This document shows, piece by piece, positions 1 to 64,000 of a stretch of DNA of 64,000 bases. The notes below the pieces were generated by a model. It searched no databases, was not told the origin of the DNA, and saw only the letters and a list, made by a program, of their open reading frames with translations. The position numbers were made by a program, and so were the translations under genes. Position 1 is the stretch's first letter; each line of letters opens with the position of its first letter. Source of the stretch: Dehalococcoidia bacterium (GTDB lineage Bacteria > Chloroflexota > Dehalococcoidia > Lucifugimonadales > G963668185); assembly GCA_965261935.1 (NCBI GenBank), contig OZ253485.1, forward strand, positions 1,304,388 to 1,368,387, read 5' to 3'.

Positions 1-1
1 C

Positions 2-1807
2 GCCGCGTCGTTGGCCGCCGCCACGATGCTGACGTTCTCTCCCGCGATGCTCTATTTCAGCCGGTTCGCCCGCAACGATATTCTGACCGCCGTCTGGACC
101 CTCGGGCTGGTTGTCTGCCTGTGGCGCTACCTGGATGAAGGGCGCAACCGGTACCTCTACGCCGGTGCGGCGCTGCTGGCCCTTTTCTTCGCAACCAAGG
201 AGACGGCATTCATCTTCACCACAATTCTCGGCTTCTATCTGGCCGCCGTCATCGCGATGCGGCGGCTGGCCGTGTTTCGACGCGTGGCCAGGCGGGCAGG
301 CGGAGGCGCGTTACACACGGTCCGCGTTGCGGCAGCATTCCTCCGGCGGGGGATAGACCTCTCACGCCTTTCGAGGGAGGGCGCGTTCTTCCTGATGCTG
401 TTCACGCTGTCGCTTCCCCAGGGCGCTGCGCTCGCCGGACTGCTGCAGGACACGGCCCTGCTCCGTTGGTCCGGCCTCACGCTCGCACGCACCGCGTCCG
501 CAGGCGGTCCTATCGGCGCGCCCGAAGGCGGCGGCCTGGTGGTGGCCGGTGCGATCGTCGTCGCTCTGCTGGCGGTGTCGTTCCGGCTCGGACTCCTGTG
601 GCGCTGGCGCGTTTGGCTCGGCTGCGCCGTCGTCTTCTACGTAATCTGGCTGCTGCTGTATTCCACCTTCTTTACGAACCTGGACGGCATAGGCTCCGGC
701 TGGTGGCGGTCCCTGGGCTACTGGCAGGCGCAGCAGGAGGTGGCGCGCGGCCACCAGCCCTTCTATTACTATCTCCTCCTGGCGCCCCTGTACGAGTTCC
801 TGCCCATGCTCTTCTCGCTGGCGGCGAGCGTGTACTACCTCCGGCGGCGGGACCGCCTTGGCCGCTTCCTGGTGTTCTGGACCGTCGCAACGTTCCTGAT
901 GTACACCATGGCCGCGGAGAAGATGCCATGGCTGCTCGTGAACATTGCCCTGCCCATGGTCCTGCTCGCGGCAAAGCTCATGGCCGACCTGTGGGCGTCG
1001 ATCGAGTGGCGCAGGCTGGTGTCTGGAGGCGGCATCCTTGTGCTGCCTGCCGTGCCGTTGCTCCTGTGGGCGCTGTGGCGGCTCGCGTTCACCGGCCTGG
1101 ATTCCGGTCCCGCCTCGAACGTCCTGGAGACGGCCGGCCTGGTCGTCATCGCCGTTTCGGCGGCCGGCGTCTGCGCCCTGGCGAGCGTCCGGTGGGGCTT
1201 CCGGAGCGCGGCGTCCTTCGCGGCGATTCCGCTGGCGCTGGTCCTGCTTGCCATCACAATAAGGGTGGGAACAACCGCAGCCTACGCGAACGGAGACCGC
1301 CCCGTTGAGATGATCGTGTACACCCAGAGCAGCCCGGACCTGCCACGGCTCCTCGACGAGATCGAGGGCGTCGCGGCCACCACCGGCGAGGGCCGCGACG
1401 TTCCAATCACGATCGACGGCACGAGCGGGTTCGCCTGGCCGTGGGCTTGGTACCTGCGCGACCACACAAGAGTTGGCTACCCGTCCTACACTGCACAGAC
1501 GCCCGACGCCTCTCCAGACGCCGCCGTCGTCATCGTCCACGGCAACAACCGCGACACCTTCAACCTCACGGTCGAGGAGGGCTACAAGGAGGAGGTCAGG
1601 ATCAAGCACAGGTGGTGGTTCCCTGAGCACACGTATCGGGACCTGACGGTCGGCAAGGTCATCCGGTCCTTCGCGGACCGTGGAAGCTGGCGCAGGGCGA
1701 TGGACTACTTCATGCACCGCAAGCTCTCGTCCGGCCTGGGCAGCGAGGACGCATACGTCTACATCGCCGAGGACCTGCCTCAGACGTTCGAGGTCGACAA
1801 CCAGTGA
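2..1807 (+). CDS. Polytopic membrane protein, GT-C/ArnT-PMT-like (TIGR03663-type); 5' end lies outside the window
   Basis: Long ORF open to the left edge. It has many hydrophobic helices (LTFSPAMLYFSRFARNDILTAVWTLGLVV, FFATKETAFIF) followed by a soluble C-terminal domain. Codon usage is typical of the window. Confidence 0.6.
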   Translation, partial: AASLAAATMLTFSPAMLYFSRFARNDILTAVWTLGLVVCLWRYLDEGRNRYLYAGAALLALFFATKETAFIFTTILGFYLAAVIAMRRLAVFRRVARRAGGGALHTVRVAAAFLRRGIDLSRLSREGAFFLMLFTLSLPQGAALAGLLQDTALLRWSGLTLARTASAGGPIGAPEGGGLVVAGAIVVALLAVSFRLGLLWRWRVWLGCAVVFYVIWLLLYSTFFTNLDGIGSGWWRSLGYWQAQQEVARGHQPFYYYLLLAPLYEFLPMLFSLAASVYYLRRRDRLGRFLVFWTVATFLMYTMAAEKMPWLLVNIALPMVLLAAKLMADLWASIEWRRLVSGGGILVLPAVPLLLWALWRLAFTGLDSGPASNVLETAGLVVIAVSAAGVCALASVRWGFRSAASFAAIPLALVLLAITIRVGTTAAYANGDRPVEMIVYTQSSPDLPRLLDEIEGVAATTGEGRDVPITIDGTSGFAWPWAWYLRDHTRVGYPSYTAQTPDASPDAAVVIVHGNNRDTFNLTVEEGYKEEVRIKHRWWFPEHTYRDLTVGKVIRSFADRGSWRRAMDYFMHRKLSSGLGSEDAYVYIAEDLPQTFEVDNQ

Positions 1808-1844
1808 CGTTCGTCCCAATCGGCCCAACGCCGCAGGCGCTGAC

Positions 1845-2939
1845 ATGACCGTTAAGTTCTGGATCGGCATCGGCCTCAGCGCCGCGCTGCTGGCCCTGTT
1901 CCTCGCGACCGTAGACATCGAGCGAATGCTCGACGCCCTCGCTGGCGCTAGCTACGGCTACCTTGCGCCGGGCATCGCCTTGTACTTCGTCAGCGTCTGG
2001 ATACGAACGGTGAGGTGGCAGAAGCTCCTGCGCCACCTCAAGTCCGCGTCGGTCGCCCGCCTGTTCCCGGTCGTCGTCGTCGGCTTCATGGCGAACCACC
2101 TGCTGCCGATGCGCATCGGCGAGCTGGTGCGCAGCTACCACCTGAGCGAGCGTGAGGGCGTCAGCAAAGCGTCGGCGTTCGCCACGATCATGATCGAGCG
2201 CGTTATGGACGCCATAACGCTATTGGCGTTCGTGGCAGTTGCCGCCGGCTTCCTGCCGGTTATCGGCCTGGCACAGGCCTTCGGCGAAAAGTCCAGAATC
2301 CCGTGGCCCATGCTTGCCGTGGGAGCCAGTCTGCCCTTCATCCTCATGTTCGGGGTGCTGATTCTGTTGGCGCTTTACCCATCCCGCGCCGCTGGCTTTG
2401 TCCGTCTGGCCGTGCGCGCGATTCCTTCGCGCGCCGGACGACCTCTCATAGAACTCGCAAGCCTCTTCCTCGACGGCCTAGCATCGTTGCGCAGCCCAGT
2501 CCGAGTCGCCGGGCTGCTCCTGCTCTCGGCGCCGATCTGGCTGCTCGAGGCTGCGCTCTTCTACCTCGCCGGGCTATCCTTCGGACTGGATGCCGCGTTC
2601 GGCGGCAAAATGGAGATGGCGCTCACGATGGTACTTGTCACGGCCGTCGCAAAGATCGGCAGTTCGGTGCCCGCGGCCCCCGGAGGCATCGGCCTGTTCG
2701 AGTTGATCGCACGCGAGACGCTCGTGCTGCTCCCCGCGGCGTCCATCGACCGGTCCGTCGCCGCAGGCTACGCTGCCGTAGTGCACGCCGCGCTGCTACT
2801 TCCGATGATCCTGCTGGGCCAGGCGTTCCTCTGGTCTGAGCATCTATCGCTGCGCCGCCTCTGGAGGGCGGGAAGCAGCCCTGCGCAGGCCCGCGCCGAT
2901 GCGCCCCAACACGCCGGACTCCGCGGTGAGTGCGAATGA
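1845..2939 (+). CDS. Flippase-like membrane protein (UPF0104 / lysyl-phosphatidylglycerol-synthase TM-region family)
   Basis: ATG at 1845 is in frame within ORF 1680..2939. The N-terminus MTVKFWIGIGLSAALLALFLATVD and the multi-TM pattern with RTVRWQKLL are typical of the family. The upstream 55 codons overlap the previous gene and are Arg/Ser/Thr-rich. Confidence 0.6.
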   Translation: MTVKFWIGIGLSAALLALFLATVDIERMLDALAGASYGYLAPGIALYFVSVWIRTVRWQKLLRHLKSASVARLFPVVVVGFMANHLLPMRIGELVRSYHLSEREGVSKASAFATIMIERVMDAITLLAFVAVAAGFLPVIGLAQAFGEKSRIPWPMLAVGASLPFILMFGVLILLALYPSRAAGFVRLAVRAIPSRAGRPLIELASLFLDGLASLRSPVRVAGLLLLSAPIWLLEAALFYLAGLSFGLDAAFGGKMEMALTMVLVTAVAKIGSSVPAAPGGIGLFELIARETLVLLPAASIDRSVAAGYAAVVHAALLLPMILLGQAFLWSEHLSLRRLWRAGSSPAQARADAPQHAGLRGECE

Positions 2940-4261
2940 AGGTCGGCATCATCGGCGGCGGCGCGACCGGCCTCGCGGCGGCCTACGAGCTCGGCCTCCG
3001 GGGCCACGAGGCCGTCGTCTTTGAGCGCACCGGCTTCCTTGGCGGCCAGGCGTCCACGTTCGACGTTGGTGGCGGAAGGCTGGAGCGCGGCTACCATCAC
3101 CTGTTCACCGGCGACCGCGCCATCCTCGACCTGATGGACGAGATCGGGCTAGGCGACCGCGTCCTGTTCTTCGACTCGAAGGTCGGCACCCTGCATGACG
3201 GGAAGATCTACGACTTCGTGACCGCCACCGACCTTCTCAAATTCACGCCTCTCAGTCTCGTGGACAGGCTCCGCCTCGGCCTCGTCACCCTCTGGCTGCG
3301 TATGATGAAGGACTGGCGGCCTCTGGAGCGACACACCGCCGCCGCGTGGCTCAGGAAGTACGCGGGCGCTGGCTGCTACGACACCTTCTGGGGGCCCATG
3401 CTCAGGGGCAAGTTCGGCGAGCAGTACTTCGAAGAGGTCGGCATGGCCTGGGTCTGGGGCAAGATCCACACACGCTTCGCCTCCCGGAAAGGCGGCGTCG
3501 GCAAGGAGCAGCTCGTCTACCCCGCCGGCAGCTTCGGCGAGGTGTTCGACATCCTCGCCGACCGCATCCGAGCCCAGTCCGGCCGCATCCACCTGTGCAG
3601 CGAGGTGACCGGCGTGGTGGTCAAGGATGGTCAAGCCACGGGCCTGCGCGTATCAGACGGCCCGGATTCAGACGAGACGCACGTGTTCGATGCCGTCATT
3701 TCCACCACACAGTCCCACATCTTCCGTCGCCTCGCGCCTGGCCTGCCCGAGAGCTACGTCGAGAAGCTGGAGGCCGCGAAGTACATGGCCGCCGTCCTCC
3801 TGATACTCGTGCTGGACCGGCCGCTGTCCCGCGTCTACTGGCTGAACGTCGCGGACCGATCTATACCGTTCGTCGGCGTGATCGAGCAGACGAACCTCGT
3901 GGACCCGTCACACTACGGCGGCAACCACGTCGTATACCTGTCGAACTACCTGGACAGGAGCGACCGGCTGTACTGCCTGGGCCATGACGAGCTGCTGTCC
4001 GAGTACCTCCCGCACATTCGCAAGATCAACCCGGCCTTCGACCCGTCATGGATCGTGGAATCCCACCACCACCGCGTCGACGCCGCCCAGCCGATCATAG
4101 GCGCGGACTACTCAGGCCGGATGCCCGACCTGCGCACGCCCGTCCGGAGCCTGTACCTGTGCAACACCACACAGATCTACCCCGAGGACCGCGGCACCAA
4201 CTACAGCGTGCTCATGGGCCGCAAAGTCGCCCGCATGGTCATGGAAGACGCCGGATACTGA
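2936..4261 (+). CDS. NAD(P)/FAD-dependent oxidoreductase (amine-oxidase / desaturase-like fold)
   Basis: N-terminal dinucleotide-binding motif KVGIIGGGATGLAAAYEL..VFER..LGGQ. ATG 2936 overlaps the upstream TGA (ATGA at 2936-2939). Confidence 0.7.
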   Translation: MKVGIIGGGATGLAAAYELGLRGHEAVVFERTGFLGGQASTFDVGGGRLERGYHHLFTGDRAILDLMDEIGLGDRVLFFDSKVGTLHDGKIYDFVTATDLLKFTPLSLVDRLRLGLVTLWLRMMKDWRPLERHTAAAWLRKYAGAGCYDTFWGPMLRGKFGEQYFEEVGMAWVWGKIHTRFASRKGGVGKEQLVYPAGSFGEVFDILADRIRAQSGRIHLCSEVTGVVVKDGQATGLRVSDGPDSDETHVFDAVISTTQSHIFRRLAPGLPESYVEKLEAAKYMAAVLLILVLDRPLSRVYWLNVADRSIPFVGVIEQTNLVDPSHYGGNHVVYLSNYLDRSDRLYCLGHDELLSEYLPHIRKINPAFDPSWIVESHHHRVDAAQPIIGADYSGRMPDLRTPVRSLYLCNTTQIYPEDRGTNYSVLMGRKVARMVMEDAGY

Positions 4262-4454
4262 GCCTAGCAGCCGCTTTGAAACGCACTCTCTAACCTTGAA
4301 GGCTGCCTCTTTCGCCCCGTCATACCGGCGACGGCCGGTATCCAGAGGGGAGGGGTCGGGGTTTCACTGCCCGCAACAAGGCCCTGAAACCCGTGGTCTC
4401 CGCCCGTTTTATGCCTTAGCCTGCCCCAACAACACGTTCATCGAGGGAGGCATC

Positions 4455-4664
4455 ATGGTCAAGCAGAGGTTCGTATGCGCCAAATGCGGTAGCTCCGACT
4501 ACAGCTCCGGCGAGATCCGCACCACCGGGTCGGGCGTGTCCCGCTTCCTGAACATGCAGAACCAGAAGTTCGCCGTCGTCTCATGTACCGGCTGCGGCTA
4601 CTCGGAGCTGTACCGCATGGACGGCAGCGGCATCAGCAACATCTTCGACATCTTTACCAACTAG
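4455..4664 (+). CDS. Small zinc-ribbon protein (two CxxC pairs)
   Basis: ATG 4455 is preceded by GAGGGAGG. Sequence MVKQRFVCAKCGSS...VSCTGCGYSELY carries CxxC...CxxC. The 53 upstream codons of ORF 4296 have no SD and cover hairpin repeats. Confidence 0.6.
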   Translation: MVKQRFVCAKCGSSDYSSGEIRTTGSGVSRFLNMQNQKFAVVSCTGCGYSELYRMDGSGISNIFDIFTN

Positions 4665-4747
4665 GCCGCGACGGCTGCCTGGTCGGCTAGCGCAACTGCA
4701 CGCCCACCACCGCCGCAACCACCCCTCCCAACCCCCATAAAGGAACA

Positions 4748-4771
4748 GACCCCCGGCTAATGCCGGGGGTC
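4748..4771. terminator. Perfect 10-bp stem hairpin between convergent genes (candidate bidirectional terminator)
   Basis: GACCCCCGGC-TAAT-GCCGGGGGTC lies between the 3' ends of 4455..4664 (+) and 4872..6854 (-). Confidence 0.5.
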
Positions 4772-4871
4772 CGCTCCGAGGAGGTTGGGAGGATGGGATG
4801 TTCACATTACTCCCGGCCCGTTCACACGGGCCTGCCTGCGCCCGCTTGAAGCGCGCATCCTCTGGTTTCGC

Positions 4872-6854
4872 CTACTGCCCTAGGTCCTCCTCCCAGTCGT
4901 GCGCGCTGCGGGTCGGGTGGCTCAAGTCGATCCACGCCTTCAGCCACAGGTCGCCAACGCTGCCCGACAGCTGCGGTCCGGGGTTCTTCACCCACTCTGG
5001 GAACATGTTCGTGTTCGTCCAGTTCGGGACCGCGACGTCGTACTGCATGTCAGCCAGGTACCTCTGGATCTCGTGGTAGATCGGCAACCGCTCCGCCGGG
5101 TCCAGCACCGACCGTCCCTGGATGATCAGGTCGTCCAGGTGAGGGTCGCTCAACCCTATGAAGTTGTTCACCGATTCGCTGTGGAAGCGGTTATAGAACA
5201 GCGCGTCGGCGTCCAGCCAGCCTGAGTTGTACCAGAGCGCCAGGCCGGTGAAGTCGCCCTTGCGCACACGGTTGAACTCGATCCGGTCCAGCGACACCAG
5301 CTCGGCGTCGATTCCGATCTTGCCCAGGTCGGCGAGGTAGTTGTTGGACACGTCGATGATCGACTGGTCGGTGCCCTTTATCGTGAACGTCGTCTTGACA
5401 GGCTTATCCAGGGGCAGGCCGAGCTCCTGCTTGGCCTCCATCACGTACTGCTTAGCCTTATCCAGATCCATGGTCGGGTCGGGGAAGTTCGTGTAGAACT
5501 GAGCCCCATCTTCGTTCAACTCATCGAACGCTAGGAACCACGGGTTGTCCGCCGCCACCAGGCGCGTCGGCTGGATTCCGCCGGTCACCGCGCACCAGGC
5601 CTGGCAGGAGATGTCGTTGTACAACGCCACCGCCCACCGGAGCTTCTGGTTCTCCCAGATTCCCTCGATCTTCGGGCCGTAGTGGTAGTTTGCGTACGCG
5701 CCGCCGCCCGTCGAGTGGTAGTGGAACACCAGGTCCGACCGGTCGCTCAGGGCCTCCAGGTGGTCGTCAAGCGCGCTCCAGAATCCCCAGCACCACCAGG
5801 AGGGGCCGTGATCCATTAGCCCGGAGCGGTACATGGCCATAACGGCCGCCTCTTCCGGGATGATGAGCACGTTGAAGTACTGGATGTAGGGCAGTTCCTG
5901 GCCGGTGATGCCGTTGGGCCCTCGGAAGTACTGCTCGTTCCTCACGAACTGCTGCTTAACGCCCACTTCGTAGTCGTCGATCATGTATTGGCCCGTTCCG
6001 ATCATCGCATCGAACGAGTTCAGGTCCCCGAACTCGTCCTCCACCTCAGGCGCGCGGATCGGGTATCCAAGAGCCTGTGACACCGTGGTCATGAACGGAG
6101 CGTACGGCGTATCGAACTTGAACTCAACCTCGTAGTCGCTGAGCACGTTCACCTCGGACACCGGTCCCAGGGCGGGCGCCTGCCTGGAGTCCGGCGCTAA
6201 GCTTCGCTCGAAGCTGTACTTCACATCGTCCGCCACCACCTCGCGCCCGTCCACGGGAGCCGTGTCGTGGAACATCACGCCCTCGCGCAGCTTGAACACG
6301 ATGTGCGTCGGACTGATGAACTCCCAGGACTCCGCAAGCTCAGGCAGCGGCCGGTAGTCGCCCACCACCAGTGGCTCTTCTCTGTACCAGTGCGTCAGGG
6401 TATCGAAGTGGTTGCTGTAGCCCCACCAGCCGCAGCCGGTCTTGTCCGTATCGAAACACGTTGCGTCGACACCGCGAACGCGCACGACGCCGTCTCTCCT
6501 TGGAGTCTCGGTGGTCATATGGACGCGCTGGCCCTCCGTCGGCACGTCGGTGCTGTACGACTGCGCCAGGTCGTCCAGGTCCGTCCCGCCCGTGTCATCC
6601 ATGGTCTCTTCGGCCATGGACGTATCATCCATAGACTCCTCAGCCATGGACGTATCATCCATAGACTCCTCAGCCATGGACGTGTCATCCATTGCGTCGG
6701 TTTCCGTCTCTACGGCGGTAGCGCCGGTGTCTTCCTCCGCTGCGCCGCACGCCGCGAGCGTGAGAGCTAGGATCGCCAGCAGGGCAATACCTATAATCGC
6801 CTTTCCGAATTGCTCGATCTTCATACGCCTTCTCCTGCTCAGCTGCTTGCCCAT
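4872..6854 (-). CDS. ABC-transporter substrate-binding lipoprotein, family 5 (peptide/nickel/opine type)
   Basis: Signal peptide plus lipobox (LALTLAACGAAEED), an acidic repeat linker, then a roughly 550-aa SBP_bac_5-like body (FKLREGVMFHD, IGTGQYMIDDY). No permease or ATPase genes are adjacent. Confidence 0.75.
   Translation of the reverse strand: MGKQLSRRRRMKIEQFGKAIIGIALLAILALTLAACGAAEEDTGATAVETETDAMDDTSMAEESMDDTSMAEESMDDTSMAEETMDDTGGTDLDDLAQSYSTDVPTEGQRVHMTTETPRRDGVVRVRGVDATCFDTDKTGCGWWGYSNHFDTLTHWYREEPLVVGDYRPLPELAESWEFISPTHIVFKLREGVMFHDTAPVDGREVVADDVKYSFERSLAPDSRQAPALGPVSEVNVLSDYEVEFKFDTPYAPFMTTVSQALGYPIRAPEVEDEFGDLNSFDAMIGTGQYMIDDYEVGVKQQFVRNEQYFRGPNGITGQELPYIQYFNVLIIPEEAAVMAMYRSGLMDHGPSWWCWGFWSALDDHLEALSDRSDLVFHYHSTGGGAYANYHYGPKIEGIWENQKLRWAVALYNDISCQAWCAVTGGIQPTRLVAADNPWFLAFDELNEDGAQFYTNFPDPTMDLDKAKQYVMEAKQELGLPLDKPVKTTFTIKGTDQSIIDVSNNYLADLGKIGIDAELVSLDRIEFNRVRKGDFTGLALWYNSGWLDADALFYNRFHSESVNNFIGLSDPHLDDLIIQGRSVLDPAERLPIYHEIQRYLADMQYDVAVPNWTNTNMFPEWVKNPGPQLSGSVGDLWLKAWIDLSHPTRSAHDWEEDLGQ
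6592..6692 (-). repeat. In-frame 30-bp tandem repeat (about 3.3 copies) encoding (MDDTSMAEES)n in the SBP linker
   Basis: Units 6622..6651 and 6652..6681 are identical (gtatcatccatagactcctcagccatggac). The flanking units are diverged. Confidence 0.9.
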
Positions 6855-6956
6855 CTCTACGCACCCCTCCCTATAATAACCGCAGGCTAGTAGTAGTTTA
6901 AGGTTATGTCAAGATTGTGATTTGGCACACAAGCAGGGTCCGTCGCCATCGGTTGC

Positions 6957-8291
6957 CTACGCCGCCCCCTCCTCGCGCAGGTCTCTGAGGGCCTGTGCGA
7001 AGGCATCGGCCGTCTCGTCGACGGCCTCCTCGCTGTGGGCCGAAGAGACGAAGAACGCGCGCCCTCCCATCATGTCCACACCGTTGACCAGCGCCGCCTG
7101 CCGCAGCGCCATCGTCTTCGCGCGCGGCATCGCCGCCTCTATCTCGTCGTAAGGCATCGTGCACATGCCGCGGTCGCAGTCGCAGTCCGCGCCCAGCGTC
7201 ACGTGGACGATCGACGATATCCCGTGCGCGTGGCCGGCTACTTCGTTTCGGATGAACGCATCGTTCAGGCCCTGCTTCAGCCGCTCCGCCATGGCGTCCG
7301 CCCCCGCGTTCACGCCTTGCGTGGCGATCGCCTCCAGCGTCGCGATGCCCGCGGCCGCCGTGACCGGCTGCGCGTTGTACGTGCCCCCTTGGGCCACACG
7401 GCCTATTCCGTCCCAGTCCGGGTCGTTCCGGAACGCCATCAGTTCCATGATGTCCGCGCGCCCTCCGACAGCGGCGCCCGGCTGGCCTCCCGCTATGATC
7501 TTCGCGAACGTGGAAAGGTCCGGTTCCAGGCCCCACCTCACCTATGCACCTCCGGGCGAAAACCGGAATCCCGTTATGACCTCGTCCATGATGAACACCA
7601 CGCTCCGGCGTTCTGTTATCTCCCGCAGGTCCTGCAGGAACGCCGGGTTCTGCAGAGGGTGCGTCCCGTAGTGCGCTCCGTTGCTCTCGACAATCACGGC
7701 GGCAACGTCCCCGTCTTCGGCCAGGATCCGGTCGACCGCCGACGTGTCCGCTGGCGCCACGATCACCGAATCGAGCACGGCTTGGGGCACGCCGCCGTAC
7801 GACTGCCCCGACTCCGGAACGCCGTAGTCCTGCCAACCGTGGAAGTGGTCCTGGAACTTCACAACCTTCGTCTTGCCGGTGTACGCCCGGGCGAGCCTCA
7901 TCGCCAGGTAAGTCGATTCGGTGCCCGACGATGTGAACCGCACCCTTTCGAGCGACGGCACAAGCCGCTTCACGGCCTCCGCATACCGGACCTCGTGCGT
8001 GGCCGCCCCGCCCATGTGCGTCCCTTTTCCCGCCTGCTCGGCCACCGCCGCCGTTACGCCGGCCGGGCTGTGGCCCATCAACAGGCTCCCGTTTCCCATC
8101 ACGTAATCGGTGATCCGGTTGCCGTCCACGTCGTACTTGTACGGCCCCTCCGCGTGCTCGAAGTGGACCGGAAACGGCGATGTGAAACGGGTCTGGTGCG
8201 TCACGCCCCCCGCGAAAAGCGACTTGCCCCGTTCGTACCACTCCGCCGAACCGCCGAACTTCGACGCGTACCTTTCTTCCACAGTGGACAT
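6957..8291 (-). pseudogene. Class-III PLP aminotransferase (glutamate-1-semialdehyde aminomutase-like) interrupted by a single in-frame TAG at 7542..7544
   Basis: ORFs 7542..8342 and 6957..7541 are in the same frame and contiguous: ...[36 protein letters not shown]... The PLP lysine context (AKIIAGG) is intact. ATG 8291 follows GGGAGGGG. Confidence 0.8.
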
Positions 8292-8710
8292 GTTCCCCTC
8301 CCAAGACTGCTGAATCGCCCGCAGTGTATGCCAGTCCCCCAATCACCGTCATCCACGAGGAATGGCTGAGGATTGATTGTTGTTCTTATCCGTTCGCCCT
8401 GGGTCGCTCCTGAGCTTGTCGAAGGGAGCCTCCTAGAGCCTGAGGAAGGGCCTTTGGAGGATCTTGCGAGTCGGGACAACTAACAAGGCCACATCCGGCT
8501 CGTCAGTTACATCTTTCGTTAGCGTTTACACTCACTTCCTTGGAATTTGCTCAAGCCCGGCATCATCGGCGTTTCTTCCAAGGTCAGCGATCAGTAGTTT
8601 GCACACATCCCTACTGAGTCAGCAAGGGGATACGACCTGCCGAAACCTGAGTGCGGTACGCCTCACCTATGGAGAGGTGCGAAAGGCTTGCAGCAAGACT
8701 TCCTCGGGCC

Positions 8711-9337
8711 TTAAGAGCTAGCTCCTGCGAGGTCATCTTGATGGATTTTGGCCTCTAGCGTTGCCAAATGGTGACTCCACGCAATAAGCCTAAGATGAAC
8801 TTTCTCAAGCGAGTCGTTTCCTTCTTCTCCCCATATGTCTGGACTTGCTATCCCTAATTCGCTCAATTTTCTTGTCAAGAATTCCATTTCAGTTGCAATC
8901 TCAGCAAACACATCACGAGCATTGAGTACTCGCATTGCAATGGTCAATTGCCCAAGCGTGCCAGCGTAAGGCCGAATCAGCCTTCGACATCGTTGAACAT
9001 GCGGTAAACACGCCTTAAACCGCCTGAAGTCTTCATCGGGCCGTGCTGATGTTGGCGGAACGACAGCTAGGGCCTCTTGAGTGTGACCGGATTGCAACCT
9101 CCGTTCAGCGATAACAACCACACGAGAGACAATTGCGCTCATTCGAGGCCACCACCACTCAGATGTGCCAAGAAGTATACTGCCAACTATTCCAACGGGG
9201 TAAATGAAGAGTGGAATCCTAATGTCTTCGACCCATGAATACCACGTAAGGGAATCGTCAATGAATCCTGGTAGACCGTGGGCAAACAACAGCACAGCGA
9301 TGACTGTTCCACTGATAGGTCTTGCCCATTTGCGCAT
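8711..9337 (-). CDS. Hypothetical membrane protein (2-3 N-terminal TM helices plus a helical C-terminal domain), in a compositionally atypical stretch
   Basis: 208-aa ORF with no family recognised. The surrounding roughly 1.1 kb is visibly more AT-rich than its flanks. Confidence 0.45.
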   Translation of the reverse strand: MRKWARPISGTVIAVLLFAHGLPGFIDDSLTWYSWVEDIRIPLFIYPVGIVGSILLGTSEWWWPRMSAIVSRVVVIAERRLQSGHTQEALAVVPPTSARPDEDFRRFKACLPHVQRCRRLIRPYAGTLGQLTIAMRVLNARDVFAEIATEMEFLTRKLSELGIASPDIWGEEGNDSLEKVHLRLIAWSHHLATLEAKIHQDDLAGASS

Positions 9338-9448
9338 TCACTCATGCTATAGCTCGTCTCTCAATTCCGTAAAGTCGACAACACACGAACCTTCCAATAG
9401 CAAAGACAACCGCTAGCATCGAACAATAGTCCCTCAGCCCCCTCCAGC

Positions 9449-9478
9449 TTGCCCGCCCAACTGGCGCCACCATAGAAT
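9449..9478 (+). promoter_or_regulatory. Candidate sigma-70 promoter TTGCCC-N18-TAGAAT upstream of 9518..10489
   Basis: Hexamers at 9449..9454 and 9473..9478, about 40 nt upstream of the ATG, which follows AAAGGAGG. Confidence 0.3.
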
Positions 9479-9517
9479 CGCCACATCCTCGGTGCAACTC
9501 GGACAAAGGAGGCCGAC

Positions 9518-10489
9518 ATGCCGACAAAGACGATCCGTGAAAGACTGGACTCTGGAGAGCTCCTCATCATGGACGGAGGCACCGGGTCTGAACTGCAGGC
9601 CCGCGGCGCCGATGTCCTGGTCGGCGCCACAGTGGACACCGGGCTGCAGGCATGGTCCGCTACCGCAAACGTCGAGCACGCCGACGTCGTCCAGCAAGTC
9701 CACCAGGACTACCTCCGCGTGGGCGCAGACATTCTCATAAGCAACAACTTCTGGACCAGCCCGTCACGCATGGAGCCCATCGGCCTGAAGGACGATTGGT
9801 CGAAGTACGCGCGCGCCTCAGTCGAGAATGCGATCAGGGCCCGTGACGCCCTCAAGCCTGAGGCCTACGTGACCGGCGGCATGGCGCCCCCCTGCCTCAC
9901 ATACTCCGAAGACGCGTCGGACGTCGTTCAGATGGGCGCCGCCGCTTTCCGTGACGAGTACTCCCAACACGCTAGATTGCTGGCCGACGCTGGCGTCGAC
10001 GCGCTGCTTCCGGAGTTCCTGGCAAGCATCGAAGAGTGCGTTGAGGCCGTCGATGCCTGCGCCGAGACCGGCCTGCCTGTCCTGCTCGGCGTGCGCAGCA
10101 TCCAGGAAGACGGCGGCTTGAAGTCCGGCGAGACCATGGGGGACTTGGTCTCCTCCCTTAAAGGCCGAGACATCGACGCCATTCTGCTGATGTGCTCCAG
10201 GCCGGAGAACATCACGGAGGGCCTGCGCAAGCTCCGCGATGCATACGACGGCCACATTGGCGGATACGCCAATATAGGCTACGGCGGAGTGGGAGTCCTC
10301 GGCGAAAACGCCCGGCAGCGCTACATGACCCTCACGAACTACGGCCCCGCCCGCGTCGCGGAGTTCGCCCGCGAGTGGAAGGAAATCGGCGCGCACGTCA
10401 TCGGTGGATGCTGCGGCACCGGTCCAGAGCACATCCTCATGATGAACCTGGTGCTCAAAGACCTGGAGCGCCCGGCGGCAATCGCATAG
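9518..10489 (+). CDS. Homocysteine S-methyltransferase family protein
   Basis: LIMDGGTGSELQARG at the N-terminus and GGCCGTGPEHI near the C-terminus (zinc-binding Cys pair). Confidence 0.8.
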   Translation: MPTKTIRERLDSGELLIMDGGTGSELQARGADVLVGATVDTGLQAWSATANVEHADVVQQVHQDYLRVGADILISNNFWTSPSRMEPIGLKDDWSKYARASVENAIRARDALKPEAYVTGGMAPPCLTYSEDASDVVQMGAAAFRDEYSQHARLLADAGVDALLPEFLASIEECVEAVDACAETGLPVLLGVRSIQEDGGLKSGETMGDLVSSLKGRDIDAILLMCSRPENITEGLRKLRDAYDGHIGGYANIGYGGVGVLGENARQRYMTLTNYGPARVAEFAREWKEIGAHVIGGCCGTGPEHILMMNLVLKDLERPAAIA

Positions 10490-10527
10490 CCGCCCCGGCG
10501 CGAGCCTGCATTCAAGGACAATGTCGT

Positions 10528-10550
10528 AGGGCGTCCCTTGTGGACGCCCT
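10528..10550 (+). terminator. Hairpin AGGGCGTCC-cttgt-GGACGCCCT downstream of 9518..10489
   Basis: 9-bp perfect stem 39 nt after the stop, followed by cggcctttcgctcttt. Confidence 0.4.
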
Positions 10551-10719
10551 CGGCCTTTCGCTCTTTGTGGCAGTTCTCGCGTCGCTGCCCAACGCCCTAG
10601 CCAACTGCGACAGGGCGGTTCGTCAACCGCCTATACCTGCCGTGGTGAAGGCCCTATGCAATGGCCTCTCACCATCCCCAGGCCGCCGCGACACATCCAA
10701 CCACACGTTCGCCCACTCG

Positions 10720-11334
10720 CTAGGAATCGGACTCTCCCACACCGTCACCGGAGGACTCGCGCTCCCACCGGAAGTGGATCAGCCCCGCCAGTAGCGCAAC
10801 TCCAACAAGCAGAACAACGAAACGGGCTATGTTGCGTGCGTTTCCCGTATCGCTCAAGGGCCCTTGGATCTCGGGGCCCCATTGGCCGAAGATGACGTTG
10901 AATGGTCCGATATCTCCTCCGGCCGAGGCGCCGAGCAGAATTAGCAGCACACCGCCAAGGAGCAGAGCCGGTGTGGTCACGGCCAACCTGCGGAATAGGA
11001 CCACTCCAAGCGCCACGAAGATGATCCCCAACCCAATGTGTATAGTCCCTAATTCCGAGTAGCGTTGGCCCATTTCGTTAATGGCTTCCATGAACTGCTC
11101 GTCGGATTCGGACATGGCATCCAACTCTGCGAACGAATAGTCCGACGACCCGTGAAATGCTGTGGTAGCGCTGAAGACCAGCATCACCAGGGCAAGCCCC
11201 AGCGACACCTGGGCAACTCTTTGTGCCAGAGCCGCGCTGCCGCCTAAGCGGTTGGCTAGCAGGACTGCGGCGATGAATACAGCCAGGACAATGCCGGATT
11301 GAAGACCAATGCTTGCAAGAAAACCGCCGCTCAT
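10720..11334 (-). CDS. Hypothetical integral membrane protein
   Basis: 204-aa ORF with about 5 hydrophobic helices separated by an acidic loop (AELDAMSESDEQFMEAINEM). No family recognised. Confidence 0.55.
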   Translation of the reverse strand: MSGGFLASIGLQSGIVLAVFIAAVLLANRLGGSAALAQRVAQVSLGLALVMLVFSATTAFHGSSDYSFAELDAMSESDEQFMEAINEMGQRYSELGTIHIGLGIIFVALGVVLFRRLAVTTPALLLGGVLLILLGASAGGDIGPFNVIFGQWGPEIQGPLSDTGNARNIARFVVLLVGVALLAGLIHFRWERESSGDGVGESDS

Positions 11335-11440
11335 CGTTAAGGCCTCCCGGATTTCATACGTGCTGCGCTCCGCCCGCTAGGCCTCCCCCAGCGGCTCCTT
11401 AACCCACTCCCAACCCACTCGTAGACATCGGCCACTCCGT

Positions 11441-11464
11441 AAGGGCGGTTCGCGAACCGCCCTT
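11441..11464. repeat. 24-nt perfect palindrome AAGGGCGGTTCGCGAACCGCCCTT (REP-like)
   Basis: A related hairpin GGGCGGTT-cgtc-AACCGCC lies at 10613..10631. Confidence 0.8.
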
Positions 11465-11748
11465 GCCCGCCCTTATGAAAGCCCCGGTTCCGTCTTCCCG
11501 CATGATGGAATCGCTTGCACAAAGCCGGAGCGGCACCAAGAGCATTCCCTCTCCTTCGATAGAGGCCTCCACCCAACCGTCACTCTAGCAAAAGAAGCCC
11601 TTGCACCTCCGTCATTCCCGCGCAGGCGGCAAGCCGGGTAGGGCGGCAAGCCAAAGAGCCACAAACCACTTAACGGAAACAAATCGCATGTGCAGTTACG
11701 CAATAGTCTCCTCGATCGGAGAGGCAGATCCCGCCGGCCATGCGCTCC

Positions 11749-11777
11749 TTGCTTGCTGCGAACACCTGTACTATAAT
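11749..11777 (+). promoter_or_regulatory. Orphan near-consensus sigma-70 promoter TTGCTT-N17-TATAAT
   Basis: -35 at 11749..11754, 17-nt spacer, -10 at 11772..11777. There is no plausible plus-strand CDS downstream before the convergent gene end at 12174. Confidence 0.4.
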
Positions 11778-12173
11778 TGACGCATGACCATTTCAACGCA
11801 ACCCAGCACCAGTCGATGCCCCATCTTATGCGTCGAATCGAGCCAGCCGCGCGCTGATACAACGGCCATGCCCTTGTGGCCGCTTTCGACCGTATTTGGC
11901 CGGCCTTGGAGGAATCTCAGCCGGTCCTCAGCTACGAAACGGCCGCTCTCGGCCGCTCACCGAGGCCACACTTACCCTTCCTTCGCGTGTAACGCTACTG
12001 TCAACAAAACGTCACGAAAACGTCTCATTCAGGTATCAACTCGGTCACAAAAGTGCTCCGAAGTTCAGAACGCCCAGCTAGGGAAAGTGACGGAATGTTA
12101 CGGGATGTGACACTTTTTCGGGTCGCTGAGCAATTGGACCCTGCGAACGAGCCCCTCGGCAACCCGCGGAACG

Positions 12174-13346
12174 CTACCCTTCGCCCAGTCTCTCCCGCAC
12201 CCAGTCGTGGATGGCAGCCACCCCGTGCTCCTGCGGGGTCAGCAGCCCATGCGCATGCCTGTTTGAGCGCAACCCCTGCTGGTTGTACTCGCACACCAGC
12301 GCGTCCTGCTCCGTAATGAGGATCCCCAGGCTAACGTGCTCCCGCGCGTCGAACTCCGGGTCCTCCAGCACGCTCTCCTGGAACAGCCACTCCACCACCA
12401 GGTCCGTCTTCACCGGCCCTCGCGCCGCGACGCGGCCCACCCTCAGGAAGTCCGGATGGAATGCAACGAACCAGCTTGGCCGGATGACCGCGAAGGAATG
12501 TCCCGTCGCCTTCTCCTCGTCGGTCAGGTCCGGGAAGTAGGGCACGTCCGTCGTGCCGTCCATCGTCCAAGTCACCATGCCCTCGGCAAGCCGCGGCTTC
12601 GGCCTGCCGGTGGCGGGATCCCTCTCGATTTTGTCAGGGTCCATGTCGCTCGTAGGGTCTTCCATGTCACTGAGAAGGCCTTTACCGAAGATGGGCACCA
12701 CCTTGGAAAGCTCCGGGTGCACGCTCGGGCAGTGGAAGCACTCAGAGAAGTTCTCCCAGAACACCTTCCAGTTCACGTTCATCTCGTACGTCTCGCTCAC
12801 GCCGACCTTCAGCCGCTCCGTGTGGAAGTTCCGGAACCGCGCCGGTACGTCGCCAAGCATCGATTCCAGCGACGGGGCCTCGTCGCCCGCCAGGTTGATG
12901 AACATGAAGCCGCCCCACTCGCCCACGGCAACTCCGTACAGGCTGTAGTCCCGCATGTCGAAGTCCGCCGACTCAAGCTGGTGGGGCGTGGCTATGAGGC
13001 TGCCGTCCAGACCGTACGTCCAAGCGTGGTACGGGCAGACGATCGAACCGCCCTCAAAGCTTCCCTTGTCCTGCGTGCAGAGGATCGAGCCTCTGTGCCG
13101 GCATGTGTTGTGGAACGCCTGCAGCCGCCCTTCCAGGTCCCGCACCAGCACGATTCTCTGGTCTCCAACATTCACGATTTTGTAGTCGCGCCGGTCTGCT
13201 ACTTCTTCCGACCGGCCCACGTAGAGCCAGTCCTTGGTCCAGATGGCGTCCATCTCACGCTCGAAGATGTCGGGGTCGAAGTGCCACTCCGAGGGAATCG
13301 TCGGCTGTATTCGCTCCAGCGGCTGTCGACGCTGCTGTGCCTGCAT
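12174..13346 (-). CDS. Aromatic-ring-hydroxylating oxygenase alpha subunit (Rieske 2Fe-2S)
   Basis: Rieske motif CRHRGSILC...CPYHAWTY, followed by a catalytic domain carrying FSECFHCPSVHPE. Confidence 0.85.
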   Translation of the reverse strand: MQAQQRRQPLERIQPTIPSEWHFDPDIFEREMDAIWTKDWLYVGRSEEVADRRDYKIVNVGDQRIVLVRDLEGRLQAFHNTCRHRGSILCTQDKGSFEGGSIVCPYHAWTYGLDGSLIATPHQLESADFDMRDYSLYGVAVGEWGGFMFINLAGDEAPSLESMLGDVPARFRNFHTERLKVGVSETYEMNVNWKVFWENFSECFHCPSVHPELSKVVPIFGKGLLSDMEDPTSDMDPDKIERDPATGRPKPRLAEGMVTWTMDGTTDVPYFPDLTDEEKATGHSFAVIRPSWFVAFHPDFLRVGRVAARGPVKTDLVVEWLFQESVLEDPEFDAREHVSLGILITEQDALVCEYNQQGLRSNRHAHGLLTPQEHGVAAIHDWVRERLGEG

Positions 13347-13437
13347 GGCGGGCCTCCTGCTTCGGTTTCCGGCCGCCGTGGCCGTACCGCGCGATTGTAC
13401 CAGCGTTGCCGCCTTCCGCAGCCGTCACACGAGTCGT

Positions 13438-13466
13438 TTGACTGGCTACTATCCGGTTCGTATCAT
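13438..13466 (+). promoter_or_regulatory. Candidate sigma-70 promoter TTGACT-N17-TATCAT for the LLM-oxidoreductase operon
   Basis: Hexamers at 13438..13443 and 13461..13466, in the divergent intergenic region about 65 nt upstream of ATG 13533. Confidence 0.5.
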
Positions 13467-13532
13467 CGCGCGGAGGGGCAGCAACATCGCGCGTACCCCG
13501 AGTTGGCGTCTGTCGGCAGAGGAGAGCTGGCC

Positions 13533-14609
13533 ATGAAGTTTGGAATGTTCTACATAGTTCAGTCTCACCCCGAGTGGACAGAAAGCCAATCGCTCACCGA
13601 GGCGATCGAGCAGATCGAGTTGGGAGACCGTCTGGGCCTGGACGATGTCTGGCTCGGAGAGCACCACTTCTCCAGGCACGGCTTGCTCTCAGGCATCTTC
13701 TCTTTCGCTGGTTTCGTTGCGGCCCGGACCAAGCGCATGCGCATTGGCACCGCGATCATCGTTCTGCCGTTCCACAACCCCGTTGTCACCGCCGAGGAAG
13801 CCGCGATGCTGGACGTCCTCAGCAACGGCAGGCTGGACTTCGGGATAGGTAGCGGCTACCAGCGCCGGGAGTTCGAAGGCCTGGGCGTAAACGTAGAGGA
13901 GAGCCGGGACCGGTTCCGCGAGTACCTGGAAATCATAGTGAAGGCCTGGACCGAGGAGACCCTGACCTACCACGGCAAGTTCGTGGACGTTGAGGGTGTC
14001 TGGGTCATCCCCAAGCCGGTCCAGAAGCCGCACCCTCCGCTATTCCAGGCCATCAGCACGAGCCCCGCCTCGGTGGAACACGCCGCCTCCAAGGGCATTA
14101 CCTGCATCTTCGGCGGACCCACGGCCGCGCTCGGCGAGGTGCCCGACGCAATCCGCCTCTGGCGAGAGAAAATGGAGGAGCACGGCCACCCACATGAGCA
14201 CCTGCACCCTCCCGTTTCCATCAACATATACGTGGCCCCCTCGGTTGAGGAGGCGGAAGCAGACGCGCTTGGCCGCGAGGACTTCTCACAGAAGATCCTG
14301 GCCCGCATCGGCTCCCCCGCTGATAAGAACGGCCGGCTTCCGAAGGGCTACGAAGCGTGGGCCACACGGAACCTGGACCGGGCCGCCGCCCTCAAGGGCC
14401 GCGGTGCCATCCCTGTGCTTCGCGGAACGCCCGAAGTGGTCGCTGAACGTCTGGAGCAGGTGCGCGCTCAGGGGATCAACCACATCTTCAGCAGCTTCGG
14501 CTTCCCCGGGCTCCCTCACGAGAAGTTCATCCGCTCGATCGAGATGTTCGCCTCCGAGGTCATGCCCAACTTCAAAGAACCGAGTTTTGAGCGCTTGAGG
14601 AGCAGATAG
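13533..14609 (+). CDS. LLM-class (luciferase-like) flavin-dependent oxidoreductase
   Basis: MKFGMFY...LGLDDVWLGEHHFSRHG...IGTAIIVLPFHNP...RLDFGIGSGY. ATG 13533 follows GGAGAG. The upstream 1.2 kb of ORF 12336..14609 is antisense to the Rieske gene. Confidence 0.85.
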   Translation: MKFGMFYIVQSHPEWTESQSLTEAIEQIELGDRLGLDDVWLGEHHFSRHGLLSGIFSFAGFVAARTKRMRIGTAIIVLPFHNPVVTAEEAAMLDVLSNGRLDFGIGSGYQRREFEGLGVNVEESRDRFREYLEIIVKAWTEETLTYHGKFVDVEGVWVIPKPVQKPHPPLFQAISTSPASVEHAASKGITCIFGGPTAALGEVPDAIRLWREKMEEHGHPHEHLHPPVSINIYVAPSVEEAEADALGREDFSQKILARIGSPADKNGRLPKGYEAWATRNLDRAAALKGRGAIPVLRGTPEVVAERLEQVRAQGINHIFSSFGFPGLPHEKFIRSIEMFASEVMPNFKEPSFERLRSR

Positions 14610-14612
14610 CCC

Positions 14613-16571
14613 ATGCCACCCGTTGCCGCAGTCGACATCATCTCAAGGGAATCCTATGCCGGCGGCGAGCCATTTGGCTCTTCCGGTCCGTTCGAGCGCA
14701 TAGACGGCACAGTCACGTTCACGGCTGACCCCGCCAGTCCCGCAAACGCGGCTATCACGGACATTGGTCTCGCCAGCCAAGACGAGGCCGGGCTGGTGCG
14801 GTTCAGTTCCGACTTCACCCTGATAACCCCGATTGGATCGGGTGGCGGCAAACTCCTTGTGGACGTGGTCAATCGTGGCAGGAAAATGGCGGTCAACACG
14901 TTTAACAGGGTCCCGCCCGGTCCGCCGTCGCGTGAACTGCCGCCCGGGGACGGATTCCTGTTTCGCCACGGCTTCTCGGTCCTGTCGATTGGCTGGCAGT
15001 GGGATGTCTATCGGGACGAGGCCCTGCTTGGACTGCAGGCGCCGCCGGTGCTGGCCGATGGCCGGCCTGTCACCGGACAGGCGGTCGTAGAAATCAGACC
15101 CAACTTCCCTATGCGCACGTCGCTGCTAGCCAACCGCTTGCACCAGCCCTATCCCCCGTCGGACCCCGACGGAGGCAATGCCCAGCTGCTCGTCCGCGAC
15201 TGGGAGGACGGCCCTGAGACCGAGATTCCCCGCAGCGAGTATCGTTTCGCTAGAGAGGAGAACGGAGAAGTCATACCGAGCAGGGTGCACGTTTTCCTCA
15301 ACACCGGATTCCAGCCGGGCAAAATCTACCGGATCGTTTACGACGCGGGAGGCTGCGTGCTGGTAGGCGCAGGACTGCTTTCCCTTCGAGAGGCCGCCGC
15401 CTGGCTTCGCCACCCATCCGCCTTGAACCCGGTGGCGGCGGGGTTCGAGCACGCATACGCATACGGAGTCTCTCAGACGGGCCGGATGCTCAGGCATTTC
15501 TTGTACCTCGGACTGAACTTGGACGAGTCGGGGCGCCCGGTCTACGATGGCCTCCTCCCACACGTAGCGGGAGGCCGCCGAGGAGAGTTCAATCATCGCT
15601 TCGCCCAGCCTTCACAGCAGTCTGAACCCGGTTTCGGCCACGCCTTCCCATTCACGGACGAGGAGACTTCGGACCCATACTCTTCACAGACGGACGGACT
15701 GCTATCACGTCAGAGAGCGTTGGGCTCCGTCCCCAAAGTCGTCTACACGAACTCCTCTGCCGAGTACTGGCGCGGCGACGGCTCCATGCAACACGTCGAA
15801 CCGAACGGCCTGAGCGACGCCGCTCAGGCGCCGGAGACCAGGTCCTACCACTTCTCCGGGACCCAGCACGGCGCTGGATCGCTGGACCGGGCGGCCGCCG
15901 GGCCTGACGGTAGCCTGGGTCGGCACCCCTTTAACGTGGTCGATTACAGGCCGCTGCTACGGGCCGCGCTGGTCAACCTTCACAGGTGGGCCGCCGACTC
16001 CGTTGAACCGCCACCAAGCAGGCACCCTCGCGTTGACGACGGCACCGCCGTAACCCAAGAGGAGGCTCTCGACGCCATGCCCGCAATTCCGGGTCTCGCC
16101 CTTCCGGACAAAGAGAGGCTTTGGGTCCTGCGCGAAGTGGACCTGGGACCGAAGGCGAAAGCAGGCGTCGGTCTGTACCCCGCGAAGGAGGGTGGCACAT
16201 ATCCCAGCTTGGTTTCCGCGCTGAACGCTGACGGCAACGAGACTGCCGGCATCCGGCTGCCGGACCTGGATGCGCCCGTCGGCACGCACACGGGCTGGAA
16301 TCCAAGGCACCGGGACACGGGCGCACCCGAACAGATCATCCCGATGCAGGGATTCACGCTTTTGTTCTCGCCATCAAAGAAAGACCGTGAGGCGGCCGGA
16401 GACCCGAGGCCTTCCTTGGAAGAGAGATACGGCTCGGGGGAAGACTACTTGAAACTAGTTCGCCGCCTCGCGAAGGCCTTGATCGACTCGAGATACGTGC
16501 TGCCGGAGGACCTCGACATCGTTGTGGCCGCCTGCGCCGCGCGCTACGACACCGCGGCGGGACACACTTAA
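14613..16571 (+). CDS. Large hypothetical protein, possibly alpha/beta-hydrolase-domain family
   Basis: 652-aa ORF starting 4 nt after the LLM stop. It has a nucleophile-elbow-like segment YAYGVSQTGRMLRHF. The family assignment is from memory only. Confidence 0.5.
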   Translation: MPPVAAVDIISRESYAGGEPFGSSGPFERIDGTVTFTADPASPANAAITDIGLASQDEAGLVRFSSDFTLITPIGSGGGKLLVDVVNRGRKMAVNTFNRVPPGPPSRELPPGDGFLFRHGFSVLSIGWQWDVYRDEALLGLQAPPVLADGRPVTGQAVVEIRPNFPMRTSLLANRLHQPYPPSDPDGGNAQLLVRDWEDGPETEIPRSEYRFAREENGEVIPSRVHVFLNTGFQPGKIYRIVYDAGGCVLVGAGLLSLREAAAWLRHPSALNPVAAGFEHAYAYGVSQTGRMLRHFLYLGLNLDESGRPVYDGLLPHVAGGRRGEFNHRFAQPSQQSEPGFGHAFPFTDEETSDPYSSQTDGLLSRQRALGSVPKVVYTNSSAEYWRGDGSMQHVEPNGLSDAAQAPETRSYHFSGTQHGAGSLDRAAAGPDGSLGRHPFNVVDYRPLLRAALVNLHRWAADSVEPPPSRHPRVDDGTAVTQEEALDAMPAIPGLALPDKERLWVLREVDLGPKAKAGVGLYPAKEGGTYPSLVSALNADGNETAGIRLPDLDAPVGTHTGWNPRHRDTGAPEQIIPMQGFTLLFSPSKKDREAAGDPRPSLEERYGSGEDYLKLVRRLAKALIDSRYVLPEDLDIVVAACAARYDTAAGHT

Positions 16572-16611
16572 GAGAAAGCCGGCCGACCTCAATAGTGAAG
16601 GACTGATCGCA

Positions 16612-17325
16612 ATGGACACATCAGATGTCGGGGCAGTGATCTTCGACGTTTTCGGCACGGTGGTCGACTGGCGGGGCAGCATCAGCGAGCAGTGCAGCGC
16701 GTTTGGGCGCGCAAAGGGAATCGATGTGGACTGGGATGTATTCGCCGATACGTGGCGTAGCAAGTACGGTCCCTACATGAACAAGGTACGAAACGGTGAC
16801 CTCCCCTGGACCAATCTGGACAGCCTGCACCGCATGTCGTTGGAAGAGGTACTGCACAAGTTCGGTATCTTCGGACTCAACGATGAAGAACTTCGCGAGA
16901 TTACGCTGTTTTGGCACCGCCTCAGGCCGTGGGCCGACTCCGTCCCCGGCCTGTACCGTCTGAAGAGCAAGTATGCAATAGCCACGATGTCAAACGGCAA
17001 CGTCGCCATGATGACAAACATGGCAAAGAGCTCGGGCCTGCCATGGGACTGCATCCTCGGCGCTGAGGTCGCGCGGCACTACAAGCCGGACCCGGAGAGC
17101 TACTTGACGACCGTCTCGCTGCTGGGGCTGAAACCCAGCCAGGTTGTCATGGCCGCCGCCCACACAGGCGATCTCATAGCCGCAGGAAAGCTGGGACTCA
17201 GGACCGCATTCATACCCCGGCCCATGGAACACGGACCGGGTCGAAGCCCCGAACCGGTATCCGACTTGCAGTTCGACGTCACGGCATCCGACTTCGTTGA
17301 CTTGGCGGCACAATTGGGGGCCTGA
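16612..17325 (+). CDS. Haloacid dehalogenase type II / HAD-superfamily hydrolase
   Basis: HAD motif I VIFDVFGTVVDW, then ATMSNGN and a C-terminal AAHTGDLIAA segment. Confidence 0.75.
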   Translation: MDTSDVGAVIFDVFGTVVDWRGSISEQCSAFGRAKGIDVDWDVFADTWRSKYGPYMNKVRNGDLPWTNLDSLHRMSLEEVLHKFGIFGLNDEELREITLFWHRLRPWADSVPGLYRLKSKYAIATMSNGNVAMMTNMAKSSGLPWDCILGAEVARHYKPDPESYLTTVSLLGLKPSQVVMAAAHTGDLIAAGKLGLRTAFIPRPMEHGPGRSPEPVSDLQFDVTASDFVDLAAQLGA

Positions 17326-17385
17326 CGTCTGCTCCTCTTACGCTTCCAGCTGAGGCTGCTCCGTGGTCGCGATTTAGCTGCCGCG

Positions 17386-18099
17386 TCACTCGGCCTCGAT
17401 CGCTGCCCTCTGGCGCTGCACCAGTTCGCCCACACCTTTCCACGCTAGGTCGAGCAACTCGTCCAGCGTCTGCCTGGAGAAGGGCTCCCCCTCCGCCGTG
17501 CCTTGCACTTCGACCACGCTGCCGTCGTCCGTCATAACAACGTTGACATCGGCTTCCGCGCGGGAGTCCTCTTCGTAGCACAGGTCCAGCAGCGGCACGC
17601 CATCGACAACGCCCACGCTCACCGCTGCAACTCCAGACCTAAAGGGCAGGCGCTCGATCTTGCCCGCCGAGACCATCGCGCTGGCCGCCTCGTGCAGCGC
17701 CACGTACGCGCCGGTGATCGCAGCCGTACGTGTGCCGCCGTCAGCTTGCAGCACGTCGCAGTCCACAGTGATCGTCCGCTCGCCCAAAGCCTCGAGGTCT
17801 ACGACTGCCCTCAGGCATCGGCCGATCAGGCGCTGTATTTCCCTCGCCCTTCCGCCCGCGTTCCGCTCCCTTGGCGTACGGGTCAACGTAGAGCGCGGCA
17901 GCATCGCGTACTCGGCCGTCACCCATCCTCGGCCCGACCCGCGCATCCACCGAGGAACCGTCTCCTCCACGGACACAGCGCAAAGCACACGAGTCTCGCC
18001 CGCCTCGATTGTGGCCGATCCCTCAGCATAGCTCTGTGCGGCCGTGCCGATCTTCACCGGTCGCAACTCGTCCGCTTCGCGACCGTCAACTCGTTTCAT
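17386..18099 (-). CDS. rph: Ribonuclease PH
   Basis: [17 protein letters not shown]...[19 protein letters not shown]...[23 protein letters not shown] is collinear with RNase PH. Confidence 0.9.
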
Positions 18100-18181
18100 A
18101 CTAACCACCATGTTCAACTGCAGGTCTAAGCATCTCCGCTCACTTCAGGTTCCGATGTTACTCCAATGCCTTCGTCTCACG

Positions 18182-20608
18182 TCAGCGAGCCGTCCTGATG
18201 ACGATCCGCTGTCCGTCGGTTTCGAACTCCACCGTTCCCGTCTGGCTCGTTATGAACAGCATCTCCTCAGGCACATGGCGCATCAGGCGGGCCACAGTTT
18301 CGTCATGAGGGTGACCGTGGGAGTTGTCCTCCCCAGCGGAAGCCACGGCCGCCACCGGGCCAACCGCCCGCAGGAACGCCTCGGATGACGAAGTCCTGCT
18401 GCCGTGGTGCGCCACCTTCAGCACATCGCTGTCCAGGGCCTCACCGCGCGCCAGTGCCGCCCGCTCTGCCGTCGCGTACATGTCTCCCGTCAAGAGGAAA
18501 CTCGCGTTCCCAAAGACTACTCTGAGGCCAACTGAAGCATCGTTCACTTGCAGCGGTTCCACGCTTGCTGGAGGGCTGACCACAGTGGCGTAAGCGCCTC
18601 CACCCAGGTCTATGGTCTGACCGGCATGTGCGCTCACCGTCTGCGAGCCCTCGCCCGCCACCAGCCGCCGCCACTCCGCGTAGTCGGAGCTGCCGTAGTC
18701 GATCTCTGGCTCGAGAATGACCTCCACGTCGTACCTGCGTAGGACCTCCGTCAGTCCGGCTAGGTGATCGCTGTGCGGGTGTGTCAGCACAACCAGCTCT
18801 ATGGTTCGGTCCCGGAAAGGCATCCTGCTGCCAAGCAGATCCGCCAACAGCGCTCCATCCGGGCCGCCGTCGACTAGTATCTGGCCTCCGCCAGGCGACG
18901 AAATGAGTATCGCGTCGCCCTGCCCAACGTCCAGCACTGAGACCCGGAGCCGGCCGTCTGGCCGAGACTGCACTGCGGCCAGACAAAGTAGCCCGGTTGT
19001 GATTAGCAATGCGAGGACGGTCCATCCGGCAAGCCGCAGGCTCGGCACCGGCCCCGGAGCCACCACTGCCGGTCGCAGCATCCGAAGCCGCATGCTTGAA
19101 AGGCGGCTCACCGCAATGTGCGCGGCCGCCAGTGACCCATAGTACACCCAGATAAGCGCTGGACCGATCTGCCCTGTTTCGATAGACGCGGCCGGCAGCA
19201 GCGAAAGTGTCTGGACAACCCGGTCGATATACCCGGTGACCAACCATGCGGTCCATCCGAACGGCACCGCAACACTGCCGAACAGCCCTGTGAGCGCCGT
19301 CAGGCAGTGCGTCACCAGCACAGCTGGTACAGCCGGGAGCACCAGAAGCGTGGCCGGCAGTCCCAGCAAAGGAACGCTCTTGAAGTAGAACGCCACCAGT
19401 GGAAGGGTCGCCGCCGTGGCCGCGATTGTTGCGGCCGCTGTCTCTACGGTCAGCCGTCTTAACAACCTCGGTTCGCTGGGCCGTGCAGCGTCAACACTTG
19501 GTCTCCCCCCGAGGTACACGGCGATCGGTTCTGCCCATAGTGCGATCCCGGCCATTGCGGCAAAGCTCAACTGGAACGACAAACTGCGCAACACCCCTGG
19601 GTCCACTCCGGCCATGACCGCTCCCGCGAAGGCCAGCGCCGGCAACGTGCTTCTGGGCCGGCCCAGTGCAAGCGCTGCAAGAAGTACCGTTCCCATCACC
19701 GCCGCCCTGACCGCTGAAACAGGTGCTCCGGCCAACAGGGTGTATCCCCAGATCACGGCCATCGGAGCAACCAGGTACAGCTGCCTCCTAAGACCAAACA
19801 CGGCCTGGCTCGCGGCGATGCTCACTCCAAGGAGCACGCCAACGTGAAGGCCTGAGATCGCCAGAATGTGGGAAGCCCCAGTGAAGCGGAACGCCCCTGT
19901 CGTGTCTTCAGAGAGATTGTGGCGTAGGCCCAGGAGCAGTGCTTGGCCGATCGAAGCCTGCGGCTCGGGCACTACGGACGCAATCGAGACGCCCAGTCGT
20001 CTCCTTGCGGAGTACAGCCAATTGCGCATCGGATTTCCGTGGCCCTCGCTCAGGATCTCCGCCTTGGCAAAGGACATGACCGTGTGTATGCCCTGCCTGG
20101 CAAGGTATGACGGGAAGTCGAAGTCCTCAACCTCCGGTGGAGGCGCCAGCCTGCCGTTCAGTCGTAACCGGTCGCCGTACCTGAAGAACGGCCGGTCCCT
20201 CCTCTGCGCAAGGCTCTCCGGGGCGTGAGCCGTCACATGAATCATGGCGGTAGCGTTAGACGTCCCGTTCTCGCCACTTATCCGTTCAACGCGCAGCCTG
20301 AAATTCACTGCCGAGCGTGTTGCCTCCGGGTCGCTATCCACCACACCCACGACTTCTACGGTACCGGCGCCGTGGAACCGGGCTAAGGTCATTCCTTCCG
20401 GATCGGCCAATTCCACTCTTAGGATGCCTGCAATGAGAAGGATCGCCGGCAACATGGCCCACAGAGGCGCGTGCAGGCGACGCAGCAGTAGTAGCGCGAT
20501 AAGCAAAGATGCCGCAGCAAGCATGCCGAGGGATGCGGGTGGCGCGTCGCCCCAAAGCCCGGCGGCGATGCCTGCCGCCCACGCGGCGGACCACCAGATC
20601 AGCCTCAC
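18182..20608 (-). CDS. comEC: DNA internalisation competence protein ComEC/Rec2
   Basis: 808 aa. N-terminal OB/DUF4131-like part, a polytopic competence domain, and a C-terminal metallo-beta-lactamase domain (VLTHPHSDHLAG, VAHHGS). Confidence 0.85.
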   Translation of the reverse strand: MRLIWWSAAWAAGIAAGLWGDAPPASLGMLAAASLLIALLLLRRLHAPLWAMLPAILLIAGILRVELADPEGMTLARFHGAGTVEVVGVVDSDPEATRSAVNFRLRVERISGENGTSNATAMIHVTAHAPESLAQRRDRPFFRYGDRLRLNGRLAPPPEVEDFDFPSYLARQGIHTVMSFAKAEILSEGHGNPMRNWLYSARRRLGVSIASVVPEPQASIGQALLLGLRHNLSEDTTGAFRFTGASHILAISGLHVGVLLGVSIAASQAVFGLRRQLYLVAPMAVIWGYTLLAGAPVSAVRAAVMGTVLLAALALGRPRSTLPALAFAGAVMAGVDPGVLRSLSFQLSFAAMAGIALWAEPIAVYLGGRPSVDAARPSEPRLLRRLTVETAAATIAATAATLPLVAFYFKSVPLLGLPATLLVLPAVPAVLVTHCLTALTGLFGSVAVPFGWTAWLVTGYIDRVVQTLSLLPAASIETGQIGPALIWVYYGSLAAAHIAVSRLSSMRLRMLRPAVVAPGPVPSLRLAGWTVLALLITTGLLCLAAVQSRPDGRLRVSVLDVGQGDAILISSPGGGQILVDGGPDGALLADLLGSRMPFRDRTIELVVLTHPHSDHLAGLTEVLRRYDVEVILEPEIDYGSSDYAEWRRLVAGEGSQTVSAHAGQTIDLGGGAYATVVSPPASVEPLQVNDASVGLRVVFGNASFLLTGDMYATAERAALARGEALDSDVLKVAHHGSRTSSSEAFLRAVGPVAAVASAGEDNSHGHPHDETVARLMRHVPEEMLFITSQTGTVEFETDGQRIVIRTAR

Positions 20609-20632
20609 TGCACAAACAAAGCCGCCCGCAGG

Positions 20633-21253
20633 CTAGCGGACGACAACCAGGTCGCGAATGCTGTCGACTATTGCATCGCCGATCCCACGGACACCCAGGA
20701 GGTCTTCTACGTCGTCGAACCGGCCCACATCTTCGCGGTAGCTGATGATGGCGGCCGCCTTCGCTTCTCCGATGCCTGGCAGGCTCGTCAACTGCTCAGC
20801 CGTTGCCGTGTTCAGGTCGAGAGTTGCCGGACTCTCGGAAGCACCCGAAGGCGAGTAAGTCGTATTCTCTCCGACAGCGGGAATGTGCCAGTGGTCCTCG
20901 TCTTGGAGCCTCCCCGCCAGGTTCACGGCTTCCAGAGCCGCATCCTCTGTTGCACCTCCCGCCGCCTCCACGGCGTCGATTACGCGGTCTCCTTCCACCA
21001 TGAGGTAAACCCCGGACTTTCGGACTGCGCCGCTCAGGTAGACCTTCAACTCCTGCGGCGGCTGCGCGGTAGGTGTCGGAAGAACTATCGTGACCCCTTC
21101 GGCTTGGGAGTCGCCCGTAAGCCATAAAGCCGCCCCGGCAATGAGCGTGGCAATCGCACCAACGGCCAGCAATACAGGAAGTGGGTTCTCTAAGAGTGCA
21201 TGCCTTGAGGGGGACTGGGGCGAACTGTCAGGTTCGCTTAAGTTCCTCGACAT
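20633..21253 (-). CDS. comEA: ComEA family DNA-binding protein (TM anchor, SLBB, helix-hairpin-helix)
   Basis: C-terminus LNTATAEQLTSLPGIGEAKAAAIISYRE..GRF..VEDLLGVRGIG. Start chosen at ATG 21253, which follows GAGGGAAG; the ORF is open up to 21484. Confidence 0.75.
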   Translation of the reverse strand: MSRNLSEPDSSPQSPSRHALLENPLPVLLAVGAIATLIAGAALWLTGDSQAEGVTIVLPTPTAQPPQELKVYLSGAVRKSGVYLMVEGDRVIDAVEAAGGATEDAALEAVNLAGRLQDEDHWHIPAVGENTTYSPSGASESPATLDLNTATAEQLTSLPGIGEAKAAAIISYREDVGRFDDVEDLLGVRGIGDAIVDSIRDLVVVR

Positions 21254-21533
21254 TTCTGCGCTTCCCTCAGCAAAAGCAACTCCGCATGCGCTCGCCCTCG
21301 TGAAATCCGACTGTGGCAAATTGCCGACATGGTACACTGTAGGGCGCATTAGGGAGTTCGAAATCGCTTGGACCCGACAGTAGGCTCTAGCGACCATTGA
21401 CCCGTGTTCCAGGCCCATTCTTAGAAGCGGTTCCAGACCCATGAGAAGACCCGTGCGTCGAGCAGTGCTTGTCTTTGTGCACAAGCCCCTTGAGCAACGT
21501 CGGCTTGTGTCACCCGCGCTACTGAGGTAATCG

Positions 21534-22580
21534 ATGGCAGTGCCTGTCAGCGTTGCGCGTGTTGAAGAGATAAAGGACGCCGCGCTTGCCGAACTCGAAT
21601 CCGTCGAATCTGCAGATCAGACCGATCTCTGGCGCGTCACATTCCTCGGACGCAATGGCCGGTTGACCGAGGTGCTCCGTGGCATACGGGAGTTGCAGGC
21701 CGAAGACCGGGGGAGCGTGGGCGCCGCGGCCAACTCGGCCAAGAGGGCGCTCGAGGCGGCAATGGAACTGCGCCGCACGGATCTCTCCGCAGCCCAGGCT
21801 GACCGGGCCCCTTCGATTGACGTCACACTGCCGGGATGGCCGGTAGTGAGGGGCGGCCTGCACCCCACCACCCGCACCATGCGGGAGGTGGGCGACGCTT
21901 TTGTCTCCATGGGGTTCCAGATCGTAGAGGGGCCTGAGGTGGAGCTGGACAGCTACAATTTCGAGATGCTGAACATCCCCAAGTACCACCCGGCGCGGGA
22001 TATGTGGAACACGCTTTGGGTCGATGGGGATGCCGGTCAGAGCGGCCATGAGACGTTGCTCAGAACGCACACGTCACCCATGCAGGCGCGGATCATGGAA
22101 GCGCAGGAACCGCCGGTGCGCGTCATCGTGCCCGGACGCTGCTACAGGTACGAGGCCACGGACGCTAGCCACGAGTGGCACTTCTTCCAGTTAGAAGGCC
22201 TGGCAGTGGACAGGGGAATAACCTTTGCCGACCTGAAGGGCACCCTTTGGGAGTTCGCACGCCGGGTCTTCGGTGAGTCCAGGCAGGTAAGGTTCAGGTG
22301 CGACTACTTTCCGTTTGTGGAGCCGGGCGCAGAAATGGCCATCGACTGCTTCCTGTGTGAGGGCAAAGGCTGCCGCGTCTGTCAGGGGTCCGGCTGGATT
22401 GAAATCCTGGGGGCTGGAATGGTTCACCCCAATGTACTCAGAGGCGTCGGCTACGATCCGAACATTTACACGGGGTTCGCGTTCGGCATGGGCATCGAAC
22501 GAATAGCCATGCTAAAGCACGGAATTGACGACATCCGACACTTCTATTCCAACAACCTGCAGTTCCTCAGACAGTTCTAG
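21534..22580 (+). CDS. pheS: Phenylalanine--tRNA ligase alpha subunit
   Basis: Class-II aaRS motifs (HPARDMWNT, RTHTSPMQ, GRCYRYE, GAGMVHPNVL, FAFGMGIERIAML). Confidence 0.95.
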   Translation: MAVPVSVARVEEIKDAALAELESVESADQTDLWRVTFLGRNGRLTEVLRGIRELQAEDRGSVGAAANSAKRALEAAMELRRTDLSAAQADRAPSIDVTLPGWPVVRGGLHPTTRTMREVGDAFVSMGFQIVEGPEVELDSYNFEMLNIPKYHPARDMWNTLWVDGDAGQSGHETLLRTHTSPMQARIMEAQEPPVRVIVPGRCYRYEATDASHEWHFFQLEGLAVDRGITFADLKGTLWEFARRVFGESRQVRFRCDYFPFVEPGAEMAIDCFLCEGKGCRVCQGSGWIEILGAGMVHPNVLRGVGYDPNIYTGFAFGMGIERIAMLKHGIDDIRHFYSNNLQFLRQF

Positions 22581-22675
22581 CAGTTGACTGAACCGGCCTT
22601 GATGAATCAGATGCTTGTCAGCATGACCGCGCCTCCCGCACAGTCGCCCGTTGGCGCACAGGCAGGAGGCGCCCC

Positions 22676-25153
22676 ATGAAAGTGCCCCTGTCTTGGCTTC
22701 GACGGTACGTCCCGGTGGACCTGTCCCCGCGGGAGATCGCCCACAAGCTCACCATGGCCGGTGTAGAGGTGAAGCAGATCGAAGAGATCGGTGCGGTTTG
22801 GGACCCTGAGAAGGTCATCGTGGGCCATGTGCTTAACGTTGACCCACATCCCAATGCGGACCGGCTTGGCCTTCCCACCGTCGGTCTTGGAGGCGCCGAG
22901 ACGGCCACTGTGGTCTGCGGCGCCCCTAACGTAGCCGCTGGCCAGAAGATCGCTTTCGCCAGAGAGGGCGCGATGCTTTTCAGCACCCGCTCCGGGAAAG
23001 TGGAGCCGCTTAAGAGAGCGAATATCCGGGGTGTGGAGTCTGCCGGTATGGTCTGCTCGGAGTTGGAGCTTGGCCTCGGCGAGGACCACGAAGGCATCTT
23101 GGTACTCGAAGAGAGCCTCGAGCCCGGCAAGCCCCTGTTCGACGTACTGGGTGACACGATTCTCGAACTCGATGTCACGCCGAACCGTGTCGATTGCCTC
23201 TCCATTCTGGGAGTCGCCCACGAGGTGGCTGCGCTGACGGGCGCCGAGGCCTCCGAACCTGATGTCGATTACGAGGAGCGGGGCGATCCAATTCAGGACG
23301 CAGTCTCCATCGAGATTGAAGACCCGGATTTGTGCCCAAGGTACACCGCAAGCCTGATCACAGGAGTGAGCATCGGGCCTTCGCCCCAATGGCTCAAGGA
23401 GGCCCTCCACCGTGCCGGGCAGCGTTCCATCAACAACATTGTGGATGTAACGAACTACGTGATGCTGGAGTACGGCCAGCCACTGCACGCCTTTGATTTC
23501 GACAAAGTCGCTGAAGGAAAGGTCATCGTGCGCCCTGCCAGGGCCGGCGAATCTCTGATCACGTTGGACGGCGAGGTGCGTAAGCTCGAACCCCCAATGC
23601 TGACAATCGCGGACCCCGCCGTTTCCATCGGCTTGGCGGGAATCATGGGCGGCGCAAACACCGAAATGACTGCTTCCACGACCTCCGTTCTGCTGGAGTC
23701 GGCCAGCTTCGATGCGATCAATACTCGTCGGACGTCCGCCGGTCTCAGGCTACACACGGAGGCCGCACGCCGGTTCGAGCGAGGCCTTCGCGCCGAACTG
23801 GCCCCAAAGGCGCTTCGACGGGCAACGCAACTCATCCTCGAGGTGGCCGGTGGGACCGCCGCGCAGGGCATCATAGACCTGTATCCTGGCGAGTTGCCAG
23901 AACGCCCCATCAGAACCGGGACAGACCGCATCAGCCAACTGCTGGGCATGGACCTCCCGATGGCCCGAGTCGAACGTGTTCTTACCTCGTTGGGGTTTCG
24001 GCGGGCCAAGGAGCCCGAAAGCGTGATTGACCTGATCGAAGCCGTCGAAGCAGCTCCCTCCCCGGAACGCGAAACTACTCTTTGGGTGCTGCCACCCTAC
24101 TGGCGCTCTGACATCACCATTGAGGACGACGTGGTAGAAGAGCTTGCGCGAGTCTTAGGATACGACAGCATCCCTACAACCATGCTATCCACGCCTATCC
24201 CTCACCACCGGCAGCACCCCGGCCGGCAGAATAGGGAGCAGATCAGGGACGCGCTCGTCGAAGCCGGTATGCAAGAGATTGTGACATACCCGCACACTGG
24301 TATAGACGCCCTGGAAAACGTGGGTGCCCTTGCGTCCAAGCCGGCCCCTTTGCGCATCTCCAATCCCATAAACCGTGACCGCCCGTATCTGCGTACCAGC
24401 ATGAGAGCCAGCGTTCTGGAGACGCTGGAAGCGAACCGGCGGACCGTACACGATGAAGGTATCCGGCTGTTTGAGATTGGCCGCGTGTACCTTCGTAACC
24501 CGAAGGATGAGGTCGGTCTGCCCGAAGAAAAGGAGTTCGTGGCGGGAGCGTTGTCCGGACCGCGATTTCCAGTTTCGTGGCACGCCAAGCCAGTAAATAT
24601 AGACTACTTCGACGGCAAGAGCGTACTTGAGTCCTTGTTCCCTGCATTGGCGGTCGAGGTTTCGTTCGAGGCCGCAGAGGACCGCGCTATGCTGCCGGGC
24701 CGAACGGCGCGGTTGTTGGTGGATGGGCGGTCCATCGGAGTCTTGGGAGAGGTTGCTCCGGGCGTACTTTCCGCCTTCGGGTTGGAAGGCCCTTCCGTGG
24801 TGATGTTCGAATTGGACGTGGCGGCGCTCGAGGAAGCCGTCTCCGACAGCGCGCGAGAATTCACCCCTGCGAGCAGGTTCCCTTCGTCCGAACGCGACCT
24901 CGCGCTCATAGTGGACGAAGACATTCCCTCCGCAGACGTTCAGAAGGTCATTGACCGCAATGGCATCGTGGCGCGGAGCACGCCCTTTGACGTATTCAGC
25001 GGCCCGGGAGTTCCGCCAGGCAAGAAGTCCATCGCTTATCGGGTCGAGTTCCGTTCCTCCAGGGGCACGCTAACATCTGAGCAGGTGGATAAAGTCCAGC
25101 AGGGTATTCTTCGCCAGCTCAATCGCGCGTTTGGCGCCGAACTCAGGAAGTAG
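22676..25153 (+). CDS. pheT: Phenylalanine--tRNA ligase beta subunit
   Basis: MKVPLSWLRRYV start, tRNA-binding domain, B3/4 and B5 domains, and a C-terminal FDX-ACB-like domain. It lies immediately downstream of pheS. Confidence 0.95.
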   Translation: MKVPLSWLRRYVPVDLSPREIAHKLTMAGVEVKQIEEIGAVWDPEKVIVGHVLNVDPHPNADRLGLPTVGLGGAETATVVCGAPNVAAGQKIAFAREGAMLFSTRSGKVEPLKRANIRGVESAGMVCSELELGLGEDHEGILVLEESLEPGKPLFDVLGDTILELDVTPNRVDCLSILGVAHEVAALTGAEASEPDVDYEERGDPIQDAVSIEIEDPDLCPRYTASLITGVSIGPSPQWLKEALHRAGQRSINNIVDVTNYVMLEYGQPLHAFDFDKVAEGKVIVRPARAGESLITLDGEVRKLEPPMLTIADPAVSIGLAGIMGGANTEMTASTTSVLLESASFDAINTRRTSAGLRLHTEAARRFERGLRAELAPKALRRATQLILEVAGGTAAQGIIDLYPGELPERPIRTGTDRISQLLGMDLPMARVERVLTSLGFRRAKEPESVIDLIEAVEAAPSPERETTLWVLPPYWRSDITIEDDVVEELARVLGYDSIPTTMLSTPIPHHRQHPGRQNREQIRDALVEAGMQEIVTYPHTGIDALENVGALASKPAPLRISNPINRDRPYLRTSMRASVLETLEANRRTVHDEGIRLFEIGRVYLRNPKDEVGLPEEKEFVAGALSGPRFPVSWHAKPVNIDYFDGKSVLESLFPALAVEVSFEAAEDRAMLPGRTARLLVDGRSIGVLGEVAPGVLSAFGLEGPSVVMFELDVAALEEAVSDSAREFTPASRFPSSERDLALIVDEDIPSADVQKVIDRNGIVARSTPFDVFSGPGVPPGKKSIAYRVEFRSSRGTLTSEQVDKVQQGILRQLNRAFGAELRK

Positions 25154-25205
25154 CGTCGGGAGTATCGCCGTGAGAGAGCACATCCACAGGCACGATCACG
25201 CGTCC

Positions 25206-26465
25206 ATGATCAGCGTTGAGGAGGCGCTCGAACGTATCCTGTCGGAGTTCGACGTGCTGGATTCGGAACGGAGACCGATCCTGGACGCAATGGGGCAGGT
25301 CCTGGACCAGGACGTTATTGCCCCGCTCGACATTCCTCCCTTGGAAAACTCGGCCATGGACGGCTACGCCGTTCGATGGTCGTGCATCTCCGGCGCCTCC
25401 CGGGAAACGCCTGTCGCCCTGAGCGTGATCGGCGTGGTGGCGGCGGGCGATCTGCCGGACAAGACGGTCGAGCAGGGGACCGCACTTCGCATCATGACGG
25501 GCGCGCCCATTCCTCCGGGCGCGGACACGGTTGTCCCGTTCGAGGATACTGACGAGCAGGATCGGAAATCGTCTGGAGCCACGCTCGATCAGATAGTCAT
25601 TCGGGAGCGGACCCCTCCCAAGGCCAACGTCCGGCCTGCAGGCCAGGACGTAGCCAAAGGCGATCTCGTTTTGGCCAGAGGCGTCACTCTGAGACCCCCG
25701 GAAATTGGAGTGCTCGCATCCCTTGGCATGCCGGAAGTGAGCGTGATTCGTCGGCCCAGGGTTGCCATCGTGGCCACCGGGGATGAGTTGCTTGAACCTT
25801 CGGAGCCCCACCAGCCGGGCAAGATTTACGACAGCAACACGTATGGAGTGGCGGCCGGCGTCAAGAGATACGGGGGAATTCCTATTGTTTTAGGTATCGC
25901 CAGGGATAATCTGTCTTCCATGAGTTCCATGCTCGACAGAGCAATGGACTCAGATGTGCTCATAACCTCTGCCGGCGTCTCTAAGGGCGACTACGACATA
26001 GTCAAAGACGTTCTGGCGCGGCACGGCAAGGTAGACTTCTGGTCGGTGAGGATGCGGCCCGCAAAACCGCTTGCGTTCGGTGTATTGGAAGGTAACGGCG
26101 GGAAGCGAGTGCCCCATATCGGGTTGCCGGGCAACCCGGTTAGCGCGCTAGTTGCCTTCGAACAGTTCGGCCGACCGGCGATTCATAAGATGATGGGCAG
26201 GAGCCGGTTCGACAAGCCCTGTGTAAATGCCGTCTTGGAGGAACCCATCTTCAACTCGGATTCCCGTAGGGTGTACGCGAGAGTAGAGGTAACCAAGCGC
26301 AATGGGACCTACTACGCCAGGCCCACAGGGCACCAGTCGTCCAACCTCCTGACGTCGATGGCCCGTGCCAACGGGCTCGCCATCTGCCCCGAAGACCTTC
26401 CGAAGAAAGACGCCGGTGAGACCGTGACCGTACAGATGTTGGACTGGCCGGAGTATGTCATTTAG
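25206..26465 (+). CDS. moeA: Molybdopterin molybdotransferase (MoeA/gephyrin E-domain family)
   Basis: ISVEEALERIL..., NSAMDGYAV, RIMTGAPIP.GADTVV, TSAGVSKGDYD, GLPGNPVSALV. The start is uncertain (ATG 25206 versus upstream alternatives to 25131). Confidence 0.85.
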   Translation: MISVEEALERILSEFDVLDSERRPILDAMGQVLDQDVIAPLDIPPLENSAMDGYAVRWSCISGASRETPVALSVIGVVAAGDLPDKTVEQGTALRIMTGAPIPPGADTVVPFEDTDEQDRKSSGATLDQIVIRERTPPKANVRPAGQDVAKGDLVLARGVTLRPPEIGVLASLGMPEVSVIRRPRVAIVATGDELLEPSEPHQPGKIYDSNTYGVAAGVKRYGGIPIVLGIARDNLSSMSSMLDRAMDSDVLITSAGVSKGDYDIVKDVLARHGKVDFWSVRMRPAKPLAFGVLEGNGGKRVPHIGLPGNPVSALVAFEQFGRPAIHKMMGRSRFDKPCVNAVLEEPIFNSDSRRVYARVEVTKRNGTYYARPTGHQSSNLLTSMARANGLAICPEDLPKKDAGETVTVQMLDWPEYVI

Positions 26466-26526
26466 CAACCGTTTGGCTTGAACAGGAAAACCGCCGTGGA
26501 ATCCAACAACAGGAGAACGATCGACG

Positions 26527-26937
26527 ATGGCCGATAACCAAGAATCCCTTCGCTACCACCTGGATATCTCCAAGAGTAGCAACCCGCACAGGTCCCTTTC
26601 GATTCTCATAGCAAGCCGCCGGTGCTATCAAGACCAACAGGGCGAAGACGATGCGGAGGTCATGGCCGCAGACCCGCAGCAGCTTATCCGTCAGATCGCG
26701 GATCACTGCGCCTCCTCCCCCGACTATCTCCTCCCTGACACACCGCTGAAGGAGTCCATCTTCAGGACGCTGCTGGCCGCCAAGAATCAGCCTATGACGG
26801 CTCAGGAAATCAGTCGTCAACTTTCGGATCGCTGGTCAACGACCGCCCAGGCGAGAGACGTATCACCCAAGGTTATCCAGCGTCTTCTGGAAAACAGTCC
26901 CCTGTACTCAATCACGCCCGCTGCGAAGCAAGGATGA
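26527..26937 (+). CDS. Hypothetical protein
   Basis: 136-aa ORF with no family recognised. It is somewhat AT-richer than its neighbours. Confidence 0.4.
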   Translation: MADNQESLRYHLDISKSSNPHRSLSILIASRRCYQDQQGEDDAEVMAADPQQLIRQIADHCASSPDYLLPDTPLKESIFRTLLAAKNQPMTAQEISRQLSDRWSTTAQARDVSPKVIQRLLENSPLYSITPAAKQG

Positions 26938-26986
26938 GGCCAGACTGTATAATGCCGCCCACCATCCGGAGCAGGAGAGAACAGTA

Positions 26987-27919
26987 ATGCCCGAACCGGT
27001 AGTCTTCTTCCACGGCCAGTTCGCGCCGTTGGACCAAGCCCGCGTAAGCGTGACCACACACGCGCTGCACTATGGGACCGCCGTGTTCGAAGGCATTCGG
27101 GGTAACTGGAACGAAGACAAAGGCAGAATGTTCGTCTTCCGCCTGCGGGAACACTACAAGAGATTCCTGCAGGGCTGCCGCATCATGATGTTGGATATCC
27201 CCTACGGCGTGGACGAACTGTGCGATATCACCATTGAAACGGTAGTTCGCTGCGGCTACGCTGAAGATGTCTACATACGCCCGCTGGCATACAAGAGCCA
27301 GGAACTCATCGCCAATCTCAGGCTCCAGGACTTGGAGAGCGATTTCGCGCTGATTATTGTCCCATTCGGCTCGTACATAGAGACGGATGGAGCCATTCGC
27401 TGTTGCACCTCCTCGTGGCGGCGCATCGACGACATGGCCATCCCTCCCAGGGTCAAGATCGCCGGTCACTACGTTAACAGCGTGCTGGCCAAGACGGAGG
27501 CCACGCTCGCAGGATTCGACGAAGCTGTGATGATGAACGCCGAAGGCACGGTATCCGAAGGCACGGGGGAGAGCCTATTCATGGCCGCCGGCGGTCGGTT
27601 GTACACTCCGCCTGTAGGCGACAACAACCTTACTGGGATAACCAGAGATTCTGCCGTCCGGCTCGCGCAAGACGAAATGGGGCTGGAGGTGACCGAGCGT
27701 CACATCCGGCGCAGTGAACTGTACTTGGCGGACGAAGTGTTTCTGACGGGCACCGCCGCCCACATCACCCCCGTGGGCGAGCTCGACAACCGACCCATCG
27801 GGAACGGTGGAGTCGGGCCGATCGCGGACGAGCTTCGCAACTTATACGCCGCAGCCATCCGTGGCAACAACGACAAGTACTTGGAATGGTGCACCCCCAT
27901 AACACTCGAGTCGTTCTGA
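26987..27919 (+). CDS. ilvE: Branched-chain-amino-acid aminotransferase (fold-type IV PLP enzyme)
   Basis: HALHYGTAVFEGIRGNW, ...VKIAGHYVNSVLAKTEA..., EGTGESLF, LTGITR. Confidence 0.85.
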   Translation: MPEPVVFFHGQFAPLDQARVSVTTHALHYGTAVFEGIRGNWNEDKGRMFVFRLREHYKRFLQGCRIMMLDIPYGVDELCDITIETVVRCGYAEDVYIRPLAYKSQELIANLRLQDLESDFALIIVPFGSYIETDGAIRCCTSSWRRIDDMAIPPRVKIAGHYVNSVLAKTEATLAGFDEAVMMNAEGTVSEGTGESLFMAAGGRLYTPPVGDNNLTGITRDSAVRLAQDEMGLEVTERHIRRSELYLADEVFLTGTAAHITPVGELDNRPIGNGGVGPIADELRNLYAAAIRGNNDKYLEWCTPITLESF

Positions 27920-27970
27920 CGCACCGCCGGCAAGACGCCGCGCTGCACGCGCCAGGATAGTCCCCCGGAC

Positions 27971-28411
27971 ATGTCGGAGTTCATCTTCGAGTATTACATC
28001 TTCGTGTTCCTGGCCGCGCTCGGCGCAATTCAGATCGGTGCATCCGCAGGCAAGCTCAATGGCCTGCTGGTGCTCAAGCATCCAAACGCTGCCTTGAGCC
28101 TTGGCGTCGGCTTGGTAGTTGCCGCCATCGTCTGGTTCTTCTCCACCGGCGAACGTAACATCAACGACTACGATGGAGGTATCACCGCGAACGGCCAGGC
28201 GTTGTACGCCTTCCTCGGCTGCATAACCGCGCTATTCACTACCCTCGCCGTTACGTCATTGGTTAACTTCCGATTGGGCCGAGGGGCGAAGCCGCCCTTT
28301 GGCGGCCTTCACTCGCTGAGTGAAGCTAACTACCTCTTGGCAATTTCCGGCAATCTCAAATACTGGTCAAAGGCTTGGCGAAAGCTGACGAACAACTATT
28401 TCTTTGGTTGA
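27971..28411 (+). CDS. Hypothetical small membrane protein
   Basis: 146 aa with about 4 hydrophobic helices. No family recognised. Confidence 0.5.
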   Translation: MSEFIFEYYIFVFLAALGAIQIGASAGKLNGLLVLKHPNAALSLGVGLVVAAIVWFFSTGERNINDYDGGITANGQALYAFLGCITALFTTLAVTSLVNFRLGRGAKPPFGGLHSLSEANYLLAISGNLKYWSKAWRKLTNNYFFG

Positions 28412-28956
28412 ACGGCGGTGTAGGCAAGGTCCCGCTGTTCGATGAATTGATCCAGTATCTGGTAAGCGATTACCTGGTGCCGGTCACGGCCTTGATTGTG
28501 CTGCTTGGCCTGTGGTTCGCCGGAAGTAGCCCCTCGGACCGCGTCCGCAATCAGATCGGCATTTTCGTAGCGCTCTCTTCCATGGGCTTCTCCAGTCTGG
28601 CCGTTTACATCCTCAACGCGCTTTACGCGAGGCCGAGGCCATTCCTGGAGCATGACGTCGATCTCCTGTTCTATAGGCCCACAGACTCTTCGTTCCCTTC
28701 GAACCCCGTGGCTGCCACATTCGCCATAGCTTTCGGCGTGTGGCTCATCAACCGTCGCCTGGGAGTTGCGCTGATGGTGGGCGTGGCGGCGTACGGCTTC
28801 GCACGCGTCTATTCTGGTGTGCATTACCCCTTGGATGTCGCTGCGTCCATGGCCATTGGAATCGCTATGACACTGGCGGTCTCCTGGGCCGAGCGTCTGG
28901 TTCGCCCAATCCTGATAGCCGCCCTCAGACTGGCCCGCCTGTTCTGCGTGGCCTGA
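28375..28956 (+). CDS. PAP2-family phosphatase (variant C2 motif)
   Basis: C1-like LYARPRPF and C3 YSGVHYPLDV are present. The C2 position reads FPSNP instead of the usual PSGH. Confidence 0.7.
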   Translation: MAKADEQLFLWLNGGVGKVPLFDELIQYLVSDYLVPVTALIVLLGLWFAGSSPSDRVRNQIGIFVALSSMGFSSLAVYILNALYARPRPFLEHDVDLLFYRPTDSSFPSNPVAATFAIAFGVWLINRRLGVALMVGVAAYGFARVYSGVHYPLDVAASMAIGIAMTLAVSWAERLVRPILIAALRLARLFCVA

Positions 28957-29348
28957 AGTGCACTGGATCGGCCCGCACTGCGAGCAAACGTAAGAATTCG
29001 TAACAGATCTCTGCTAGGCCGGGTGCTCCTCTCAAACGATGAGGTGACAAACAGGGCCGGTCTGGTAGGCCCAGCTAGCCGGTGTCGTGAAATGTCCCCG
29101 AATGTCACAATGAAGAGGGGGACGCGACATCGGCGCGAAAGTACCAGCATGATTGCCGCCGGCGGTCCCGCTTGGGAAGTCTCCGAAGGCCCTGCCTGTC
29201 CCTCATCCGCGTCCAGCGCAAGAGAGCCGGCACCCATCCGGTACCCTCCCTTCCCTTGTCAGCGCAGGAAGTCTAGGATGAAGGGAGTTGCGGGCTACGC
29301 CGCCAAAGTACCAGAACGGGAACTCTGGAGATACGGAGGCCTTTCATC

Positions 29349-29951
29349 ATGAAGCGCAAGCGCCTGTTGACCGCCGCTGCCGTCGTTGTGCTGATATTGC
29401 TCGTAGTGGTGGGATGGTGGTTCCTTTCGCCGCTCTTCATAGACGACGTGGTTGACGAAGATTTCCCCCTATCCTACGGTGCGGAGTTGCCAGCCGGGAT
29501 GACGCAGCAGGAGGCCGAGGAACAGATGGTTGAGGCCGCCGCGGTCGACACACCGGTGGACGAAGAGATGCCGGAGCCGATGGCGAGCCCCGCGGCGCCC
29601 GTCAAAGTCAAGGTCGGCTCCTTCACGGACGCGGACCGGTTCCACAAGGGCAGCGGCAGCGCCACCATCTATCGGGGATCCGATGGGTCCCACATATTGC
29701 GGTTCGAGGACTTCAATGTCACCAACGGCCCCGCTCTGCACGTTATCCTGTCGCCTCATCCCAACGCTCGGAACAGCGCCGAAGTGCACCTGGAAGGCTA
29801 CATTGATCTCGGAGATCTCAAGGGCAACGTCGGCAATCAGAACTACGTGCTGCCCTCCGACCTGGACGTAACTGGAATCGGCAGTGTCATCATCTACTGC
29901 CAGCCATTCAGCGTGGTGTTCAGCGTGGCGCCGCTCCGGGACGCAGGGTAA
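29349..29951 (+). CDS. DM13-domain protein with N-terminal membrane anchor
   Basis: TM anchor LLTAAAVVVLILLVVVGWWFL, then FHKGSGSATIYRGSDGSHILRFEDFNVTNGPALHVIL, typical of DM13. Confidence 0.65.
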   Translation: MKRKRLLTAAAVVVLILLVVVGWWFLSPLFIDDVVDEDFPLSYGAELPAGMTQQEAEEQMVEAAAVDTPVDEEMPEPMASPAAPVKVKVGSFTDADRFHKGSGSATIYRGSDGSHILRFEDFNVTNGPALHVILSPHPNARNSAEVHLEGYIDLGDLKGNVGNQNYVLPSDLDVTGIGSVIIYCQPFSVVFSVAPLRDAG

Positions 29952-29976
29952 GACTCCAAGGAGAATAGGGTGCAAC

Positions 29977-30183
29977 ATGTCCGCTGACGATTTCAGAGAT
30001 GAGGACAACCTGTTTGATATTGTTCGGGGCCGGTACTGCGATGGACTGAGCGCCGAAGAACTGGAACAGGTGCGCGACGGCGTCCGGGAAGTGCTGAAAC
30101 AGGCAGAGGCCCTCGCGGCCGTCAAGCTGGACATGTCCGCGGAGCCGGGACCTCTGTTTAGGCCATACTCAGCAAATGAGTGA
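29977..30183 (+). CDS. Small GatC/AtzG-like protein preceding an amidase
   Basis: 68 aa ending ...AEPGPLFRPY. It overlaps the amidase start by 8 nt. ATG 29977 follows AAGGAGAA. Confidence 0.5.
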   Translation: MSADDFRDEDNLFDIVRGRYCDGLSAEELEQVRDGVREVLKQAEALAAVKLDMSAEPGPLFRPYSANE

Positions 30184-31582
30184 AGACATAGTTTTCCTGC
30201 CGGTCCGCAAGCTTGCCGCGCTTATTCGCACGCGCCAGGTATCCCCAGTCGAAGTTGCCAGCACCTTCTTGGACCGCTTGGACACGCTCGGCCCGCACTA
30301 CAACGCAGTTGTTACGGTTACCCGCGATCGGGCACTCGCTCAGGCGAAGCGTGCGGAGGCCGAGATCGCGGGCGGACGGTACCGTGGCCTGCTGCACGGC
30401 ATACCCTACGGAGCCAAGGACCTTCTGGCAACGTCCGAAGGCATCCCAACAACGTGGGGTGCCGCTCCTTACAGACACCAGGTCTTCGATTACGACGCCA
30501 CAGTGGTCCGGAAGCTCGAAGACGCCGGGGCGGTGTTGGTAGCGAAGCTGGCCATGGTAGAGCTGGCTGGAGGTATGGGGTACAAGAGCGCGGACGCATC
30601 GTTCACAGGGCCGGGAATCAATCCCTGGAATATAACGACTTGGTCCGGTGGTTCTTCGAGCGGGCCCGGCTCAGCAGTAGCCGCTGGCCTCGTCCCATTC
30701 GCCATAGGTTCGGAGACATGGGGGTCAATACTCTGCCCATCCGCCTTCTGTGGCCTCTCGGGCCTGAGGCCCACGTACGGCCGGGTCAGCCGCCACGGCG
30801 CCATGGCTCTAAGCTGGACGCTCGATAAGCTAGGGCCGATGTGCATGACGGCGGATGACTGCGGCATAGTGCTCCAGTCGATCGCAGGCCACGATCCAAA
30901 CGACGCCTCCACGTCCACGCGTCCCTATATTTACGAGGAGGCGGTCTCCGGCGATGGGAGGCTCAGGCTTGCGTTCTTCTCTGGCGCCTTGGAAAGTGCC
31001 CAGGAAGCTGTACGAAGTAACTTCCAGAACGCCCTGCAAGACCTCGGGTCTGTGGCGGACATTGAGGAAGTCGTGCTCCCCGAGTATCCGTACGTGGAGA
31101 TGAACTCGACCATCCTCAACGCGGAAGCCTCGGCCGCGTTCGACGACTTCCTCGCAGCGGGCCTGTCCCACGAGTTGAGAGGCATAGGCTGCAAGTACAA
31201 CGGCTTCGCAGGGACCGCTGTCCTCGCGAAGGACTACCTCAAGGCGCTTCGCCTAAGAGAGGTTCTCGGCCGCGAGATCGACGCTCTGCTCGCCCCTTAC
31301 GACACCGTGGTTGCTCCCTCCGTGACCCAGGTCGCGGATGACGTGGACAAGGTCTGGGGCCGGGACGAGGACGAGTTCGGCCCTGATCTTACCGGCGCCA
31401 TCGGAAACGGACTTGGACTGCCTTCAATTTCCGTGCCCAACGGCTTTGACGGCCACGAGCTCCCCACAGGAATCCAGTTCATGGGCAGGACTTACCACGA
31501 GAACTCGGTCTTAGCGGCCGCTAAGGCGTTCCAGTCGGTAACCGACTGGCACACGAAGCACCCCACCGAGTTGACCGACTAG
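30176..31582 (+). CDS. Amidase-signature family amidase (GatA-like)
   Basis: Amidase signature GGSSSGPGSAVAAGLVPFAIGSETWGSI and GAKDLL. Confidence 0.85.
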   Translation: MSEDIVFLPVRKLAALIRTRQVSPVEVASTFLDRLDTLGPHYNAVVTVTRDRALAQAKRAEAEIAGGRYRGLLHGIPYGAKDLLATSEGIPTTWGAAPYRHQVFDYDATVVRKLEDAGAVLVAKLAMVELAGGMGYKSADASFTGPGINPWNITTWSGGSSSGPGSAVAAGLVPFAIGSETWGSILCPSAFCGLSGLRPTYGRVSRHGAMALSWTLDKLGPMCMTADDCGIVLQSIAGHDPNDASTSTRPYIYEEAVSGDGRLRLAFFSGALESAQEAVRSNFQNALQDLGSVADIEEVVLPEYPYVEMNSTILNAEASAAFDDFLAAGLSHELRGIGCKYNGFAGTAVLAKDYLKALRLREVLGREIDALLAPYDTVVAPSVTQVADDVDKVWGRDEDEFGPDLTGAIGNGLGLPSISVPNGFDGHELPTGIQFMGRTYHENSVLAAAKAFQSVTDWHTKHPTELTD

Positions 31583-31622
31583 CCGGCATTGCTTCCTGTT
31601 CGTTGGTTTTCTAGGAGTAACC

Positions 31623-33011
31623 ATGTCCGATAGCAGTCAGTACGACTTGGTTATCGCCAATGGCAGAGTGATGGACCCAGAGAGCGGGCTGGACGCCGTT
31701 CGCGACGTAGGCATCGCGGATGGGGTGATCCGGATAATCCAACCCGGAAGCCTGCGGGGCCATGAGACTATCGACGCCCACGGGCTTGTAGTCGTGCCGG
31801 GCTTTGTGGACCTGCACTCTCACGGTCAGGACGACGAAAACTACCGCATCCAGGCGTTGGATGGCGTCACCACCGCACTCGAGTTGGAGGTGGGCACGCT
31901 AGACGTGGACGCCTGGTACGCTGAACGCGAGGGTCAGGCCGTCATCAACTACGGCGTGAGCGCGGGTCACATCCCGGCCCGCATCGAAGTAATGGACGAT
32001 CCCGGAGACTTCCTGCCTGTCTCTGACGGCGCCCGGAAGGAAGCCTCTGACGGCGAGATAGCAGCAATGGTCGGCCATTTGGAGAAGGGACTCCGCAGCG
32101 GCGCGCTCGCCGTGGGATTCGGGCTTCAGTACACGCCCGGAGCCTCACGTTGGGAGGTATTGGAGGTGTTCCGTGCAGCGGCGCGGCACAGCGCCTCGTG
32201 TCACGTCCACATGCGTGGCATGGGCCACCGCGAGCCTTTGAACAGCATCGAGGGACTTGTCGAGATCGTCGCCGCATCCGCCGTCACCGGGGCCCCTTTG
32301 CACGTCGTGCACATTCAGAGCAGCGGAATGCGGGCCACTGCGCGTCTGCTCCACATCATCGAAGAGGCGCGCGAACGCGGCATCGACGTCACTACGGAGT
32401 GCTACCCATACACGGCTGGCCTCACGGCGATAGACTCAGCGATCTTCGATGAAGGTTGGCAGAGGAAGTTGGGTATCGGCTACGGAGACCTGGAGTGGGT
32501 GGCCACAGGGGAAAGGCTCACACAGTCGACCTTTGCCCGGTACCGTGAGGAGGGAGGCCTTGTGATTGCCCACATGATCCCACAGGAGGCCGTAGAGGCC
32601 GCCGTCACCAGCCCCCTGACCGCCATTGCGACCGACGACCACATGAAGAACGGCAGGGGACACCCGCGTACCGCCGGCTCATACTCGAGAGTGCTCGGCC
32701 GTTTCGTGCGCGAGGCTGGGACGCTCTCACTCATGGACGCGATCGAAAAAATGACCCTGATGCCGGCGCGCCGTCTCGAACAGCGGGCTCCGGCGCTTGC
32801 CCGCAAGGGCCGAGTAGCCGTTGGAGCCGACGCCGATCTGGTCGTGCTCGATCCCCAGACTGTAATCGACACCGCGAGTTACCAGGAGCCCTCCAAGCCG
32901 CCGAAAGGCATTGGGTACGTGATCGTCGGCGGGAACCCCGTTGTGGATAACGGCCGAATGCGCCCCGGCGTCGCTCCCGGCACCGCAGTGCGCGCGCCTG
33001 TAAGTCCCTAG
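31623..33011 (+). CDS. Amidohydrolase-superfamily enzyme (N-acyl-D-amino-acid deacylase-like)
   Basis: DLVIANGRVMDP...VVPGFVDLHSHGQ metal-binding motif and a C-terminal ADLVVLDP segment. Confidence 0.75.
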   Translation: MSDSSQYDLVIANGRVMDPESGLDAVRDVGIADGVIRIIQPGSLRGHETIDAHGLVVVPGFVDLHSHGQDDENYRIQALDGVTTALELEVGTLDVDAWYAEREGQAVINYGVSAGHIPARIEVMDDPGDFLPVSDGARKEASDGEIAAMVGHLEKGLRSGALAVGFGLQYTPGASRWEVLEVFRAAARHSASCHVHMRGMGHREPLNSIEGLVEIVAASAVTGAPLHVVHIQSSGMRATARLLHIIEEARERGIDVTTECYPYTAGLTAIDSAIFDEGWQRKLGIGYGDLEWVATGERLTQSTFARYREEGGLVIAHMIPQEAVEAAVTSPLTAIATDDHMKNGRGHPRTAGSYSRVLGRFVREAGTLSLMDAIEKMTLMPARRLEQRAPALARKGRVAVGADADLVVLDPQTVIDTASYQEPSKPPKGIGYVIVGGNPVVDNGRMRPGVAPGTAVRAPVSP

Positions 33012-33029
33012 ACTCATCGCGCAGCCTGT

Positions 33030-33575
33030 CTAGGGCTCTTGGTTCTGCCGAAGAATCTCGAACATCTCCTGCAATGGCGCCGGCGGATATCCAAGCGTGG
33101 CCGCTGTGTCTAGGTCCTCCTGCGCTTTCGCCATGTTGCCATTCAGCGCGTGTGCAACGGCGCGAGAAGCGTAAACTTCCTGGGATTCGCCGCCGATTCG
33201 AAGCGCTGCCGTGAAGTCTTCCACCGCCGCATCCAGCTCTCCCAGCCTCATCAGGATTTCTCCACGTTCCACATATGCCCAGACCACGTCCGGGGAGCGT
33301 TCGATATCATCAGTGAGGGCAAGGACTGCGCCGCTCAGCTCGATACGCTCCCGGTTCGAGATTCCAACGGGATTGTCGTCTGTCGAAGGCGTTGCGGTGC
33401 TGGGTGTAGGTTGGGCCAGGATCGTTGGTGTAGCCGTAGCTCCCAGCTCGACCCGCCTGGTCGGCACCTGGTCTGTAGGAAAGGACGGCATGACGGGCCC
33501 AACCTCTTTCCCATCGCCGCCGCACCCAAGCGTGAGTAGCCCGACTGCAAGGGAAACTGCCGCCCCCTGAAGCAT
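33030..33575 (-). CDS. TPR-repeat lipoprotein
   Basis: Lipobox LLTLGCGG. TPR-like helices AYVERGEILMRLGELDAAVEDFTAAL and YASRAVAHALNGNMAKAQEDL. Confidence 0.6.
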   Translation of the reverse strand: MLQGAAVSLAVGLLTLGCGGDGKEVGPVMPSFPTDQVPTRRVELGATATPTILAQPTPSTATPSTDDNPVGISNRERIELSGAVLALTDDIERSPDVVWAYVERGEILMRLGELDAAVEDFTAALRIGGESQEVYASRAVAHALNGNMAKAQEDLDTAATLGYPPAPLQEMFEILRQNQEP

Positions 33576-33698
33576 CCGGATACGAAACTGCGCTTCGGTC
33601 CGCCGCTTGCATAGCACGCCGTTTTCCACCTCTGTCTAGGACTGCGCCGGAGTTTACAGGAATCGGCGCCGGTGCCAGGCTGCCCCGGTCGGGCTAGA

Positions 33699-35954
33699 AT
33701 GCCGGGACCATCCTTTCATTTGGGTCAATTTGTGACTGAAGGCCTTCGGACGCTTCTGAAGTCGCGGTTTGGTCATGACCGGTTCCTGCCGATGCAAGAA
33801 CAGGTCATCCACAACGTGTTGCGCGGGCATAATTCCATCGTGTTGATGCCCACGGGAGGTGGAAAGTCCCTTTGCTATCAACTTCCGGCCCTCTGCCTGG
33901 AAGGTCTGACACTAGTTGTCTCCCCGTTGATCGCGCTGATGAAGGACCAGGTCGATGCCCTGAATAGGCGCGGAATTCCTGCTGGCTTCATTAACAGTGC
34001 AATGGCCCCTGACCATTCGCGTCGTGTAGCGAGAGAAGCGCGGGATGGTCAGCTGAAGCTCCTGTACGTTGCGCCCGAACGAATAGCGATGCCTCGCTTC
34101 CGACAGTTTCTACTCGGGCTGAATGTCGGGCTGATTGCGATCGACGAAGCCCACTGCATCTCGGAGTGGGGGCACGACTTCAGACCGGACTACCGCAACC
34201 TCCAGTCCTTACGGGCCGACTTTCCAACCTTGCCCACAATCGCGCTTACGGCGACAGCTACGGAAAGGGTCCGGAACGACATCGCTGAAGTCCTTCTCAT
34301 GAATGACGCTGAGCATTTCACGGCCAGCTTCAACAGACCCAACCTGACTTACACAGTCAGGCGCAAAGGGTCCGAATTTGAGGACCTCGTCAGACTCTTG
34401 GCAGACATCCAGGGCGGCTCCGCAATCGTATACCGCTTCTCCCGCAAGGGCACTGAGGATCTTGCCTTGCGGCTTTCAGAACGAGGAATTCGTGCGTTGG
34501 CGTATCACGCCGGGCTGGACAACGACGTGCGTCGGGAGAATCAGGAGAAGTTCCTTCACGACGAAGTCATAGTCATAGTGGCAACGATTGCATTCGGAAT
34601 GGGCATTGACAAACCGAACGTTAGGGTGGTCGTGCACTACGACCTGCCCAAGACCATTGAAGGTTACTACCAGGAGACCGGCCGGGCCGGCCGAGACGGC
34701 CTCCCCAGCGAGTGCGTCCTCTATTACTCCTACGGCGACAAGAGAAGCCAGGAGTACTTCATTAGGCAGATAGAAGACGAGGCCCAGCGCCGACACGCCA
34801 CTCAGAAACTCGACCTCATGGTGAGGTACGCAGAGAGCAGGACCTGTCGGCGCGCATTTTTGCTTGATTACTTCGGCGAGAGGTGGAAGGACGGCAACTG
34901 CAGCGCCTGCGACGCGTGTGTGGACAAGTCGGAACTGCCAGCGGGCTGGGAAGTTTACGACGGCACTGACATAGCTCAGAAGATCCTTTCCGCCGTTATC
35001 CGCACAGGGGAGCGGTTTGGAACAGAGTACATCGTTTCCCTTCTCAGGGGCAGTCGAGCGCAACGGGTGTTGCAACAGGGGCACGACCAGTTGCGAGTAT
35101 ATGGCAGCGCTCGCGAAATCCCGAAGGCCGAACTCAAGGAGTCTGTGCATCAGTTAGTCGACAAGGGCCTGCTGGCCCGTAGGGACGGCGACGATCTTCC
35201 TACACTGTTTGTTGCTACTTTGGGCAGACAGTTCTTGGCCAACCGTGAGTCCGTGACGCTGGCGAGGCCCTCAACGCAGCTGGACCAGGGGCCGCAGCCT
35301 CAAGACACCGAACTTTTCGCAAGACTGCGAGCGCTCCGCAATTGCATCGCTGATGACATAGGCGTTCCGGCGTATGTTGTCTTCGGCAACGCAGCGTTAG
35401 AGCAAATGGCCACCCGTATGCCCACGGACACTGCAGCCATGTTACGCATCAAGGGCGTTGGCTCGTCAAAGCTGGCCCAATATGGCCCAGCCTTCCTCGC
35501 GGCAGTCCGCGATCATGTCACTACAAGTCAACGCACAGATGCGGCGCATCCTTCCGACAGTTCTGCCTCAGCGGACTGCACGCTAACAGATGCCCCACAA
35601 GGGCCGACCAACTCCGGCTACCAGGTCTACGTGGAAAATCTCTTGAGCCGTTTGGCGGACCACCCTGTCAAGCTAGCGGCAAAGACCCCGGGATGGGAGC
35701 ACATCCTGAGAAGCAAGGTGGAAGGCATCCTCGCCGCTCTGCCCAACCGCGAAGCCGCGGTCCTTAGGCTCAGGTTCGGCCTTGGGGACGGTAGCGTGAA
35801 GAGCCTGGGAGAGATCGGCACGATCTTTAGCACGCCCGGAGAGCGCGTCCGACAGATCGAAGAGAAGGCGTTGAGTAGGCTCAGACAGCCGAGCCGATTC
35901 ACCGAGTTCGAGAAGCTGATGGATGAGCGCGGGGTCAACAGGAACCTGACTTAG
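33699..35954 (+). CDS. recQ: ATP-dependent DNA helicase RecQ with an extra C-terminal sigma-70 region-4-like domain
   Basis: MPTGGGKSLCYQLPA, IDEAHCISEWGHDFRPDY, Zn motif CRRAFLLDYFGE..CSACDAC, HRDC (LRALRNCIADDIGVPAYVVFGN). The C-terminus then reads REAAVLRLRFGL...GERVRQIEEKALSRLRQPSR. Confidence 0.9.
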   Translation: MPGPSFHLGQFVTEGLRTLLKSRFGHDRFLPMQEQVIHNVLRGHNSIVLMPTGGGKSLCYQLPALCLEGLTLVVSPLIALMKDQVDALNRRGIPAGFINSAMAPDHSRRVAREARDGQLKLLYVAPERIAMPRFRQFLLGLNVGLIAIDEAHCISEWGHDFRPDYRNLQSLRADFPTLPTIALTATATERVRNDIAEVLLMNDAEHFTASFNRPNLTYTVRRKGSEFEDLVRLLADIQGGSAIVYRFSRKGTEDLALRLSERGIRALAYHAGLDNDVRRENQEKFLHDEVIVIVATIAFGMGIDKPNVRVVVHYDLPKTIEGYYQETGRAGRDGLPSECVLYYSYGDKRSQEYFIRQIEDEAQRRHATQKLDLMVRYAESRTCRRAFLLDYFGERWKDGNCSACDACVDKSELPAGWEVYDGTDIAQKILSAVIRTGERFGTEYIVSLLRGSRAQRVLQQGHDQLRVYGSAREIPKAELKESVHQLVDKGLLARRDGDDLPTLFVATLGRQFLANRESVTLARPSTQLDQGPQPQDTELFARLRALRNCIADDIGVPAYVVFGNAALEQMATRMPTDTAAMLRIKGVGSSKLAQYGPAFLAAVRDHVTTSQRTDAAHPSDSSASADCTLTDAPQGPTNSGYQVYVENLLSRLADHPVKLAAKTPGWEHILRSKVEGILAALPNREAAVLRLRFGLGDGSVKSLGEIGTIFSTPGERVRQIEEKALSRLRQPSRFTEFEKLMDERGVNRNLT

Positions 35955-36308
35955 GAATTCGCAGCCTCCGGCAAGCAGCGACGTTGGATATGGTGCGGCA
36001 CGGACACTACGTGGCCGAGACCGCAGAGTTAGTAGAAATCGCGCAAGAGACCATACTCTCGCATCCGGAGCGACTATCTGACGACGGTGGGAGGTTTGAC
36101 GTCTCACATCTTCTCCCCACAGGACATCGCTACATGCGAGACGCCGCGTGCCATCCAAGCCTCGCCGCCTCCAAGCTGCTTCTAAGGTACTGAACGAGTA
36201 CAGGGAATTGACCACTTGAGGTGGCATAACCGACAATAGTTGAGGCACATCCGGCACCCGGAACGGTGCATCCAGTTTCCCGGCAACAGACGAAAGAAGG
36301 GTATCAAA

Positions 36309-37262
36309 ATGCCGTCACGAGACATCATCAGCCGCTTGGAAGATGGCGAGAAAATTCTCATGGACGGGGGAACCGGCTCCGAGATTCACCGTCGCGGCGT
36401 TGACGTTATGGTTGGATCCAGCACGACCGTGCTAGGCCCTTGGTCGGCAACCGCCAACGTGGAAGCTCCTGACGTGGTGCAGCAGATTCATGCCGACTAT
36501 CTTCGAGTAGGCGCGGACATCGTGACCACAAACACCGTCTTCACGACTCCGACCCGCATGGCTATCGGCGGTCTTGAGGACCGGTGGCGAGAGTACGCTA
36601 CGTCGGGCGGATTGAACGCCGTCAAGGCACGCGACGCCGCGAACAGCGAGGCTTACGTGGCTGCAGGAATGGCTACACCTTGGGTGTGCGGTATGACGGG
36701 TGACAGACTGTCAGATGTCCAACATATGGGTGAGCCTGCCCTCAAGGCCGAGTTCTCCGAGCTTTCGGAGGCGGTCGCAGAGGCTGGCGTAGACATAATG
36801 CTCCCGGAGTTCATTGGATACGTAGACGACTGTGTCGCCGCGGTGGACGTGGTCGCGGAGTTTGAGCTTCCGGTGTTTTTGGGAGTCCGACAGATACAGC
36901 CGGATGGCACGATGGTTTCGGGCGAGACGATGGACCAACTTGCGGCGGCGTTAAAGGGACACCCGGTCGACGCTGTCCTGCTGATGTGCTGTAACCCGGA
37001 GGCCATTTCGGCCGGACTTCCGAGGCTTCGCGACGCGTTCAGCGGCGCCATCGGCGCATATCCGAACATCGGCTACAACCCGTTGGCGCGCCTGCGGGGC
37101 ACCAGTGCCGACGATTTCTTTGGTCTGGTCCCCAACCCCCCGTCCCGGCTCGCCCAGTATGCGAACGACTGGTTGGATATGGGCGCTCAGATCGTGGGCG
37201 GCTGCTGTGGTACCGGGCCTGAACACATCATGGCTATGCGGAAAGTTGTCAAGGGCTGGTAG
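36309..37262 (+). CDS. Homocysteine S-methyltransferase family protein (paralogue of 9518..10489)
   Basis: ILMDGGTGSEIHRRG ... GGCCGTGPEHI. It is collinear with the first copy. Confidence 0.8.
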   Translation: MPSRDIISRLEDGEKILMDGGTGSEIHRRGVDVMVGSSTTVLGPWSATANVEAPDVVQQIHADYLRVGADIVTTNTVFTTPTRMAIGGLEDRWREYATSGGLNAVKARDAANSEAYVAAGMATPWVCGMTGDRLSDVQHMGEPALKAEFSELSEAVAEAGVDIMLPEFIGYVDDCVAAVDVVAEFELPVFLGVRQIQPDGTMVSGETMDQLAAALKGHPVDAVLLMCCNPEAISAGLPRLRDAFSGAIGAYPNIGYNPLARLRGTSADDFFGLVPNPPSRLAQYANDWLDMGAQIVGGCCGTGPEHIMAMRKVVKGW

Positions 37263-37485
37263 CTTGGCAATCGAGCGACAAGCCGTCTCTTTCTCTTAGC
37301 CGGCCCGCAAGGCCTCCCGCCCCGAACGCATTGCCCTTCGTGAGCCCGCCAATCGCCACGACACTTCGCGTACCTGCCTGAGTGGCTTCAAGCTCGGCCC
37401 AATGTGCTATACTTCGCTACGCCCGTGCGACCCAGGCCTCCCTCAGGGCGCGGCGGAATTAGGCACAGGCAAAACAGGAGGACGC

Positions 37486-37680
37486 TTGGCTTTCGTCACG
37501 CTACGGGAAGGCGAAGACACTGAAGGCCTCGTAAAGCGGTTTCAGTCCCAGATGCAGCGCTCAGGAATACTGCGCGAGCTCCGCGAGCGGCGCTACTTCC
37601 GCTCCAAAGGTGAGCAGACCCGCATCGACCGTCAACGCAGCATCCGTCGCCTCAGACGGCGTCGACGCCGCAATCGCTAG
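37486..37680 (+). CDS. rpsU: 30S ribosomal protein S21
   Basis: TTG 37486 lies 4 nt after CAGGAGGA. Sequence ...VTLREGEDTEGLVKRFQSQMQRSGILRELRERRYFRSKGEQTR... has a basic tail. Confidence 0.8.
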   Translation: MAFVTLREGEDTEGLVKRFQSQMQRSGILRELRERRYFRSKGEQTRIDRQRSIRRLRRRRRRNR

Positions 37681-37728
37681 ACCCTCCATCTCGTAAACCG
37701 GCCCAACCCTCCAGGCAGGAGGGCTACA

Positions 37729-38988
37729 CTGCGACCGGCCACTCTCAGAAGGGTCTCACTCCCTTTCCACACCTTTTTCAAGTTCCCGGGAGGAAGCGAA
37801 CGCCGCTTCTGGTTCAACACGTCGTTTCTCTTCTCTGGGACCGCCTCTGTTCTTATTGGAACGTTCCTTGTTGTGGCGGCTGGCTGCAATGGAAGCCCAG
37901 AAGCAGTAGCCACCACCACAGCTGAGGCGCCGGCCCTCACACCCGCGCTCACCAGCACCCCGGCACCCTCGCCATCACCCAGGTCGGCACCGCCGAGCAG
38001 CACTCCCGAAACCGACCAATCCAGCTCCAGCAGTGCGGTAGTTGCCTTCGCCCCCCAACACGGTGCCCTGACCACTGTTGAGGTGGTAAAAATGCTCGCG
38101 CCCTCAGTGGTCCACATTGCCGCCCAAGCGCCCATCTACCCTAACGAGGCCCTGTCTTCCACAGGCGTGGCCACCGGTGTGGTCCTCGACGATCTCGGCC
38201 ATATTCTCACCAGCAACCACGCAGTAGAGTTCGCCCTGGACATCACTGTTACGCTCATCGACGGTCGGCGGGTCCCGGGCATGGTCGTCGGAACCGACCG
38301 TCGTACGGATTTGGCTGTAATCCGAGTAGAGGCAGAGGACCTTGTTCCAGCCAAGCTGGGCAACACTTCCAGCGTGCAAGTTGGCGAGGACGTCATTGCG
38401 ATTGGCCATGCGCTCGGCCTAGACGGTGCCCCCACGGTCACGAAGGGCGTGATCAGTGCGCTTAGCCGATCGATAGACGTTACAGCCAATATAACAATCG
38501 TCGACATGATCCAGACCGACGCTTCGATCAACCCGGGCAACAGCGGTGGCCCGCTGGTTAACGCCAGGGGACAAATCATTGGCATTAACACTGCGATAGT
38601 TCAGGCCGGAGCGGGTATCGGTTTCGCCATCAACGTAGACGACGCCAAGTTCGTTCTGCTGCAACTCATCGATAGCGGCGTTGTGCGCCGGGGGTTCTTG
38701 GGAGTCACGCCGATCAATCTCACGCCTGCCAATACAACTAGGGTAGGAGAGGACTCGCCGATCACCCGCGGCGTTGTTATTGCACGCCTGGTCGAAGGCG
38801 GGCCCGCCGCCATGGCAGGCCTACAGGAATTCGACGTGATCGTGACCATCGGCGGAGATGAAGTAAAGAACACGGGCGAACTGGCCCGCTTCCTCAGGAC
38901 GCACCTCCCGGACGAGACCACCACTGTGGTCTTCTACCGCGACAATATGCGAATGGAGAGGGAGGTGATGTTGGGCGAGCGTCCTTGA
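37729..38988 (+). CDS. HtrA/DegP-family serine protease with PDZ domain; probable non-canonical CTG start
   Basis: Catalytic residues in TSNHAV, DLAVIRV and GNSGGPL, with a PDZ domain at the C-terminus. The signal/lipobox segment FLVVAAGC lies upstream of the first GTG (37873). The only SD-preceded candidate start is CTG 37729. Confidence 0.8.
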   Translation: MRPATLRRVSLPFHTFFKFPGGSERRFWFNTSFLFSGTASVLIGTFLVVAAGCNGSPEAVATTTAEAPALTPALTSTPAPSPSPRSAPPSSTPETDQSSSSSAVVAFAPQHGALTTVEVVKMLAPSVVHIAAQAPIYPNEALSSTGVATGVVLDDLGHILTSNHAVEFALDITVTLIDGRRVPGMVVGTDRRTDLAVIRVEAEDLVPAKLGNTSSVQVGEDVIAIGHALGLDGAPTVTKGVISALSRSIDVTANITIVDMIQTDASINPGNSGGPLVNARGQIIGINTAIVQAGAGIGFAINVDDAKFVLLQLIDSGVVRRGFLGVTPINLTPANTTRVGEDSPITRGVVIARLVEGGPAAMAGLQEFDVIVTIGGDEVKNTGELARFLRTHLPDETTTVVFYRDNMRMEREVMLGERP

Positions 38989-39418
38989 GGCGGGGCTCCA
39001 TCCGGCCATCGTCCCGTCGGCCTGGGCTGGTCACTACGCTTCGTCTTCAGCACTGCCCTGGGCAGGTCCATGTTGCCGTCGAGGCGGCGTTGACTGGCCT
39101 CGGGACCTCGGCTGGAGGTTGAAATCAGCGCCGACTTACAGGCGCTCCCGCCCGCGCCTTCCTTAACGATGCGGGGCCTGACGCCGGGCCGCATGTCGCA
39201 CGGGGCCACGCCCCGAAAAGGACGCGAATTAGCACGCTAGTATTGGCCGAAACCTATCAATCATTCGGAACACAATCTCTAAGATACTCGCTTGCGGGGG
39301 CCTTCAAACCGCATGCTAGAATGCTTCCCAACCGGCGGCGAGACAACCCTTTCATTTCCTCTCCATGCCTATGGCATGGGACCTATGGGTCTTGTCCCCT
39401 CACTTTTGGATTTCATTC

Positions 39419-40774
39419 ATGGCAGGCAATCACGGAAATAGTCTGTGGCATTCTGTTCTCGGAAATCTGCAGCTCCAAGTGCCCCGCCCAAGTTTCGACA
39501 CGTGGCTCAAGGACACGGTCGGCTTACCGGGGGAAGACGGTTCGTTCGTTGTTTGCACACCCAGCCCGTTTGTTGCGGAGATGCTGGAGCGGCGGATGTA
39601 CTGTTTGATTTGCGACGCCTTGGAAAAGGTCACTGGCACGCGCCCCGAGATACTCTTCACCGTGGCTCACACGCCTAGCAACGGGCGCAACGAAGACCAT
39701 GGACAGCTCCCGCCGAGTGCTAACGGCACTGCCGATACTTCTCCCGGACAGCGGCAGGCACACTTGAACGGTAACTACACGTTCGGCACCTTCGTCGTCG
39801 GCAAGTCAAATGAACTTGCACATGCGGCATCCATGGCCGTCGCCACTGGGCCAGGCTGCACCTACAATCCGCTCGTCATTTACTCCGAGGTAGGCTTGGG
39901 CAAGACCCATCTCCTGCATGCGATTGGTCAGCGCATCGTCGACCAGGGCCAGAAGGTGGCTTACCGGACCACCGAGGAGTTCACGAACGAGTATATTGGG
40001 GCCATTCGTGATGGCAAGACGGATGCGTTTCGCGAGTTCTATCGTAGCGCGGACGCCCTCTTGCTCGACGACATTCAATTCATCATCGGCAAGGAGCAGA
40101 CCCAGGAGGGCTTCTTCCACACCTTTAACTCGCTCCAGATGGCCAACCGGCAGGTCGTCATTGCCAGCGACAGGCCTGTCGCTTCACTCACTCTCTTGCA
40201 AGACCGCATGAGGTCCCGGCTTTCCGGAGGGCTGGTCGTCGATATCCAACCACCGGACGTGGAGACCCGCCGCGCGATCCTTGAGGCCAAGGCGGACCGG
40301 TCCGCTGTTGACTTCCCAGAGGACGTCATCGACTACCTCAGTTCACACGACTACTCAAGCATCCGCGACCTCGATGGTCATCTCAACCGGATAACTGCGT
40401 TCACACAACTTCTAGGTGAGCCCGTAACACTTGACCTTGTAAAACGAGCGACCGTCGATATGTCTCCCGACAGTCGCCCGCCACCGGCCTCAGCGGAACA
40501 GGTAATCGAGCGTGTATGTAGTTACTTCAGCATGGAAGTGGACGCCCTACTTGGCCGTCGTCGCGACCGGGCTACCACGCTCGCACGGCAGGTCGCAATG
40601 TACCTCGTCAAGCAGGAGACCGGGCTGGGACTCACAGTAATTGGCAAGGTCATGGGAGGGAGAGATCACAGCACCGTGTCCTATGCTTGCTCGCAGATCG
40701 CGGCACGTCTCGGCCAAGACTCGTCATTGGAACGGCATGTTGTCAACATAAGGCGGTCGCTCACTCCGGCTTGA
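39419..40774 (+). CDS. dnaA: Chromosomal replication initiator protein DnaA
   Basis: LWHSVLGNLQ..., Walker A GLGKTHLLHA, DDIQF, and C-terminal DNA-binding domain GGRDHSTVSYA. Confidence 0.95.
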   Translation: MAGNHGNSLWHSVLGNLQLQVPRPSFDTWLKDTVGLPGEDGSFVVCTPSPFVAEMLERRMYCLICDALEKVTGTRPEILFTVAHTPSNGRNEDHGQLPPSANGTADTSPGQRQAHLNGNYTFGTFVVGKSNELAHAASMAVATGPGCTYNPLVIYSEVGLGKTHLLHAIGQRIVDQGQKVAYRTTEEFTNEYIGAIRDGKTDAFREFYRSADALLLDDIQFIIGKEQTQEGFFHTFNSLQMANRQVVIASDRPVASLTLLQDRMRSRLSGGLVVDIQPPDVETRRAILEAKADRSAVDFPEDVIDYLSSHDYSSIRDLDGHLNRITAFTQLLGEPVTLDLVKRATVDMSPDSRPPPASAEQVIERVCSYFSMEVDALLGRRRDRATTLARQVAMYLVKQETGLGLTVIGKVMGGRDHSTVSYACSQIAARLGQDSSLERHVVNIRRSLTPA

Positions 40775-41046
40775 ACTGACAACTCTTGTCTGGCCCCCCA
40801 CATGGCGTTGATCACCTGACGACAACCTGTGGATTACTGCCCGCCAACCGTGGACGAAACATGGCACGTACCCATCAATACCTGAAGTCCACCCAGCAGC
40901 CCAATCACCTTGCCAAGATATCCACAGGGTTTCCCCAGACTGTGCGGACCGCCGTGGCCATAGTCATGCGGTGCATCCGGGAATTCCTCGTTGTCCCCAG
41001 CATTATGATGACTGTTATTATCTATCCATGATTGACCGTGTCCACA
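40775..41046. other. Candidate oriC: DnaA-box-like 9-mers plus an AT-rich tract in the dnaA-obg spacer
   Basis: TGTGGATTA (40828..40836) and ATATCCACA (40918..40926) each match TTATCCACA at 8/9. GTGTCCACA (41038..41046) matches at 7/9. An AT-rich tract cattatgatgactgttattatctatccatgatt lies at about 41001..41033. Confidence 0.4.
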
Positions 41047-42290
41047 TAAAGATTTCAAGTGGTAATGGCGGTAACGGCGTTGTGAGTGGACGCCGCGAGA
41101 AATTCGTGCCGCGAGGTGGACCGGACGGTGGCTCAGGCGGAGAAGGCGGGTCTATCTACGCTGTCTGCGACCCGAATCTGAATACCTTGTTGCCGTTCAG
41201 ATACCGACGCGAATTCCACGCACAGCCAGGAGATGATGGCGCTGGAGCACGCAAGACTGGGCGGAGTGGTGAGAATGTGGAGTTGAGTGTGCCTATCGGC
41301 ACCCAATTCTGGACGACCGGCGGAACTCCAGCGCTCTTAGGTGAACTGCTGACTCCGGGAGACCGTCGACTTCTCGTTCCAGGTGGAAAGGGCGGTCGGG
41401 GCAACGCCAGCTTTTCATCGTCCATAAACAGGTTCCCGGTCATTGCCGAGGCCGGCGAGCCGGGCGTCACCAGGGAACTGCTGCTGGAACTCAAACTGCT
41501 TGCAGACGTTGGGATCATTGGCGAGCCGAACGCCGGGAAATCCAGCCTGTTGGCGGCCATGTCTGCAGCTTCCCCCAAGGTAGCTTCCTATCCGTTTACA
41601 ACATTGGAGCCCAACCTTGGAGTTGTGGATCACAGGGGGAGGACCTTCGTAGCTGTCGATATCCCTGGGCTGATTGAGGGGGCGCATGCTGGAGTCGGAC
41701 TGGGCCACGAGTTCCTGCGCCATGTGGAAAGAACTCGAGTCTTGGTGCACGTTATAGACGGTTCTCAGCCAGACCCTGAGGCGGCCCACAATCGAGTGAA
41801 CAATGAGCTGGGGTTGTTCAATGATCGCCTGACGAACAAGTCTCAGGTAGTAGCGGTAAACAAGTGTGACATGGAAGGGGTGAGAGAAGCTGCAGAACAA
41901 GTTGCCAGTGACTTGGGGAATGATCGGCCCGTTCACGTTGTTTCTGCCGCCACTCACGAAGGGTTGATCTCTCTGTTGGACGCTTTGCTGATTTGTCTCG
42001 ACAACGCGCAAGCGGACGCCGACGAAGCAGTAGGAACAGAAGAAGTTGGACTGCCGGTTCTAAGGCCAAAGCCGGAGTCCGTCGCCGTTGTACGCGAGGA
42101 TGGAGCCTTCGTGGTCCGCGAGCCGGCGGTGGAACGAATTGCGGCCATCTTGGATTTTGAAGACTGGGAGGCTCAGACTCAGTTCTATGTGAGACTCAAA
42201 CGGCTCGGAGTGATCAGGGCGCTCGAACGGGCGGGGGTGGCCCACGGGGATACGGTTAGGATCGGCGAGTTGGAATGGGAGTGGGAATAG
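41028..42290 (+). CDS. obg: GTPase Obg/CgtA
   Basis: Glycine-rich Obg fold (SSGNGGNGVVSGRREKFVPRGGPDGGSGGEGGS), G1 GEPNAGKSSLL, G3 DIPGLIEGA, G4 NKCD. Confidence 0.95.
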   Translation: MIDRVHIKISSGNGGNGVVSGRREKFVPRGGPDGGSGGEGGSIYAVCDPNLNTLLPFRYRREFHAQPGDDGAGARKTGRSGENVELSVPIGTQFWTTGGTPALLGELLTPGDRRLLVPGGKGGRGNASFSSSINRFPVIAEAGEPGVTRELLLELKLLADVGIIGEPNAGKSSLLAAMSAASPKVASYPFTTLEPNLGVVDHRGRTFVAVDIPGLIEGAHAGVGLGHEFLRHVERTRVLVHVIDGSQPDPEAAHNRVNNELGLFNDRLTNKSQVVAVNKCDMEGVREAAEQVASDLGNDRPVHVVSAATHEGLISLLDALLICLDNAQADADEAVGTEEVGLPVLRPKPESVAVVREDGAFVVREPAVERIAAILDFEDWEAQTQFYVRLKRLGVIRALERAGVAHGDTVRIGELEWEWE

Positions 42291-42291
42291 C

Positions 42292-42906
42292 ATGCGGGTT
42301 GGTGTCTTTGGCGGAACGTTCGATCCGGTGCACTTGGGCCACCTGTTACTGGCAGAGAGCGCGGCGGATGAGCTTGCTCTGAACAGTGTGCTGTTCATAC
42401 CTGCCGGCAACCCGTATCTGAAGGCTGGGTTGCCTGTGTCGTCGGCTGAACACCGGATGACTATGGTGCGGGCGGCAGTCGAAACGAACCCACGGTTCGA
42501 AGTGTCGGACATAGAGGTTCGCAACCCTGGCCCAAGCTACACGATCGAAACATTGGAACGGCTGCAAGCTGAACTCTCACTTGAAACCCAGTTGTATCTT
42601 CTCTTGGGACTGGACTCTCTCTCGGATATGCCCCGCTGGAAGAGTCCAGAGAGAATCCTCGAACGTGCGCAGATCGTAGCCTACCCTCGTGCGGGGAAGC
42701 ACGGCCCGTATCACCATTGCTCGGTTAGCGTCTTGGGACGTACGGTATCTGTCCTTGATGGCCCGCTCGTAGGCATCAGCGGAACAGGGATTAGGAGGCG
42801 GGTATCTAAGGGACTGTCGATCAAGTATCTGGTGCCGGATAGAGTAATCGATTACATCCAATTCAGCGGCCTCTACTCGTCGCATCGTCCCAGCCTTCCG
42901 GCTTGA
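42292..42906 (+). CDS. nadD: Nicotinate-nucleotide adenylyltransferase
   Basis: VGVFGGTFDPVHLGHL motif. It starts 2 nt after the obg stop (conserved obg-nadD linkage). Confidence 0.9.
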   Translation: MRVGVFGGTFDPVHLGHLLLAESAADELALNSVLFIPAGNPYLKAGLPVSSAEHRMTMVRAAVETNPRFEVSDIEVRNPGPSYTIETLERLQAELSLETQLYLLLGLDSLSDMPRWKSPERILERAQIVAYPRAGKHGPYHHCSVSVLGRTVSVLDGPLVGISGTGIRRRVSKGLSIKYLVPDRVIDYIQFSGLYSSHRPSLPA

Positions 42907-42997
42907 CGCTCAATGACGGCCATGAACAACATGCGCACTCTTTGACCGTCGGTAAGCCTGTCTTGGACGAAGTGGCGCAGAAAGCAGGGGGCCGCAA

Positions 42998-43792
42998 TTG
43001 GTGCAGATCTTGGAATTGAAGGCTCAGCCCGACTTGGCGAGCCGCGTGCGCGGAATAGAGGACGACGGATACGCGTACTTCCCCGGCGCCATCGACGCCG
43101 ACCAGGTCGCCGCTCTTCGAAAAGCGATGGATCGCCTGACACCTATCGAGGAGAGCTTCGACCAATACACGACTCCTGAGACCGGTGGGTTTCACAACAA
43201 GCACATCAACAACTCATTCAACAAGGATCCTATCTTCCTGCAATACCTGGATATGCCGGGCGTGATAGATTTGGCTGAGGCCACCCACGGGGAAGACTGC
43301 CACATCATCGGCATGACCGCATGGGTCACGGGTCCGGGGCGCCCCGACCAGCGGCTCCATTGCGACTGGCTTCCGGTCGAAGTTCCTGAAGTTCTGCTGG
43401 CAGACCCGCGCGTGAAGATGCCCGTCTTCATTTCAACTGCCCACTACTACCTTAACGATCTGTACGAGGAACTAGGCCCCACGAAATTCATTCCCGGCAG
43501 CCACAAGTCGGGCCGCCTGCCAAACGGGGCTACGGAGTGGCAGAGGCGCACCGAGCAGAGCGTGCTGTGCAAGGTGGGCGACGTGTTGATGTTCCGCTGC
43601 GAAGTGTGGCATCGGGGCACCGCAAACCGCAGCAACGAAACACGCTACCTGCTCCAGGTGCACTACGCTCAGAGGATGATCACGCAGAAATTCCCGCCTT
43701 ACCTCCACCGGGTTCAGTTCGATATTCTGGCGAGATGCACACCGCGCCAGCTTCGCCTGCTCGGCGATCACGCACGCGGCGCCTACGACTAA
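42998..43792 (+). CDS. Phytanoyl-CoA dioxygenase (PhyH) family Fe(II)/2-oxoglutarate oxygenase
   Basis: GYAYFPG..., LHCDW (HxD), FIPGSH, and CEVWHRGTANRS (distal His/Arg). Confidence 0.75.
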   Translation: MVQILELKAQPDLASRVRGIEDDGYAYFPGAIDADQVAALRKAMDRLTPIEESFDQYTTPETGGFHNKHINNSFNKDPIFLQYLDMPGVIDLAEATHGEDCHIIGMTAWVTGPGRPDQRLHCDWLPVEVPEVLLADPRVKMPVFISTAHYYLNDLYEELGPTKFIPGSHKSGRLPNGATEWQRRTEQSVLCKVGDVLMFRCEVWHRGTANRSNETRYLLQVHYAQRMITQKFPPYLHRVQFDILARCTPRQLRLLGDHARGAYD

Positions 43793-43876
43793 TCGTATTC
43801 TTGGTCGCATGACCGCAGGACGAAGTCCCTCTAGAAGCGCGCCTGGCCAGTTGCCCGCGCAGATGGGCCCGTCAGC

Positions 43877-45682
43877 GTGAAGTCCAGTGTCTTGACACCA
43901 GGACTGACGGTCGGACATGTCAGGGCGGGCTTAATGGCCGTGTCGGACCCCGCCTTCAAACTCACATTCGCATCGCTGCTGATTCTAGCGTCGCTAGGTG
44001 TCACGTACACGGACTCCCTCGGGAACTTTCCGCCGTTCGAACTCCGAAGCGTCTTGTTGCGCGGGATGGCTGTCAGCGGCATCCTGCTGCTCGGCGCTCT
44101 GGCGATTTCGCTCCGCTCTCGTACCGCATCGAACGGGGCGTTGGCCATCATTACGCTGGCCGGCATATTTACGGCATACATAGTCCACACCGAGCTGTTC
44201 TATTCAGGAAACGAGATTTGGATACTCAGTGCGTGTGCGGCGGCGGGTATCACGCTCTTCGTAGCATTCCGGCTCATAGATGAGCTTCGTTGGGGAGGGC
44301 TCGCCCTGTCGACAGTGGCGGTCGTGGTTGCTGTGGTGCTTGTATGGGCGGAGGCAGGATCGGAGATTGTGCGGGGGTTCAATACGCCTGGGGGCCTCTT
44401 CTACCTTAGCAGTACCACGATGTGGCTTGCCCTCATCGGATTGTGCTCCTTCGCAGGGGATTCATTTTACTTGATGTCTCGGATTGTCGACGCTTCCCGT
44501 TGGGGAAGCGTCGCCCTACTGGTTATCATGTTGACGGTTGTCTCCCTTTTCATCTTCCTGGGGCACAGGTTTGGTACTGGCGGGGACGACCTCCACGGAG
44601 ATGTGGAAGCTGTCAGCGGCCTATCCACCAGCGGCTGGGAAGACCATCCAAACGTCCGCTCCATCGTCTTCAGGGATACGCCGCAGGTGTACTTCGTCGG
44701 ATTCGATGCGATCACCCCTGAAGCAATCATGCAGAGATACATGGGAATCGAGACAACCGACTTCCACCAGGTGTTGGAAGCGGACATGCGCCGTATTCGG
44801 AACCTGTTTACTAACAGCGTTTCTACGAGGAACTCACTGAACACGCTCCTAGCGCTGGACTTGGACCTCTATCTGAATACCGGGGCAGAAGGTGATGATC
44901 GGCCCAACTACTTCGCAGGGCATGACCTAAGTCCACTGGTCTGGATTCTAAGGCAGAACGGGTACGAGACGACATCCATCTTTGAGAATGCGTACATGGG
45001 AAACCGAGGAGGTCCGGGCATTGACAACTACATAATCAATCAGTATGTCGCTCTGTGCTCACTGCTGGACCAAGACATACGACCGTGGGCGTTCTGGGGC
45101 TACTGCTGGAACCAAGAAGTAACAGATTTTCGCCCATCTCAGCTCCTCTCCCGGGACGAATTCTTCTTGACGGAGTTGACTAGTGTGGAGAGAACAGGCC
45201 CCCAATTCGTGATCGCGCATATCTGGATGCCTGGCCACACGCCCTCGAAGTTCGATTACTCAAATCAGGCCGAGAAAAAGGACTTTGTCACTCGTTACCG
45301 TGAGAGGTTCGATGCGGCTGCAATTATTCTGGAGCAGATCATTGATCACATCCGCGTCAACGACCCTGATGCCATCCTGTTCGTTTACGGCGACCACGGA
45401 GCTTGGCTGTCCAGCAGGATGAAAATCGAAGAAAACCCTGAGTTCTTCCTCCAGGACCGGTTCGGCATCCTCGGAGGCGTGTATCCGCCAGACCGTTGCG
45501 CCGCTGAGTTCGACGAGGCGGAGAGCAAGGGGTACGTGACCTCCCTGGACATCGTCCATGCGATACTAGAGTGCCTCTCCGGAGGGCAGAGCCCGCTCCG
45601 GGAGCCAAGAAATGATCGGTTCTGGGGTCCAGGAGTGCCCGAAGACCACTCCTACGATTACGAGGAGTTCCTCTATGAATAG
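43877..45682 (+). CDS. Membrane-anchored alkaline-phosphatase-superfamily protein (LtaS/EptA/sulfatase-like architecture), paralogue A
   Basis: About 250 aa of TM helices, then an extracytoplasmic domain with VYFVGFDAI, IWMPGHTP and VYGDHGAWLS (metal-ligand-like D / PGH / GDHG). Confidence 0.65.
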   Translation: MKSSVLTPGLTVGHVRAGLMAVSDPAFKLTFASLLILASLGVTYTDSLGNFPPFELRSVLLRGMAVSGILLLGALAISLRSRTASNGALAIITLAGIFTAYIVHTELFYSGNEIWILSACAAAGITLFVAFRLIDELRWGGLALSTVAVVVAVVLVWAEAGSEIVRGFNTPGGLFYLSSTTMWLALIGLCSFAGDSFYLMSRIVDASRWGSVALLVIMLTVVSLFIFLGHRFGTGGDDLHGDVEAVSGLSTSGWEDHPNVRSIVFRDTPQVYFVGFDAITPEAIMQRYMGIETTDFHQVLEADMRRIRNLFTNSVSTRNSLNTLLALDLDLYLNTGAEGDDRPNYFAGHDLSPLVWILRQNGYETTSIFENAYMGNRGGPGIDNYIINQYVALCSLLDQDIRPWAFWGYCWNQEVTDFRPSQLLSRDEFFLTELTSVERTGPQFVIAHIWMPGHTPSKFDYSNQAEKKDFVTRYRERFDAAAIILEQIIDHIRVNDPDAILFVYGDHGAWLSSRMKIEENPEFFLQDRFGILGGVYPPDRCAAEFDEAESKGYVTSLDIVHAILECLSGGQSPLREPRNDRFWGPGVPEDHSYDYEEFLYE

Positions 45683-45847
45683 AACACTGCCCAATGAAGT
45701 CATAGTAGGGTGCTTATCGCGGCAGCTGCCTTGCCTCGTGCTGTTTCTGCGTCCGACGGCGCCGAAACCATGACTGCCGCCGCGCTACGGGCAAACAAGG
45801 CCGACGAAGGACACTGGCGGCGGCCCGTTGACAATCCCTAGACCAGA

Positions 45848-47584
45848 GTGATGGATTGGCCGACCGTGCGCTTGAGGACGGGTCTTGAAGGAGCATCCGA
45901 ACCGGCCTTCAAACTCACGTTCTCGGCCCTGCTCATAACTGCTGCCCTGGGAGCCACGTATCTCAGTTCCGAGGATAACTTCCCAGGAATTGAGTTGAGA
46001 GATGTCCTCGCGCGCGGAATGGCCATCAGTCTGGTCCTGCTGCTCGGATCGCTAGCGTTATCACTGCGCTTGAAGACTCTGGCGAATGGTGCGTTGGCGC
46101 TGGTTACGCTTGCCGGTATATTCACAGCCTACATCGTCCACACTGAGCTGTTTTATCCCGGAAACAGGGCCTGGATGCTCGTTGTGTGCTTGGCCGCGCT
46201 GGTCACGCTTTTCGTGGCGTACCGCCTTATCGACCACCTTCGTTGGGGAGGGCTCGTCCTGTCAGCGGTGGCGTCGCTCCCTTTAGCTGCGCTTATCTGG
46301 TCGCAGGTCTGGCCAATGTTCACAGCGGGAATCGCCACACCCGGCGGCCTGCTCCAATTGGGGAGTCCCTTGATGTGGGTCGGCCTTCTTGGAATCTGCG
46401 CAGGCACGGTACTCGCACTGCATTTGATGTTCCGGGCTGCGGAAGCTCCACTGTGGGGAGCGTTTGCCCTGCTGGTTGTGACTGCGTTTCTCGTCTTCGC
46501 ACTGATCTGGCTAGATAGGAATCATGGCGAAGGCGGTACTGGCTACTACGCCGACGGCTGGGAAGACCACCCCGGCATTCACGCCTTAACATTCGACGAA
46601 ACGCCTAACGTGTACTTTGTCGTCTTCGACTCGATTGTCCCTGAGGCCATAGTGCAGAAGCAGATGGGAATCGAGACGACCGATTTCCACAGGGTGTTGG
46701 AAGTGAACATGCGCCGTCTCCCCAATCTGTTTGCCAACAGCATCACGACCATCTACTCACTGAATGCTCTCTTGGCTCTCGATTGGGACATATTTATGAA
46801 GCAATGGGAGGATACCGGTTCAAGACCTAGCTATGTCGCCGGGCATGATTTGAGTCCACTCGTGTGGACTTTCAGAGAGAATGGGTACCAAGCTACATCC
46901 ATCATCAACACGCCGCACTTTGGGCATCGCCAAGGAATGGGCATAGATAACTACATCATTAACAGGAGTGAGGCAATCTGCCTCTTGCTGGATGAGGATG
47001 TAAGGCCTTGGGCATTCTGGGGCTACTGCAGATATCGTGAAGCCGATCCAAAGCCAGGGGAACAAGTTCCATCAGGAGAATTTCTGGTACGCGAAATCGC
47101 TGGGATCAACAGGAGCAACCCCCAGTTTGTGATCGCGCATCTTTACTTGCCTGGCCATTACCAGAAGCAGCATGACAGAGAGACCTTCATAGAACAGTAT
47201 GAAAGAAACTTCAACAACGCGGCCGTCTTCCTCGAACGGATCATTAGACATCTCAGGATAAATGACCCTGAGGCGATACTATTCATTCTTGGTGATCACG
47301 GAGCCATGCTGTCCCAAGAGTTCAAGATTGAAGAAGACCCCACGTTCTTCCTCCAGGACCGGTTCGGCATCCTCGGAGGCGTGTATCCGCCGGACCGTTG
47401 CGCCGCTGAGTTCGACGAAGCAGAGAGCAAGGGTTACGTGACCTCCTTAGACATCGTGCATGCGATACTAGAGTGCCTGTCTGGTGGACAGAGCCCGCTC
47501 CGGGAGCCGAGGAATGACCGGTTCTGGGGTTCGGGAGTACCCGAAGACCACTCTTACGAGTACGAGGAGTTCCTCTATGAATAG
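45848..47584 (+). CDS. Membrane-anchored alkaline-phosphatase-superfamily protein, paralogue B
   Basis: Collinear with 43877..45682 (VYFVVFDSI, LYLPGHYQ, LGDHGAMLS). The last 79 residues are nearly identical to paralogue A. Confidence 0.65.
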   Translation: MMDWPTVRLRTGLEGASEPAFKLTFSALLITAALGATYLSSEDNFPGIELRDVLARGMAISLVLLLGSLALSLRLKTLANGALALVTLAGIFTAYIVHTELFYPGNRAWMLVVCLAALVTLFVAYRLIDHLRWGGLVLSAVASLPLAALIWSQVWPMFTAGIATPGGLLQLGSPLMWVGLLGICAGTVLALHLMFRAAEAPLWGAFALLVVTAFLVFALIWLDRNHGEGGTGYYADGWEDHPGIHALTFDETPNVYFVVFDSIVPEAIVQKQMGIETTDFHRVLEVNMRRLPNLFANSITTIYSLNALLALDWDIFMKQWEDTGSRPSYVAGHDLSPLVWTFRENGYQATSIINTPHFGHRQGMGIDNYIINRSEAICLLLDEDVRPWAFWGYCRYREADPKPGEQVPSGEFLVREIAGINRSNPQFVIAHLYLPGHYQKQHDRETFIEQYERNFNNAAVFLERIIRHLRINDPEAILFILGDHGAMLSQEFKIEEDPTFFLQDRFGILGGVYPPDRCAAEFDEAESKGYVTSLDIVHAILECLSGGQSPLREPRNDRFWGSGVPEDHSYEYEEFLYE

Positions 47585-47779
47585 ATTAGTGCTAAAGGTC
47601 GTACTGGTAGCGATAGTCGCCGCAACCTCGGTCTGGCCGCTGGCCGCCTTGGCGTTCGACGGCGCTGAAGCCGTGAACGGCACCGCCGGGCGATTCGAGG
47701 TCCTGCTAGCTTATATCGATCCCGGCGCGGGAGGCTTCATTATCGTCACCGTTCTGGGCTTCATTTCTGCCGCCGGGTA
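47577..47779 (+). pseudogene. 5' part of a small signal-peptide/TM protein gene, disrupted by the IS
   Basis: ATG 47577 overlaps the upstream stop (ATGAATAG). Sequence MNRLVLKVVLVAIVAATSVWPLAALA...YIDPGAGGFIIVTVLGFISAAGY is then interrupted at the IS boundary. Confidence 0.6.
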
Positions 47780-49419
47780 TGTCGACGCTCAGCGATTATG
47801 TCCGCCTAAGTGCCAAGGGAAAATGTCCTCTGAGTAGATTGCCATGCTAGCTGATTACGGTACTTCCGACGTTGCGCGAGCGCGCCATGGGTGGGGTTTC
47901 GGCATTCATGTACTTCCTTGCAGTGTCCCGGTGGATGCCCACTTCCCGGGCGATCCCACGGATGGACAGGCCCTTGCGTTTCGCCTTCTGCACCGCCTTC
48001 CATCTCGCCGTCTGTAGTGGGGTGGGCTTTCTGGGTCGCGGAGTCACAGTCCTGCGAACTCTTGCGGCGCCGTTGCGGTCGGCATCGTCGCGGAGTCTGT
48101 CCGCTTCGAGCATTGTGCCCATTGACTCCACTTCGTCCTCCGGCCTCCTGATGACACCGTTGGTGTAGCGGCTGGGACCGGTCGTGTGTACGGTCCGCGT
48201 GCCGAAGCTGCGCAGGATACCTGGTCGCGGAGGCGCTTCCTGGGAGGCGACGATACGCCCTTCGTGTTGCACTGACAGCCGGCCGTCCAGTGCTTCGAGC
48301 ACTTCCACCGCCGACCCGGCAAAGCTCGGTCGAGCCTGATCGGGAAGCAACTGCAGGGTGCGCCAGCGGTACTTCACAGTGTTGTCCCGGCCAACCCGGC
48401 GCCTGTACTTCAGGCATAGGACTGTGTCCAGGCACGTCCCCGGATCCAGGACCCGATACGCGGTGTCTGCGTGTTGCGACGGCACACCAAAACGTTCATT
48501 GAAGCGGGGAAGGAAGTCGTTGAGCACGCGGTTGGCGTCATCGATGGTGGTCGAGCCTGCGAGCCTCAGCTCCGTGACCAACCTGTCCTGAAGTGTGCCC
48601 GCGGCGCGTTCCACTCGGCCTTTGGCTTGCGGCGACCGTGCGAATATCAGCTGTACGCCGATCTCACCCATCGCGCGAGAGAACTGGGTGGGGGCGGAGG
48701 CGGTCTCTGACGGCGGCGTGTGCTTGAAGACGCCATGGCGGTCTGAATAGAGTGCGAGAGGTATGCCGTAGCTCCGTATCAGAATCCGCATCAGCAGTAA
48801 GTAGCTGCGGGTGTTCTCCAACTCGCAGAACAGGGCGTTGACGACACAGCCGGTAGCGTCGTCGACCGCCAGCAGCAACGTGAACTGGGGGCCATCTTCT
48901 CCCAGCCATCTGTGGTAGCTGCCGTCGATCTGTATCAGCATCCCCTCGCGGGCCATCCGCTGCCGTCGAACACGATGCTTCGGCGGCCTTCGACGGCGGG
49001 GGCTGCTCACACCGGCGTCGGTCAGTATCTTGCGCAATGTGTTACGTCCGATGTCTATGCCCTCTCGCTCCCTCAGCAGTTCGCTCAAATGCGTGTGGTT
49101 GACTCCCGCGTATCGGGTCCGCGCCAGGACCACCACGTCGGTCGCCAACGGGTCCGGTGTAGCGTTGGCCGGTCTGCGACCTCGATTGCCGTGAGCGAGT
49201 GCGGCTGCGCCGTCCCTTCTGTAAGCCGCCAGAATACGCCTGGTGTGGCGCGCGCTCACTCCCATCAACGTGGCTGCCTGCTCCGTGGTCATATGGTCCG
49301 CCACCAAACTGTTGAGAACCTGAAGCCTCGTCTGCTCTTTCTGTGTCAATGTCACATGCTCCTTCATGCGGACATTTTCGCTTGACAGTTAGCGAGGACT
49401 TAATCGCTGAGCAACAACA
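47780..49419 (-). mobile_element. Insertion sequence (1640 bp) with about 49-bp imperfect terminal inverted repeats and a 7-bp target-site duplication CCGGGTA
   Basis: Left end is TGTCGACGCTCAGCGATTATGTCC...GAAAATGTCC (47780..47828). The reverse complement of 49370..49419 is TGTTGTTGCTCAGCGATTAAGTCC...GAAAATGTCC. Direct repeats CCGGGTA lie at 47773..47779 and 49420..49426. Confidence 0.85.
47847..49367 (-). CDS. DDE (integrase-core/rve) transposase with N-terminal HTH; family tentatively ISNCY/IS481-like
   Basis: LTQKEQTRLQVLNSLV..TTEQAATLMGVSARHTRRILAAYRRDGAAALAHGNRGRRP; DDE-type IQIDGSYHRW, LYSDRHGVF, AKGRVER. Confidence 0.8.
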   Translation of the reverse strand: MKEHVTLTQKEQTRLQVLNSLVADHMTTEQAATLMGVSARHTRRILAAYRRDGAAALAHGNRGRRPANATPDPLATDVVVLARTRYAGVNHTHLSELLREREGIDIGRNTLRKILTDAGVSSPRRRRPPKHRVRRQRMAREGMLIQIDGSYHRWLGEDGPQFTLLLAVDDATGCVVNALFCELENTRSYLLLMRILIRSYGIPLALYSDRHGVFKHTPPSETASAPTQFSRAMGEIGVQLIFARSPQAKGRVERAAGTLQDRLVTELRLAGSTTIDDANRVLNDFLPRFNERFGVPSQHADTAYRVLDPGTCLDTVLCLKYRRRVGRDNTVKYRWRTLQLLPDQARPSFAGSAVEVLEALDGRLSVQHEGRIVASQEAPPRPGILRSFGTRTVHTTGPSRYTNGVIRRPEDEVESMGTMLEADRLRDDADRNGAARVRRTVTPRPRKPTPLQTARWKAVQKAKRKGLSIRGIAREVGIHRDTARKYMNAETPPMARSRNVGSTVIS

Positions 49420-49426
49420 CCGGGTA

Positions 49427-49517
49427 CATGGCAAGATCGTACCTGGCCCGTCTCAAGTCAATGGTGTTCAGGGGCGGCGCGTCGGCACGGGAGCGCAAGA
49501 GCGGCGAAGGACACTAA
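49427..49517 (+). pseudogene. 3' part of the IS-disrupted small membrane protein gene
   Basis: After removing the IS and one TSD copy the frame continues ...AAGY-MARSYLARLKSMVFRGGASARERKSGEGH-TAA. The stop lies 15 nt before the methyltransferase ATG. Confidence 0.55.
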
Positions 49518-49531
49518 CGGCGGCGACGCAT

Positions 49532-50965
49532 ATGTTGAGAGCGGACGGCGGGTCATTCAGGGATCCGTCAGGTCGTGTGTACCTGTTTGAAGATGAGGCT
49601 GGCGGGCGTCGCGTGGTCCGCGGCTTGTCAGCCGCCACAGCGTCGACGGTCGACCGACTGTTGCGCGAGCCGTTCTTCAAGCAACTCGTGGCGGGTGGCG
49701 ACGTCGTTGAGACACACCTCCTTCGTACAGAGGATCCCGTACTCGACGCCGTAACTAACGAGGGCTGGTCGGCAGCAGTCGAGCACGAGGCCGTGGACTT
49801 CCCAACGTGGCCCTATGAATGGCCCTTCTCCATGCTCCAGGATGCCGCTCTCCTGCAACTGGACTTGCTGGTCGCGGCCGTTGGCAACGGATGGACACTC
49901 AAGGACGCCACCCCGTACAACATCCAATGGTCAGGTATGCGGCCGGTGTTCATAGACATTCCCTCCTTCGTTCCACGCGACGATGGCGAGTACTGGCAGG
50001 GCTATCGGCAGTTCTGTTCGATGTTTCTCACCCCGCTCATGCTGACGGCCCATCTTGGGATCCCGTTTCATCCTCTGCTGCGCTCCTGTTTGGAAGGCAT
50101 TCCGCCGGAAGAAGCCGCAAAGTACTTCCACGGGCTGCGCCGGCTAAAGCGAGGTGTGCCGTCGCATATCTGGTTTCCGGCGATCGTTGAGAAGCGAATG
50201 CAGCGTCGGTCCGGACCAGGATCCTCTCCACGGTCCAAGCGCAGACAGTCCGAGACGGCGCTTTTGGCCCTCCTAGACGACCTCAAACGGCTGGTGGGCG
50301 GCCTGAAGCTTCGTACTAGAGGAACTTCGGACTGGGCCCGGTACTCCGATACACATTCGTACCAGGACGATGATTTCGGCAGGAAGATCGCATTCGTCGA
50401 AAAGCACACGTCGGCGCGCCGTCCGCGGCTCTTGTGGGATCTGGGCGCGAACACCGGGGCATTCTCCGGCGTTGCGGCAAGGCACTCAGCGACAGTAGTC
50501 GCGGTGGACAGCGATCACCATGCTGTGGACATTCTTTACCATGAGGCCCGAAACAGAGGCGAAGAGAACATCATTCCGCTGGTGATGGACTTGGCCAACA
50601 TGTCGCCCGGCCAGGGCTGGGCGGGGCGGGAACGCGCCGCGTTCGAAGCCAGGCGGAGCCCCGACATGGTGCTTTGTCTTGCTCTGATACACCACCTCCG
50701 CGTCTCAGCAAACATTCCGATTGCGTTGTTCGTAGAGTGGCTGCGCAGCTTGGACGCCCCCGCCATCATTGAGTTCGTCAGCCGGGATGACGAAATGTTC
50801 GTCAAGCTCGTGCAACACAAGAGCGAGGACTACCCCGACTACACGTTCGAGCACTTCCAGTCGGCTGTCGGAAAGCACTTCACGGTTGAAGACAGGATTG
50901 CGCTCAAGGGAGGAAAGCGTGAGTTGCTCCTAATTCAGCCTAGGAGTTCGACGTGTATAGGGTAG
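49532..50965 (+). CDS. Class I SAM-dependent methyltransferase with a large N-terminal extension
   Basis: N-terminus SFRDPSGRVY...; SAM-binding motif LLWDLGANTGAFSGVAA...VVAVDSD; LALIHHL. The upstream part of ORF 49343 runs through the IS end and is rejected. Confidence 0.7.
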   Translation: MLRADGGSFRDPSGRVYLFEDEAGGRRVVRGLSAATASTVDRLLREPFFKQLVAGGDVVETHLLRTEDPVLDAVTNEGWSAAVEHEAVDFPTWPYEWPFSMLQDAALLQLDLLVAAVGNGWTLKDATPYNIQWSGMRPVFIDIPSFVPRDDGEYWQGYRQFCSMFLTPLMLTAHLGIPFHPLLRSCLEGIPPEEAAKYFHGLRRLKRGVPSHIWFPAIVEKRMQRRSGPGSSPRSKRRQSETALLALLDDLKRLVGGLKLRTRGTSDWARYSDTHSYQDDDFGRKIAFVEKHTSARRPRLLWDLGANTGAFSGVAARHSATVVAVDSDHHAVDILYHEARNRGEENIIPLVMDLANMSPGQGWAGRERAAFEARRSPDMVLCLALIHHLRVSANIPIALFVEWLRSLDAPAIIEFVSRDDEMFVKLVQHKSEDYPDYTFEHFQSAVGKHFTVEDRIALKGGKRELLLIQPRSSTCIG

Positions 50966-51085
50966 CCTGGCAGACTTGGGCCTTGGCTCATATGTCGCCG
51001 GCCTGTCGCGAAACCCTTGATGCCTTCGCTGTCTCGCTCATACGATGAGCGCAATGACGGACCACGAAAGAGGGCAGGGGCCTTA

Positions 51086-51451
51086 ATGAAAGAAGCCGAC
51101 TTCTACTGGTATCGCAAATGAAGCGCCTGTAGAGAACTAAGAGCGTTGCTCTTGGAAGGCGGTGTCCGGCTGAACGAGCGCGAATATTTTCGCGATCACT
51201 TCACCGAGAACGAACTGCGTCAAACACTCGCCGGTCGGCACGCCTCCGAGATCTTCTCCCGGCGCAGTCCCAGCTTCCGAAAACTCGGGCTCGACTTCGA
51301 GTCGCTCTCGGGCGATGATCTGATACGACTGATGGTCGAAGAGCCTCGCCTCATCAAACGCCCCCTAGTACGATGGGGTGAGAGCCTCATAGCGGGAAGC
51401 GGAAAAGCTGAACGTGGCGCGATCCAGGCGGCACTGAGAGACGCAGACTGA
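51086..51451 (+). CDS. ArsC/Spx/YffB-family thiol-type reductase; candidate selenoprotein (UGA at 51119..51121 giving a U-S-A-C motif)
   Basis: ATG 51086 (after AGAGGGCAGGGG), then MKEADFYWYRK-TGA-SACRELRALLLEGGV..., in frame with ORF 51146..51451. LIKRPLV motif present. A hairpin lies downstream of the TGA. Confidence 0.6.
51137..51155 (+). promoter_or_regulatory. SECIS-like stem-loop downstream of the in-frame UGA
   Basis: CUAAGAGC-GUU-GCUCUUGG: 8 bp including one G-U pair. The apical loop begins 23 nt after the UGA and has G in its first position. Confidence 0.45.
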
Positions 51452-51478
51452 ATCGAAGTTAAACAGCGGAGGGCCAGC

Positions 51479-52234
51479 ATGGCGACCACCGAAAAGACTC
51501 TATGGACAGACGAGCAGGTGAGGCAGGAAGTACGAGAGCACTATGGCGCCTTGGCCCGCCGATCGACCGCCTGCTGCGAAGACGCAGAGGCGGAGGTCGC
51601 CGGGTCCCTGTACGACCAGCGTCAGACCGAAGGCCTGCCGGCCGAGGCCCTGCAGGCCGCCGCGGGATGCGGTAACCCCACGGCGTTGGGGTCCTTGCGG
51701 CCGGGCGAAACCGTCGTAGACTTCGGCAGTGGCGGCGGAATCGACTGCTTCATGGCGTCGCGCGCCGTCGGTCCCACCGGTCGGGTGATCGGCATAGACA
51801 TGACCCAGGACATGATCGACCTCGCCCGCAGCAATGCACAGAAGCTTGGCGTCCGCAACACCGAGTTTCACCTCGCTGTTATGGAAAACACCCCCTTGGA
51901 GAGTTCCACAGTAGACGTGATCATCTCCAACTGCGTCATCTGCCTCGCTCCGGACAAAGACGCCGTCTTCCGGGAGGCCTACCGCATTCTGAAGCCCGGC
52001 GGCAGGCTGTATGTATCGGATATGGTGTTGGCCCAGCCACTCCCGTCAGACTTCGCGCCCAGCTCCGAGAGTTGGGTGTCTTGCGCCGGAGGCGCCGAGG
52101 ACAGGACCGTCTATCAGAAGCGGCTTGCCAACGCTGGTTTCGAAAGGCTCGACGCCATATCCGAAGTCCCCTACGAGGACGACGACATACCGAATCTCTA
52201 CAGCTACAGCTACGTGGCCTACAAGCCGGAGTAG
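51479..52234 (+). CDS. arsM: Arsenite S-adenosylmethionine methyltransferase
   Basis: HYGALA...ACCE, AAGCGNPTA, VVDFGSGGGID, ISNCVICLAPDK: the conserved Cys set and SAM motif of ArsM. Confidence 0.8.
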   Translation: MATTEKTLWTDEQVRQEVREHYGALARRSTACCEDAEAEVAGSLYDQRQTEGLPAEALQAAAGCGNPTALGSLRPGETVVDFGSGGGIDCFMASRAVGPTGRVIGIDMTQDMIDLARSNAQKLGVRNTEFHLAVMENTPLESSTVDVIISNCVICLAPDKDAVFREAYRILKPGGRLYVSDMVLAQPLPSDFAPSSESWVSCAGGAEDRTVYQKRLANAGFERLDAISEVPYEDDDIPNLYSYSYVAYKPE

Positions 52235-52264
52235 CGCGCGAGGCGGATCGCGAGGCGGATCGGG

Positions 52265-52822
52265 CTAGGCCGCGACAGCAGACCTGTCGGCTATGTCCTG
52301 GCTGAGCCTGTCCATCCCGTGTCGGACCTGGCCTAACGCGTTGGACAGTTCCTCCTCCAACTGCGAAAGAACTTCTTGGGCGTATTGATCGGCACCCTCG
52401 CGCTTCTTGGACGCCTGCTTCTCCAGTTCGTTGGCCATGCGGTAAGCCTTCTCTTGGGCTTGATTGTTGGTCCGCTGGGCATCGTGGACCGCATCTTCGC
52501 GAATCGAGTCTGCCTTGGTTTCGGCGGCCTTAATGATCTCGGCCTCGTTCACCTTGGAAAGGTACTCTACCTGGGCTTCCTGCTTTACTGCGGCCGCTTC
52601 TTGAGATGCCGTGGCCTTGATCCGGCGCGCCTCTAGGTTAGCCTGGTTGATGATGCTGTCCTTCTGACGGATTACCTCTTGGGCTTCCATTACCTCGGCG
52701 GGCGCCGATGTCCTCAAGCCTTGGGCGTGAGACATCATCTGGTCGATGTCTACCATCACCTTGTTCTTGAAGCCGGGCACCCTTGTTCCCGTGTTCACCA
52801 TGTCGTCCAGTGCGTCCGCCAA
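52265..52822 (-). CDS. Coiled-coil protein (ATP-synthase-b-like/DivIVA-like helical repeat), function unknown
   Basis: 185 aa, Ala/Glu/Gln/Lys-rich heptad-like sequence. It lies downstream of coaD on the same strand. Confidence 0.55.
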   Translation of the reverse strand: MADALDDMVNTGTRVPGFKNKVMVDIDQMMSHAQGLRTSAPAEVMEAQEVIRQKDSIINQANLEARRIKATASQEAAAVKQEAQVEYLSKVNEAEIIKAAETKADSIREDAVHDAQRTNNQAQEKAYRMANELEKQASKKREGADQYAQEVLSQLEEELSNALGQVRHGMDRLSQDIADRSAVAA

Positions 52823-52857
52823 TGTTTGAGTATTGATAGTTGGCCTCCTTTCCGAGC

Positions 52858-53343
52858 CTATCCCTGTTTTGCGAATCTGTTGGCGAGGGCTTCAGCCACG
52901 TGCTCGGGCACGAAGCCGCCTATCTCGCCTCCTAACTCTGCCACTTCTTTGATTCTGCTGGAGTGGAGGAACAGGAACTCCAACGTGCTCATAGTGCAGA
53001 CCACGTCAATGTCCGGCGCCAACGATCTCCACATTTGGGCCATCTCGAACTCTGTCTCAAAGTCGAAACCGGCCCTGAGTCCTCGTACTATGAAAGCTGC
53101 ACCTGCCTCACGTGCGAAGTCGACTGCTAGCCCCGCGAACGAGTTCACCTCCACGTTCGATAGGTCGGAAGTCGCCTGGCGCGCCAGCTCCGTGCGCTCC
53201 TCCGTAGTGAAGAGCAGCCGTTTCGGCGGCGCGTCGTAGACGCCCACAATCAGCCGGTCGAACACTTTCGAGCCACGCTTGATCACGTCCACATGGCCGT
53301 TGTGAATTGGGTCGAAGCTTCCCGGATATACGGCGCTAGCCAT
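52858..53343 (-). CDS. coaD: Pantetheine-phosphate adenylyltransferase
   Basis: AVYPGSFDPIHNGHVDVI motif. It overlaps the rsmD stop by 8 nt. Confidence 0.9.
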   Translation of the reverse strand: MASAVYPGSFDPIHNGHVDVIKRGSKVFDRLIVGVYDAPPKRLLFTTEERTELARQATSDLSNVEVNSFAGLAVDFAREAGAAFIVRGLRAGFDFETEFEMAQMWRSLAPDIDVVCTMSTLEFLFLHSSRIKEVAELGGEIGGFVPEHVAEALANRFAKQG

Positions 53344-53899
53344 CTCCACACTCCATGTAGAAGGAAATTGCCGCATCCCCGTAGTTACGGTCCTGTTGCC
53401 TCACAAGCCCACCGTATCTTTCACCTAGCTCCCGTCTCTTCGGACGTTCGATTATTAACATGCCGCCGCTGGCCAGCAACGTACTCTTGGACGCCCGTTC
53501 CATGAGTCCGTCCCAATCCTCCATGCCGAATGGCGGGTCCGCGAACACTATGTCGTAAGGCCCCTCGAGCCTGGACAGCGCTCGTTCCACCTTCATCCAG
53601 TACACGCGCGCCGCTGCGTCCGGCGCCAATTCCCGCAGACTCTCCTCTATCGCCCCGGCCCTGCGCCGGTCAGACTCCACAAAGTCAGTTTGGTCGGCTC
53701 CCCTGCTGAGCGCCTCGATCCCTATTGCCCCGGAGCCGGCGTACAGGTCCAGTACCTTGGCGCCAACTAACTGTTCCGCGCCCAGGACGGAGAACATCGC
53801 CATGCGAACGCGTTCCATCATCGGCCGCAATCCGCGAGCATATGGCGTCCGTATTCGGCGGCCTTTCAGTCTCCCACCGGTGATCCGTAACACCGCCAC
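53336..53899 (-). CDS. rsmD: 16S rRNA (guanine966-N2)-methyltransferase
   Basis: RITGGRLKGRRI, LDLYAGSGAIGIEALSRGA, FADPPF. Confidence 0.85.
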   Translation of the reverse strand: MAVLRITGGRLKGRRIRTPYARGLRPMMERVRMAMFSVLGAEQLVGAKVLDLYAGSGAIGIEALSRGADQTDFVESDRRRAGAIEESLRELAPDAAARVYWMKVERALSRLEGPYDIVFADPPFGMEDWDGLMERASKSTLLASGGMLIIERPKRRELGERYGGLVRQQDRNYGDAAISFYMECGDG

Positions 53900-54027
53900 T
53901 TTCCTTGTACGGCCTGCATGAGGTGCACTCGTCGGAGCGTGCTAGGAATCCTATGCACAACCTCTTAGATCGGTAAAGGGAGTTTTTGACTGTGTTTAGA
54001 CAAGTCCAAGAAATGGATGGACGTTTG

Positions 54028-54056
54028 TTGACCGTCATTTTGACCGTACCTATAAT
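54028..54056 (+). promoter_or_regulatory. Near-consensus sigma-70 promoter TTGACC-N17-TATAAT
   Basis: -35 at 54028..54033, -10 at 54051..54056, about 50 nt upstream of ATG 54108, which follows AAGGAG. Confidence 0.6.
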
Positions 54057-54107
54057 CCAATGACCCGTTCAGCCCGACCATACACATACTTGGTTAAGGA
54101 GCCTCTA

Positions 54108-55667
54108 ATGTCCCAGAATCAATACGACGCCATCGTAATCGGAGCAGGCCACAACGGCCTCGTCACCGCTGCGTACCTTGCCAGAGACGGCCTTTCCGTG
54201 CTTGTCCTGGAAAGGCTCGACCGCATTGGCGGCGCCTGTACCACGGACGAAGTCTTCCCCAGGTTCAACGGCCCCTTCTGTTCTTACAACTGCCACGCTC
54301 TGCAGGGCAAGGTGATTGACGAACTGAAGCTCAGGGAACACGGCTTTGACATCATCAAGCCGGGGAGAGACGTTAGCAGCGGTGCGAGGTTCACCCCCTT
54401 CTTGGATGGCGGATACATCGGAGGGCCTGAAGCAAAGGACTACATCGCAGTCGCCCGGCAGATCGGCGACCTCTGTGAGCACGACGGGCGCGCCTACCTT
54501 GAGTGGCAGAACTTCTGGGACCAGGCGGCCGCTATCCTGGTGCCGCATCTCCTGACAGAGCCACCCACACTGGCCGAACTCGTGGAAGGCGTCCGGGGCA
54601 CGGCCAACGAAGCAGTCCTCGAGAAGATGATCACCTGGGGTCTCACGGATCTGGCAGACTACTATTTTGACGACGACAGGATAAAGGGCGCACTAATGGG
54701 CTCGCCGGAGTGCGATCCGCGGCATCCTGGCAGCATAATGAGCAACGCCATGCTGAGGGCAATCAGCCGCAATGCCCGGGAGCAGGACCAGGGCATACCC
54801 CGTCGCAGCATGAGCAACATTACCGACGCCATCGCGTCAGCCGCTAGGAGCCACGGCGCGGAGGTCCGCACCGGCGCGCCGGTCGCCGATGTGCTAGTGG
54901 AGAATGGTGAGGCTAGGGGCGTCCGCCTGGCCAACGGCGAAGAGATCTTCGCCTTTATGGTCATCTCAAACGCGGATCCCAAGCGGACCTTTAACTCCTT
55001 CTTCAAGCCTGAGGAGATAGGGGAGTCCACGCTGGACCAGGTGAACAGGTGGAAGACGCAGGCGGGATGCGTGAAGTTCTTGGCCGCCATCAATGGCCTG
55101 CCGGACTATTCCGCCTACTTCGGCGAAGGTTACAACGCCGAAGAGGTCGTCTACACGGCCATCCGGCCCTCCAAGGACTATGTTGTCCAGTCGTGGATGG
55201 ACGCGGCAGCCGGCCGCCCTACGAGCTGCCCGGTAATGTCGATTCAGATCACATCGCTTGCTGACCCTAGCCTGACACCTGCTGGCCAGCACTATCTCTC
55301 GAACTGGGTACTTTACTATCCGCCCAAGCCGGCAGAAGGCATTTGGGAAGACTACCGGGAGGAGATCGGCGACAAGATGATTGAAACCATCTCCCAGTTC
55401 GCCCCCAACTTCCAGGATATCCTGATCGACTACCTCGTCCAGACTCCGGCAGACTTGGAGGCCCGCGTTGGGCTGACCGACGGCAATATCCGGCACTTGG
55501 ACATGATCCCGCAACAGTTGCTGTCCCAGCGCCAGTCGTACAGGACACCGGTCCGCAACTTCTACATGTGTGGTGCCGGCACCCACCCCTCAGGCGAAGT
55601 CACAGGCGCGCCGGGCCACAACGCCGCCCACGCAATCCTGCGTGACCTGGAGCGCGTAGCAGTGTAG
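54108..55667 (+). CDS. Phytoene-desaturase-family NAD(P)/FAD-dependent oxidoreductase
   Basis: YDAIVIGAGHNGLVTAAYLARDGLSVLVLER..IGG, and C-terminal GAGTHPSGEVTGAPG. Confidence 0.75.
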   Translation: MSQNQYDAIVIGAGHNGLVTAAYLARDGLSVLVLERLDRIGGACTTDEVFPRFNGPFCSYNCHALQGKVIDELKLREHGFDIIKPGRDVSSGARFTPFLDGGYIGGPEAKDYIAVARQIGDLCEHDGRAYLEWQNFWDQAAAILVPHLLTEPPTLAELVEGVRGTANEAVLEKMITWGLTDLADYYFDDDRIKGALMGSPECDPRHPGSIMSNAMLRAISRNAREQDQGIPRRSMSNITDAIASAARSHGAEVRTGAPVADVLVENGEARGVRLANGEEIFAFMVISNADPKRTFNSFFKPEEIGESTLDQVNRWKTQAGCVKFLAAINGLPDYSAYFGEGYNAEEVVYTAIRPSKDYVVQSWMDAAAGRPTSCPVMSIQITSLADPSLTPAGQHYLSNWVLYYPPKPAEGIWEDYREEIGDKMIETISQFAPNFQDILIDYLVQTPADLEARVGLTDGNIRHLDMIPQQLLSQRQSYRTPVRNFYMCGAGTHPSGEVTGAPGHNAAHAILRDLERVAV

Positions 55668-55744
55668 GGGCGGGGCAATTGGCAATTAGCTAGAAAGAGT
55701 CACCAAACGAGACGGCCATTGCGCAGGTCTTTACTGCGTGCTCT

Positions 55745-56668
55745 TTATGGGTGCAGGGCCGTGCCCTGCACCTGCCGCACGCTGAGAACCCTATGCTGGC
55801 CCGCGTCATCCCTGACCGCCTCGATGCTCGCTCTCGGAAAACATCGCCCGGCCATGCGCGTCGCGGCTGAGCGCTGGTCAGGTGCCATCTCCATGAACAG
55901 CGAGCCGCCTGGCTTGAGATACTTGGGGGCCTGTTCCAGCAGCCGAGCGATGACTGCCAGGCCGTCCAACCCTCCATCCAACGCTATCGAAGGTTCGCGC
56001 CTCACGTCCCGCGGAAGGTCGGGGAGTTCCCTGGTCGGTATGTACGGCGGGTTGGAGACGATCACGTCCGCCGGCTCCGGCAGCGAACCCAGCAAGTCGC
56101 CGCGTAGCAGCTCAACGCGCCCTCTCACGCCGTGCCGCTCAGCGTTCGCTCCCGCCATCTCAAGCGCGCCTGCGCTTGCGTCAATTGCGTATACAAACGC
56201 GACTGGCAGTTGCGACGCCAGCGCCACGGCGATGGCCCCGGATCCCGTGCCCACGTCTGCGATCACTTTCCTCCGTTCGCATCGCGGCACACAGGCCGCG
56301 AGTGCCAGGTCCACCAGCAGTTCCGTCTCCTGCCTCGGCACCAGCACGCGCTGGTCCACCATGATCTCCAGGCCGTAGAACTCGCGCATCCCCGTGATAT
56401 ACGCCAACGGCTCGCCCTCAGCTCGCCTCTTGGCGTAGCCTGCCGCCAACTCGCCCGCTTTGGGAGGCACCGGCTGGTTCAGGGCAGCGAAGTACTTAGC
56501 GCGGTCCAGCCCCAACGCGCACCGCAACAGGACCTCCGCCTCGATTTCGGCGTCCGGCGCGCCCGTGTCGCGTAGCTGGGCCGCCATGCGGGACCAGACG
56601 TCGCGCAATATCCGGTCGTCCGGGTCAGGGGTACCATGACTGCCAATCGAAATACCTTGTAGCGGCAT
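55745..56668 (-). CDS. prmC: Release-factor glutamine-N5 methyltransferase
   Basis: DVGTGSGAIAVALA and VSNPPYIP motifs. The start is uncertain (56668 versus 56722). Confidence 0.8.
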   Translation of the reverse strand: MPLQGISIGSHGTPDPDDRILRDVWSRMAAQLRDTGAPDAEIEAEVLLRCALGLDRAKYFAALNQPVPPKAGELAAGYAKRRAEGEPLAYITGMREFYGLEIMVDQRVLVPRQETELLVDLALAACVPRCERRKVIADVGTGSGAIAVALASQLPVAFVYAIDASAGALEMAGANAERHGVRGRVELLRGDLLGSLPEPADVIVSNPPYIPTRELPDLPRDVRREPSIALDGGLDGLAVIARLLEQAPKYLKPGGSLFMEMAPDQRSAATRMAGRCFPRASIEAVRDDAGQHRVLSVRQVQGTALHP

Positions 56669-56795
56669 TCTTCGTGGGCGCCCTGCACTCTCCCTAGACG
56701 GAGCGCGGCCGGGGCAATTCATTTACTTGGCTCGGACGCCAAAGATACTATCAACAGGCCGAGTCATCTTAATAACTCAAGGAGGGCATCTCAGA

Positions 56796-56849
56796 ATGTG
56801 TACTTGCACTTGTAGTCGCCCAACCAGCATACATCACGACAAACTGTAA
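56796..56849 (+). CDS. Candidate 17-codon Cys-rich upstream ORF (MCTCTCSRPTSIHHDKL)
   Basis: ATG 56796 lies 9 nt after AAGGAGGG. The stop TAA at 56847..56849 lies 19 nt before the carbonic anhydrase ATG. Confidence 0.3.
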   Translation: MCTCTCSRPTSIHHDKL

Positions 56850-56868
56850 CTACCTTGAGGGAGCATCG

Positions 56869-57366
56869 ATGACAGTCACAGACGAACTACTGAAGAACAA
56901 CGCAACGTACGCTGACAACTTCGATAAGGGAGACTTGCCTCTTCCGCCCGGTCGCGGCCTGGCGGTTGTGGCGTGCATGGATGCGCGCCTCGATACGCAC
57001 AAGCTGCTGGGTCTCGACGAGGGGGACGCTCACGTGATACGGAACGCTGGCGGCGTGGTTAGCGACGACGTGATTCGCTCGCTGGCCATCTCGCAGCGCC
57101 TCTTGGGCACGGGCGAGATAGTCCTCATACACCACACGGACTGCGGCATGCTGACCTTCCGCGACGACGACGTCAAGGACGCGATCGAGGCGGATACCGG
57201 CATTCGGCCCTCCTTCGCTCTGGAAGCGTTTGGGGATTTGGATCAGGACGTGCGGCAGTCCATCTCCCGCATCCAGGCCAGCCCCTTCGTGCCCAGGAAG
57301 GACAACATACGAGGTTTCGTGTACGACTGCGCCACTGGTCGGCTCAACGAAGTCCACCCTGCCTGA
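56869..57366 (+). CDS. Beta-class carbonic anhydrase
   Basis: Zinc ligand motifs VVACMDARLD (CxDxR) and HHTDCGM (HxxC). Confidence 0.85.
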   Translation: MTVTDELLKNNATYADNFDKGDLPLPPGRGLAVVACMDARLDTHKLLGLDEGDAHVIRNAGGVVSDDVIRSLAISQRLLGTGEIVLIHHTDCGMLTFRDDDVKDAIEADTGIRPSFALEAFGDLDQDVRQSISRIQASPFVPRKDNIRGFVYDCATGRLNEVHPA

Positions 57367-57583
57367 GCGGAGGCGCTAGTAGGTCCCACGATAGGCGGAG
57401 CGGAGTCTCTCTTTCGTAGAAGGGAGACCCTTGCATAACCTAGTCACGTACTTGGCAAGACCCCTGGGCTTGTAGAGAGGGCTTCTGACCCCTTCCCCGG
57501 CAGACTGGCAAAGGCTGCGTCCTGAGCGAAGTCGAAGGGATGGGTTGGGGTTTCCCCTCCACACTCACGAGATTATGCAAAGG

Positions 57584-57654
57584 TCTCCTCGATGGGAGAG
57601 GGCAGACGCTGTCCTGGGCTGCCGAAGGAGCCTGAACCGGGCGGCGTGCAGGAT
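57584..57654. repeat. Intergenic repeat unit, copy A
   Basis: TCTCCTCGATGGGAGAGGGCAGACGCTGTCCTGGGCTGCCGAAGGAGCCTG... is similar to 58937..59038. Confidence 0.7.
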
Positions 57655-57715
57655 CGTCCGCAACTAACGCAATGGACTCCCTTAAATAAGTGAAGTCCCC
57701 CTGCTGGCGTTGACG

Positions 57716-58045
57716 TCACGACCCGGACCGGTCAGGCACAGCCTGCCAATTCAGTGCCCTCTCCAGGTCGCGGAGATACTCCGCGAATGCGCGGCGCCCC
57801 TCGGGCGTTGCCTGAAGCCAGGTGCGTGGTTTTGAGTTCAGGAACTCCTTCGTGGTGGCGAGATAGTCCGCGTCTTCGAGCTTTCGCAAGTGCGTCGTCA
57901 GGTTCCCTCCGGTTAGCCTTAGCGTCTCTTGGACGAATCCGTAGGCCACCCGGTCGCGTTCAGGCTGCGACACCAGCAGCGCCATGATCCGGAGCCGGGT
58001 CGACTGGTGGATCGTCTCGTTGAAGACGATGGGATCGTCGCTCAT
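57716..58045 (-). CDS. Winged-helix transcriptional regulator (HTH_34/PadR-ArsR-like)
   Basis: MSDDPIVFNETIHQSTRLRIMALLV...LTGGNLTTHLRKLEDADYL. ATG 58045 overlaps the upstream TGA (ATGA). The rest of ORF 57716..58717 is Arg/Gly-rich shadow sequence. Confidence 0.7.
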   Translation of the reverse strand: MSDDPIVFNETIHQSTRLRIMALLVSQPERDRVAYGFVQETLRLTGGNLTTHLRKLEDADYLATTKEFLNSKPRTWLQATPEGRRAFAEYLRDLERALNWQAVPDRSGS

Positions 58046-58698
58046 CCAACGGCGCTTCTGCGGAGCCATGTCCATGCAACAGCTACAACGGCCAGAATGA
58101 GGACCGCCGACATCAGGGGAGCTGCGTCGCCCGCAAAGTACGTCGGAACGTAGTACGCCGCTGCGATGCCCAGTCCCACGAGAGCGATCGCCCCGTGGTG
58201 CATAATGCCGAAGAGGATGTAGCCCAGTCCCACGATGCCGACGGCAACGCCGGCTATGGCCCTGCCGTCGGCATCCGTCGTCCACATCCCGGAAGCTGTT
58301 GGGATCACGAAACCGGCTGTAATCACCGACAACCAGAAGAGAAGCACTCGGATCCCTGCGCTGGTGGCAACGGTTCCCGTTGCGTTTCGGCGGCTGGCCC
58401 TGTAACCAATTATGGAACTGGCCACCGCTCCTATGGCGCCCACTGCGCCCCAAAGGGGGCCCGGATACCACGGATAATCTTCCGCGAACCCGGGTGCCAG
58501 CGACGCCACCGCGTACTGCGACAGGTACCCCACGGCCGCAATTGCGCCCCACATCAGCATGATTGGCTGCCATCCTGCCGTGTACATAGAGCTTCGGGAT
58601 CTGTCCAGAGTTTCCTGAATGGTGTGCAACCCTTCTTCGGGTGTGAGTGCCTTGGCTTCGCTCTCCTGTCCCTGCATCATGCGCCTCCCTCTCTTCAC
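58042..58698 (-). CDS. Hypothetical integral membrane protein, translationally coupled to the wHTH regulator
   Basis: 218 aa with about 6 TM helices after a polar N-terminus. Confidence 0.6.
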   Translation of the reverse strand: MKRGRRMMQGQESEAKALTPEEGLHTIQETLDRSRSSMYTAGWQPIMLMWGAIAAVGYLSQYAVASLAPGFAEDYPWYPGPLWGAVGAIGAVASSIIGYRASRRNATGTVATSAGIRVLLFWLSVITAGFVIPTASGMWTTDADGRAIAGVAVGIVGLGYILFGIMHHGAIALVGLGIAAAYYVPTYFAGDAAPLMSAVLILAVVAVAWTWLRRSAVG

Positions 58699-58936
58699 GC
58701 GGCCGTGTACTGGCCATCTAGTTTGTACTGCAAACTAGTTTACGGGGCCTCAAAGCGCTATGCAAGTGCAATCGTGACTCCTCGGTGCTGACCTCAGCGA
58801 CGAGACGTAGGCCGGCGTGTAACCACACGGCTGACCAACACACCGGCGCTGCCGGTCAATTGTGTATGCCGCCGGGTCTGACGCTAGACACTCTCGGAGA
58901 ACGTTGCACATCTTGGGATCGTGAACGGCAGTCCCC

Positions 58937-59038
58937 TCTACCTCGATAGGAGAGGGCTGGACGTCGTCCTGAGCTTGCCGAAGGAGCCTGCCCTGAGTCC
59001 CTCGAGGGGGGGAGTGTGACTAGGGCGGTGTGCGATGG
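58937..59038. repeat. Intergenic repeat unit, copy B
   Basis: TCTACCTCGATAGGAGAGGGCTGGACGTCGTCCTGAGCTTGCCGAAGGAGCCTG...GGGCGGTGTGCGATGG parallels copy A, with an insertion. Confidence 0.7.
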
Positions 59039-59089
59039 AACGCAGGACAGATACGCACAATTCTCGCCCTGAACGTATGGACCCCTAAC

Positions 59090-59554
59090 TCAGGAGAACG
59101 AAACGCAGGCGTCGCCAACAACCTTGAGCACCGACTCCTGCCCGAATCGGCGCATGTACTCTTGCGATATCTCGTCGATCAGATGCATCGAGTCGTTACC
59201 CGGCGGCGCTAGGATCACAAGCACCTTTGAGCGCTCCTGGGTAATTACTCCCGCCGAGTCGCGCCACTGGCCCCGTCCGTCTAGGACCGTCAGGCCGTCC
59301 GGGAACCGGGGCGTCGCCGTGTCCGCGAGGAACGCCTCCCATGCATCGTCGTCCACGACCTCGCCCGAGTTGTTGTTGCGGCCCATGAACAGCTCATACT
59401 TGACGAACTGTTCGGCCCCGTCGGGACAGTTAAGAGTCTCCGCATCGGCGCATGCGACGGCCGCCATCACAACTAACGCTAGGCCAAATGTTATGACGGC
59501 TTGCATGCGGCTGATCTCACCGGCACGCCTGCTGATGGCGCCCTTGCGCTTCAA
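59090..59554 (-). CDS. DUF3574-like secreted/lipoprotein
   Basis: Signal/lipobox MQAVITFGLALVVMAAVACAD, then YELFMGRN...VTPRFPDGLTVLDGRGQW...ERSKVLVI. The start is either 59554 or 59506. Confidence 0.55.
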   Translation of the reverse strand: MKRKGAISRRAGEISRMQAVITFGLALVVMAAVACADAETLNCPDGAEQFVKYELFMGRNNNSGEVVDDDAWEAFLADTATPRFPDGLTVLDGRGQWRDSAGVITQERSKVLVILAPPGNDSMHLIDEISQEYMRRFGQESVLKVVGDACVSFS

Positions 59555-59614
59555 AGGGGCATCACAGGCTTACGGCTGACTGCAGCCCGGCGTCAGACGG
59601 GTCTTCAATAGCGG

Positions 59615-60220
59615 CTATGCTGCCGCGAAGCCTCCGATGCCCAGCATCCTGAATGCCTGCTCGGCCGCATCCGCGGCCTCCCCGCCTGTGGACGTATCCG
59701 CGATGCCCAATATGATCGCGAAGATAATGAAGAGAATTGCCACGGGAATAAACGAGATCAGGATCACGAAGAACGCCCGCCATGTTGAGGTGTAGTCCAG
59801 CGCCTGCCGCACGCCTACCATCATCGCGGCAAACTGCCAGAAGAACACAAGCAGGCCGATGGCCCACCCGACTCCCGGGACGAAGACGAACACGCTCAGG
59901 ATTCCAGGCGTCTGCGCGAATCCAGTGCACCGTGCCAGTTCTCCCCAGTTGGCCTTGGTTTCTTTGGTTGCCAGGATGGTTGAGCCGACAATCCACGTCA
60001 CCAGCGCCCACAGCGCCCACGCTGCCACGCCCCGTATAGCTCCGAACACCAGCCCTCTGACGATGTTGAACTCTTCCCCGGCCAGCATACCGCCGACCAG
60101 GCTGGCAATAGTGACGAGGACCACCACGAGCAGCGCCTGCATCGTAGCGCCCTGGTCCTGCTCCACCTCCTCGAAGGTATGAACATTCAGACGGGCCGCG
60201 CCCAGCATTCTTCCTAACAT
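59615..60220 (-). CDS. Yip1-domain membrane protein
   Basis: N-terminus ...VHTFEEVEQDQGATMQALLVVVL, then 5 TM helices. Confidence 0.6.
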   Translation of the reverse strand: MLGRMLGAARLNVHTFEEVEQDQGATMQALLVVVLVTIASLVGGMLAGEEFNIVRGLVFGAIRGVAAWALWALVTWIVGSTILATKETKANWGELARCTGFAQTPGILSVFVFVPGVGWAIGLLVFFWQFAAMMVGVRQALDYTSTWRAFFVILISFIPVAILFIIFAIILGIADTSTGGEAADAAEQAFRMLGIGGFAAA

Positions 60221-60306
60221 TGGTCTAACTCACGCTCCTTGAACCTAATGAGGCCTCAAACGTTCCAAGAATACTACCACACGTTTTCAGGCATTCCGTC
60301 GCTGAA

Positions 60307-61809
60307 TCACGCGCCGCGCACGCCGTCCGCCCATCGCAGCGAGCGCCGCACCGCTTCCTTCCAGCCGTCGTACAGCGCCGCCCTCCTGCCTTCCGGCATA
60401 GACGGCTCGAACGTCCGGTCCGTTCTCCACAGCTCGGCTATCTCGTCCTTCCCGCGCCAGGTTCCCACGCCGAGGCCTGCCAGGTACGCCGCGCCCAGTC
60501 CGGTGGTCTCCCTCTCCGCGGACCGGTGCAACGGTATGCCCAGCATGTCGGCCTGGAGCTGCATCAGCAACTCGTTCGCCGTCCCGCCCCCGTCCACTCG
60601 CAGTTCTGCCGGACCGGTGCCGGTGTCCATCGCCATCGCGTCGAGCACATCTCGGCACTGGTACGCCGTCGCCTCCAGCGCGGCCCTCGCGATGTGCGAT
60701 CTGTTGGTGCCGCCGGTCAGGCCGATGAGCGCGCCCCTCGCGTACATGTCCCAGTGGGGGGCGCCCAGCCCTGAGAACGCTGGCACGAAGTACACACCGC
60801 CGTTGTCCGGCGCTTCCGCTGCCAGCCAGTCCATGTCCGACGGCTTGTCGATGATTCCAAGTCCGTCCCGCAGCCACTGTACCGTCGCTCCGGCCGAGAA
60901 CACGCTGCCTTCCAGTGCGTAGTTCCGCTCTCCGTCGAGTGCCCACGCCAACGTCGTCACAAGGCCGTGGCTAGAGTCGCGCCTCCCAACGCCGGTGTTC
61001 ATCAGCATGAAACAGCCGGTCCCGTACGTGTTCTTCGCCGAGCCTGGCTTGAAGCAGGCCTGCCCGAACAGCGCCGTCTTCTGGTCCCCAGCGATTCCGG
61101 CGATTGGCAACTCAAGGCCGCCGAACGGGCCCGCCGTCGCGTACGCTGCGACTCCACTGGAATTGGCGATCTTCGGCAGCATGGCCTCAGGGATATTGAG
61201 CTCGCGCAGCATGTCTCGGTCCCACGTCAGCTCGTCCAGGTTCAATAGCATCGTCCGCGACGCGTTCGTTGCGTCGGTCACGTGGGCTGCCCCTCCGGTC
61301 AGGTTCCAGATTAGCCACGAGTCCACGGTCCCGAACAGCAGCTCTCCGTTCTCCGCCCGTGCTTGGCCGTCCGGCACGTGGTCGAGGAGCCAGCGCAACT
61401 TTGTCGCCGAGAAGTACGCGTCCACCGGCAGGCCGGTCCTGCGCCGAACTTCCGGCTCCAGCCCGCGCGACTTCATCTCGTCGCACATCCCCGCGGTTCG
61501 CCGGCACTGCCACACCACCGCGTTTGCCGCGGGCTCCGACGTATGCCGGTCCCAGACCACCGTGGTTTCCTGCTGGTTGGCGATGCCAATCGCCGCTATC
61601 TCGTTCGGATCGGTGCGGGTCGCCGCCAGCACGTCGCCGATGGCCGTAATGCACGAGTCGAACAGCTCCTTTGGGGAATGTTCCACCCACCCCGGCTTTG
61701 GGTATATCTGCGTGACCTCGGCGTAACTACGGCCCGCCACGCGCCCGTCCTCGTCTACGAGCAGCGCCGTCGTACCGGTCGTCCCCTGGTCGATCGCGAG
61801 TATCGTCAC
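60307..61809 (-). CDS. glpK: Glycerol kinase
   Basis: ILAIDQGTTGT, PGWVEH.P.E, NTYGTGCF, GGGTAN. GTG 61809 overlaps the upstream TGA (GTGA). Confidence 0.9.
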   Translation of the reverse strand: MTILAIDQGTTGTTALLVDEDGRVAGRSYAEVTQIYPKPGWVEHSPKELFDSCITAIGDVLAATRTDPNEIAAIGIANQQETTVVWDRHTSEPAANAVVWQCRRTAGMCDEMKSRGLEPEVRRRTGLPVDAYFSATKLRWLLDHVPDGQARAENGELLFGTVDSWLIWNLTGGAAHVTDATNASRTMLLNLDELTWDRDMLRELNIPEAMLPKIANSSGVAAYATAGPFGGLELPIAGIAGDQKTALFGQACFKPGSAKNTYGTGCFMLMNTGVGRRDSSHGLVTTLAWALDGERNYALEGSVFSAGATVQWLRDGLGIIDKPSDMDWLAAEAPDNGGVYFVPAFSGLGAPHWDMYARGALIGLTGGTNRSHIARAALEATAYQCRDVLDAMAMDTGTGPAELRVDGGGTANELLMQLQADMLGIPLHRSAERETTGLGAAYLAGLGVGTWRGKDEIAELWRTDRTFEPSMPEGRRAALYDGWKEAVRRSLRWADGVRGA

Positions 61810-62447
61810 TGGCCGCCGTCGGTCACCCTCTCGAACAGGTAGCAGAAGCGAGGCCTCCGCTTGTTCGGCACATCGCGCACCCACTTCATGTGGAATGCGT
61901 CGCCCATCACTGCTTGCGTTTCCTCGACGGACAGCCCCACGGTCCTGCCGTCCTGCTGCCTCGGCGACCATGCGTACAGCAGCACGTGGCCGCCTGGCCG
62001 TACCACCCGCCCCACCGACTCGCCGTATCTGGCGCGGTCCTCCACGTTGAACGTGTGCATGCAGGACACGTCGAGCACGAAGTCGAACGGCCCCCCGAGG
62101 TCGTTACTCCCGGGCATGCCTAGCTTGAGCACATCCGCGACCTCGAACCGCACGCTCACGCCCGCCCGCTCTGCCTTCCGGCGTGCTTGGCGAAGCGCAG
62201 GGCGCGAGAAGTCGACGCCGACCACCTCGGGGCAGTGCCGCGCCATGTAGGTCGAGTGCGTCCCCGTGCCGCATCCTAGGTCGAGCGCACGGGCAGGGCG
62301 GAGATCTCCGCCTTCTAGCAGCTCCTCTAGTTCCGGCGGTATCTCGCCCGTGTCCCAGGGCGTGCGTCCAACTACGTAGTACAGCTCCCAAGAGAGCCTG
62401 CGCGGCAACACGGATCCCAGTGCCAATGCGATGCGGTCGATGACCAT
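61806..62447 (-). CDS. Class I SAM-dependent methyltransferase (TPMT-like)
   Basis: ALDLGCGTGTHSTYMA SAM-binding motif. Confidence 0.7.
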   Translation of the reverse strand: MVIDRIALALGSVLPRRLSWELYYVVGRTPWDTGEIPPELEELLEGGDLRPARALDLGCGTGTHSTYMARHCPEVVGVDFSRPALRQARRKAERAGVSVRFEVADVLKLGMPGSNDLGGPFDFVLDVSCMHTFNVEDRARYGESVGRVVRPGGHVLLYAWSPRQQDGRTVGLSVEETQAVMGDAFHMKWVRDVPNKRRPRFCYLFERVTDGGQ

Positions 62448-62477
62448 ATTTTTAGGTGTACCTCCTTCGGTGTACGG

Positions 62478-63266
62478 TTAACGTTGCCCCGCGGGCGGCG
62501 CCGGAACATGCGGCAGCGGCGCGTCTGCCGCCGTCGCCCGTCGACTGGTGTCAGCCTTTCGCCGCTTCGCAGGCGCGTCGAAAGTGCCGCGCGACGGGCA
62601 GTTCAGCATGACGCACTCTTCGCACCGAGGTCGCAGCGCCTTGCAGACGACGCGCCCGTGCCGGATCAGGTATACGTGAAAGGCAAACACGTCCTCTGGC
62701 GCTACCATCGGCTCCAGTATGTCGTGGGCCTTGTCCGCCGTCACCTTCGGCCCGATCAGCCCCAGCCGCTTCGACACCCGGTGAATGTGGGTGTCCACCG
62801 GCATCGCCGGCATTCCGAGCGCGAAGCACAGTATGATCGCTGCCGTCTTCGGTCCCACGCCGCTCAGCCTCGTGAGCCAGGCCTTCGCCTCCGAGAGCGG
62901 CAGCTCCGCCAGGAATGAGAGGTCGAACGAGCCGATCTCTTCCCTTATCTGCGTCAGCACGTTCTTGATCCTCGGCGCCTTTTGCGCCGCCAGCCCGCCG
63001 CCCTTGATCGCCTGCTCGATCTCTTCTACGGGCGCGTCGGCAATCGCCTCAATGCTCCCGAAGGTGCCTAGGAGGCTGTCGTATGCCCTCCAGGAGTTGA
63101 TATCGGACGTGTGCTGGGACAGGATCGTGTACACAAGCTCGGAGGCCGCGTCCAGCCGGGCGTCCCACTCCACCGGCCCGTACTCCGGCCCCAGCTTCTC
63201 CATCACTTCCGCCGCCGTTACGGAAGGCCTCTTACTCCGCCCGCTTCGCCCCTTCTTGGATGCCAT
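62478..63266 (-). CDS. Endonuclease III-like HhH-GPD base-excision glycosylase with Fe-S cluster loop
   Basis: HhH LSGVGPKTAAIIL, VDTHIHRV, and Cys cluster CKALRPRCEECVMLNC. Start taken at ATG 63266. Confidence 0.75.
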   Translation of the reverse strand: MASKKGRSGRSKRPSVTAAEVMEKLGPEYGPVEWDARLDAASELVYTILSQHTSDINSWRAYDSLLGTFGSIEAIADAPVEEIEQAIKGGGLAAQKAPRIKNVLTQIREEIGSFDLSFLAELPLSEAKAWLTRLSGVGPKTAAIILCFALGMPAMPVDTHIHRVSKRLGLIGPKVTADKAHDILEPMVAPEDVFAFHVYLIRHGRVVCKALRPRCEECVMLNCPSRGTFDAPAKRRKADTSRRATAADAPLPHVPAPPAGQR

Positions 63267-63548
63267 CGAGAAGCGCGCTCCCTGTTCCTTTCCGCTGTTG
63301 AATCTACCCTTCCGACTCTTACATCTGGTCCCTTCTCCCCTTGTGGGAGAAGGATAGGATGAGGGGTGACCCCGCCGCACAAAACCAACGTACGTAGGAG
63401 CATACTGCACATCCCAACCGCAGGCCGGGAAATCCTAACACAGCAGACATCCAGCCCATTCACGGCGCATCACTTGACAGCCCCCTCCTGTTCCGCCTTT
63501 ACTGTGCGGGCCTCGGATGGGCCTGAGCCCTCCGAGCGGCGAAGGAAC

Positions 63549-64000
63549 ATGACAGAAACGATACTGAGAGAAATCGCCGACGAATCGCGGCCCCTTCTTC
63601 ACTCTAGCCTGTTACAGCTCTCCGGCGCTCCGCCTGAAGGCTTGGCCGAGGTTGAGGCCGCGTGGTCGTCCATTTCGCACAGCCGCAAGAACGATATCGT
63701 TGCGAGGATGCTGGAGCTCGCAAACGACAACCCGGAGTTGGACTTCGACGGGCTGTTCCTGCGGTTGCTGAATGACCCCTCGGACGCACTGCGGGAGATG
63801 GCTGCGCGCGGGCTATGGGAGTGCGAGGATAGAGCCGCGATCCGTCCGTTGACCGAGTTGCTGCTCGGCGATCCTTCCGCCGCCGTGCGGTCCGCTGCGG
63901 CCGTTAGCCTGGGCCGGTTCGCGGTCCTCGCGGCGGAAGGCAAGCTGATCGCGCGGGACGCCGGTAGGGTGAGCCAGGCCCTCATGAGTGCCGCCCGGAG
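63549..64000 (+). CDS. HEAT-repeat protein (3' end outside the window)
   Basis: Open frame from ATG 63549 to the window edge. It carries repeats of the type DPSDALREMAARGLWE and DPSAAVRSAAAVSLGRF. It is absent from the ORF track only because no stop is reached. Confidence 0.55.
   Translation, partial: MTETILREIADESRPLLHSSLLQLSGAPPEGLAEVEAAWSSISHSRKNDIVARMLELANDNPELDFDGLFLRLLNDPSDALREMAARGLWECEDRAAIRPLTELLLGDPSAAVRSAAAVSLGRFAVLAAEGKLIARDAGRVSQALMSAAR

Follow-up and report, generated by a model that had tools for sequence, protein, structure and literature searches.

By sequence profiles and structure prediction, the gene studied here encodes a complete RecQ helicase whose C-terminal tail is a domain 4 of the primary-sigma (group 1) type, comprising regions 4.1-4.2 and the C-terminal helix, and a group of Chloroflexota shares this conserved fusion. 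The gene lies in a 64-kb stretch of DNA (hereafter the window) and its features are listed in Table 1, where amino acids are counted along the 760-aa frame that starts at 33672. This frame, the longest one (33672..35954, forward strand), runs without stop or frame change and offers three starts: GTG at 33672, an in-frame ATG at 33699 and TTG at 33720, the last being the start called in relatives, which gives 744 aa with 35952-35954 as stop codon. The initial annotation had placed RecQ and sigma domain 4 in a single ORF free of frameshift or stop and had quoted a peptide for 35703-35954; the frame is indeed open, the RecQ part is complete and the peptide is exactly what those positions encode. 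The C-terminal module is, however, larger than these first coordinates and spans approximately aa 653-753 (35628-35930), the conserved helix being its first element.

Table 1. Features of the recQ-sigma4 gene in the window
Feature	Position	Strand	Evidence
recQ-sigma4 gene	33720..35954	+	one uninterrupted ORF; TIGR01389 recQ 705.8 bits
SF2 helicase core: DEAD aa 40-200, Helicase_C aa 236-343	33789..34700	+	Pfam
RecQ_Zn_bind aa 354-416 and RQC winged-helix aa 427-536	34731..35279	+	Pfam
HRDC aa 546-612	35307..35507	+	Pfam, 73.8 bits
Variable linker, Ser/Thr/Pro/Asp-rich, aa 616-652	35517..35627	+	low identity, no Pfam match
Amphipathic helix motif YVENLLSRLADHPVKL, aa 653-668	35628..35675	+	alignment, AF2, motif PSSM
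Sigma-factor domain 4, aa 675-753	35694..35930	+	Pfam, NCBIfam, PDB profile search, AF2, Foldseek
Parts of domain 4: helices 4.1a and 4.1b aa 675-704; 4.2 helix-turn-helix aa 712-738; C-terminal helix aa 739-753			

The helicase part is canonical. DEAD, Helicase_C, RecQ_Zn_bind, RQC and HRDC follow one another in the usual RecQ order, all five above their Pfam gathering scores, and aa 26-614 align to positions 2-590 of the 591 of the NCBIfam RecQ equivalog TIGR01389, above its cutoff of 640.2 bits. ATP-dependent 3'-5' DNA unwinding is the predicted activity. The surroundings are housekeeping and syntenic (amidases, S-methyltransferase, rpsU, htrA, dnaA, obg), with no defence island or mobile element, and an Rfam scan of the 64-kb window gave no match.

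The tail was assigned by several comparisons. Pfam Sigma70_r4 matches aa 687-739 (35730-35888) at 45.3 bits (E-value 6.1e-12; gathering cutoff 24.1), so that in the Pfam scan by which the initial annotation had proposed to check its reading, Sigma70_r4, HRDC and RQC all stand above cutoff. The top NCBIfam matches of the tail are RpoD models, to whose last residues aa 677-750 align (for example positions 556-629 of the 631 of PRK05658). A profile built from 20 tails and compared with the PDB retrieves solved primary sigma factors (SigA/RpoD) with E-values of 2.8e-34 to 4e-23 (85-120 bits) and RpoS with about 2e-14 (about 57 bits); its alignments to sigma always reach the sigma C-terminus. Identification of the tail as region 4.1-4.2 of a primary sigma factor is borne out by these matches, and the near position-for-position alignment to E. 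coli RpoD given in the initial annotation proved correct, being ungapped with a constant offset (the residue number in the window protein equals that of sigma70 plus 139). In the AF2 model the tail has a pLDDT of 88.4, with 93-98 over domain 4, and the top 50 Foldseek matches of this model are all sigmaA/sigma70 structures (rmsd 0.9-1.3 Å over 66-73 columns), for example 7kug_D (0.9 Å over 68 columns). No Pfam match to Sigma70_r2 or Sigma70_r3 was found in the protein, which, lacking region 2, is therefore not a sigma factor.

The initial annotation had named an assembly chimera or a missing stop as a way in which the fusion could prove spurious. This explanation, in which recQ would be joined by error to a neighbouring sigma-factor gene, is rejected on comparison with homologues. 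Independent assemblies show the same colinear architecture at the syntenic locus, with identities of 99%, 71% and 67%, and the linker and the helix motif are common to many homologues. Six-frame translation of the 64-kb window contains neither a region-2-like sequence nor a second sigma domain 4, and the tail, which comes without sigma regions 1-3, is hence not an adjacent sigma gene in truncated form. Nothing was found in favour of an artefact; the only related point is one other lineage (P0160) whose extension is broken into separate frames.

Of the 120 closest RecQ clusters, 32 contain sigma domain 4, and a local check of the 149 best representatives at 50% identity found the architecture in at least 19; by the few relatives that are named, the family is placed among Chloroflexota/Dehalococcoidia MAGs. 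The RecQ-sigma4 fusion appears to be undescribed, as the initial annotation supposed, in that no such paper was found in the literature searched, but it is not a singleton. The comparison of architectures in related genomes which that annotation suggested showed the fusion to recur, in a family that already carries automatic Pfam labels without any discussion of them. Annotation pipelines name such proteins plain "RecQ", and split fragments "sigma-70 family sigma factor". Many sigma4-bearing RecQs add further helix-turn-helix (HTH) modules, in the order RecQ-HRDC-sigma4-small HTH-HTH_40 or with HTH_40 preceding sigma4, and a Clostridia protein combines alphaCTD, sigma4 and HRDC. A homologue search with the tail alone returned only 45 short sigma fragments, and a genome-contig scan with the single protein gave nothing beyond a RecQ from Bacteroidota (41% identity) and a sigma factor from cyanobacteria. 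The residues V587 and I576, considered as shared derived proof of a single origin of the RecQ tails, were rejected for this purpose: ordinary sigma fragments show the same states.

Conservation along the protein was compared in the sub-clade of the window protein (proteins 67-72% identical overall) and in a broader set. In the sub-clade, region 4.1 (identity 0.82) is as conserved as the helicase core (0.83; mean pairwise identity 0.81-0.83), against 0.31 for the adjacent linker, while the helix motif and the DNA-reading helix stand at 0.62 and 0.53, respectively. In the broad set, region 4.2 reaches 0.59 and the linker 0.16. These values bear on the idea that the extension of the sub-clade is what decay has left of a once longer HTH array (sigma4, small HTH, HTH_40), its specific function gone. 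Several losses speak for it: the downstream HTH and HTH_40 modules are missing from the sub-clade, several sigmaA-specific surface residues are eroded, the Sigma70_r4 score of the window protein (45 bits) is below the 60-70 bits of the broad clade, a close paralogue-like relative (P0008, 71% identity) ends directly after HRDC, and the P0160 lineage has its extension split. However, the ORF is open, region 4.1 is strongly conserved where the linker is not, the helix motif is also retained and the intact 744-aa form is found in at least six independent assemblies. We therefore regard decay as improbable.

The residues that read the -35 element are largely kept in the broad clade (E. coli numbering: R584 in 11/15, E585 in 13/15, R586 in 14/15, R588 in 15/15 and Q589 in 13/15), together with the basic patch K593/R596/K597/R599/R603; the -35-reading residues have roles in reading -31 and -33 (PMC2613000). 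At the positions of R584, E585, R588 and Q589 the window protein has G723, E724, R727 and Q728, thus keeping three of the four. Several residues of the DNA or activator patch are lost in this protein and its sub-clade (R584 to G, R596 to S, H600 to Q), so that canonical -35 reading is not assured for the window protein. The same patch is relevant to a further possibility, namely that the sigma4 copy serves as a decoy or sensor which binds factors directed at sigmaA region 4 (anti-sigma-like proteins, phage proteins of the Rsd or AsiA kind, class II activators), either coupling RecQ activity to their presence or titrating them. Indeed, the broad clade conserves the activator/anti-sigma target patch (K593-R603, RHPSR) almost as in sigmaA, and sigma4 is a known hub, many of the Foldseek matches being sigma4 complexes with WhiB-type or phage proteins. 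We nevertheless consider this role very unlikely: the target patch is eroded in the sub-clade, no partner gene is linked, and the context is the plain, syntenic housekeeping one described above.

Directly upstream of sigma4 lies a conserved amphipathic helix (VENLLSRLADHPV), with the family consensus PVEKLLSRLVGRPV, in which L7, L8 and S9 are nearly invariant in the alignment. In the AF2 model of the window tail this helix (residues 2-12) has a pLDDT of about 92 and the tail a pTM of 0.79; the corresponding values for the tail of a 42%-identical homologue are about 85 and 0.76. Such values suggest that, in the models, the helix packs with sigma4 as one compact unit. It also resembles the tip helix of the RNA polymerase beta flap. 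A motif PSSM of the family consensus scores this flap-tip helix (E. coli beta 897-910) at 11.4 bits and in register, a score reached by random 33-mers at a frequency of 1e-4 (p ~1e-4), and an unrelated helix in the Helicase_C domain of RecQ itself (GTENLASKLTDRGV) scores as high, so that the information content of the motif is low. The family motif has hydrophobic residues at the flap-tip positions L901, L902, I905 and F906 and matches G907; the flap residues L901, I905 and F906 are among those contacting sigma4 (PMC10216364, PMC6755090). The helix of the window protein (LLSRLAD) is a weaker match, with Ala at the F906 position and Asp at the G907 position. Searched against PDB sequences, the motif profile did not retrieve RpoB, its shortness making it unsuitable for searching a whole database; flap-tip likeness was assessed instead by a single-hypothesis PSSM test. 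Sigma4-bearing RecQs without the helix exist (P0220, P0254). Another origin, as a remnant of sigma region 3.2 (LGDFIED), had been hinted by an ungapped HMMER alignment to B. subtilis SigA and was discarded as unsupported: hhalign stops at column 21, and the motif PSSM gives 3.2 segments scores of -6 to -11.

With these results, we propose as the best explanation that the tail is a self-contained head for duplex DNA of the -35 type which anchors RecQ to promoter-like DNA; we hold it as a working model, at somewhat less than even confidence. The chromosomal RecQ of a Chloroflexota-type bacterium would have acquired, behind a flexible linker, a C-terminal module made of a flap-tip-like amphipathic helix followed by a primary-sigma domain 4. 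We infer that the helix docks in cis, turning back into the hydrophobic sigma4 groove that holds the flap tip in the holoenzyme, and this docking would yield a stably folded helix-turn-helix head independent of RNA polymerase. There is precedent for a sigma4 that requires a partner helix: E. coli sigma4 in isolation is intrinsically disordered (PMC4236625), and the flap tip has been artificially fused to sigma4 in structural work, mimicking the sigma-beta interaction of the holoenzyme (PMC10245118). The head may then bind duplex DNA as an extra anchor, concentrating or orienting RecQ on promoter-like DNA, a place of encounter between transcription complexes, R-loops and replication forks. The wider family has its -35-reading residues intact, which would make promoter DNA resembling TTGACA the target; in the sub-clade of the window protein the reading surface is partly eroded and, judged from these substitutions, specificity is probably lower or altered.

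The main competing explanation is a tether, in which sigma4 would bind RNA polymerase, whether core or elongating, at the beta flap-tip helix in the manner of sigma and hold RecQ near the RNA exit channel and the upstream DNA, where it would handle R-loops or transcription-replication collisions; the cis helix would then be a placeholder or latch displaced by the real flap. Primary-sigma character extends throughout the domain, covering also region 4.1 and the C-terminal helix, which build the flap groove, and in the sub-clade it is region 4.1 that is as conserved as the helicase core while the DNA-reading helix drifts. Moreover, other helicases, PcrA/UvrD and human RECQL5, reach RNA polymerase through C-terminal add-ons. 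However, the flap would face competition from a conserved flap-tip-like helix in cis, and the surface-exposed -35-reading residues and basic patch retained in the broad clade would be needless for a pure flap tether. Sigma4 also co-occurs with other HTH modules and not with other polymerase-binding sigma parts (no region 2 or 3). In addition, the nascent RNA of elongation complexes destabilises the contacts between sigma4 and the flap, whose tip helix NusA uses as well; both act against such a tether. We consider it possible but rather unlikely. Among the three roles that the initial annotation had considered, namely a tether to RNA polymerase or promoter DNA, competition with sigma for the flap and targeting of -35-like sequences, the present findings move the balance away from binding the flap and towards DNA binding in its own right, because a flap-tip-like helix is present in cis, sigma4 occurs in HTH arrays and the -35-reading residues are kept in the wider family.

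The autonomous DNA-binding head can be carried one step further, to what may be called a "mini-holoenzyme head" on a repair helicase: the flap-tip mimic and sigmaA domain 4 would together read the -35 element without RNA polymerase and so bring RecQ to promoters. It also has a switch version, in which the real beta flap would take the place of the cis helix and RecQ would pass to RNA polymerase that is free of sigma, stalled or elongating. This bolder proposal, switch version included, is speculative and seems to us on the unlikely side. If true, it would provide the first case of a bacterial RecQ connected directly with the transcription apparatus and also the first sigma4/flap-tip fusion of natural origin. 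Confirmation of the flap-tip-like helix would also show how sigma domain 4 can become autonomous, which would be useful for engineering and for understanding the reuse of sigma domains outside sigma factors.

RecQ helicases are genome guards at stalled forks, and the targeting of bacterial RecQ to its sites is largely attributed to SSB and DNA structure. The conserved sigma4 fusion suggests a sequence-directed or RNA-polymerase-directed targeting route, with a hint that RecQ is linked directly to promoter DNA or RNA polymerase. Such a route would parallel, in bacteria, human RECQL5, which binds RNA polymerase II.

Compared with known systems, the window protein shares with E. coli-type RecQ (TIGR01389) the same set and order of catalytic and accessory domains, whereas E. 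coli RecQ lacks the C-terminal extension of about 145 aa (linker, helix and sigma domain 4). The commonest extension among its closest relatives is a C-terminal HTH_40 (PF14493), itself uncharacterised: these proteins have the RecQ core and an add-on at the same post-HRDC position, and many carry HTH_40 and sigma4 together, while the window protein has sigma4 only. With the domain 4 of primary sigma factors the alignment is gap-free over sigma70 residues 534-612 and R554, R562, F563, E585, R588 and Q589 are shared, the C-terminal signature being RQPSR instead of the RHPSR of sigmaA; primary sigma factors, however, have regions 1.2-3, which the window protein lacks, and no counterpart of the conserved helix that precedes domain 4 in the RecQ tail. 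The sigma4-flap-tip chimeras engineered for crystallography (PDB 3t72, 6ido, 7kuf, 8cwr) likewise have sigma4 joined by a linker to an LL..[ILV][FVL]G helix, but there the helix is C-terminal to sigma4, whereas in the natural protein it is N-terminal and its docking is putative. Finally, PcrA/UvrD, recruited to RNA polymerase through its C-terminal domain (PMC3797733), and human RECQL5, recruited through its IRI and SRI domains (PMC7947261), follow a parallel logic, in which a repair helicase contacts the transcription machinery through a borrowed C-terminal module; the folds of these modules are unrelated to that of the window protein, for which RNA polymerase binding is hypothetical.

The recQ-sigma4 gene of the window is one open reading frame (ORF) in which a RecQ helicase is followed by a linker, a short helix motif and a C-terminal sigma domain 4 (sigma4). 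The peptide quoted in the initial annotation as a sigma-70 region-4-like domain is the exact translation of 35703..35954. Since the ORF is intact and both the Pfam and NCBIfam models match, the reported fusion of RecQ and sigma-70 region 4 is confirmed: Sigma70_r4 lies above its gathering score, the RecQ equivalog TIGR01389 matches aa 26-614 (705.8 bits, cutoff 640.2), and aa 677-750 align with the extreme end of the NCBIfam RpoD models. P0001, a near-identical database protein, is called from the TTG start and has 744 aa. The window protein shows all the testable defining features of the RecQ family and is a member of it. Pfam gave no match to sigma region 2 or 3 within the protein, and the 64-kb window holds no sigma gene; as region 2 is absent, the protein is a RecQ bearing sigma domain 4 and not a sigma factor.

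Coordinates of the recQ-sigma4 ORF, its domains and two neighbouring genes (aa, residues of the ORF; otherwise positions in the window)
Feature	Position	Strand	Remarks
recQ-sigma4 ORF	33672 (GTG) to stop 35952-35954	+	760 codons, uninterrupted
Alternative in-frame starts	ATG 33699, TTG 33720	+	
DEAD	aa 40-200	+	Pfam
Helicase_C	aa 236-343	+	Pfam
RecQ_Zn_bind	aa 354-416	+	Pfam
RQC	aa 427-536	+	Pfam
HRDC	aa 546-612	+	Pfam
Linker	aa 616-652		
Helix motif	aa 653-668		window copy of the consensus, aa 653-666
Sigma70_r4	aa 687-739	+	Pfam, E 6.1e-12, 45.3 bits vs gathering score 24.1
S21 ORF (rpsU)	37402-37680		92 aa; S21 domain aa 32-85 only
dnaA	39365-40774		Bac_DnaA + DnaA_C

A profile from 20 RecQ-borne sigma4 tails (alignment A1) was run against all PDB sequences, and its best matches are all primary sigma factors, with B. 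subtilis SigA at E 2.8e-34; residues 534-612 of E. coli sigma70 were matched at ~95 bits and RpoS at only ~57 bits. The AlphaFold2 model of the window tail (mean pLDDT 88.4, pTM 0.79) retrieved only sigmaA/sigma70 region 4 among its top 50 Foldseek matches in the PDB, including 7kug_D (rmsd 0.9 Å over 68 columns, 47% identity) and 9dvt_G (rmsd 0.9 Å over 66 columns, 55% identity). Both its sequence and its predicted fold identify the RecQ add-on as a genuine sigma domain 4 of the group-1 type. It aligns with E. coli sigma70 without gaps, so that window residues equal sigma70 residues + 139 (R693=R554, R701=R562, F702=F563, G723=R584, E724=E585, R727=R588, Q728=Q589, R742=R603).

A precomputed Sigma70_r4 match is present in 32 of the 120 closest RecQ clusters. 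Six of these group with the window protein as a sub-clade (67-99% identity, 728-758 aa, same architecture), and the remaining 26 are 51-56% identical and often 900-1000 aa long, except P0078 (67%, shorter span). The search for the same architecture in relatives, proposed in the initial annotation, was thus successful, and showed that the architecture is not unique to the window and already carries automatic labels. Searched against 1.84 billion 50%-identity representatives, an HRDC-linker-sigma4 profile gave 98 matches at E<=1e-30, and HRDC and sigma4 occur together in 19 of the best 149 representatives checked locally. According to domain order, RecQ-HRDC-sigma4 is found in the window protein, P0029 and P0041; RecQ-HRDC-sigma4 followed by a small HTH and HTH_40 in P0010 and P0065; and RecQ-HRDC(x2)-HTH_40-sigma4 in P0080 and P0214. 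Among the closest RecQs, the extension seen most often is HTH_40 alone. The small HTH between sigma4 and HTH_40 in long forms (P0010 aa 771-818, P0065 aa 771-813, P0236 aa 375-417) follows the pattern ...RAYEPWSxEEEQQLxxLxxxGQSIxEIAxxLxRxPSAIRSRL and matches Sigma70_r4_2, HTH_38 and the GcrA N-terminal DNA-binding domain below threshold. Named relatives are few; they are Chloroflexota/Dehalococcoidia metagenome-assembled genomes (MAGs) whose proteins are labelled plain 'DNA helicase RecQ', and NCBI names one split fragment 'sigma-70 family RNA polymerase sigma factor'. In full-text literature searches, no paper was retrieved that mentions both RecQ and sigma-70 region 4 or reports their fusion; this agrees with the initial statement that no described RecQ with this domain was known. 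The architecture is in public databases under automatic labels, and we found no description of it. Such a fusion would surprise a specialist, and the function that we infer for it is cheaply testable.

Other domain combinations were observed around this family. P0008 (582 aa, 71% identical to the window protein, on a 2.78-Mb contig) stops right after HRDC without sigma4, so the extension was lost, or never gained, in a close relative. P0321 (Clostridia MAG, MDE5666985.1) combines an RNA polymerase alpha-CTD, sigma4 and HRDC, and P0294 combines sigma regions 3 and 4, zinc ribbons and HRDC; both are further mosaics of promoter-recognition modules with HRDC, and their available sequences contain no helicase core. 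In six proteins of 590-1700 aa (P0213, P0221, P0225, P0235, P0301, P0337), the sigma4 part of the profile matches at 6-12 separate places, so that they appear to carry sigma4-like domains in long tandem arrays.

Synteny with the window holds at the P0001 and P0003 (71% identity) loci, which share the order pheT, moeA, ..., amidase, amidohydrolase, TPR gene (opposite strand), recQ-sigma4, homocysteine S-methyltransferase, htrA, dnaA, obg, nadD. The window has in addition an rpsU (S21) ORF ahead of htrA, whose longest start is probably too far upstream given the limited span of the S21 domain. In the window and in two loci of relatives (L006, L007), recQ-sigma4 sits ~3.4 kb upstream of dnaA. The surroundings are those of a housekeeping region of the chromosome and not of a mobile or defence island, and the gene probably lies near the replication origin. 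The assembly chimera or missed stop considered in the initial annotation is excluded by these syntenic loci, by the same architecture in relatives and by the 744-aa form of the 99% cluster, present on at least 6 independent contigs. In a separate lineage (L001:4086-6890; also L002-L005), the RecQ, sigma4 and HTH_40 parts are separate, overlapping ORFs: a 648-aa RecQ ending within the linker, a 164-177-aa ORF beginning just ahead of the helix motif (MPMPVENLLSRLVG...sigma4) and a 102-aa HTH_40. P0160 is identical across 5 independent assemblies, and this lineage is a real split or decaying extension, not a sequencing error.

Mean pairwise identities for the sub-clade (n=5 proteins) and a broad set (n=15) were, respectively, 0.81-0.83 and 0.72-0.73 in the helicase core, 0.69 and 0.54 in HRDC, 0.31 and 0.16 in the linker, 0.62 and 0.47 in the helix motif, 0.82 and 0.48 in sigma 4.1, and 0.53 and 0.59 in the sigma 4.2 HTH. 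These values indicate that the tail, unlike the linker, is under purifying selection. Residues that read the -35 element are retained in the broad clade (R584 11/15, E585 13/15, R586 14/15, R588 15/15, Q589 13/15), with R584 and E585 recognising its positions -31 and -33 (PMC2613000), and so is the basic patch (K593, R596 13/15, K597, R599 15/15, H600 13/15, R603 15/15).

The helix motif lies ~20 residues upstream of region 4.1 and has the family consensus P-V-E-K-L-L-S-R-L-V-G-R-P-V (YVENLLSRLADHPV in the window), with its L, L and S nearly invariant in A1. It accompanies sigma4 even in the distant P0338 (ENLLARLFDEPV), although a few sigma4-bearing RecQs lack it. In the window model the motif is a helix (pLDDT ~92; next loop 81-87), and a second AlphaFold2 run on the P0029 tail (42% identical) gave the same helix (pLDDT ~85, pTM 0.76); the models suggest that it packs on the sigma domain, at a putative docking site, rather than floating free. 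The motif resembles the flap-tip helix of the RNA polymerase beta subunit, to which the hydrophobic groove of sigma4 naturally binds. In that helix E898, K900, L901, I905 and F906 contact sigma4 (PMC10216364), and L901, I905 and F906 are also the flap anchors in the AsiA complex (PMC6755090). Scored with a PSSM built from the RecQ motif, the flap-tip helix within E. coli beta 891-923 reaches 11.4 bits in exact register (matched P, E, K, L, L, I/L, F/V, G). An unrelated helix of the RecQ Helicase_C domain (GTENLASKLTDRGV in relatives; homologous to P0008 aa 220-233) attains the same level, a sign of the low information content of the motif. A score equal to or better than that of the flap-tip helix is reached by only 1.5e-5 of random 14-mers and 1e-4 of random 33-mers, and sigma region 3.2 segments score -6 to -11. 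The window copy is weaker at two positions (Ala at F906, Asp at G907). The motif profile alone did not retrieve RpoB from the PDB, and hhalign gave no homology to sigma beyond region 4.1 on the upstream side.

Our tentative preference, short of an even chance, is that helix and sigma4 would fold as one autonomous helix-turn-helix head, which would bind duplex DNA independently of RNA polymerase and give RecQ an additional duplex anchor. This is suggested by the retention of exposed DNA-reading residues, by the embedding of sigma4 in arrays of other HTH modules, by related mosaics such as alphaCTD+sigma4+HRDC in the Clostridia MAG, and by the flap-like helix, which would otherwise compete with the flap. 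In the wider family the head would have a probable -35 (TTGACA-like) preference; in the reduced sub-clade of the window its specificity may be relaxed or altered. There, R584 (G/T/R), R586 (Q/H/R), R596, K597, H600 and R603 are lost or varied, to which corresponds a lower Sigma70_r4 score (45 bits, against 60-70 bits in the broad clade). In the same sub-clade region 4.1 is near-unchanged (R554, V558, L559, R560, R562, F563, G564 and L at I565 invariant; E555, E/D, the sole variation noted), and this extreme conservation while the reading helix drifts favours the main rival, doubtful but the next most probable, in which, as already raised in the initial annotation, sigma4 would tether RecQ to RNA polymerase; the contact would be with the beta flap of polymerase free of sigma, and the cis helix would act as a latch that can be displaced. 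Less likely than head or tether are the decay of a once longer HTH array, which we consider improbable, and a decoy for sigma4-binding factors, more improbable still. A plug in cis is plausible because E. coli sigma4 on its own is intrinsically disordered in water (PMC4236625) and because crystallographers routinely fuse the flap tip to sigma4, mimicking the sigma-beta interaction of the holoenzyme (PMC10245118; PDB 3t72, 6ido, 7kuf). For a RecQ-sigma4 tether, precedent is offered by helicases recruited to polymerases, namely PcrA/UvrD (PMC3797733) and RECQL5 (PMC7947261).

Follow-up and report, generated by a model that had tools for sequence, protein, structure and literature searches.

A likely NoeA/NoeB-type gene cassette with a tandem-duplicated membrane enzyme in a Dehalococcoidia-type Chloroflexota genome

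Introduction

According to Ardourel et al. (1995), as relayed in PMC9048898 and PMC9758233, the nod-box n5 operon of Sinorhizobium meliloti has the order nodL-(71-aa ORF)-noeA-noeB, and genetics published in 1995 linked noeA/noeB to legume host range. On pSymA, the 71-aa ORF encodes a microprotein in which AHA is directly followed by YLDPGTGS, with a TM helix and a basic tail; noeA and then noeB come next, and the NoeB protein matches Pfam Sulfatase (E = 2e-10). In Legionella anisa, the Lani_1193/Lani_1194/Lani_1195 unit contains a protein of the NoeA family, in which a kinase-like part is joined to a methyltransferase, along with the same neighbours, including an alkaline-phosphatase (AP)-fold protein (PMC9758233). 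The NoeA/NoeB trio is among the more widespread bacterial cassettes still without known chemistry, and in the protein library, clustered at 50% identity, the NoeA family accounts for about 2,300 clusters. Further relatives of the membrane component are EptA, EptC, MCR-1, LtaS and BcsG, which all combine an N-terminal polytopic domain with an extracytoplasmic AP-fold domain. BcsG in addition pairs with the small single-pass protein BcsF and the cytoplasmic protein BcsE.

Here we describe a locus from a window of 64,000 nucleotides of a Dehalococcoidia-type Chloroflexota MAG, which is very probably a divergent NoeA/NoeB-type three-gene cassette and is thus a variant of a known puzzle, not a new system. 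As the best explanation of the whole locus, we propose a NoeA/NoeB-type cassette with a tandem-duplicated membrane enzyme that serves envelope modification, to which we assign a probability of about 0.55.

Results and discussion

The membrane enzymes

All features described in a previous sequence-only reading of this stretch were found where that reading had placed them. Paralogue A (601 aa; positions 43877..45682, plus strand) and paralogue B (578 aa; 45848..47584, plus strand) are arranged in tandem and share 59% identity across 587 columns of a pairwise alignment. The ORF, Pfam and TM/loop-charge analysis of A indicated seven TM helices and an extracytoplasmic catalytic domain, and B was characterized by an AF2 model (pLDDT 78), Foldseek and residue conservation. 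Hydropathy and the AF2 model gave the same result of seven helices within the first ~230 residues, and the basic residues carried by alternate loops fit an N-in, C-out topology. Foldseek searches with the model of B revealed arylsulfatases as the best matches, together with PbgA/YejM, EptC, MCR-1 and EptA at E values of 1e-9 to 1e-7, and whole-length matches to PbgA, EptA (5fgn) and MCR-1 (9nww). An NCBIfam search, including the EptA and LtaS models, gave no match for the AP-fold enzymes, and neither did PDB sequence searches with paralogue B alone or with a B profile. The assignment of both paralogues to the AP superfamily, as membrane enzymes with an LtaS/EptA type of architecture, is supported, as had been proposed from the helices and motifs. 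In contrast to the EptA-type transferases, which have five TM helices, the window enzymes have seven; identity in structural alignments is 12-15%, the Pfam Sulfatase (PF00884) scores of 24.1 bits for A and 18.5 bits for B both lie under the curated cut-off (gathering score of 25 bits), and the partner is a kinase-methyltransferase.

Conservation of the active site was assessed across 67 family members, in which the FD[SA], PGH and GDHG motifs noted previously are conserved. Judged by spacing, T301 of paralogue B is the putative nucleophile, while D261, H437, D483 and H484 would be metal or catalytic residues. The corresponding positions are occupied by D/E261 in 65/67, T/S301 in 67/67, H437 in 66/67, D483 in 67/67 and H484 in 66/67 members, resembling EptA-type transferases with their Thr/Ser nucleophile, Asp/Glu ligand and Asp-His metal pair. 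The nucleophile position is T or S in the context N-x-[VI]-x-[TS]-x-x-S (family alignments) and lies 40 residues past the first metal ligand in the 67-member alignment, a spacing which we take to equal that of phosphotransferases such as EptA. Cysteines 394, 518 and 543 of paralogue B are conserved in the same alignment, and Cys 378 is invariant in an alignment of 20 sequences.

Two other functions have to be weighed against these data. Since arylsulfatases top the Foldseek list and sulfatases are known to be numerous in sponge-associated bacteria, the paralogues might be membrane-anchored hydrolases (phosphodiesterases, phosphatases or sulfatases) that scavenge host or seawater esters, their link to the methyltransferase being incidental. 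We consider this quite improbable: the Cys/Ser-x-Pro-x-Arg formylglycine motif occurs at the nucleophile position in 0/67 members, the ligand-to-nucleophile spacing is presumably phosphotransferase-like, a seven-TM anchor is typical of lipid-using transferases, and the synteny with the NoeA-like gene extends across phyla (see below). A role as non-catalytic sensors or regulators like PbgA/YejM, whose structures rank high among the whole-length Foldseek matches, appears highly implausible, as the full set of nucleophile and metal ligands is kept in 65-67 of the 67 members. PbgA itself has a degenerate site.

The microprotein genes and the insertion sequence

A start/stop overlap, ATGAATAG, is found behind both A and B and leads in each case into a small membrane-protein gene, in line with the duplicated unit recognized previously. 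Behind A, only a remnant is present (45675..45847, plus strand), identified by the overlap and by alignment to the small gene of copy B: the spacer aligns with its 5' third, including the start, and with its 3' end, while the DPG/TM-coding middle is deleted. Behind B, the 5' part (47577..47779, plus strand) encodes a signal-like segment, a linker, an A-Y-I-D-P-G-A-G-G motif and a TM helix, and now runs on into an insertion sequence (IS) with a stop at 47837. The 3' part, identified by joining of the flanks (49427..49517, plus strand), encodes a basic cytoplasmic tail, MARSYLARLKSMVFRGG...GEGH, followed by the stop codon. The intervening element of 1,640 bp (47780..49419) belongs to the ISNCY family (NCBIfam transpos_ISNCY_2, E = 8e-120), has imperfect terminal inverted repeats and carries its transposase on the minus strand (47847-49367). 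Its 7-bp target duplication, CCGGGTA, is perfect (47773-47779 and 49420-49426), and rejoining of the flanks yields a frame of 97 aa that is collinear with its undamaged counterparts in genomes of the same genus (L020 and L002). The duplication, the rejoined frame and the deletion alignment thus confirm that the small gene is IS-split behind B and decayed behind A. We propose that the microprotein is a single-pass protein with the conserved Y-I-D-P-G-x-G motif at the outer membrane face and a basic amphipathic tail inside.

The cassette is therefore damaged in the source genome and may not work in the source strain: of one microprotein gene only a remnant is left, and a recent IS insertion interrupts the other and also cuts the NoeA-like gene off from the genes upstream. 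Taken further, this would mean that the cassette is a decaying relic in which the only remaining microprotein gene is lost, the NoeA-like gene is uncoupled and nothing is made. The source genome holds just one such cassette, the element belongs to a burst of about 24 IS copies at 99-100% identity, and its location between B and the NoeA-like gene fits this outcome, as does the earlier decay of the copy-A gene. However, the ORFs of A, B and the NoeA-like protein are all intact, the shortened microprotein retains its signal segment, motif and TM helix, and the gene is intact in same-genus genomes; the perfect duplication and the near-identity of the IS copies furthermore make the insertion look very recent. 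We therefore regard complete loss of function as possible, with the odds against it. As this concerns the state of the cassette and not its identity, it is compatible with the NoeA/NoeB-type explanation.

The NoeA-like protein

The gene behind the insertion (49532..50965, plus strand) encodes a 477-aa protein without export signal, which we assigned as a NoeA-like bifunctional protein based on BLASTP, conservation and AF2/Foldseek analysis. The start codon (ATG 49532) has an equal start in about 48 homologues. BLASTP against S. meliloti NoeA revealed full-length homology, with 34% identity over 468 residues (E = 5e-85), and tblastn gave matches on 65 plasmid records, most of them to noeA of Sinorhizobium pSymA; the gene was found on 57 Sinorhizobium plasmids at a query coverage of 96-99%. 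The set had previously been left unplaced, while the trio now equals the (71-aa ORF)-noeA-noeB unit of S. meliloti and the Lani_1193/1194/1195 unit.

The protein had been read as a methyltransferase with a long N-terminal domain, of which the methyltransferase part held, while the N-terminal domain (~residues 1-230) can now be described as atypical kinase-like, with R30, D125, N130 and D142 as its key residues. D125, N130 and D142 are conserved in 100% and R30 in 99% of 149 family members, and all are also present in NoeA in a pairwise alignment. The D-to-N spacing of 5 matches that of PKA (D166-to-N171), the N-to-D spacing is 12 versus 13 in PKA, and the order of secondary structures in the AF2 model fits an N-lobe, a helix, a catalytic loop, beta7 and beta8. 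For the NoeA/Lani_1194 family, an atypical kinase site has been described with Arg in place of PKA K72 and with the equivalents of D166/N171/D184 kept (PMC9758233, Sci Rep 2022). Alignment of the N-domain to an APH kinase alignment from related genomes by hhalign gave an E value of 0.2, which is not significant and no better than the methyltransferase-domain control, HMM and profile searches of this domain against PDB and Pfam returned no match, and Foldseek of the whole model was dominated by the methyltransferase domain. As the kinase fold is unconfirmed by hhalign and HMM searches, the kinase assignment rests on motif conservation together with the published description of the family.

The C-terminal domain is a class I SAM methyltransferase with Foldseek matches to ChlM, UbiG, NodS and WbdD at E values of about 1e-7, weak matches to Pfam Methyltransf_11/12/23/25 in 13-18 of 21 members, and a motif I, D303-x-G-x-N-x-G309, that is conserved in 149 sequences. 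Ten distant family members gave methyltransferase matches only in Pfam, and ten distant representatives of the NoeA family belonged to clusters named simply 'SAM-dependent methyltransferase' or 'hypothetical'.

A similar combination is known from WbdD of E. coli O9a (PDB 4azs/4ax8), in which a kinase-like domain is fused to a class I SAM methyltransferase, and which provides a precedent for phosphorylation followed by methylation of the phosphate on an envelope glycan (PMC3482155). As WbdD structures are among the Foldseek matches of the methyltransferase domain, the NoeA-like protein might likewise act as a glycan chain terminator that, in the cytoplasm, adds phosphate to the end of a lipid-linked polysaccharide and then O-methylates it, yielding a methyl-phosphate cap, with the AP-fold enzyme acting on the polymer after export, for instance by ligation or trimming. 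This appears unlikely, as the domain order is reversed: WbdD consists of methyltransferase, kinase and a C-terminal coiled-coil and is encoded in an O-antigen ABC-transporter locus, whereas the window protein starts with the kinase-like domain, continues with the methyltransferase and has no coiled-coil ruler. The kinase motifs of the two proteins also differ, WbdD works without an AP-fold partner or microprotein, and no O-antigen genes, including mannosyltransferase and ABC-transporter genes, are conserved near the cassette among 54 loci.

Synteny and comparison with the S. meliloti unit

Neighbourhood analysis revealed that enzyme, microprotein and NoeA-like gene occur together and in this order in 48/54 loci, from MAGs of at least 8 phyla. 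Neither outcome that would speak against the earlier reading was observed: the genes co-occur strongly, and the family, although named, has no member with a known substrate. As these loci form one tight clade, their distribution implies horizontal spread. No other conserved neighbours were detected around the three genes among the 54 loci, and no glycan-synthesis genes that would hint at the acceptor were found nearby. A PhyH dioxygenase gene upstream and ArsC/ArsM genes downstream were considered as cassette members and rejected, being common only to three same-genus genomes. An Rfam scan of 42500-52500 gave no match, and scans for promoters and terminators did not exceed the expectation from shuffling.

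The window and S. meliloti units share the full-length NoeA homology, a Y-x-D-P-G-x-G microprotein with TM helix and basic tail, and a polytopic sulfatase-fold membrane protein; we also count the organization in one operon and the association with host interaction as shared. They differ in gene order (enzyme, microprotein, NoeA-like versus microprotein, NoeA, NoeB), in the tandem duplication of the enzyme, in the lack of nodL and a nod box in the window, and in the host genome of the window cassette, a Dehalococcoidia-type Chloroflexota MAG. Furthermore, the seven-TM window enzyme lacks BLAST-level similarity to NoeB, BLASTP of paralogue B against NoeB being not significant. In hhalign, B matched a NoeB-like set with an E value of 7e-8, while an unrelated control, a soluble protein with a sulfatase fold encoded in the same genome, reached 6e-7; a specific kinship of B and NoeB was therefore rejected as unproven. 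As B is not detectably closer to NoeB than to the control, the AP component may be a non-orthologous replacement.

Proposed function and significance

For the NoeA/NoeB-type cassette, we tentatively suggest the following chemistry, which has less than even odds and in which the order of reactions as well as the nature of donor and acceptor are inferred. The microprotein would hold the NoeA-like protein at the membrane, by analogy to BcsF in BcsEFG, where the latter would phosphorylate and/or methylate a membrane-bound precursor from the cytoplasmic side. Outside the cell, the AP-fold enzyme would then move a phosphate-containing substituent to an acceptor of the envelope or surface via a covalent phospho-Thr intermediate, as in LtaS, EptA and BcsG, and the enzyme paralogues would broaden the acceptor range. 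An envelope-decoration role, raised before as pure conjecture, is thereby supported and is also the best guess in the literature, while topology makes it unlikely that methylation follows phospho-head-group transfer, as had been suggested: as the methyltransferase is cytoplasmic and the AP domain extracytoplasmic, any methylation probably precedes export or transfer. In PMC9758233, which does not describe the sponge-type clade or its enzyme family, the Legionella proteins are viewed as possible effectors, whereas the topology in the window speaks for envelope chemistry.

The MAGs that carry the window-type cassette look like sponge symbionts. Searches of papers for their accessions returned nothing on a sponge origin, and only the SB0662 bins were tied to sponge Poribacteria. 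To the NoeA/NoeB trio, the locus adds a distinct clade whose membrane enzyme is very divergent, and the data indicate that this clade has passed between phyla that apparently have the sponge habitat in common. They also indicate that the number of copies of the outward-facing enzyme changes fast, in contrast to the high conservation of the cytoplasmic enzyme. The distinct clade, its movement between phyla and the change in enzyme copy number together support a cell-surface role in host interaction. A more specific proposal, which we regard as doubtful, is that the enzyme-microprotein-NoeA clade is a host-association determinant exchanged horizontally among sponge symbionts of at least 8 phyla, specifying a (methyl)phospho surface decoration that is recognized or tolerated by the sponge and tuned by rapidly duplicating and diverging AP-fold enzymes. 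If true, the clade would play a part akin to that of noeA/noeB in rhizobial host range. Next to the rhizobia, the sponge-type clade offers a second natural system for tracing the cassette product. More distant NoeA homologues (33-42% identity) are found in other Dehalococcoidia, where the gene order is microprotein, NoeA and membrane Sulfatase-family protein.

Relation to noeA and noeB

The window encodes a variant form of an already known and named, but biochemically unsolved, cassette, and what is new is limited to a sponge-type clade, a weak tie of its membrane enzyme to NoeB, and local decay. A tblastn search of plasmids with the 477-aa NoeA-like protein (49532..50965, + strand), whose ATG start at 49532 is the same Met start in ~48 homologues, returned 65 records, mostly Sinorhizobium pSymA, with matches covering 96-99% of the query and lying under genes annotated noeA. 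BLASTP comparison with S. meliloti NoeA gave 34% identity (E 5e-85). The N-terminal domain carries the pattern L-K-D125-A-T-P-x-N130 ... F-I-D142, a kinase-like catalytic loop, and conservation over 149 diverse members of the family is 100% at D125, N130 and D142 and 99% at R30. In the 2022 Legionella pan-kinome (PMC9758233), NoeA and Lani_1194 of Legionella anisa were described as an atypical kinase domain fused to a class I methyltransferase, in which an arginine replaces PKA K72 while the equivalents of D166, N171 and D184 are kept; of the 816 neighbourhoods, 65% kept the neighbour Lani_1193 and 38% the neighbour Lani_1195, which was assigned an AP (alkaline phosphatase) fold and homology to NoeB. 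Judged from these sequence features, the NoeA-like protein belongs to that family, with a putative kinase-like N-domain; HMM searches with this N-domain against PDB and Pfam returned no match, and its hhalign comparison with APH kinases gave no significant score. The methyltransferase fold is clear. One loop of the methyltransferase domain, N-x-S-P-x-Q-G-W-x-G-x-E-R (residues 357-368, window about 50600-50635), is near-invariant in the 149 members and was modelled by AF2 with pLDDT < 50, which makes it a candidate for binding the substrate or forming an interface.

The S. meliloti pSymA region has the order nodL, a 71-aa hypothetical, noeA (476 aa) and noeB (550 aa). The 71-aa product reads MPIIMSVVGFLILSIVPAHA|YLDPGTGS..., after which come a TM helix and then a basic tail. 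The small protein of the window shares this design: as encoded by the gene after enzyme B, it opens with a hydrophobic, signal-like stretch, which a linker joins to the motif A-Y-I-D-P-G-A-G-G, and a TM helix follows. NoeB matches Pfam Sulfatase (E 2e-10), and enzyme B corresponds to it by position and architecture. A nodL mutant, polar on noeA and noeB, has been reported to produce Nod factors altered solely by the loss of O-acetylation. Pairwise BLAST of B against NoeB gave no significant match, and a B profile scored NoeB-like proteins (E 7e-8) no better than the control, an unrelated soluble protein with a sulfatase fold taken from the same genome (E 6e-7). Enzyme B may be either a NoeB orthologue that has diverged very far or another AP-fold enzyme that has taken its place.

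Membrane enzymes and their duplication

The two membrane enzymes, A (43877-45682, 601 aa in the ORF listing) and B (45848-47584, 578 aa), lie in tandem on the same strand and are 59% identical over their full length. Sequence searches of NCBIfam and PDB returned no match for them, and their Pfam Sulfatase scores of 24.1 and 18.5 bits were below the cut-off of 25. In an AF2 model for which 20 homologues were used (pLDDT 78, pTM 0.75), seven helices at the N terminus are accompanied by an alpha/beta domain, which Foldseek related to arylsulfatases, PbgA/YejM, EptC, MCR-1 and EptA (E 1e-9 to 1e-7), several of the matches being whole-length with the membrane part included; the AP-superfamily fold proposed in the sequence-only reading was thereby borne out. 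Hydropathy analysis of A revealed seven TM segments with Arg/Lys on alternate short loops, which fits an N-in, C-out topology. Cys394, Cys518 and Cys543, each present in 67/67 aligned family members, and Cys378, invariant in the 20-sequence alignment, would likewise fit an extracytoplasmic domain. The catalytic set (B numbering) was retained almost throughout the 67 members: D/E261 in 65/67, T/S301 in 67/67, H437 in 66/67, D483 in 67/67 and H484 in 66/67. The Cys/Ser-x-Pro-x-Arg sulfatase motif is absent from all 67. T301 lies 40 residues beyond the first acidic ligand, the same spacing as E240/T280 of EptA, which we take to be the phosphotransferase arrangement; by analogy, we infer a phosphotransferase-type arrangement for T301 and its acidic ligand.

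The stop codons of both A and B overlap a start codon (ATGAATAG), and both proteins terminate in ...FLYE. The 173-bp spacer after A aligns to the small gene, matching its first ~130 bp and last ~30 bp, and this remnant is devoid of the middle part that codes for the motif and TM helix. The ancestral duplication therefore spanned enzyme and small gene, as had been suggested from the sequence. At third codon positions, A and B share an identity of ~0.3-0.5 for most of their length and of 0.7-0.87 in the last ~90 codons (47330-47584 and 45430-45682), from which it follows that the duplication is old and the 3' tract homogenised, indicating gene conversion between the 3' ends. At the protein level, all homologues show very strong conservation of the C-terminal segment (...FLQDRFGILGGVYPPDRC...FLYE).

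Distribution and spread

Scanning one genome per species yielded 54 loci encoding B-like proteins, and in 48 of them the B-like gene, the small gene and the NoeA-like gene follow one another in this order, so that the neighbourhood conservation on which the earlier proposal had been made to depend does exist. No other gene family was common across the 54 loci. Six loci have no NoeA-like gene next to the enzyme, and several of these are extra enzyme copies, with the full cassette elsewhere in the genome (L004/L029, L009/L016, L037/L041). Multiplication of the enzyme is frequent, with six copies in L045 and four in L033. In a strain that matches the window at 98% identity for 7.7 kb (L099:7396-9540, ENA ERZ28763718 ctg3956), a third tandem enzyme copy directly 3' of B occupies the place of the microprotein gene and insertion sequence (IS), the contig stopping within the copy; copy number of the array therefore varies among near-identical strains. 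In a same-genus genome (L020:8001-9777), the match to the only enzyme gene is broken up into two neighbouring frames (8001-8342 and 8344-9777), pointing to either a frameshift or an error of assembly.

Across cassette loci, identity is 56-78% among the NoeA-like proteins (51% for the most distant one, L053) and only 33-63% among the enzymes. A maximum-likelihood tree was built for 47 NoeA-like proteins, with NoeA and ordinary homologues from Dehalococcoidia as its root, and all cassette copies fell into one short-branched clade with eight phyla interleaved; for instance, six Pseudomonadota were nested in a group of Dehalococcoidia (SH-aLRT 98) and one Latescibacterota sequence within the Pseudomonadota. 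This interleaving points to horizontal transfer of the cassette clade. An even sample of 300 Dehalococcoidia genomes contained a NoeA homologue in 20, only at 33-42% identity, and 6/8 inspected distant loci of this class show the pSymA order of microprotein, NoeA and a membrane protein that scores above the cut-off for Pfam Sulfatase. Taken together, these results make the trio an old and general one, of which the window carries a rare, divergent and mobile clade.

The flanks dnaA, obg, nadD, phyH ... arsC-like, arsM and coaD are common only to three same-genus genomes. A PhyH-family 2OG/Fe dioxygenase gene (42998-43792, Pfam E 4e-22) lies directly upstream; it was rejected as a cassette member, its position being kept only in same-genus genomes, and it is duplicated in L013.

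Cassette carriers comprise Dehalococcoidia, Caldilineaceae, Entotheonella, Nitrospirales, Latescibacteria, Binatia, Longimicrobiales, Acidimicrobiales, Spirochaetia and Pseudomonadales, with MAG names including SB0662, RHO3 and Langseth. From taxa and names we infer sponge microbiomes as the probable habitat; the SB0662 bins, which include sponge Poribacteria, are the sole MAG set for which the link was confirmed.

Proposed mechanism

The NoeA-like protein has no export signal, is thus expected in the cytoplasm and retains intact kinase-like and methyltransferase sites; the enzyme, with an intact Thr/metal site, has an outward-facing AP fold by predicted topology; the single-pass microprotein connects the two faces of the membrane, and the three components are co-inherited. 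By analogy with BcsF, which serves BcsE and BcsG, the microprotein might tether the NoeA-like protein to the enzyme. The NoeA-like protein would modify a membrane-bound precursor in the cytoplasm, phosphorylation followed by methylation having a precedent in WbdD, and the AP enzyme would then transfer a phosphate-containing group onto a surface acceptor. The sequence-only reading, the observations of which were confirmed overall and the interpretation only in part, had placed transfer before methylation, an order at odds with the predicted topology.

Decay of the microprotein genes

The small gene after B is interrupted by a 1,640-bp element (47780-49419) that encodes an ISNCY-family transposase on the opposite strand (NCBIfam E 8e-120), with imperfect terminal inverted repeats and the 7-bp direct repeat CCGGGTA at both sides. 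Joining its flanks restores a 97-aa frame that is residue-for-residue collinear with intact genes of same-genus genomes. In this genome the insertion has probably put the microprotein out of action, and the NoeA-like gene may have become uncoupled as well. At many other loci (L026, L027, L035, L038 and others), the signal segment terminates in A-H-A immediately ahead of Y-[IV]-D-P-G, so that the mature microprotein would start with the conserved motif; in other loci the signal segment is missing and the protein starts a few residues ahead of the motif. The 3.23-Mb genome contains ~24 copies of the element at 99-100% identity, which marks a recent burst, plus older copies at 72-94%; IS expansion is ongoing in this symbiont-like genome.

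Follow-up and report, generated by a model that had tools for sequence, protein, structure and literature searches.

Here we predict, with high confidence, that positions 51086-51451 on the forward strand of a 64-kb stretch of Dehalococcoidia chromosome (the whole of the DNA analysed, hereafter the window) hold an intact, SECIS-directed selenoprotein gene, whose UxxC-containing product adopts the ArsC/Spx/YffB fold. The prediction is carried by a conserved in-frame TGA, protein-coding conservation before and after it, the pairing of Cys- and Sec-containing homologues on one alignment column, a hairpin that has been under selection, and the fold of the encoded protein. In the sub-lineage to which the window belongs, the gene is followed by arsM, and we weigh below what this neighbour may say about the role of the selenoprotein.

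The reading frame and its in-frame UGA

The initial annotation of this DNA had taken an open reading frame with a TTG start (51146-51451, forward strand, 101 aa) to be the N-truncated form of a longer gene with an in-frame ATG behind a purine-rich stretch, and direct reading of the sequence bears this out. A single frame runs from ATG 51086 through MKEADFYWYRK to a TGA at 51119-51121, continues as SACRELRALLLEGGVRL and stops at a second TGA (51449-51451), so that the full coding sequence, as recovered by translation, Pfam and tblastn, comprises 121 residues including Sec12. Upstream of the ATG, at 51066-51080, lie a purine-rich stretch, GAAAGAGGG (51066-51074), and a GGGG (51077-51080), which together form a putative Shine-Dalgarno-like element. 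The in-frame TGA would encode U12, the first residue of a U-S-A-C redox motif, and a TGT codon at 51128-51130 supplies Cys15 as its resolving partner within the UxxC. Every feature that the annotation described was found where it had been placed.

Automated calling reports the short TTG-start form instead of the full gene. That gene callers truncate the gene had also been proposed, and the truncation extends well beyond the window's own open reading frame list: 57 of 58 database homologues are similarly N-truncated calls of 69-104 aa, and among the 150 best-ranking representative clusters truncated calls are the majority as well. The database entry P0069 shows a W at the Sec column, the contig having been called under a UGA=Trp code.

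For comparison we assembled a family set of 80 fetched loci from Dehalococcoidia, SAR202 and Smithella/Syntrophales, which with the window make 81 sequences from two phyla. The Sec column holds TGA in all 81, never TAA or TAG, and the residues flanking it are conserved, with Y at -5 (75/81), W at -3 (74/81), R or K at -1 (73/81) and C at +3 (81/81). Matches obtained with tblastn in the 80 loci begin at query residues 1-6, and an ATG is located 10-13 codons upstream of the TGA in most of them. The stretch ahead of the TGA, which could have turned out to be non-coding, is conserved as protein in all 80 fetched loci; likewise, none of these 80 holds a homologue that truly starts at the position of TTG 51146, and all have the TGA.

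Full-length forms with a CxxC at the UxxC position are represented by P0029 and by about 33 of the 150 highest-ranking representative relatives. In the alignment, these homologues have the first Cys of their CxxC on the TGA column, which is occupied by Cys10 in Spx and by Cys12 in E. coli ArsC, in agreement with the earlier placement of the TGA on the first, catalytic Cys to give U-S-A-C. General criteria for a selenoprotein call for a TGA with two-sided coding conservation among orthologues and for Cys homologues on the same column, and both are found here.

A bacterial-type SECIS hairpin downstream of the UGA

The initial annotation had also proposed a bacterial SECIS element shortly after the UGA, and folding, covariation, a recoding control and published bSECIS criteria all agree with it. 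The hairpin CUAAGAGC-GUU-GCUCUUGG (51137-51155, forward strand), the predicted upper stem-loop of the SECIS, is the centroid structure; it has an 8-bp stem and an apical GUU loop (51145-51147) that begins with G 23 nt downstream of the UGA. Across the family, the stem positions pair in 89.7% of cells, as against 33-54% when the partners are slid, and compensatory changes occur in five of the eight stem pairs. Loop G27 is invariant across the family, and loop U28 is kept in more than 90%. Furthermore, only 0.05% (0.0005) of synonymous recodings are as stable as the window hairpin, and the same control gives a value of 0.05 or less in 79 of the 81 family members, which argues that the structure is selected beyond coding needs. 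A Cys-form gene without the hairpin reaches -1.8 kcal/mol, versus a family mean of -7.6 kcal/mol.

Published bSECIS criteria specify an apical loop of 3-9 nt, an upper stem of 4-16 bp, a G at the first or second loop position, a distance of 16-37 nt from the UGA and an MFE of -7.5 kcal/mol or lower (PMC13188914). With its 3-nt loop, 8-bp stem, 23-nt distance and -8.6 to -9.7 kcal/mol, the window hairpin falls within each of these ranges. The 62-nt region as a whole folds no better than its shuffles (z = -0.45), and an Rfam search gave nothing at the gathering score and, around the SECIS, noise alone at E <= 10. A lower SECIS stem (columns 10-14 with 42-46) was considered and is not claimed, as it is weak, with 69% paired across the family, and mostly unpaired in the window.

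We infer that, when a ribosome reaches UGA 51119-51121, the intragenic SECIS at 51137-51155 would recruit SelB with Sec-tRNA(Sec), and that selenocysteine would be inserted at this codon in place of termination. Sec12 and Cys15 (U-S-A-C) would then lie at the N-terminal end of helix alpha-1 of a thioredoxin-like fold and may cycle between a selenol/thiol and a selenenylsulfide; through such cycling, the protein would act as a small redox-active (seleno)thiol oxidoreductase.

Fold, neighbourhood and candidate functions

The full-length translation matches Pfam PF03960 (ArsC) over residues 7-104 at 59 bits (E = 5.8e-16; gathering cutoff 24 bits), and since the match runs from profile position 1 at residue 7, the 11 codons upstream of the TGA belong to the domain. 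An AlphaFold2 model of the Cys homologue P0029, which serves as a stand-in for the window protein, reaches a pLDDT of 90.7, places the CxxC at the start of a helix (14-25) and matches ArsC, Spx and YffB structures with TM scores of 0.73-0.88. The assignment to this fold in the initial annotation is thus upheld by profile and model alike. A Foldseek search with the P0029 model does not separate ArsC, Spx and YffB from one another. At the level of sequence, the NCBIfam model that fits best is TIGR01617 (Spx/MgsR 'arsC_related') at 62.2 bits, below its cutoff of 75.05. The protein fails TIGR00014 (41 bits; cutoff 106.05) and NF041106 (13.3 bits, E = 0.096; cutoff 85), a model on which a Smithella member scores 34 bits. 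A PDB sequence search ranks Spx first (E about 1e-11) and aligns U with Cys10 of its C10xxC13; R773 ArsC is absent from the matches at E <= 0.01.

The next gene was expected to be arsM and is: the neighbour at 51479-52234 (forward strand) passes the arsenite methyltransferase model NF008823 with 273.7 bits against a cutoff of 263, carries a Pfam Methyltransf_31 match (E = 2e-33), and would encode an arsenite S-adenosylmethionine methyltransferase in its all-Cys form. Because its start lies 27 nt downstream of the selenoprotein gene, on the same strand and behind GGAGGG, co-transcription of the two genes is probable; no terminator-like site was found between them. Direct adjacency of arsM is confined, across the 80 loci compared, to the window and its three closest relatives (L001-L003). 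It lies within 10 kb in five of the 80 loci, with distances of 3-4 kb in L018 and L055, and 75 have no arsM nearby. Six more distant loci have the downstream genes in common and lack arsM. By this comparison of loci, arsM is a derived, lineage-specific insertion into an older, arsM-less context. Clustering of all open reading frames within 4 kb on either side, in the 80 loci, gave no conserved neighbour that hints at function, and E. coli ArsR and ArsB queries around the loci returned one ArsR-like match and no ArsB. Cys-form neighbourhoods have no ars genes and are uninformative. Upstream, an open reading frame at 49343-50965 (forward strand) has weak class-I methyltransferase signals (Pfam E about 4e-3; no NCBIfam match); it is a syntenic upstream neighbour in L001-L003, and its listed start overlaps a transposase gene.

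Considering the insertion of arsM 27 nt downstream and its probable co-transcription, the likeliest local role of the selenoprotein would be a redox service to arsenic methylation, be it the reduction of As(V) or of pentavalent methylarsenicals, or the re-reduction of the active-site disulfide of ArsM. For the window sub-lineage we suggest such an arsM-related role tentatively, as a plausible guess from gene order rather than a probable one. A more specific proposal, which we regard as rather doubtful, is that the family represents a distinct, overwhelmingly Sec-using UxxC clade that was recruited, in one Dehalococcoidia sub-lineage, to serve ArsM as a dedicated selenol redox partner. So understood, the clade would be widespread among marine and subsurface Dehalococcoidia/SAR202 and Smithella and be missed by all curated models, and the partner protein would reduce pentavalent arsenicals or regenerate the catalytic disulfide of ArsM.

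Alternatively, the protein could be a genuine glutaredoxin-coupled arsenate reductase of the R773 type, with Sec in place of Cys12, that would reduce As(V) to As(III) for methylation by a co-transcribed ArsM. R773 ArsC combines a catalytic Cys12 with an oxyanion triad of Arg60, Arg94 and Arg107. The Sec column does fall on Cys12 of E. coli ArsC, the equivalent of R94 is invariant in the family alignment, the ArsC fold is confirmed, arsM lies directly downstream in the window and L001-L003, and some relatives are named 'arsenate reductase-like glutaredoxin family protein' by JGI. However, R107 is replaced by Ser, Thr or Ala in the Sec forms, the equivalent of R60 is ambiguous (R or K one or two columns off), and the UxxC stands against a CxxS in E. 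coli ArsC. The TIGR00014 cutoff is not reached, and R773 ArsC is missing from the PDB matches at E <= 0.01, whereas Spx is found there. Nor does the neighbourhood favour arsenate reduction, with arsM a derived insertion, 75 of the 80 loci lacking it nearby, no conserved family neighbour, and no ars genes around the Cys forms. We therefore consider a true R773-type enzyme unlikely. The initial annotation had gone further, joining the two genes into a module of arsenate reduction and arsenite methylation; this module is not established, as the protein lies nearer to Spx than to true ArsC and fails TIGR00014, and it is weakened further by the lack of an R107 equivalent and by an arsM insertion limited to the window and L001-L003.

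The proximity to Spx raises another explanation, an Spx-like redox-sensing regulator that would bind the C-terminal domain of the RNA polymerase alpha subunit and use a selenenylsulfide switch in place of a disulfide. In Spx, Gly52 is needed for alpha-CTD binding, and the redox switch is a CxxC at residues 10-13. The best NCBIfam and PDB matches both point in this direction, and the spacing of the UxxC, which aligns on the Spx CxxC, equals that of the switch. Against it, the TIGR01617 cutoff is not reached, the family alignment has a gap where Spx has the two residues D51-G52, the longer C-terminal tail of Spx is missing, and Foldseek gives Spx no preference over ArsC-like or YffB structures. 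In addition, Spx regulators have been characterised in Firmicutes and, to our knowledge, not in Chloroflexota or Desulfobacterota. A regulator of this kind appears improbable.

Explanations that do without selenocysteine fare worse still. A product made from TTG 51146, an 11-codon leader peptide or a decaying pseudogene would agree with the short form given by mechanical calling and by nearly all database entries, as well as with the results of searches for Sec machinery. With ARAGORN, neither tRNA-Sec nor tmRNA was detected in the 64-kb window or in the 80 loci (1.5 Mb, a small sample of each genome), and a Pfam scan of 20 window open reading frames found no SelA, SelB or SelD. These 20 open reading frames are housekeeping genes (pheS, dnaA, obg, coaD, rsmD, prmC and others). 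Queries with E. coli SelA, SelB and SelD (tblastn against the window and the flanks of the loci, again 1.5 Mb and small genome samples) gave a single match, in L007, which was rejected as SelD because it is an AIR-synthase-fold open reading frame without the G[CU]GCK motif. A scan of the window for other in-frame-TGA redox motifs gave none that was convincing. A TGA fixed in 81/81 sequences across two phyla, conserved flanks that jointly form beta-1 and the start of alpha-1, Cys homologues that read through the TGA column and a selected hairpin are nevertheless unexpected for a leader peptide or pseudogene, and we give the non-selenoprotein reading very little weight. Near-cognate readthrough of the UGA as Trp or Cys, or a lineage-wide reassignment of UGA, is equally remote despite the W of P0069, given that the downstream hairpin fits the SelB-type SECIS model, that full-length homologues hold Cys, not Trp, at the column, that UGA still terminates in this lineage, as the gene's own stop (TGA 51449-51451) shows, and that Dehalococcoidia are documented as rich in selenoproteins, with 46-49 on record in MAGs (PMC13326102).

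Relation to known selenoproteins

Relatives of a UxxC selenoprotein in the ArsC fold had been predicted previously from marine metagenomes, as the initial annotation noted. One group of predicted selenoproteins in the 2008 GOS survey (Zhang & Gladyshev, PLoS Genet 2008, PMC2398784) carries the name 'Arsenate reductase 2 (UxxC)'. Indeed, the GOS read JCVI_READ_1318105 aligns with the window protein at E = 2e-28 and 39% identity, ungapped over 100 residues and with U on U, and this type shares the UxxC at the same position along with the motifs ERD.F, RSPS.KK.GLD and EPRLIRRPL. The domain given for the GOS group, cd03032 (ArsC_Spx), likewise agrees with TIGR01617 as the best NCBIfam match of the window protein. 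The group is heterogeneous, however, and its members of the form MVKKVDWYYMRGGUTTC... bear no real resemblance to the protein of the window. Furthermore, the GOS entries are single reads without genomic context, whereas the family described here is placed in Dehalococcoidia chromosomes with neighbours. The window gene is thus a genuine new member of an already predicted selenoprotein family. Bacterial selenoproteins are most commonly of just this kind, a thioredoxin-fold CxxC protein in which Sec replaces a Cys, and as the family was listed in 2008, no new class of system is opened here.

Other relatives differ in motif or clade. NF041106 (ArsC_rel_Se_1, 'ArsC family (seleno)protein') resembles the window family in its ArsC fold, its UxxC, its Cys homologues and its status as a predicted selenoprotein, and its type is listed as 'Arsenate reductase-like protein, UxxC' (PMC13188914); it nonetheless describes a different clade, and no curated selenoprotein model captures that of the window. 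'Arsenate reductase 1' of the Sargasso/GOS data (COG1393/TIGR00014; PMC1088965) likewise combines the ArsC fold with Sec on the Cys12 column, but its YHNP[RH]UG.SR motif is a UxxS, as in true ArsC, where the window family has UxxC. Among solved structures, Bacillus subtilis Spx (1Z3E, 3GFK, 7F75) is the closest relative by sequence, with the same fold and a CxxC on the UxxC; the window protein differs in having Sec for Cys10, in lacking the Gly52 segment and the C-terminal tail, and in coming from another phylum. E. coli R773/chromosomal ArsC and YffB have the fold in common with it (TM 0.81-0.83), and the Cys column and R94 equivalent are kept, whereas identity is about 20% and the R107 equivalent is absent. 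The second Cys of the window protein is missing from E. coli ArsC.

These comparisons bear on annotation in the first place. Public databases systematically carry the small redox proteins of an entire clade in truncated form, and at least one entry shows a wrong amino acid (W). The only curated model for ArsC-type UxxC selenoproteins, NF041106, misses the window clade, and a dedicated clade model would correct many annotations in Dehalococcoidia, SAR202 and Smithella. The gene also adds to the view of Dehalococcoidia as selenoprotein-rich. Should the pairing with arsM prove functional, arsenic methylation would be tied to selenium availability in a lineage that is abundant in the ocean and the subsurface, and a selenoprotein acting as dedicated partner of ArsM would make arsenic methylation selenium-dependent in these organisms. 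Beyond the gene itself, 12 loci hold a second UxxC selenoprotein gene (DUF3179) beside the ArsC-like gene.

A conserved TGA within the frame of an ArsC-like gene

The frame of the gene at 51086-51451 (+) opens with ATG 51086 and runs through MKEADFYWYRK to a TGA at 51119-51121, then continues with SACRELRALLLEGGVRL to the stop at TGA 51449-51451; mechanical calling lists only the TTG-start fragment 51146..51451. The initial annotation described frame, TGA and TTG fragment exactly as we find them by direct reading. Pfam ArsC (PF03960) recognises the product, translated with Cys in place of the TGA, with E = 5.8e-16, and because this match begins at residue 7, on profile position 1, the 11 codons preceding the TGA are part of the ArsC domain.

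Searching 5.8 billion proteins, we found 58 homologues, 57 of them calls of 69-104 aa lacking the N-terminus; the single full-length homologue, P0029 (115 aa), has YWWKSCSQCRDTRAAL opposite YWYRK*SACRELRALL of the window. We further fetched 80 loci encoding relatives, from Dehalococcoidia, SAR202, other Chloroflexota and Smithella/Syntrophales. When these loci and the window are translated in frame, a stop stands at the same column in 81/81 sequences, always as TGA, preceded by Y(-5) in 75/81, W(-3) in 74/81 and R/K(-1) in 73/81, and followed by S/T(+1) in 78/81, C(+3) in 81/81 and R/K(+4) in 80/81. Most loci have an ATG 10-13 codons 5' of the TGA. None of the 80 holds a homologue truly starting at the TTG position, and the 33 nt before the TGA are conserved as coding across them, as the readthrough frame proposed in the initial annotation would have it. 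When 1.84 billion cluster representatives were searched exhaustively with a profile, 1,531 relatives emerged (E <= 1e-3), the best 150 of which include ~33 full-length CxxC forms aligned on UxxC, the remainder being mostly N-truncated calls. Since the TGA column and its flanks are conserved and Cys homologues align on it, the window family presents the classical pairing of predicted Sec and Cys forms.

Two database proteins deserve mention. In P0069 (179 aa), one of the best 150, the Sec column is occupied by W (FWNRWSSCRKAR), pointing to translation of its contig with UGA=Trp. P0145 (545 aa), a MutS C-terminus fused to the C-terminal part of an ArsC-like protein, is probably a mis-call, as mutS lies directly 5' of the ArsC-like gene in 16 loci.

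The predicted SECIS hairpin and the search for selenocysteine machinery

From the TGA onward, 54 nt align without gaps in all 81 sequences. The SECIS hairpin at 51137-51155 (+) corresponds in family-wide pair counts to alignment columns 19-26 pairing with 30-37; pairing is present in 89.7% of cells across the 81 sequences, versus 33-54% with the 3' partners slid by 1-3 columns, and these fixed-register counts understate hairpin conservation because cells of a bulged subclade score as unpaired. Compensatory double changes occur in five of the eight pairs, the G25-C31 pair is invariant, and at apical loop positions 1 and 2, G27 is invariant and U28 exceeds 90%. The one-base stem bulge is found in 12 loci (including L022, L035, L037, L039, L044, L049, L051, L052, L062, L066 and L068), where columns 19-37, GUGAGAGC-GUG-GCUCCAC, pair only with one A bulged.

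As the region is coding, two extra controls were applied: synonymous recoding, with codons resampled by the window's own usage, and comparison with a Cys-form gene. Only 0.05% of the recoded window sequences match the stability of the native hairpin, and this fraction is <= 5% in 79 of the 81 family members. In the gene for P0029, at locus L085, TGC occupies the TGA column, and the same 19 nucleotides reach -1.8 kcal/mol there, versus a family mean of -7.6. The window hairpin, with a 3-nt loop beginning G then U, an 8-bp upper stem, a UGA-to-loop spacing of 23 nt and a free energy of -8.6 to -9.7 kcal/mol, agrees with the published bacterial SECIS model on all four of its criteria (PMC13188914). 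A lower stem is weakly supported in the family pair counts and was dropped. No Rfam family matches the element, as is expected for bacterial SECIS elements.

The 64-kb window contains no tRNA genes, and no SelA, SelB or SelD appears among its 20 ORFs scanned with Pfam. ARAGORN finds no tRNA-Sec in the 80 loci, where E. coli SelA, SelB and SelD as tblastn queries have a sole match, an AIR-synthase-fold ORF (L007 16500-17528, -) that we rejected as SelD because the active-site motif G[CU]GCK is missing. The identity of this ORF with E. coli SelD is 28% across 286 residues, and it lies ~7 kb from the ArsC-like gene. Indirect support for such machinery comes from BSepDB, which counts 49 and 46 selenoproteins in MAGs of Dehalococcoidia (PMC13326102), and from the gene described next.

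A second gene with its own conserved in-frame TGA, ...EPISLAW[U]TLCNSGIVY... (UxxC), accompanies the ArsC-like gene in 12 loci (L010, L011, L013, L016, L019, L021, L023, L025, L026, L032, L036 and L038), ~900 bp upstream on the opposite strand. It encodes a DUF3179 protein (PF11376, E = 7e-75; ~530 aa; in L010 at 8362-9975, -, with the TGA at 9120), is cut into two 'genes' in ORF lists and has no copy in the window. DUF3179 is mentioned in two selenoprotein reviews.

Prior record and identity of the protein

ArsC-like selenoproteins have been reported from the Sargasso Sea, of UxxS type (PMC1088965), and from Desulfotalea and Desulfuromonas (PMC1794560), and the 2008 Global Ocean Sampling (GOS) survey has an entry 'Arsenate reductase 2, cd03032, UxxC' with 42 sequences (PMC2398784). 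The supplement places in that group JCVI_READ_1318105, MIYYTWNKUSTCKK...RSPSVKKIGLD...EPRLIRRPLVV (PMC2398784), whose gap-free alignment with the window protein spans 100 residues at 39% identity and sets U against U (E = 2e-28). This match bears out the initial annotation's mention of predictions from marine metagenomes, and because of it the exact family had, by sequence comparison, already been predicted as a selenoprotein in 2008. Other members of the GOS group share no sequence relationship with the window protein. A 2026 review mapped the group to NCBIfam NF041106, on which the window protein scores 13.3 bits against a cutoff of 85; the window family lies outside this curated model and is still truncated in databases. 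The finding is real and its core selenoprotein interpretation right at the level of prediction, with the window gene a newly found member of a known, predicted selenoprotein family, and its main value lies in annotation and in a testable selenium-arsenic link in Dehalococcoidia.

The top NCBIfam match is TIGR01617 (Spx/MgsR, 'arsC_related'), and the nearest solved structures by sequence are Spx (E ~ 1e-11), whose Cys10 aligns with the Sec column; at E <= 0.01 such matches do not include R773 ArsC. In an alignment of the family with E. coli ArsC, E. coli YffB and Spx, the Sec column falls on Cys12 of E. coli ArsC and the R94 equivalent is invariant. Against a canonical arsenate reductase, TIGR00014 (glutaredoxin-type ArsC) gives 41 bits versus a cutoff of 106, the R107 equivalent is replaced by Ser/Thr/Ala in Sec forms, and the motif is UxxC rather than the CxxS of E. 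coli ArsC. Against a canonical Spx, TIGR01617 reaches 62.2 bits where 75.05 are required; the family alignment has a gap at the Spx segment holding Gly52. In an AlphaFold2 model of the Cys homologue P0029 (pLDDT 90.7), helix alpha-1 carries the CxxC at its N-terminal end, and superposition on ArsC-like, Spx and YffB structures, at TM 0.73-0.88, does not tell the three apart. From model scores, residue alignment and this non-discriminating superposition, the product is safely described as a UxxC protein with the ArsC/Spx/YffB fold, predicted to be redox-active and canonical neither as ArsC nor as Spx.

The arsM gene and its surroundings

The next gene (51479-52234, +) is arsM, as initially annotated, passing the NCBIfam NF008823 (arsenite methyltransferase) cutoff with 273.7 bits versus 263. 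It lies directly 3' of the ArsC-like gene in the window and its three closest relatives (L001-L003, 71-78% identity) and within 3-4 kb in L018 and L055, a total of 5/80 loci. In six more distant loci (L006, L024, L028, L042, L071, L075), orf185-coaD-rsmD, the window's convergent downstream block, directly follows the ArsC-like gene without arsM; arsM, in the stretch compared (51452-52264), therefore looks like a derived insertion between the two in the window's sub-lineage. Clustering of all ORFs within +/-4 kb yields no family-wide conserved neighbour, the loci contain no E. coli-type arsB and one arsR-like gene, and Cys-form neighbourhoods hold no ars genes. Co-transcription of the predicted selenoprotein gene and arsM in the window is plausible, given a gap of 27 nt, GGAGGG before the arsM ATG and no terminator-like site between them. 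For the window lineage, one may reasonably infer a local redox role in arsenic methylation; this role is not the general function of the family. While the UxxC selenoprotein reading stands, the arsenate-reduction/ArsM module of the initial annotation, with arsM in so few loci and apparently derived, is reduced to a lineage-specific hypothesis with modest support.

Directly 5' of the predicted selenoprotein gene, a 540-aa ORF (49343-50965, +), syntenic in L001-L003, has weak class-I methyltransferase signals (E ~ 4e-3) and no NCBIfam match. Its listed GTG start is overlapped by an ISNCY-family transposase gene just upstream of the cluster (47847-49367, -; NF033594, 400 bits versus cutoff 250), whose insertion is probably recent, since tblastn finds no match in the 80 loci, L001-L003 included. 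Two adjacent large ORFs, 43877-45682 (+; 601 aa) and 45848-47584 (+; 578 aa), have no Pfam match at E <= 1e-6 and no NCBIfam match at E <= 1e-5. Finally, dnaA (39365-40774, +) is located 10 kb 5' of the predicted selenoprotein gene, in the vicinity of obg, nadD-like, pheS, coaD, rsmD and prmC genes; given these genes, the window is chromosomal and probably near the replication origin.
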